Source: Spizellomyces punctatus DAOM BR117
Taxonomy: Eukaryota
Reading direction: 5' to 3' (one strand)
Assembly (NCBI GenBank): GCA_000182565.2
Contig: KQ257474.1
DNA: 8,523 nt
Part shown: positions 1-8,523 of the stretch, one piece after another
How the letters are laid out: the number at the start of each line of letters is the position of its first letter
Numbering within the stretch: position 1 is the stretch's first letter
Notes under the pieces: generated by a model
Database searches by the model: none
Seen by the model: the letters and a program-made list of their open reading frames with translations, nothing else
Told to the model about the DNA's origin: nothing
Made by a program: the position numbers and the translations under genes

Positions 1-2529
1 CCGTCCGTAAATGTAAATCGGCTTGTCTTGTGCTCCTAACCACGTAGCAGCATCACTAGCATACCCTAAAAAACCAGAACCATCCAGACCCAGCCAAGAC
101 GATTTTGTACCGTCAAAACTATTTGAAATAAAGACAGACGAGCCTCCTGCTACAGAGGCGGTCGTTTGAACTCTGCTTCCTGTAATGACTTTCCCTGAGA
201 TATTGCCGCCAAATGTAACATTATTTGAAGTTAGATTAGTTATCTGGCTTCCGACCCAAGGTTTGATAACATCATTGTCATAATCTCTTAACATCGAGAG
301 ATTGATTGCTTGCTGAGGGTATTCGTATTTGATGCCTCGATAACATGAAGGCGTATCAAACAAGAGACGAGTACAACCTCCTATTGGATCAGAAGCAATT
401 GCGACATTGCTCCCGGGTTCAAGTGGTGGCATGAAGGTAACAGGGTCTATTGGTTCGTAAACGGGGTTTCCATCGCCATCGAGTATAGGTTGTCCTTCCG
501 CATCTCGTTGAACCTTACGTTTGCGTGACCCTCCGAAAATCATTCCCCAAGGGAACGTTGAGACGATTGGGAGGATGGAGTTTACAGCCATAGGGACTGT
601 CAGTGGTGGAGATACGATCGCAGGAAATGGAATGGTAGTCAGCGGTGTAGCCCCAGACAATACGACCACATTCCCACCAGGAACATCAGTTTTCAACACT
701 TCGCCCGTGTCACTTTGCTCCGTATTGTCTGTATCCCTTTGCTTCGATAACGGCGTGGGGTCAATCAAGGTGAAGTTAAACAATGGGTATGAGCCAGTAA
801 TTATCAAATTTGGCGAATTAGATACCAACTGAGGAGGAATCATATTATACTGAATCGTATTCCCTACAACTACGACACTTCCATACGAATTTGTCGAGCC
901 AATGTAGTTGCCTTTCAGCGTATCACCCACTCGAAGAACGGTATCACTTCCTGTAAGTGAACATGAAATCAAGTCGCCGCTGACTTGTACACCATTTATA
1001 CCTCGGAGATTAGTAGATAGAATGGCACCGTTCTTCTGGAGGCCTATCCCGGCTGCTATATTAGAACTTAGAACACCATTATTGAGGGTTAAATCTGGAG
1101 ACTGGGCTGTTAACGAGAGTCTAAAATCGTTGCCCACCCGTGTTACTCCTTGGGAGGCTGTGAAGGTATCCCGTATGGTACCCCTGTTGACCATAGCCAA
1201 ACCGCTGTTAGCATCAACTTTTAGATCGAGTTGAAGGTCATTCTGTACTCTCTCGAGACCATTGCTGCAAGTCAGTACGTCTTTAATGGTATCTGCTTTG
1301 ACCATTTGAAGAAAACTGCCAGCCTCACACTTAAGGGAAAGTTGAATATCGTTTGTAGTCCCTGGGCGAACGGTCACTCCATTAAAATCTTGAAAAATGT
1401 AGCCACCGGTTAAACGGTTCCCAAGAATCCGTACTGTTTGGTTGTCAACGAGAACGCCTATCTCCCTACGTCCTACCGATTCGGGTCCAACGGCGACCGC
1501 GCCTGTTAATGATCCTTGATAAAAGTTTGAAAGATAGTCTTTTGTGACTGCATAACTTCCTCCACCTATTCCAGGCAGCGTTCCCATTATTTTCACATTA
1601 GGAACACGCAGTTCTTGCAATGTTGTCGAAAAGGTAAGATTTGAGGAGGCAGAGTATCCATACTGAAGATTTCCAAATAACACCTGCTCATAACCTGGGG
1701 ATTTCAGCGACAATCTAGAACCCACTTGAGAAAAAGTGGAACTGTCTACCATCAATCTAATCGCTGTCGTGTCAACCTCTCCCAAAAAATCAGTCATATC
1801 GGTCAAACTATTGAATCCAAAGTCTAGCCATGATGATCCGATGTCTAACAGCGTATCAGCACCGCTGGATGTCTTTATTGCGCCGAATGCTTTGAACAGT
1901 TGACTAGTATTGGTTTCTAATTCGTCTTCATTGTTCACCTTTAGACTTTTGTGGAGTTTGATTCCAAGGCCGCTCTGGTCACGAAACAATGGTTTCTTGA
2001 GCGTTTCTGGAGGAGGGAAGTTTACAGATAGACCATTCTCATTAATGGATAATGTCTCATCTGCCTGTAAACCAACCGTCCGTGATTCGGCATCCCTGTA
2101 GAGTGGAAATTCATAACTGTCCGGAATGACTTTTAGTTTTTCTTCCTCTACAGTTAAACATGAATCATCAATCTGAAGTTGAATACCATGATCCTCTTTT
2201 GAGTAGACAAGAGGTGGACGCGCGTTTACGTCGACTGTGGTCAACTGATTACTCTCGTCAATCTCAAGTCTCTTGTTGTCGTAAAGTAATTCGATACTTA
2301 CAACGCCGTTTTCGTTACTGGAAGATAAGCATCCAGAGGTGGTTTCAACAGAGTTGACTTCTAACTCGCCATTTTCGTTTGATAAATGTTTAAATTCTCC
2401 AACAGCGAACCCCTTTATCTTTGCAGCATCATCGAATCCAGTCATCTCCCCCGTAACATACGGTGAGAGGAGATTTGTATTATCTAAATTACGTAACCCG
2501 GAAGCGTTCCTACTGTTAATACCAGACAT
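1..2529 (-). CDS. Large virion fiber/spike-like protein, C-terminus beyond the window edge (at least 843 aa)
   Basis: Manual translation: ATG at 2529 (in-frame TAG upstream at 2541-2539), with no stop down to position 1. Begins MSGINSRNASGLRNLDNT and ends ...WLGAQDKPIYIYGR. Contains beta-spiral-like repeats (RPPLVYSKEDHGIQLQIDD, EFPLYRDAESRTVGLQADE, KPLFRDQSGLGIKLHK; ASQGVTRVGNDFRL, AGIGLQKNGAILST, GINGVQVSGDLISC). The ORF is near certain; the function is inferred. Confidence 0.75.
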   Translation of the reverse strand, partial: MSGINSRNASGLRNLDNTNLLSPYVTGEMTGFDDAAKIKGFAVGEFKHLSNENGELEVNSVETTSGCLSSSNENGVVSIELLYDNKRLEIDESNQLTTVDVNARPPLVYSKEDHGIQLQIDDSCLTVEEEKLKVIPDSYEFPLYRDAESRTVGLQADETLSINENGLSVNFPPPETLKKPLFRDQSGLGIKLHKSLKVNNEDELETNTSQLFKAFGAIKTSSGADTLLDIGSSWLDFGFNSLTDMTDFLGEVDTTAIRLMVDSSTFSQVGSRLSLKSPGYEQVLFGNLQYGYSASSNLTFSTTLQELRVPNVKIMGTLPGIGGGSYAVTKDYLSNFYQGSLTGAVAVGPESVGRREIGVLVDNQTVRILGNRLTGGYIFQDFNGVTVRPGTTNDIQLSLKCEAGSFLQMVKADTIKDVLTCSNGLERVQNDLQLDLKVDANSGLAMVNRGTIRDTFTASQGVTRVGNDFRLSLTAQSPDLTLNNGVLSSNIAAGIGLQKNGAILSTNLRGINGVQVSGDLISCSLTGSDTVLRVGDTLKGNYIGSTNSYGSVVVVGNTIQYNMIPPQLVSNSPNLIITGSYPLFNFTLIDPTPLSKQRDTDNTEQSDTGEVLKTDVPGGNVVVLSGATPLTTIPFPAIVSPPLTVPMAVNSILPIVSTFPWGMIFGGSRKRKVQRDAEGQPILDGDGNPVYEPIDPVTFMPPLEPGSNVAIASDPIGGCTRLLFDTPSCYRGIKYEYPQQAINLSMLRDYDNDVIKPWVGSQITNLTSNNVTFGGNISGKVITGSRVQTTASVAGGSSVFISNSFDGTKSSWLGLDGSGFLGYASDAATWLGAQDKPIYIYGR

Positions 2530-2647
2530 ATTTACATTCTAGTTAGCAAGATAAATTCCTAAAATTTGAGGAGCTTGGCAAAGACTAAGCGCTCGACGGA
2601 GGTGCCGAGCCACCGCGTGGCGTCTCACATCTCTGTGTTACATCATA

Positions 2648-4132
2648 TTACATCATTCGTTGTTTCTTCTTAGGAGGAAGGATTATTTCTTCACCTTTTC
2701 TTCTTCTCGTCCTAACGGTCGGTTCTGTCACTTGAACTTGTTGTACCGGTTGAGCAGGGACAACAAACTCGGCATCTCTCCACCCACCACGAAGTTTCGC
2801 GAGCGGACGAATCTCACTACCAAGGTCTGCTGTCAAGGGAACCAGTGTAGGTGGGTTAAGTGCCGTCGGTGCTGCTGGAGCAACATCCACTTTTCTCCTT
2901 CGATTAGCACGCACATTCCTTTCAACTTCTGCAGGGGACATTAATGTGATTTCCTCAACATGGTCTTCTTGTTCAGGTATGGAATCATCAATCTTCCGTC
3001 TCTTAACTGTTTGCTTCTCTTCAGGTTGCTTGTACTGTCTTCGCTTGGTGCCATGAGGAGCACTTCCGGCGAAAATCACATCTGGGGGACGTGGAGGAGC
3101 AACAGGTGGTGGGGTTGCTGGTGGAGTTACTGGCTCTACAACATCATGCTCCGCTCCTCCTGTTTTTTGCTTCTTTTTATTCAATCGAGGAATCGGCGGG
3201 GGTGCATTTGCTTTCCTTTTAGAACCTGCTAATATGGTTGCTTCCTTACCTTTGAAGTGAAATGGTGTTCTCGCAGGTACCGAGACAAACTGATCATTGA
3301 TGGAGTTTCTCTCTAAAACATCCGCTACACCAGATGGATCATGGCGGTCATTCAGAAGTACTGTATCATGTGGAATTGGTACGCTACGAGGCATTGTTTC
3401 GACGGAGGCATCAATTTGAGGAGATTCCACATGTATCTGTTGAGTCGACCCAGGAAATCCTCCTGGAATAGGTGGAATGTAACTATCAGCCATTAGATGC
3501 GCTGGCAGTGAAACTGCAATGCCAGTCGCATGATTGACACGGTCATTTCCAACTGCATCTCTTCGTATCTCTGTTTCTCGAGTCAGGATGACTGGCTCTA
3601 CAGGAACACTGTTTACATTACGTGGTTGAGCTGGTATCTCATTTCCATTAGGTGGTGCTTGAAACATTAAACCTGTTTGGGAAGTCACTGATGCTGGATA
3701 GGAATACACATGTCCAGTTTCATCAGGAATCGGTAATCCTGAAAGGGAATTTTGCGTTCCAATGGTCAATGCATTCCCTTGTCGACTTGGAGTAATCGAA
3801 TCAAGATACTTCTGTTTCTTATGATAATCTTCTTCTGCTTTCACGTACTCAAGACCATCCTTATAAGCCTTCGTGGTGTATTGCGCTGCTGACAATTTCA
3901 AAACATCAGAAGATGATAATCTTGGTTCATATTTAGGTTCAACGTAATTGGTCTTTGTCGCTAAGTCTTTTTGATGGATCAACCTGTTCCACGAATACAC
4001 TACTTGTGGTCGCCCGAGGTCATCGACCTTTGAATAATCTAGAGCGACCCCAACTTGTCTCTTTTGCAAATTAGGAATCGGTGGCGAAATAGCATATGTA
4101 TCACTCAAGTAATTGGCTCGGTAATATGCCAT
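2648..4132 (-). CDS. 494-aa Pro-rich, largely disordered protein with multiple NLS-like motifs (candidate core/cement protein)
   Basis: Long ORF. C-terminal half has KRKANAPPPIPRLNKKKQK, KRRQYKQPEEKQTVKRRK, RRRKV and RRRKGEEIILPPKKKQR, plus a PPATPPPVAPPRPP tract. No family recognised. Confidence 0.75.
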   Translation of the reverse strand: MAYYRANYLSDTYAISPPIPNLQKRQVGVALDYSKVDDLGRPQVVYSWNRLIHQKDLATKTNYVEPKYEPRLSSSDVLKLSAAQYTTKAYKDGLEYVKAEEDYHKKQKYLDSITPSRQGNALTIGTQNSLSGLPIPDETGHVYSYPASVTSQTGLMFQAPPNGNEIPAQPRNVNSVPVEPVILTRETEIRRDAVGNDRVNHATGIAVSLPAHLMADSYIPPIPGGFPGSTQQIHVESPQIDASVETMPRSVPIPHDTVLLNDRHDPSGVADVLERNSINDQFVSVPARTPFHFKGKEATILAGSKRKANAPPPIPRLNKKKQKTGGAEHDVVEPVTPPATPPPVAPPRPPDVIFAGSAPHGTKRRQYKQPEEKQTVKRRKIDDSIPEQEDHVEEITLMSPAEVERNVRANRRRKVDVAPAAPTALNPPTLVPLTADLGSEIRPLAKLRGGWRDAEFVVPAQPVQQVQVTEPTVRTRRRKGEEIILPPKKKQRMM

Positions 4133-4197
4133 ACTAGGTTTTTTCCTTTGCTATGTAGAGCTGAAAAAATAATATCTCTTCTGTTCTATAAATCAAG

Positions 4198-4497
4198 ATG
4201 CCTAATTGGTTTTCTAAAGCGAAAGCAAAGGCGAATGTGCTGTGGAATAACGCGCCGTCATATGTTGCAAAAGCAAGGAACTTTGCTAATCAAGCAGTCC
4301 GGCATGCCACTACATTGAATAAACATGTGCAGCACGTAAATCGCCAAGTACAAGAGTCACCGCTTTTCTCAGCAGGAGTCCGAGAGAAAAGTCAAAAGAT
4401 TTCTAGTCATGGTGAGACCGGTTTGAAGAAGTTAAGCGAACTCCACAAGAATGCAGATGACTTTGTCGAGAAGGTGACAGGTGGTAGAATCGAGTGA
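4198..4497 (+). CDS. 99-aa basic helical protein with an N-terminal amphipathic segment
   Basis: Fills the gap between a divergent spacer and a convergent hairpin; preceded by TATAAATCAAG-ATG; sequence MPNWFSKAKAKANVLWNNAPSYVAKARNFANQAV is helical and amphipathic-looking. Confidence 0.65.
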   Translation: MPNWFSKAKAKANVLWNNAPSYVAKARNFANQAVRHATTLNKHVQHVNRQVQESPLFSAGVREKSQKISSHGETGLKKLSELHKNADDFVEKVTGGRIE

Positions 4498-4530
4498 TCT
4501 AATCCAGTGAACTACTGCTATCTGGGTGGC

Positions 4531-4599
4531 GAGGGTAATTGACCCCGATCTCGGGTTCTATGTATAACATGTTACTGAACTTCGGGGTCATTTACCCTC
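4531..4599. terminator. Long inverted repeat/hairpin between convergent genes (candidate bidirectional 3'-end signal)
   Basis: Arms GAGGGTAATTGACCCCGA (4531-4548) and TCGGGGTCATTTACCCTC (4582-4599) are 17/18 complementary; inner GTTC/GAAC pair and the palindrome TAACATGTTA (4565-4574). Terminator role is inferred from position only. Confidence 0.55.
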
Positions 4600-4732
4600 A
4601 ACCTACATGCAACCCCATAATCAAACAGGTAGTGTGTGGCTGTCTAAGGGAAGCTTGAAGAGAGAAGAGCGCACACGGCGGACAATGTTCACTGCGCGCT
4701 TGGCGCCCCAGGCGGATATCAATTTTAACCCT

Positions 4733-5986
4733 TCAAACCACAGTCACAACAGCACCAATGGAAAGTGTGACATTCTCGTGGTAGGTTGAGACCATGCGCA
4801 CCTTTTGCGTAGGTGCCGTTGCATGAGTTGTATGCACACGAAGAATGCCATCAGTACCTGTAAAACTCAAAGCATTCGCCGAGCCTTCATCCTTCGAAGC
4901 AAAACTCCACCCAAAGGAAAAGGCTTTTGAATCATAGTCGGCGAACGACAGATCTATCTCCCCCAGTTGGTCAAAGGTGTTATTTGATAACTGTGTGACC
5001 AGTAACGTTTGATTGTCACTTGGGCTGTGAGTAAACCCTTGCGTTCCACTTGGAATGGTAAGATTTGCCCCCAGTTGAATTCGCCACTCGCGAAGCCCTT
5101 GTGAAGAATACATTAGCGCCTTATCTTTCGTCTGGTCATTGAGAACATCATCGTCCACAAATGACATTTCGATCCCTTGAAGTGACCTTACACCACTCAT
5201 ATGAAGCAAAAATGTATTCCGGTTTCCGCCACTACATGCGTTTTCCGTTTGGGTTGAGCGCACATAGTCATAGAATATTGACTTACCATCTGATATAGCG
5301 CGAGTCGCGTTCACAACGGTTGTCGGTGGCGGTGTGATGAAAGGCAAGAGACATCTAATGGAACTGACTCTGATTTCGCCAATACCAGCACTTGTAAAGA
5401 CGGTGGAAGGATCCGCTAAAGTGATGATGATCTCTAAGGCCTGATTAGGAAGCGCCCAAACAGGGAAGAACTGGTCATTTGTCGGATGAAAGAAACCCAC
5501 AAAAGGGTGATGGTTGATGGAGATAGTACTCGATGTTGCAAAGATATTGGTGTTTCCATATCCGGAAAGTTGGCTCAACAATTTCTTACTACCGGCGGAT
5601 AGATTGCGGTACGTTTGTACTAGATAAAGAGGATAGTTTGGAATGTTGACAACTGTTTCACCCCCTGCTTTGATGGTCAATGATTGAATAATGGATTCCA
5701 AGCCAAGATACGTGTTTTTAACACCTGTACCAGGAGTTATCAAGTTTCCTGCATTATCGTATGCAGAAACATCCATGGAGAGAATTAGTTTTTGCAGAAC
5801 GAAACTCACCGAATTAGAGTCACAAGTTATCTTAATTGGGGTCAGGTTACGACTTTTTGTCGTATACGTGCTTTGACCTATTGGAGAATAGATTGACATC
5901 CCCTCCCCGCGGGGGTCTGAGTACGAACGACTAAACGTGTTACTGGAAAATAACCAATTACGAGGTACAGCAACTTCTTCCGACAT
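4733..5986 (-). CDS. Putative double-jelly-roll major capsid protein (PLV-type), 417 aa
   Basis: Size and beta-rich pattern fit; segment GLESIIQSLTIKAGGETVVNIPNY resembles the conserved 'sli..l.i..gg..ie.i.nY' motif of PLV MCPs; WRIQLGANLTIP resembles the 'y...ig....P' motif of the second jelly roll; lies next to penton and ATPase genes. Confidence 0.75.
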   Translation of the reverse strand: MSEEVAVPRNWLFSSNTFSRSYSDPRGEGMSIYSPIGQSTYTTKSRNLTPIKITCDSNSVSFVLQKLILSMDVSAYDNAGNLITPGTGVKNTYLGLESIIQSLTIKAGGETVVNIPNYPLYLVQTYRNLSAGSKKLLSQLSGYGNTNIFATSSTISINHHPFVGFFHPTNDQFFPVWALPNQALEIIITLADPSTVFTSAGIGEIRVSSIRCLLPFITPPPTTVVNATRAISDGKSIFYDYVRSTQTENACSGGNRNTFLLHMSGVRSLQGIEMSFVDDDVLNDQTKDKALMYSSQGLREWRIQLGANLTIPSGTQGFTHSPSDNQTLLVTQLSNNTFDQLGEIDLSFADYDSKAFSFGWSFASKDEGSANALSFTGTDGILRVHTTHATAPTQKVRMVSTYHENVTLSIGAVVTVV

Positions 5987-6027
5987 CTTTGTTTACTGAT
6001 TGCAGGAAAAAAAAAAATGGAAGATTT

Positions 6028-6558
6028 TCAGCCAAAAATACCACCATAGTTGTCCTCCTCAACATTGTCCTCCTCAAAGAACGGTGATCTAGAGTCAAAG
6101 AATGGTTCATCATCACCAAATTTCAAAATTACGCTCTTTTTTTTAGATGGACGTATTGCTGCTGGCTGCGCCTTTGCTGCTGGTTTGGATCTCTTGCTCC
6201 TAGTTGGTGTTGCCTTCTTTCCTCGCTTTGTGTTTCGTCGTTCTTCCCTCGCCAACCGCTTCTGTTCCTTCTCCTCTTCAAGGATGCGTTTGGCCTCATC
6301 GATCCTCCTTTGTTTATCCTGCTCCTTCCGTTCCTTCTCGCGTTTTGCTTGCATTAGGCGCAATTGTTCAGCCCTCGCTTTCTGCGCCTTCTCCAATGCA
6401 GCCCGTTGCTTGTCCGTCATCGGGCGTTTCACCTTTTGCTTTGGAGGCTGTTCTGGTATAATTTCTGCTTTTTGAACAGGTGCTTGTTCAGCGGGTGGTT
6501 CTACATTATCTTGTGGAACGGCACTCGATTCTTGATGATTTTGATTTTGCTCTTCCAT
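6028..6558 (-). CDS. 176-aa highly charged coiled-coil protein
   Basis: KRPMTDKQRAALEKAQKARAEQ followed by an E/K/R-rich helix, a basic KRGKK...RSKRSK tract and an acidic tail; co-oriented between penton and MCP. Confidence 0.75.
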   Translation of the reverse strand: MEEQNQNHQESSAVPQDNVEPPAEQAPVQKAEIIPEQPPKQKVKRPMTDKQRAALEKAQKARAEQLRLMQAKREKERKEQDKQRRIDEAKRILEEEKEQKRLAREERRNTKRGKKATPTRSKRSKPAAKAQPAAIRPSKKKSVILKFGDDEPFFDSRSPFFEEDNVEEDNYGGIFG

Positions 6559-6575
6559 TGTTTTCTTACTCTAAG

Positions 6576-6604
6576 AAAAAAAAAAAAAAAAAATAAAAAA
6601 AAAA
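6576..6604. repeat. A18-T-A10 homopolymer tract (T-tract on the coding minus strand)
   Basis: Directly visible; abuts the penton stop codon (6605-6607). A second A11 tract lies at 6007-6017. Confidence 0.95.
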
Positions 6605-7324
6605 TTAGACATCCGCAACATCATCTGTAAATGCAAACCGAACGGTTAACGGACTGTTGAGTGCAACTTCCAAACCGGTCATTGAGTCAATAAGATAGAA
6701 TTCGATTTTGGAGATAGTGTCATCAACAGGGAGCCATTCACCTCCATCGTTAGTCCATGTGACTACATCGCCAAAGGAATCAGGGACAACCGCAGCAATT
6801 ACGGATTGGGCGGAATCATTGAAGTCACTGAGGAAACGGCTTCCTTGGACTTGGATGTTACTCGTGACAAGCATTGGATACGACCCGGACAAATTGACAG
6901 CATTCTTCAGTGTGATAGTCTTGTAATATCCCGTTTCACTCCATCTTGACATTCCTGTTAGAAGATATGATGTCGTTCCTCTCGACGCAGCAAGAACCTT
7001 GAAGTTCTTGCTACCAGATGTGGAAAGTGTCAATCTCCTCGTAACAGAGTCGTATGTGGCATTGTAGGCTTGCGTCCCGGCTGAACTCAATGCTTGAGCA
7101 ACGGCATTCGGAAAATTAGCGATGCTGTAATTACCATTAGGTATTTTCGCAGATAAGATGGTTGGATCGCCTTCTTCAACAAAATTAATCGTGTTATTAG
7201 AATCGTTGACCAGATCCCAATCTTGAAGGAAAGAAACCGAGAGAACCTTCATCATTTCCATCCTCCGAGGAGGTATTGAGAATGATCGAGATTTTAAGGA
7301 GCAGTATGTCACTTCGTTAATCAT
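6605..7324 (-). CDS. Putative minor capsid protein (penton, single jelly roll), 239 aa
   Basis: Motifs NNTINF, KIPNGNYSIANFPNAVAQAL, TYDSVTRRLTL and C-terminal ISKIEFYLIDSMTGLEVALNSPLTVRF match the pattern of Polinton/PLV/virophage pentons (ip.GnY...l; i..i...l.D..g..v.ln). Confidence 0.75.
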   Translation of the reverse strand: MINEVTYCSLKSRSFSIPPRRMEMMKVLSVSFLQDWDLVNDSNNTINFVEEGDPTILSAKIPNGNYSIANFPNAVAQALSSAGTQAYNATYDSVTRRLTLSTSGSKNFKVLAASRGTTSYLLTGMSRWSETGYYKTITLKNAVNLSGSYPMLVTSNIQVQGSRFLSDFNDSAQSVIAAVVPDSFGDVVTWTNDGGEWLPVDDTISKIEFYLIDSMTGLEVALNSPLTVRFAFTDDVADV

Positions 7325-7365
7325 GATATTTCCTTACCTTTATGTAAAGACAAAGGAAAATTTAA
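7325..7365. promoter_or_regulatory. 41-bp AT-rich divergent spacer between penton and ATPase (likely bidirectional promoter region)
   Basis: Head-to-head ATGs at 7324 (-) and 7366 (+); contains GTAAG on the minus strand, and GTAAA, CAAAGGAAAA and TAAATG on the plus strand. Confidence 0.45.
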
Positions 7366-8070
7366 ATGTCCTATAAACCACGCCCAATCTTTCCCGTAGG
7401 GAAAAAGAAGAGAGATCCTCGTGTTCCACGTGACCTGGCATCACTGCCTCTATGTACAACTCTTGTCGCTCCGAGGAAAAGTGGTAAAAGTGCATTAGTC
7501 TGCGGTCTGATTGAGGATGTCTATGCTAAATTACACGATCGAGTCATTATCATGTCCGACACAGTTGAATACGATGCTTCTGTGAAGGTACTGTCCGAAA
7601 CCACAAAACATAAAAATATCTACTTTACAGACGAGGTTTCCAATGCATCCATCGCTAAAATTGTAGAAGAACAGAAGAAAACGCCTGAGAAGTCACTTCT
7701 ATTATTCATTGACGACGCTGGTGATTCTGCGCAAAGTAAAGAACTCAACAAGGAGTTATCGAAACTCTATACAAAAGGGAGGCATTTCAATATAGGAAAT
7801 ATTGTAGCCATCCAGAGTGTAACCGGACAACTTTCACGTAAAATGAAGAACTGCACCACCGAGTGGGTGGTGTTTAAAAACAATGCAGAAGACATGAAAC
7901 TTTTAGCAAAGTTACTTGCTTCCGCCTACAAAGATGATAAAGAAGTTCTAACATTTCTCACCGAGTGCACCAAAGAACCTTATTCGTTTGCCTACATCAA
8001 TAGAGATGCTAGTGATGCTAAAGGAATGTATCGTTACTGTGACTCCAGCGGGTTTCATGATTACTTTTAG
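7366..8070 (+). CDS. A32-like (FtsK/HerA superfamily) genome-packaging ATPase, 234 aa
   Basis: Walker A APRKSGKS (7468-7491), Walker B LLLFIDD, the A32-family KGRHFNI...AIQ arginine-finger/sensor motif, and C-terminal EPYSFAYIN. Confidence 0.93.
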   Translation: MSYKPRPIFPVGKKKRDPRVPRDLASLPLCTTLVAPRKSGKSALVCGLIEDVYAKLHDRVIIMSDTVEYDASVKVLSETTKHKNIYFTDEVSNASIAKIVEEQKKTPEKSLLLFIDDAGDSAQSKELNKELSKLYTKGRHFNIGNIVAIQSVTGQLSRKMKNCTTEWVVFKNNAEDMKLLAKLLASAYKDDKEVLTFLTECTKEPYSFAYINRDASDAKGMYRYCDSSGFHDYF

Positions 8071-8175
8071 TTGCTGGCATTGGCACTCCGTACCGGGTGC
8101 TCGAAGAGCACCGTTAACGCACGTGGAGCGTGCTTTACCGGCATGTTTTTAAAGCTGATCTTATCGATAAGAGAG

Positions 8176-8523
8176 ATGGATGAAAGAAAGCCTAACTGGA
8201 AAGATATAACACCAGAGGATGAGCGGCGCTTGAAGCAGCTCTACTACAGAGAACATGCTTACATGGGCAGAGATCGTTTGTACGCGCTTTACAAAGCAAA
8301 GTATCCAGAGAGCAATATGTCTCAACGGACACTGTTATCATGGCTAAAAGACCAACCAATTTGGCAATGTTGGTCTCGACCATTGACCAACAAGGGAGGG
8401 ATTCGTCCCATATTGGCAAGTAGTCCAGGGCAACTTCAACTTGACATTTTTTCCATGATAAGTGTACCGTATTTAGGATATAAGTATGTCATAGTTGCAG
8501 TCGATATTTTAACTAAATGTGAA
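8176..8523 (+). CDS. Polinton-type retroviral-like (rve/DDE) integrase, N-terminal 116 aa, truncated by the window edge
   Basis: Manual translation: MDERKPNWKDITPEDERRLKQLYYREHAYMGRDRLYALYKAKYPESNMSQRTLLSWLKDQPIWQCWSRPLTNKGGIRPILASSPGQLQLDIFSMISVPYLGYKYVIVAVDILTKCE. Shows the Polinton integrase N-terminus (L..lYY...G..kLy...wL..Q) and the start of the rve core (QLD, first catalytic Asp; GYKYVIVAVDILTK). Confidence 0.9.
   Translation, partial: MDERKPNWKDITPEDERRLKQLYYREHAYMGRDRLYALYKAKYPESNMSQRTLLSWLKDQPIWQCWSRPLTNKGGIRPILASSPGQLQLDIFSMISVPYLGYKYVIVAVDILTKCE

Follow-up and report, generated by a model that had tools for sequence, protein, structure and literature searches.

The window analyzed here is the whole stretch of 8,523 nucleotides, and it is densely packed with genes. 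It contains 24 open reading frames (ORFs) of at least 60 aa, and a set of 8 mutually non-overlapping ones spans the 8523 bases (Table 1). This set covers 7872 of the 8523 bases (92.4%), leaving intergenic gaps of 41–235 bases. The remaining 16 ORFs (60–141 aa) lie on top of the main 8, mainly on the opposite strand. The longest run of sense codons, 843, would be expected by chance with a probability of about (61/64)^843, or about 3e-18, if equal codon use is assumed. Genes for the predicted capsid protein, penton, and A32-type ATPase sit together within 3.4 kb (4733–8070). Pfam identified no polymerase family and no protease family among the eight ORF products of the 8,523-base window. No tRNA or Rfam family was detected in the window, and the inverted repeats inside it are short and scattered.

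Table 1 Features of the 8,523-base window, with strand and the evidence for each
Feature	Position	Strand	Length and basis
Putative fiber ORF	1-2529	-	843 aa; start present, 3' end off the window
494-aa protein	2648-4132	-	ORF
99-aa protein	4198-4497	+	ORF
Strong hairpin	4531..4599	no strand	Inverted repeat I7 and RNA fold
Predicted major capsid protein	4733-5986	-	417 aa; predicted fold, homology
Charged protein	6028-6558	-	176 aa; ORF, composition
Predicted penton	6605-7324	-	239 aa; predicted fold, homology
Putative A32/FtsK-type packaging ATPase	7366-8070	+	234 aa; Pfam, PHROG
Putative rve integrase, N-terminus	8176..8523	+	116 codons; relatives; ORF open from 8071

Structural modeling predicts that the 417-aa protein is a double jelly-roll major capsid protein (AlphaFold2 model, pLDDT 81.6, pTM 0.82). 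A Foldseek search of the PDB with this model returned 259 matches at E ≤ 0.001. The best was Vp54 of PBCV-1 (E 2.3e-17, TM 0.63), followed by the capsid proteins of iridovirus, Sputnik, PRD1 (P3), and mavirus, the last at E 7e-12. Against BFVD, 194 matches were found at the same threshold of E ≤ 0.001, chiefly giant-virus capsid proteins. A search of PDB sequences with the capsid protein gave nothing meaningful.

Sequence relatives of the capsid protein were found in chytrids. It is 92% identical to SPPG_02195 of Spizellomyces punctatus, annotated as an “uncharacterized protein”. Aligned over 99% of its length with the ‘hexon’ of Powellomyces chytrid fungus MELD virus 5, it shows 68% identity (E 5e-188). 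A source is named for 18 of the 26 capsid homologs, namely 17 chytrid genome proteins and the MELD virus 5 ‘hexon’, and none of the 26 has a named source beyond the chytrids. In a phylogeny of a chytrid-only set (22 rows, MELD virus 5 included), a 100/100 clade united the window's protein with one protein of S. ‘palustris’ and two of S. punctatus. The single capsid protein found no relative in the viral contigs of IMG/VR, and a search of these contigs through alignment A3 gave 103 pattern matches, of which 0 were confirmed. Phage records gave no match. A metagenome scan yielded 212 pattern matches, and one was confirmed, a sequence of 1530 bases (L001).

The 239-aa protein is predicted to be the penton (vertex) protein. 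Its model (pLDDT 80.3) shows a single jelly roll plus an insertion domain and matched the pentons of Sputnik (E 2.0e-07) and mavirus (E 3.3e-07) and the adenovirus penton base (E 5e-04) with Foldseek. VIA-align gave Z scores of 14.9 for a PBCV-1 vertex-capsid chain, 10.7 for mavirus, 10.4 for Sputnik, and 8.3–10.0 for adenovirus, and every one of the first 30 rows was a chain of such capsid entries. We found 21 penton homologs, among them the ‘penton’ proteins of MELD virus 5 (68% identity) and MELD virus 2 (58%).

The 234-aa protein is, judging from its sequence, an A32/FtsK-type genome-packaging ATPase. Residues 37–197 match the Pfam family Pox_A32 (PF04665; E 8.7e-08, 32.4 bits against a cut-off of 22.8), and the protein matches PHROG 2666, terminase large subunit, at E 8.5e-09. 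Its translation includes a Walker A-like PRKSGKS and a Walker B-like LLLFIDD. Searching PDB sequences with the ATPase returned nothing meaningful.

The last ORF appears to encode the N-terminus of an rve (retroviral-type DDE) integrase that is cut by the end of the window. The frame is open from position 8071, with in-frame ATGs at 8143 and 8176. The fragment stops about 30 residues into the core domain, and it has no match in Pfam or the PDB; the assignment comes from its relatives. Among 250 candidates from a word-index search, none was a longer relative. An exhaustive search of 1.84 billion representative proteins then gave 243 hits at E ≤ 0.001, 31 of them at E ≤ 1e-10. These are mostly proteins of about 400 aa that align at their own N-termini. 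We scanned 20 full-length relatives and found rve in all 20 (E ≤ 0.001; 13 of the 20 above the Pfam cut-off) and a C-terminal chromodomain in 13. The fragment is also 48% identical to the integrase of L001 (rve at E 4e-07), which adjoins a related capsid gene.

Adenovirus-type motifs lead us to assign the ORF at 1..2529 as a vertex fiber gene. The window holds its first 843 codons, and the C-terminal (distal) part of the product is encoded beyond position 1. Residues 99–134 match the N-terminal family of the avian adenovirus fiber (Pfam PF06536; E 2.8e-05, 24.3 bits against a cut-off of 22.7). Shaft repeats of the type P-L-x..G-x-L occur at residues 105–118 and 179–192, and the residues G, S, T, N, and L are abundant in the protein. 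A BLAST comparison of the fiber with itself found no internal repeats at E ≤ 1. In PDB sequences it hit nothing beyond a phage capsid decoration protein, and that weakly (E 0.014), and the Atlas scores were all below 0.9, making them leads only.

The first-pass annotation had described eight packed, uninterrupted ORFs, with those of the fiber and the integrase running off the window ends. Both points were confirmed (the two ORFs reach positions 1 and 8523), and homology or fold evidence independently supports 5 of the 8 products. The identities that it had given to the capsid protein, penton, A32 ATPase, rve integrase, and fiber were all upheld by folds, Pfam matches, or relatives. For the 417-aa and 239-aa proteins, it was the predicted fold that agreed: a double jelly roll for the former, and for the latter a penton by both Foldseek and VIA-align.

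The other three proteins lack a family match. The 494-aa protein matched nothing in Pfam, PHROGs, or the Atlas. It has a pI of 9.4, 11.5% proline, and eight basic clusters that resemble nuclear-localization signals, a composition that suggests an internal virion or genome-delivery protein. Among the sites listed in a comparison of copies (below), three of the four differences in this gene are synonymous. The 176-aa protein, which had no PHROGs match and only sub-threshold Pfam rows, is highly charged (K+R 24%, D+E 19%) and may be a DNA-condensing core protein. The basic 99-aa protein (pI 10.1) had no match in Pfam or PHROGs. Both of the differences listed in its frame are synonymous, and we therefore regard this ORF as a weakly supported gene.

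Between the convergent 99-aa and capsid genes lies the hairpin, whose I7 arms are 18 nt long and 94% complementary. The RNA fold of 4520–4610 has an energy of -41.8 kcal/mol (z -6.4), and 0 of 200 shuffles were as good. It could possibly serve as a 3'-end signal for the transcripts of both genes.

The nearest relatives of the element are in the genomes of Spizellomyces, Powellomyces, Gaertneriomyces, and Phlyctochytrium and in the Powellomyces MELD viruses. The first-pass annotation had suggested a eukaryotic host, which is borne out by a chytrid fungus. It had also raised the possibility of an undescribed lineage, and this did not hold, because named MELD virus 5 homologs of the capsid protein and penton exist at 68% identity and SPPG_02195 matches the capsid protein at 92%. 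The element belongs to a lineage with earlier records in related chytrids. MELD viruses 5 and 2, which are filed under unclassified dsDNA viruses, share with the window a chytrid host and homologs of the capsid protein (virus 5) and the penton (both). They differ from it in host genus, Powellomyces as opposed to the Spizellomyces clade here, and in being read-assembled free genomes, whereas the window copy lies inside a large contig. Six such genomes were assembled from a single Powellomyces read set, and an adenovirus-like vertex fiber is common to these six viruses and the window (Starrett 2021, PMC8502044). Section 3.4 of that paper already describes chytrid viruses that pair a PLV capsid with an adenovirus-like fiber. 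Viruses of this kind have midsize linear dsDNA genomes (10–50 kb) bounded by terminal repeats; the window covers 8.5 kb. Replicases are reported there to vary among the Powellomyces viruses (PolB, S1H, and others).

An integrated Polinton-like virus has also been described from the same host genus. The ‘SP’ group PLV of S. punctatus has a newly recognized capsid gene (Bellas & Sommaruga 2021, PMC7805220), and the supplement of that paper lists SPPG_00926 and SPPG_00927 as the S. punctatus matches. The genes closest to the window, SPPG_02195, SPPG_05090, and SPPG_07591, have 0 occurrences in this supplement. Going by these gene names, the window probably belongs to a lineage distinct from the ‘SP’ group. 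In a 2026 preprint, chytrid A32 ATPases are placed at two separate tree positions.

Comparison with better-known systems gives partial likenesses. Polintons/Mavericks and adintoviruses have an rve integrase, a double jelly-roll capsid protein, a penton, and an A32 ATPase, as the window does. Strict-sense Polintons also have a protein-primed PolB, an adenain-type protease, and terminal inverted repeats with a 5–6 bp target-site duplication; the window holds no PolB and no such protease, either of which may lie beyond it, and the ends of the element are outside it. Adintovirus integrases carry a chromodomain, as do relatives of the window's integrase, and adintovirus-type virion proteins are described as restricted to animals (Starrett 2021, PMC8502044). 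Adenoviridae share the fiber shaft motif, and the window's penton, which has an insertion domain, aligns to their penton base at the Z scores given above. However, their hexon has tower domains, whereas the window encodes a compact 417-aa capsid protein with its best matches among PBCV-1 and PRD1-type proteins, and no adenovirus hexon is among the listed Foldseek PDB matches of the capsid model. Adenoviridae have a PolB with terminal protein. They also have no integrase and are not integrated, unlike the element in the window. We considered membership in the Adenoviridae and rejected it on the compact Vp54/P3-like capsid protein and the presence of an integrase.

We interpret the window as very probably comprising roughly the structural half of an integrated Polinton-like (‘MELD’) dsDNA provirus of a Spizellomyces-like chytrid host. 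All the identified genes are intact as far as the window reaches, and the window ends inside both end genes, with no terminal repeat, target-site duplication, or host junction within it. The capsid protein of the window is on a contig of 151,846 bases, and relatives are on fungal scaffolds of 0.3–1.9 Mb, which argues for an integrated setting. This agrees with the earlier proposal of a genome-integrating virus; the ends of the element lie beyond the window.

The gene content suggests how such a virus would work. The capsid protein would form trimers and the penton pentamers, which together make up an icosahedral shell. Fibers on its vertices may bind the host cell, with the wall-less zoospore as the probable target. 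Packaging of the linear genome would be driven by the ATPase. Two further products, the charged 176-aa protein and the 494-aa protein with its basic clusters, may accompany the DNA, with the latter aiding nuclear delivery. Insertion into host DNA would fall to the integrase, for which a C-terminal chromodomain like that of its relatives is the probable guide, and the inserted genome would stay mostly silent until induced. The replicase, any protease, the terminal repeats, and the host junctions would be encoded or located beyond the window.

The first-pass annotation had called the element recently active, and the evidence on this is divided. We compared copies of the element with the window using reads of two DNA runs under the same species label, taking the best-supported 40 of 232 variable places. 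Thirty-five of these 40 listed differences are coding and 27 of the 35 are synonymous, against an expected share of 23–34% (binomial p 2e-07), which indicates that the proteins diverged under selection. The observed/expected ratio of CpG is 0.88 and thus gives no sign of methylation-driven decay. These two results and the intact ORFs favor recent activity. Transcription does not: one RNA run gave 5 reads among the 26.4 million records searched (about 6% of the run), from a strain that may not carry the exact copy, and this sample thus shows no sign of expression.

The near absence of RNA is what would be expected of a young but dead endogenous viral element, still intact because its insertion was recent and now forming no virions and moving no more. 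Many chytrid-genome relatives of the capsid protein are moreover annotated as shorter or fused (for example, 244–347 or 599–724 aa compared with 417 aa), through either decay or gene-model errors. However, all eight ORFs are open, the excess of synonymous differences points to divergence under protein selection, CpG is not depleted, and a latent provirus would likewise be silent in a single RNA sample. We regard a dead element as unlikely.

Alternatively, the element could behave like a virophage, integrating in the fungus and multiplying only upon infection by a giant virus of zoosporic fungi (Mycodnaviridae), as mavirus does with CroV. Its penton and capsid folds match those of mavirus and Sputnik, and mavirus also integrates with an rve-type integrase. 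These folds do not point specifically to virophages, because they are common to the whole virus kingdom. No sequence similarity to mavirus or Sputnik was detected, and identity in the structural alignments is 7–13%. A long fiber gene is not known from virophages. Giant viruses do persist in zoosporic fungi, with some contigs carrying polinton-like integrases (PMC13533422), yet Spizellomyces and Powellomyces have 0 occurrences in the main text of that report. Upstream of the genes we detected no promoter motif of the giant-virus type, and no upstream motif was common to them beyond chance; the candidate TTTTCCT occurred 5 times against 2.19 expected, and 13 of 200 shuffles reached 5. We judge a virophage-like life cycle very unlikely.

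That the window is a free viral genome or a co-assembled giant-virus contig is extremely improbable: the relatives in Powellomyces hirtus and S. ‘palustris’ are on contigs of 6–25 kb and the six Powellomyces genomes came from one read set (Starrett 2021, PMC8502044), but the contig bearing the window's protein is far longer than those of these relatives, other relatives lie inside fungal scaffolds, and an integrase gene is present.

Beyond the integrated provirus itself, a bolder reading is that the element is a living, infectious, fiber-bearing fungal virus, held as a silent, chromodomain-targeted, inducible provirus, or a virophage-like protector of the chytrid against the recently described giant viruses of zoosporic fungi. 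We consider this quite unlikely. If true, it would provide a tractable pair of a small DNA virus and its host in Spizellomyces punctatus.

As a discovery, the element adds little, since its lineage and gene combination are already published. Hardly any small capsid-bearing DNA viruses are known from fungi. The chytrid Polinton-like viruses have so far been mined from sequence only, and their genes are still ‘hypothetical’ in fungal annotations. S. punctatus is culturable and genetically transformable. The intact virion module, the evidence of purifying selection, the available RNA and ChIP data, and the culturable host make this element a good candidate for study. Questions that it could serve include particle formation, the entry of a fiber-bearing virus into chytrids, and the interplay with fungal giant viruses. 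The RNA and ChIP data sets in question exist for the host species.

The window encodes the virion, packaging and integration functions of an integrated Polinton-like virus (PLV) of a Spizellomyces-like chytrid, and the ends of the element lie beyond it. Of 24 ORFs that are 60 aa or longer, eight tile the window with no mutual overlap; the remaining 16 are short and overlie these eight, mainly on the opposite strand. Coding sequence makes up 92.4% of the window, and GC content is even throughout (0.40-0.48). The eight-ORF layout agrees with the first-pass annotation, which also had two of the ORFs continuing past the window ends.

Positions of the eight tiling ORFs in the window
Feature	Coordinates	Strand	Remarks
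Fibre ORF	1-2529	-	843 codons, 3' end beyond window
494-aa ORF	2648-4132	-	
99-aa ORF	4198-4497	+	
417-aa ORF (capsid)	4733-5986	-	
176-aa ORF	6028-6558	-	
239-aa ORF (penton)	6605-7324	-	
234-aa ORF (ATPase)	7366-8070	+	
Integrase-fragment ORF	open from 8071 to window end		ATGs at 8143 and 8176

The 417-aa capsid protein had no sequence match in Pfam or the PDB. Modeled from 16 homologues, it adopts a double jelly roll (pLDDT 81.6, pTM 0.82). Foldseek returned 259 PDB matches at E <= 0.001, led by Vp54 of PBCV-1 (E 2.3e-17, TM 0.63) and followed by the capsid proteins of an iridovirus, Sputnik, PRD1 (P3) and mavirus. A further 194 matches at the same threshold came from BFVD and were chiefly giant-virus capsid proteins. 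The first-pass annotation had named the lack of this fold as grounds for refuting its reading, and the model and its capsid-protein matches therefore remove that objection. The 239-aa penton model (pLDDT 80.3) resembled the pentons of Sputnik (Foldseek E 2.0e-07) and mavirus (3.3e-07) and the adenovirus penton base (5e-04). VIA-align placed a PBCV-1 vertex-capsid chain highest (Z 14.9), ahead of mavirus (10.7), Sputnik (10.4) and adenovirus (8.3-10.0); all of the best 30 rows were chains from such capsid entries.

Sequence profiles identified the other named genes. The 234-aa ATPase exceeds the Pfam threshold for Pox_A32 (32.4 vs 22.8 bits) and also matches a PHROG terminase family. Residues 99-134 of the fibre score above the Pfam cut-off (24.3 vs 22.7 bits) for the N-terminal family of avian adenovirus fibres, and shaft-like repeats are visible in its sequence. 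One Logan contig of sequencing run X1 joins position 765 to 1207, skipping 441 bases of the fibre gene (147 codons, in frame); it may come from a copy whose fibre shaft is shorter, a weakly supported reading as the shorter side spans just 27 letters.

The integrase fragment by itself had no Pfam or PDB match. An exhaustive protein search recovered 243 relatives at E <= 0.001, and all 20 full-length top relatives that were scanned contain an rve core at that threshold (13 above the Pfam cut-off). A C-terminal chromodomain was present in 13 of the 20. On a related metagenome contig (L001), an integrase follows the last part of a capsid gene (51% identity to the window); the integrase N-terminus is 48% identical to the window fragment and continues into an rve core. 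Along L001 (1-1530), the capsid gene, two small ORFs and the integrase follow one another on the same strand. Unlike L001, the window has the 176-aa, penton and ATPase genes between capsid gene and integrase, so gene order in the lineage is not fixed.

The 494-aa, 176-aa and 99-aa proteins matched no family in Pfam or PHROGs, nor did the 494-aa protein in Atlas. The 494-aa protein is basic and proline-rich (11.5% proline), and the C-terminal 190 residues carry eight basic clusters (KRK, KKK or RRRK type) that resemble nuclear-localisation signals. The 176-aa protein is rich in charged residues (K+R 24%, D+E 19%). From composition and position between virion genes, we infer that the three products are internal virion or genome-associated proteins.

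Searches with the capsid protein returned 26 proteins, one of which is that of the window itself, located on a contig of 151,846 bases. Eighteen have a named source, and 17 of these are from chytrid genomes: Spizellomyces punctatus (2), S. 'palustris' (1), Powellomyces hirtus (6), Phlyctochytrium arcticum (6) and Gaertneriomyces (2). SPPG_02195 of S. punctatus is the closest of all (92%). The one remaining named source is Powellomyces chytrid fungus MELD virus 5, whose 'hexon' is 68% identical, a match that overturns the suggestion of an undescribed lineage. This was the sole error of the first-pass annotation, whose gene identifications all agree with the capsid and penton folds, the Pox_A32 and fibre Pfam matches and the rve relatives. 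The penton search gave 21 proteins from the same taxa plus Geranomyces and Thoreauomyces, among them the 'penton' of MELD viruses 5 and 2. NCBI taxonomy places Thoreauomyces in Spizellomycetales and P. arcticum in Chytridiales. In a maximum-likelihood capsid tree of 24 proteins, from which three short rows were left out (P0023, P0024 and P0002, a shorter model of the window's own protein), the window and three Spizellomyces proteins form a 100/100 clade. No relative was found in IMG/VR or phage records. We place the element as a new member in the lineage that takes its name from MELD virus 5.

Starrett et al. (2021, PMC8502044) assembled six MELD virus genomes from a single set of Powellomyces reads, and Bellas & Sommaruga (2021, PMC7805220) reported one integrated PLV in S. 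punctatus. The latter's supplement directs the reader to SPPG_00926 and SPPG_00927, and none of the three genes most like those of the window is named in it. Set apart by these gene names, the window is probably part of a second lineage in chytrids. A 2026 preprint by Bellas & Sommaruga puts MELD viruses within the PLV umbrella and chytrid A32 ATPases at two places among 'Aquintoviruses'. A study of giant viruses of zoosporic fungi (PMC13533422, 2026) describes polinton-like integrases on some giant-virus contigs. Full-text searches turned up no other publication on small viruses of this kind in chytrids, and none of our literature searches returned experimental work on them.

We aligned reads of four runs to the window. 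Some X1 Logan contigs are identical to it; this run may be the assembly source and is not independent support. Two ChIP (DNA) runs with the same species label, X16 and X17, covered 30 of 30 bins at >=95% identity (1418 and 6681 reads) and differed from the window at 232 places. Among the best-supported 40 differences, 35 fall within the eight ORFs and 27 of those are synonymous (binomial p 2e-07; expected share 23% for random changes, 34% for transitions). The copies have therefore diverged with their proteins under selection, a pattern that fits a replicating virus and not post-insertion decay. Read depth is uneven, with its minimum over parts of the fibre and 494-aa genes, and four of the six X17 loose ends listed fall within the fibre gene; these genes thus vary most between copies.

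In X17, C or G of the window is read as T or A at 116 places, and the opposite change, from A or T to G or C, is seen at 64. The other copies thus tend towards AT, as would copies that are methylated and silenced. The window itself has a CpG observed/expected ratio of 0.88. The RNA run gave five reads on the window among 26.4 million records (about 6% of the run), and the module is essentially silent in that single sample. X16 and X17 differ 4.7-fold in aligned reads with similar amounts read; enrichment of the element would be expected in whichever run is directed at a silencing mark, if either is.

A hairpin with 18-nt arms (94% complementary) lies at 4531-4599, between the convergent 99-aa and capsid genes. 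Its RNA fold (-41.8 kcal/mol, z -6.4) was matched in stability by none of 200 shuffles, and the hairpin may serve as the 3' boundary of both transcripts. A candidate promoter motif, TTTTCCT, is not above chance in the window. T runs occur on the minus strand at 5987-6027 (11 bases) and 6559-6604 (about 28 bases), ending about 18 bases before the start codons (ATG) of the capsid gene and the 176-aa gene, respectively. The stretches that follow them are alike (repeat D4, 79% identity), and T run and repeat together may form a late promoter element shared by the two genes.

Follow-up and report, generated by a model that had tools for sequence, protein, structure and literature searches.

A predicted adenovirus-type triple-beta-spiral fibre encoded with a polinton-like virus capsid module in the chytrid Spizellomyces punctatus

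Introduction

Adenovirus-type fibres in viruses of chytrid fungi have already been published: the accessible text of the report on six Powellomyces MELD viruses (Starrett et al. 2021, PMC8502044) describes sequences resembling adenovirus vertex fibre proteins, and the fibre analysed here adds another member to that set. Pfam family PF06536 is, according to the accessible part of a further source, among the domains of polinton-like virus (PLV) fibres (PMC12220804), and the fibre-like protein of PgVV has been detected in virions via proteomics, as stated in the portion available of the corresponding preprint (10.1101/2022.07.28.501842). A view expressed in an earlier note on the present DNA, that such fibres are rarely annotated in PLVs, is thus out of date, at least as judged from the available text of these sources on chytrid MELD fibres (PMC8502044) and on PF06536 in PLV fibres (PMC12220804).

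The basic point is therefore already in print; what is new here concerns how many shaft units there are and where each begins and ends, a conserved N terminus and a conserved central hydrophobic module. The window, i.e. the whole 8,523-nt stretch of DNA that was analysed, is from contig KQ257474.1 of Spizellomyces punctatus DAOM BR117 (GCA_000182565.2).

Results

The fibre gene and its capsid-module neighbourhood

The fibre gene, as defined by the ORF list and translation, occupies positions 1..2529 on the minus strand; the ORF exits at the window start, its first 843 codons lying within the window, and full-length relatives have 1132-2644 aa. It lies in a capsid module of the PLV/MELD kind, comprising an A32 ATPase, a penton homologue and a candidate major capsid protein, all within 5 kb. 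The 239-aa ORF at 6605..7324 (minus strand), which the earlier note had taken to be the penton, is indeed a homologue of deposited MELD virus pentons (minor capsid proteins), with 57-68% identity to the 'penton' of Powellomyces chytrid fungus MELD viruses 2 and 5; the fibre presumably docks on it. The packaging ATPase of A32 type (234 aa, 7366..8070, plus strand) matches Pfam PF04665 Pox_A32 at E 8.7e-8 (32.4 bits, cut-off 22.8).

The 417-aa ORF at 4733..5986 (minus strand) has Atlas feature matches of 0.97-0.98 to viral clusters in which DJR-like_dom, Capsid_N or Capsid_NCLDV is found in a minority of the members; recognition is low, and its designation as a candidate major capsid protein is given as a lead only. 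The N terminus of P0034 is similar to this ORF. At E<=10 Pfam returned no family for the penton, the candidate major capsid protein, the 494-aa ORF or the 3' ORF, and noise only for the 176-aa ORF.

Repeats near the N terminus

The shaft (residues 47-206; 1912..2391, minus strand) is assigned as nine strand-turn-strand units of 14-21 aa, its borders being taken from AlphaFold2 (AF2) hairpins, the PF06536 match, the alignment to 9fah_A and the trimer interface. Three Pro-Leu anchors, previously described from inspection of the letters, are present as reported, i.e. RPPL (R104-P105-P106-L107, nt 2209-2220), FPL (F141-P142-L143, nt 2101-2109) and KPL (K179-P180-L181, nt 1987-1995), the prolines of the P-L pairs being residues 106, 142 and 180 and the leucines lying 36 and 38 residues apart, the spacing that had been noted. 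The three stretches of alternating hydrophobic strands quoted with them were found at residues 115-134, 151-169 and 187-206. The tetrapeptide NENG, said to recur three times, does so at residues 51, 72 and 163 of the fibre ORF, compared with 0.017 occurrences expected from composition (843 aa); only the third is inside the three P-L units. One P-L unit of 36-38 aa corresponds to two of the shorter strand-turn-strand units.

Internal repetition, the absence of which had been proposed as counting against a fibre shaft, is present beyond chance. Neighbouring 36-38-aa units are alike at z of about 5, with unit 96-136 scoring z 5.1 against 137-174 and the latter z 4.9 against 175-210; in both comparisons none of 500 shuffles equalled the observed score. 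The outer pair, 96-136 and 175-210, is not significant alone (z 1.1), nor is any pair that includes either of two upstream stretches (z -0.6 to 2.0). The hydrophobic autocorrelation of the fibre ORF gives no clean period, its top lags (44, 53 and 19) all being at or below 0.24. A strand-turn-strand regular expression matches 15 times, compared with 4.7 +/- 2.1 in 2000 shuffles (none as high), a difference that is biased in that the pattern was composed post hoc. The pattern P-L / G-x-L-x-L / D-x-x-L / G-x-L-x-V is kept in 28 relatives, with N51, G54, N59 and P106 invariant.

Sequence evidence for adenovirus-type repeats

A search with adenovirus shaft profiles, proposed earlier as a check, gave a divided result. 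The Pfam family of the avian adenovirus fibre N-terminal region, PF06536, matches residues 99-134 above its cut-off of 22.7 bits, both in the whole protein (24.3 bits) and when the N-terminal 220 aa are searched alone (34.2 bits, E 2.4e-8), but the Adeno_shaft family PF00608 has no match even at E<=10. Among 24 relatives scanned, PF06536 is listed in nine (at or above cut-off in seven), PF00608 in one (28.3 bits, below its cut-off of 30) and the Reo_sigmaC_M triple beta spiral in one. A profile built from 28 relatives matches a solved adenovirus-type chain named 'Fiber' (PDB 9fah_A) with E 8.7e-5 across the shaft repeats (profile positions 115-223), one of two chains in all found at E<=1. Single-sequence searching of PDB sequences with the N-terminal 220 aa (phmmer) gave no matches at E<=10, and a PHROGs search gave nothing for the fibre ORF.

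Searching with the fibre ORF finds 58 relatives at E<=1e-3, of which 19 reach E<=1e-30; the named relatives carry only the labels uncharacterised or hypothetical protein. BLASTP links it to DAC81653.1, the annotated 'fiber' of Powellomyces chytrid fungus MELD virus 3, at E 3e-54, with the alignment starting at residue 1 of both proteins. Distal domains identified in the relatives include Peptidase_S74 (six of 24) and F5/8 type C (seven of 24).

Predicted structure of the shaft

The AF2 monomer model of the N-terminal part has a mean pLDDT of 75.5 (85-91 between residues 60 and 130) and consists of nine successive beta-hairpins (residues 50-55, 68-81, 88-98, 107-118, 125-134, 143-154, 160-169, 181-190 and 196-206). 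The full-length (843 aa) monomer model is poor (mean pLDDT 47) and unfit for fold work past the N terminus.

A homotrimer model of residues 1-215, the arrangement anticipated in the earlier note, is confident, with ipSAE values of 0.81, 0.81 and 0.82 as against 0.00 for the best of three controls and a pLDDT of 91, values to be read in the light of a calibration built on two copies rather than three, and of the chance that a pass reflects memory of solved like complexes. In that calibration 20 of 30 proteins solved as one-chain pairs attain the ipSAE mark, as does one of 23 solved as single chains. The runs agree in at least 97% of contacts, of which there are 748-763, spanning residues 10-211. 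The contacts of lowest predicted error link residue i to residues from about i+10 to i+16 of the next chain, in cyclic order, a pattern that, as read from contacts rather than coordinates, fits an intertwined spiral.

Comparison of the shaft model with solved structures using Foldseek gave, at E<=0.001, six matches in the PDB, all to beta-spiral fibres (five reovirus sigma1 chains and AfpX13), with E values of 7.9e-5 to 7.1e-4 and probability 1.00, at TM-scores that are low (0.16-0.27). Solved adenovirus shaft entries (1qiu, 1v1i, 1v1h) are matched at E 0.6-1.2. In the BFVD, 45 of the best 50 matches (E<=0.001) are named adenovirus fibres, the top match having E 8.1e-8, with TM-scores that are likewise low (0.15-0.34).

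The N terminus

The first 45 residues (2395..2529, minus strand), with the family consensus MSGxNSRTSSGLRxLxxTNLxSPxVSG..., are the best-conserved stretch in the 28-sequence alignment. They are coil in the monomer model (pLDDT 48-67), and residues 10-49 are inside the predicted trimer interface. The tail of adenovirus fibres carries a motif of FNPVYPY type that binds the penton base; a regular-expression check found no motif of this type at the N terminus of the chytrid protein, where other conserved sequence stands. The string NPVY occurs only at residue 685, mid-protein, where it is loosely conserved. A mid-protein 'RKRK ... GNPVYEP' was considered as a counterpart of the adenovirus tail, on the strength of its basic cluster and the tail motif, and was rejected, relatives keeping only a loose G-x-P-x-Y/L.

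Regions downstream of the shaft

The family consensus is also conserved in the node that follows the shaft (residues 208-340; 1510..1908, minus strand), for which the full-length AF2 model predicts helices at 224-237, 242-249 and 330-338 at a low pLDDT of 39-55. Beyond it, a second run of short beta-hairpins (residues 345-561; 847..1497, minus strand), in which AF2 at full length places seven E4-turn-E4 hairpins at a pLDDT of only 31-60, may be a second fibrous stretch.

Next comes a central module, the layout of which is an acidic linker, a hydrophobic Gly/Ala/Pro-rich segment of 40-60 aa, a basic cluster and a conserved Cys-containing block. In the window's protein the Pro/Gly/Ala-rich segment, preceded by its acidic linker, covers residues 617-667 (529..681, minus strand) and holds the highest Kyte-Doolittle 19-residue (KD19) windows of the protein (1.67 at residue 621). 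AF2 models this segment as coil (pLDDT 27-31); a transmembrane helix was considered for it and set aside, as the segment is proline-rich and modelled as coil. A counterpart segment reaches a KD19 of at least 1.6 in 11 of 21 relatives, where it lies upstream of the conserved block, often with K/R clusters after it, and of at least 1.33 in 20 of the 21. The basic stretch (RKRK) and the Cys-containing block that follows it (residues 668-766; 232..528, minus strand) are conserved across relatives, with strands at 709-724 and a helix at 744-755 in the AF2 model, and form the top-scoring stretch for several relatives, e.g. P0008, which aligns at query residues 566-763.

Discussion

Support for the earlier proposal, a trimeric fibre whose shaft repeats are beta-spirals of the adenovirus type, comes from the PF06536 and 9fah_A profile matches, the homotrimer model, the fold matches and homology to the annotated MELD virus 'fiber'. 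The ORF running from 2529 to 1 very probably codes for the fibre on the virions of a polinton-like (MELD) virus integrated in a chytrid fungus, residues 47-206 being a triple-beta-spiral shaft, with putative N-terminal docking on the penton and putative distal host binding. On this model three copies of the chain would wind about one another, residues 47-206 forming approximately nine triple-beta-spiral repeats of the adenovirus/reovirus type and so a thin, rigid shaft. Each repeat would run from a strand through a tight turn, frequently N-G or D-G, into a return strand and then a loop that in many cases begins with P-L, with the three NENG motifs lying on turns of this kind. The highly conserved first 45 residues, a candidate capsid- or penton-docking end, would most likely attach the fibre to the penton, a pentamer of the 239-aa protein, at the vertices of the capsid. 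The distal end, which is long and variable and is seen only in full-length relatives, would bear lectin-like and self-cleaving chaperone modules and bind the host surface, i.e. have a receptor-binding role.

The extent to which the likeness to adenovirus fibres reflects common descent can be considered separately from the shaft fold. Convergence, or exchange of a short repeat module in place of common descent of the whole gene, is a possible but on balance doubtful origin for it. The likeness is limited to short, low-information repeats, the PF06536 match spanning 34 of 56 Pfam profile positions, and reovirus sigma1 and the bacterial AfpX13 fibres have this fold as well; the knob domain of adenovirus fibres is absent from the window's 843 aa and from the 24 relatives scanned, full-length ones included, and the lack of an adenovirus-type tail motif and the phage-type C-terminal modules (S74, lectins) point the same way. 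The Pfam and profile matches are, however, significant and recur in many relatives, and the adjoining capsid module belongs to a virus lineage that contains the adenoviruses, as given in the accessible part of a preprint (10.64898/2026.06.19.733378).

The gene is probably still functional. That the copy in the window is instead a decaying endogenous relic, making no working fibre, is unlikely, given that all 843 of its codons within the window are open and that the neighbouring penton, candidate major capsid protein and ATPase ORFs are all intact, even if related copies in S. punctatus look damaged, P0006 ending in an unrelated tail, and P0004 carrying a duplicated stretch as well as an internal deletion.

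The central module bears on how the fibre might be held. A bipartite vertex protein with this family-wide module as a membrane anchor, entry element or cleavage point, in place of a simple rod anchored by its N terminus, is a decidedly unlikely arrangement; were it correct, the module could anchor the fibre in an internal virion membrane or be membrane-active during entry, or could mark a cleavage point yielding two fibres from one gene. A full-text literature search found no paper on a module of this kind in PLV fibres, and the accessible text of the sources cited here does not mention one. The specific version in which the shaft is not the penton-proximal part and the fibre is held in the virion via residues ~617-766, at an internal membrane or the vertex, with the N-terminal beta-spiral arm and the C-terminal arm both projecting outwards or the chain cut into two fibres, is improbable. 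The conservation of the module throughout the family, its rank as the best-scoring stretch for several relatives, the hydrophobic windows upstream of the block and the existence of database proteins that begin just ahead of it (P0043, P0055, P0060 and P0061) are consistent with central anchoring, but those short proteins may be fragments or have miscalled starts, and the window's hydrophobic segment, being proline-rich and modelled as coil, offers no helix. Conservation in the family is moreover highest over the N-terminal 45 residues, and the C-terminal ends are modular. A conserved N terminus combined with a modular C terminus is the usual pattern of N-terminal virion attachment, as in phage and adenovirus fibres.

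A monomeric beta-hairpin solenoid adhesin of the choline-binding or CROP-repeat kind, lacking a trimeric beta-spiral, is very improbable: such structures do appear in the Foldseek lists, and a monomer model alone cannot separate the folds, but they do so at probabilities of 0.02-0.1 and E values from about 0.3 upwards, compared with 1.00 and E<=7e-4 for beta-spiral fibres, the controls for the confident homotrimer model score zero, and relatives bear the S74 chaperone typical of trimeric fibres.

Assignment of the protein as a fibre provides a sound functional label, host-attachment fibre, for a large family of chytrid genes that had been uncharacterised, and adds model-based support for an adenovirus-type vertex fibre shaft in small DNA viruses of fungi. 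Such a shaft in a fungal virus fits the idea of a capsid-vertex design common to the polinton, PLV and adenovirus lineage.

Comparison with known fibres

Among solved structures, the shaft model is matched best by reovirus sigma1 (3s6x, 3s6y, 6gap) and the AfpX13 mini-fibre (8uur). These are from unrelated virus and bacterial systems, and differ from the chytrid protein in that no relation at the sequence level was found, structural alignments giving 17-21% identity.

The similarity to the adenovirus fibre shaft (PF06536, PF00608; 1qiu, 9fah) extends to sequence, both being built of 15-20-aa strand-turn-strand repeats that start with P-L and have G in the turn, and is seen in the significant Pfam and profile matches, the BFVD fold matches and the predicted homotrimer. 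By contrast with adenovirus fibres, the chytrid protein is far longer, has no knob that could be found, lacks the adenovirus-type tail motif at its N terminus, is not matched by PF00608 and in its relatives is followed by phage-type modules.

The modular fibres of PLVs (PMC12220804), including Ltf of PgVV-14T/Gezel-14T (10.1101/2022.07.28.501842), are, from the accessible text of these sources, likewise large and modular, carrying Peptidase_S74 at the C terminus and sometimes also PF06536; S74 and lectin domains are also present in relatives of the window's protein. Their hosts, according to the same text, are cryptophytes and haptophytes, as opposed to a chytrid fungus here, and the parts of those sources available make no mention of a conserved N terminus or of a central hydrophobic module.

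Also among the closest described systems is the MELD virus 3 fibre (DAC81653.1; Starrett et al. 2021, PMC8502044). It differs in having extra shaft units inserted and an F5/8 type C distal module, the window ending at codon 843, before the far end, and in being from an assembled virus genome, whereas the window's copy is in a genome contig. The two proteins are 28% identical over 593 columns, and have in common the conserved N terminus, the shaft repeats and the central hydrophobic module.

Shaft repeats of the fibre ORF

The large open reading frame on the minus strand of the window (2529 to 1; 843 codons, open at the window start), here termed the fibre ORF, has a repetitive region spanning residues 47-206, numbered from its N terminus. 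An earlier note had described Pro-Leu anchors and NENG turns in this region; all of its coordinates and quoted strings are correct on translation, with the anchors at residues 106, 142 and 180 (leucine spacings of 36 and 38 residues) and NENG at residues 51, 72 and 163, i.e. three occurrences where composition predicts 0.017. Neighbouring 36-38-residue units are alike beyond chance (z 5.1 and 4.9; 0 of 500 shuffles equalled the observed score); in the same shuffle test the pairwise similarities of units one and three, and of both upstream stretches, were not significant, and the hydrophobic autocorrelation of the ORF is without a clean period. Judged from aligned sequences, the pattern is much clearer in the family than in the single ORF, the alignment of 28 relatives giving the consensus P-L ... 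G-x-L-x-L ... D-x-x-L ... G-x-L-S-V, with N51, G54, N59 and P106 invariant and the number of units differing from relative to relative. The repeat observation is confirmed.

Profile and model evidence for a trimeric fibre

The interpretation of these repeats as part of a trimeric, adenovirus-like fibre, also proposed in the earlier note, is supported by profile matches, a controlled homotrimer model and fold matches. The avian adenovirus fibre N-terminal family, PF06536, matches residues 99-134 above its gathering score, with 24.3 bits for the whole protein and 34.2 bits for the N-terminal 220 residues (cut-off 22.7 bits). Nine of the 24 relatives that were scanned list PF06536, which reaches the cut-off in seven of them; Adeno_shaft is listed in one, slightly under its cut-off, the Reo_sigmaC_M triple beta spiral in one, Peptidase_S74 in six and F5/8 type C in seven. 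A single-sequence phmmer search of PDB sequences with the fibre N terminus gave no match; a 28-sequence profile matches 9fah_A, a solved chain named 'Fiber', with E 8.7e-5, the shaft being aligned repeat for repeat, and a second fibre chain, 6itx_A, weakly (E 0.24).

A homotrimer model of residues 1-215, with the family alignment as input, gave ipSAE values of 0.81, 0.81 and 0.82 (best of three controls 0.00). In the calibration of this score, 20 of 30 proteins known as same-chain pairs and 1 of 23 known as single chains attained the mark; three copies and a custom alignment fall outside this calibration, and a pass may stem from similar solved complexes that the predictor has learned. With a partner pLDDT of 91, the runs share at least 97% of contacts, and the 748-763 contacts extend from residue 10 to 211. 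Those of lowest error link residue i to about i+10..16 on the next chain in cyclic order, a pattern which, read from the predicted contacts rather than from coordinates, would correspond to an intertwined spiral.

The AF2 monomer of the same residues (mean pLDDT 75.5; 85-91 over residues 60-130) is a chain of nine short hairpins, with all three NENG motifs on hairpin turns. With this model as query, Foldseek gives six PDB matches at E ≤ 0.001, every one a triple-beta-spiral fibre (five reovirus sigma1 chains and the AfpX13 mini-fibre), and solved adenovirus shaft entries appear only at E 0.6-1.2. Among predicted viral structures (BFVD), proteins named as adenovirus fibres make up 45 of the 50 matches at E ≤ 0.001, with that of turkey adenovirus 4 scoring best (E 8.1e-8). 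TM-scores are low throughout, as would be expected of a single extended chain.

Relatives and proposed architecture

A search of representatives with the fibre ORF yields 58 relatives at a threshold of E ≤ 1e-3, of which 19 remain at E ≤ 1e-30; the longest has 2644 aa. Those named in Spizellomyces punctatus are uncharacterised proteins of 75-88% identity, and further relatives come from the chytrids Fimicolochytrium jonesii and Thoreauomyces humboldtii, where they are listed as hypothetical proteins. The deposited 'fiber' of Powellomyces chytrid fungus MELD virus 3, a polinton-like virus (PLV), aligns from residue 1 in both proteins (DAC81653.1; BLASTP E 3e-54). Beyond codon 843, full-length relatives extend into a long distal region that holds repeat modules and lectin-like domains; a self-cleaving S74 chaperone is sometimes present as well.

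In the proposed working of the fibre, three chains would intertwine, their residues 47-206 giving a thin shaft with some nine beta-spiral units. Each chain continues with a partly helical node (208-340), a hairpin run (345-561) and an acidic linker; the hydrophobic segment (617-667) and a basic cluster come next, and then a conserved block with Cys that extends to about residue 766. The hairpin run (window 847-1497, minus strand) comprises, in a full-length model of low confidence (pLDDT 31-60), seven short beta-hairpins with two-residue G/N-D/G turns, and may add another fibrous stretch, built from a different type of repeat.

Adenovirus and phage fibres attach to the virion by the N terminus and bind the host by the C terminus. 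The best-conserved part of the present family is the first 45 residues, and the far ends are modular, which by analogy suggests that the N terminus may dock on the penton and the C terminus may bind the host. Each of the Spizellomyces punctatus paralogues has one of two unrelated N termini before similar shaft repeats, MSGINSR... or MPLPNSIQ... (database relatives P0003, P0004, P0005 and P0020 versus P0001 and P0007); if the N terminus does dock on the penton, the two types should pair with two penton types.

The central hydrophobic module

Residues 617-766 (window 232-681, minus strand) form a module conserved family-wide. Its parts are an acidic linker, a hydrophobic stretch of 40-60 residues that is rich in Gly, Ala and Pro but varies in sequence, a basic cluster (RKRK in the fibre ORF), a loosely kept D-x-x-G-x-P motif and a conserved block with Cys. 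Of 21 relatives, 11 have a hydrophobic window with a KD19 of at least 1.6, and 20 reach at least 1.33; the segment in the fibre ORF is modelled as coil by AF2. The module might anchor the protein in a membrane, act on membranes or provide a site for cleavage; that it makes the fibre membrane-anchored or bipartite is considered unlikely. A full-text literature search combining PLV fibre, transmembrane and penton gave no match.

Gene content of the window

By its ORF list, the 8.5-kb window contains a single capsid module, laid out like an integrated polinton-like (MELD) virus in the genome of a chytrid; PMC7805220 reports one such element in Spizellomyces punctatus. The minus-strand 239-aa ORF is a penton homologue, with 57-68% identity to the deposited 'penton' of Powellomyces chytrid fungus MELD viruses 2 and 5 and 78-90% to hypothetical proteins of Spizellomyces species, and the plus-strand 234-aa ORF, by its match to Pfam PF04665 (E 8.7e-8), encodes a packaging ATPase of the A32 type.

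The minus-strand 417-aa ORF has no match in Pfam; its Atlas feature matches lead to viral clusters in which double-jelly-roll capsid families account for a minority of members, making it a candidate capsid protein as a lead only. P0034, a 1243-aa relative of the fibre ORF from another genome, opens with a stretch similar to this candidate and also matches the fibre ORF (query 142-635). Most likely it is a gene model in which neighbouring genes have been fused; it shows the same linkage of major capsid protein and fibre there.

Adjoining the fibre gene, the 494-aa ORF (2648-4132, minus) is Pro-rich and basic, with several K/R clusters close to its C terminus, and matches nothing in Pfam or PHROGs. 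Between penton and capsid candidate lies a highly charged 176-aa ORF (6028-6558, minus) with extreme K, E, R, Q and P content and an AT skew of -0.37 in its stretch; it has no Pfam family match and may be a DNA-binding core or scaffold protein. After the ATPase gene, the start of a further ORF (8071-8523, plus) runs off the window end; by eye only, its end resembles the start of a retroviral-type integrase core, and Pfam gave no family match even at E ≤ 10.

Comparison with known fibres

The fibre ORF matches an adenovirus fibre profile in its shaft and is predicted to work like an adenovirus shaft. PF00608 is not matched by the fibre ORF, and Pfam finds no knob domain in its 843 residues or in the 24 relatives scanned. 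Adenovirus fibres carry an N-terminal tail motif, which is absent from the N terminus here. For these three reasons the product does not, strictly speaking, belong to the adenovirus fibre family. It is one of the family of fibres found in chytrid MELD viruses and PLVs, which is already published. PMC8502044 describes adenovirus vertex fibre-like sequences in six Powellomyces MELD viruses; PMC12220804 gives PF06536 as one domain that occurs in large, modular fibres of PLVs with S74 at the C terminus; and the PgVV-14T preprint reports that virus's fibre-like protein in virions by proteomics. To this family the present work adds a map of the shaft units, a controlled homotrimer model, the conserved N terminus and the family-wide central hydrophobic module.
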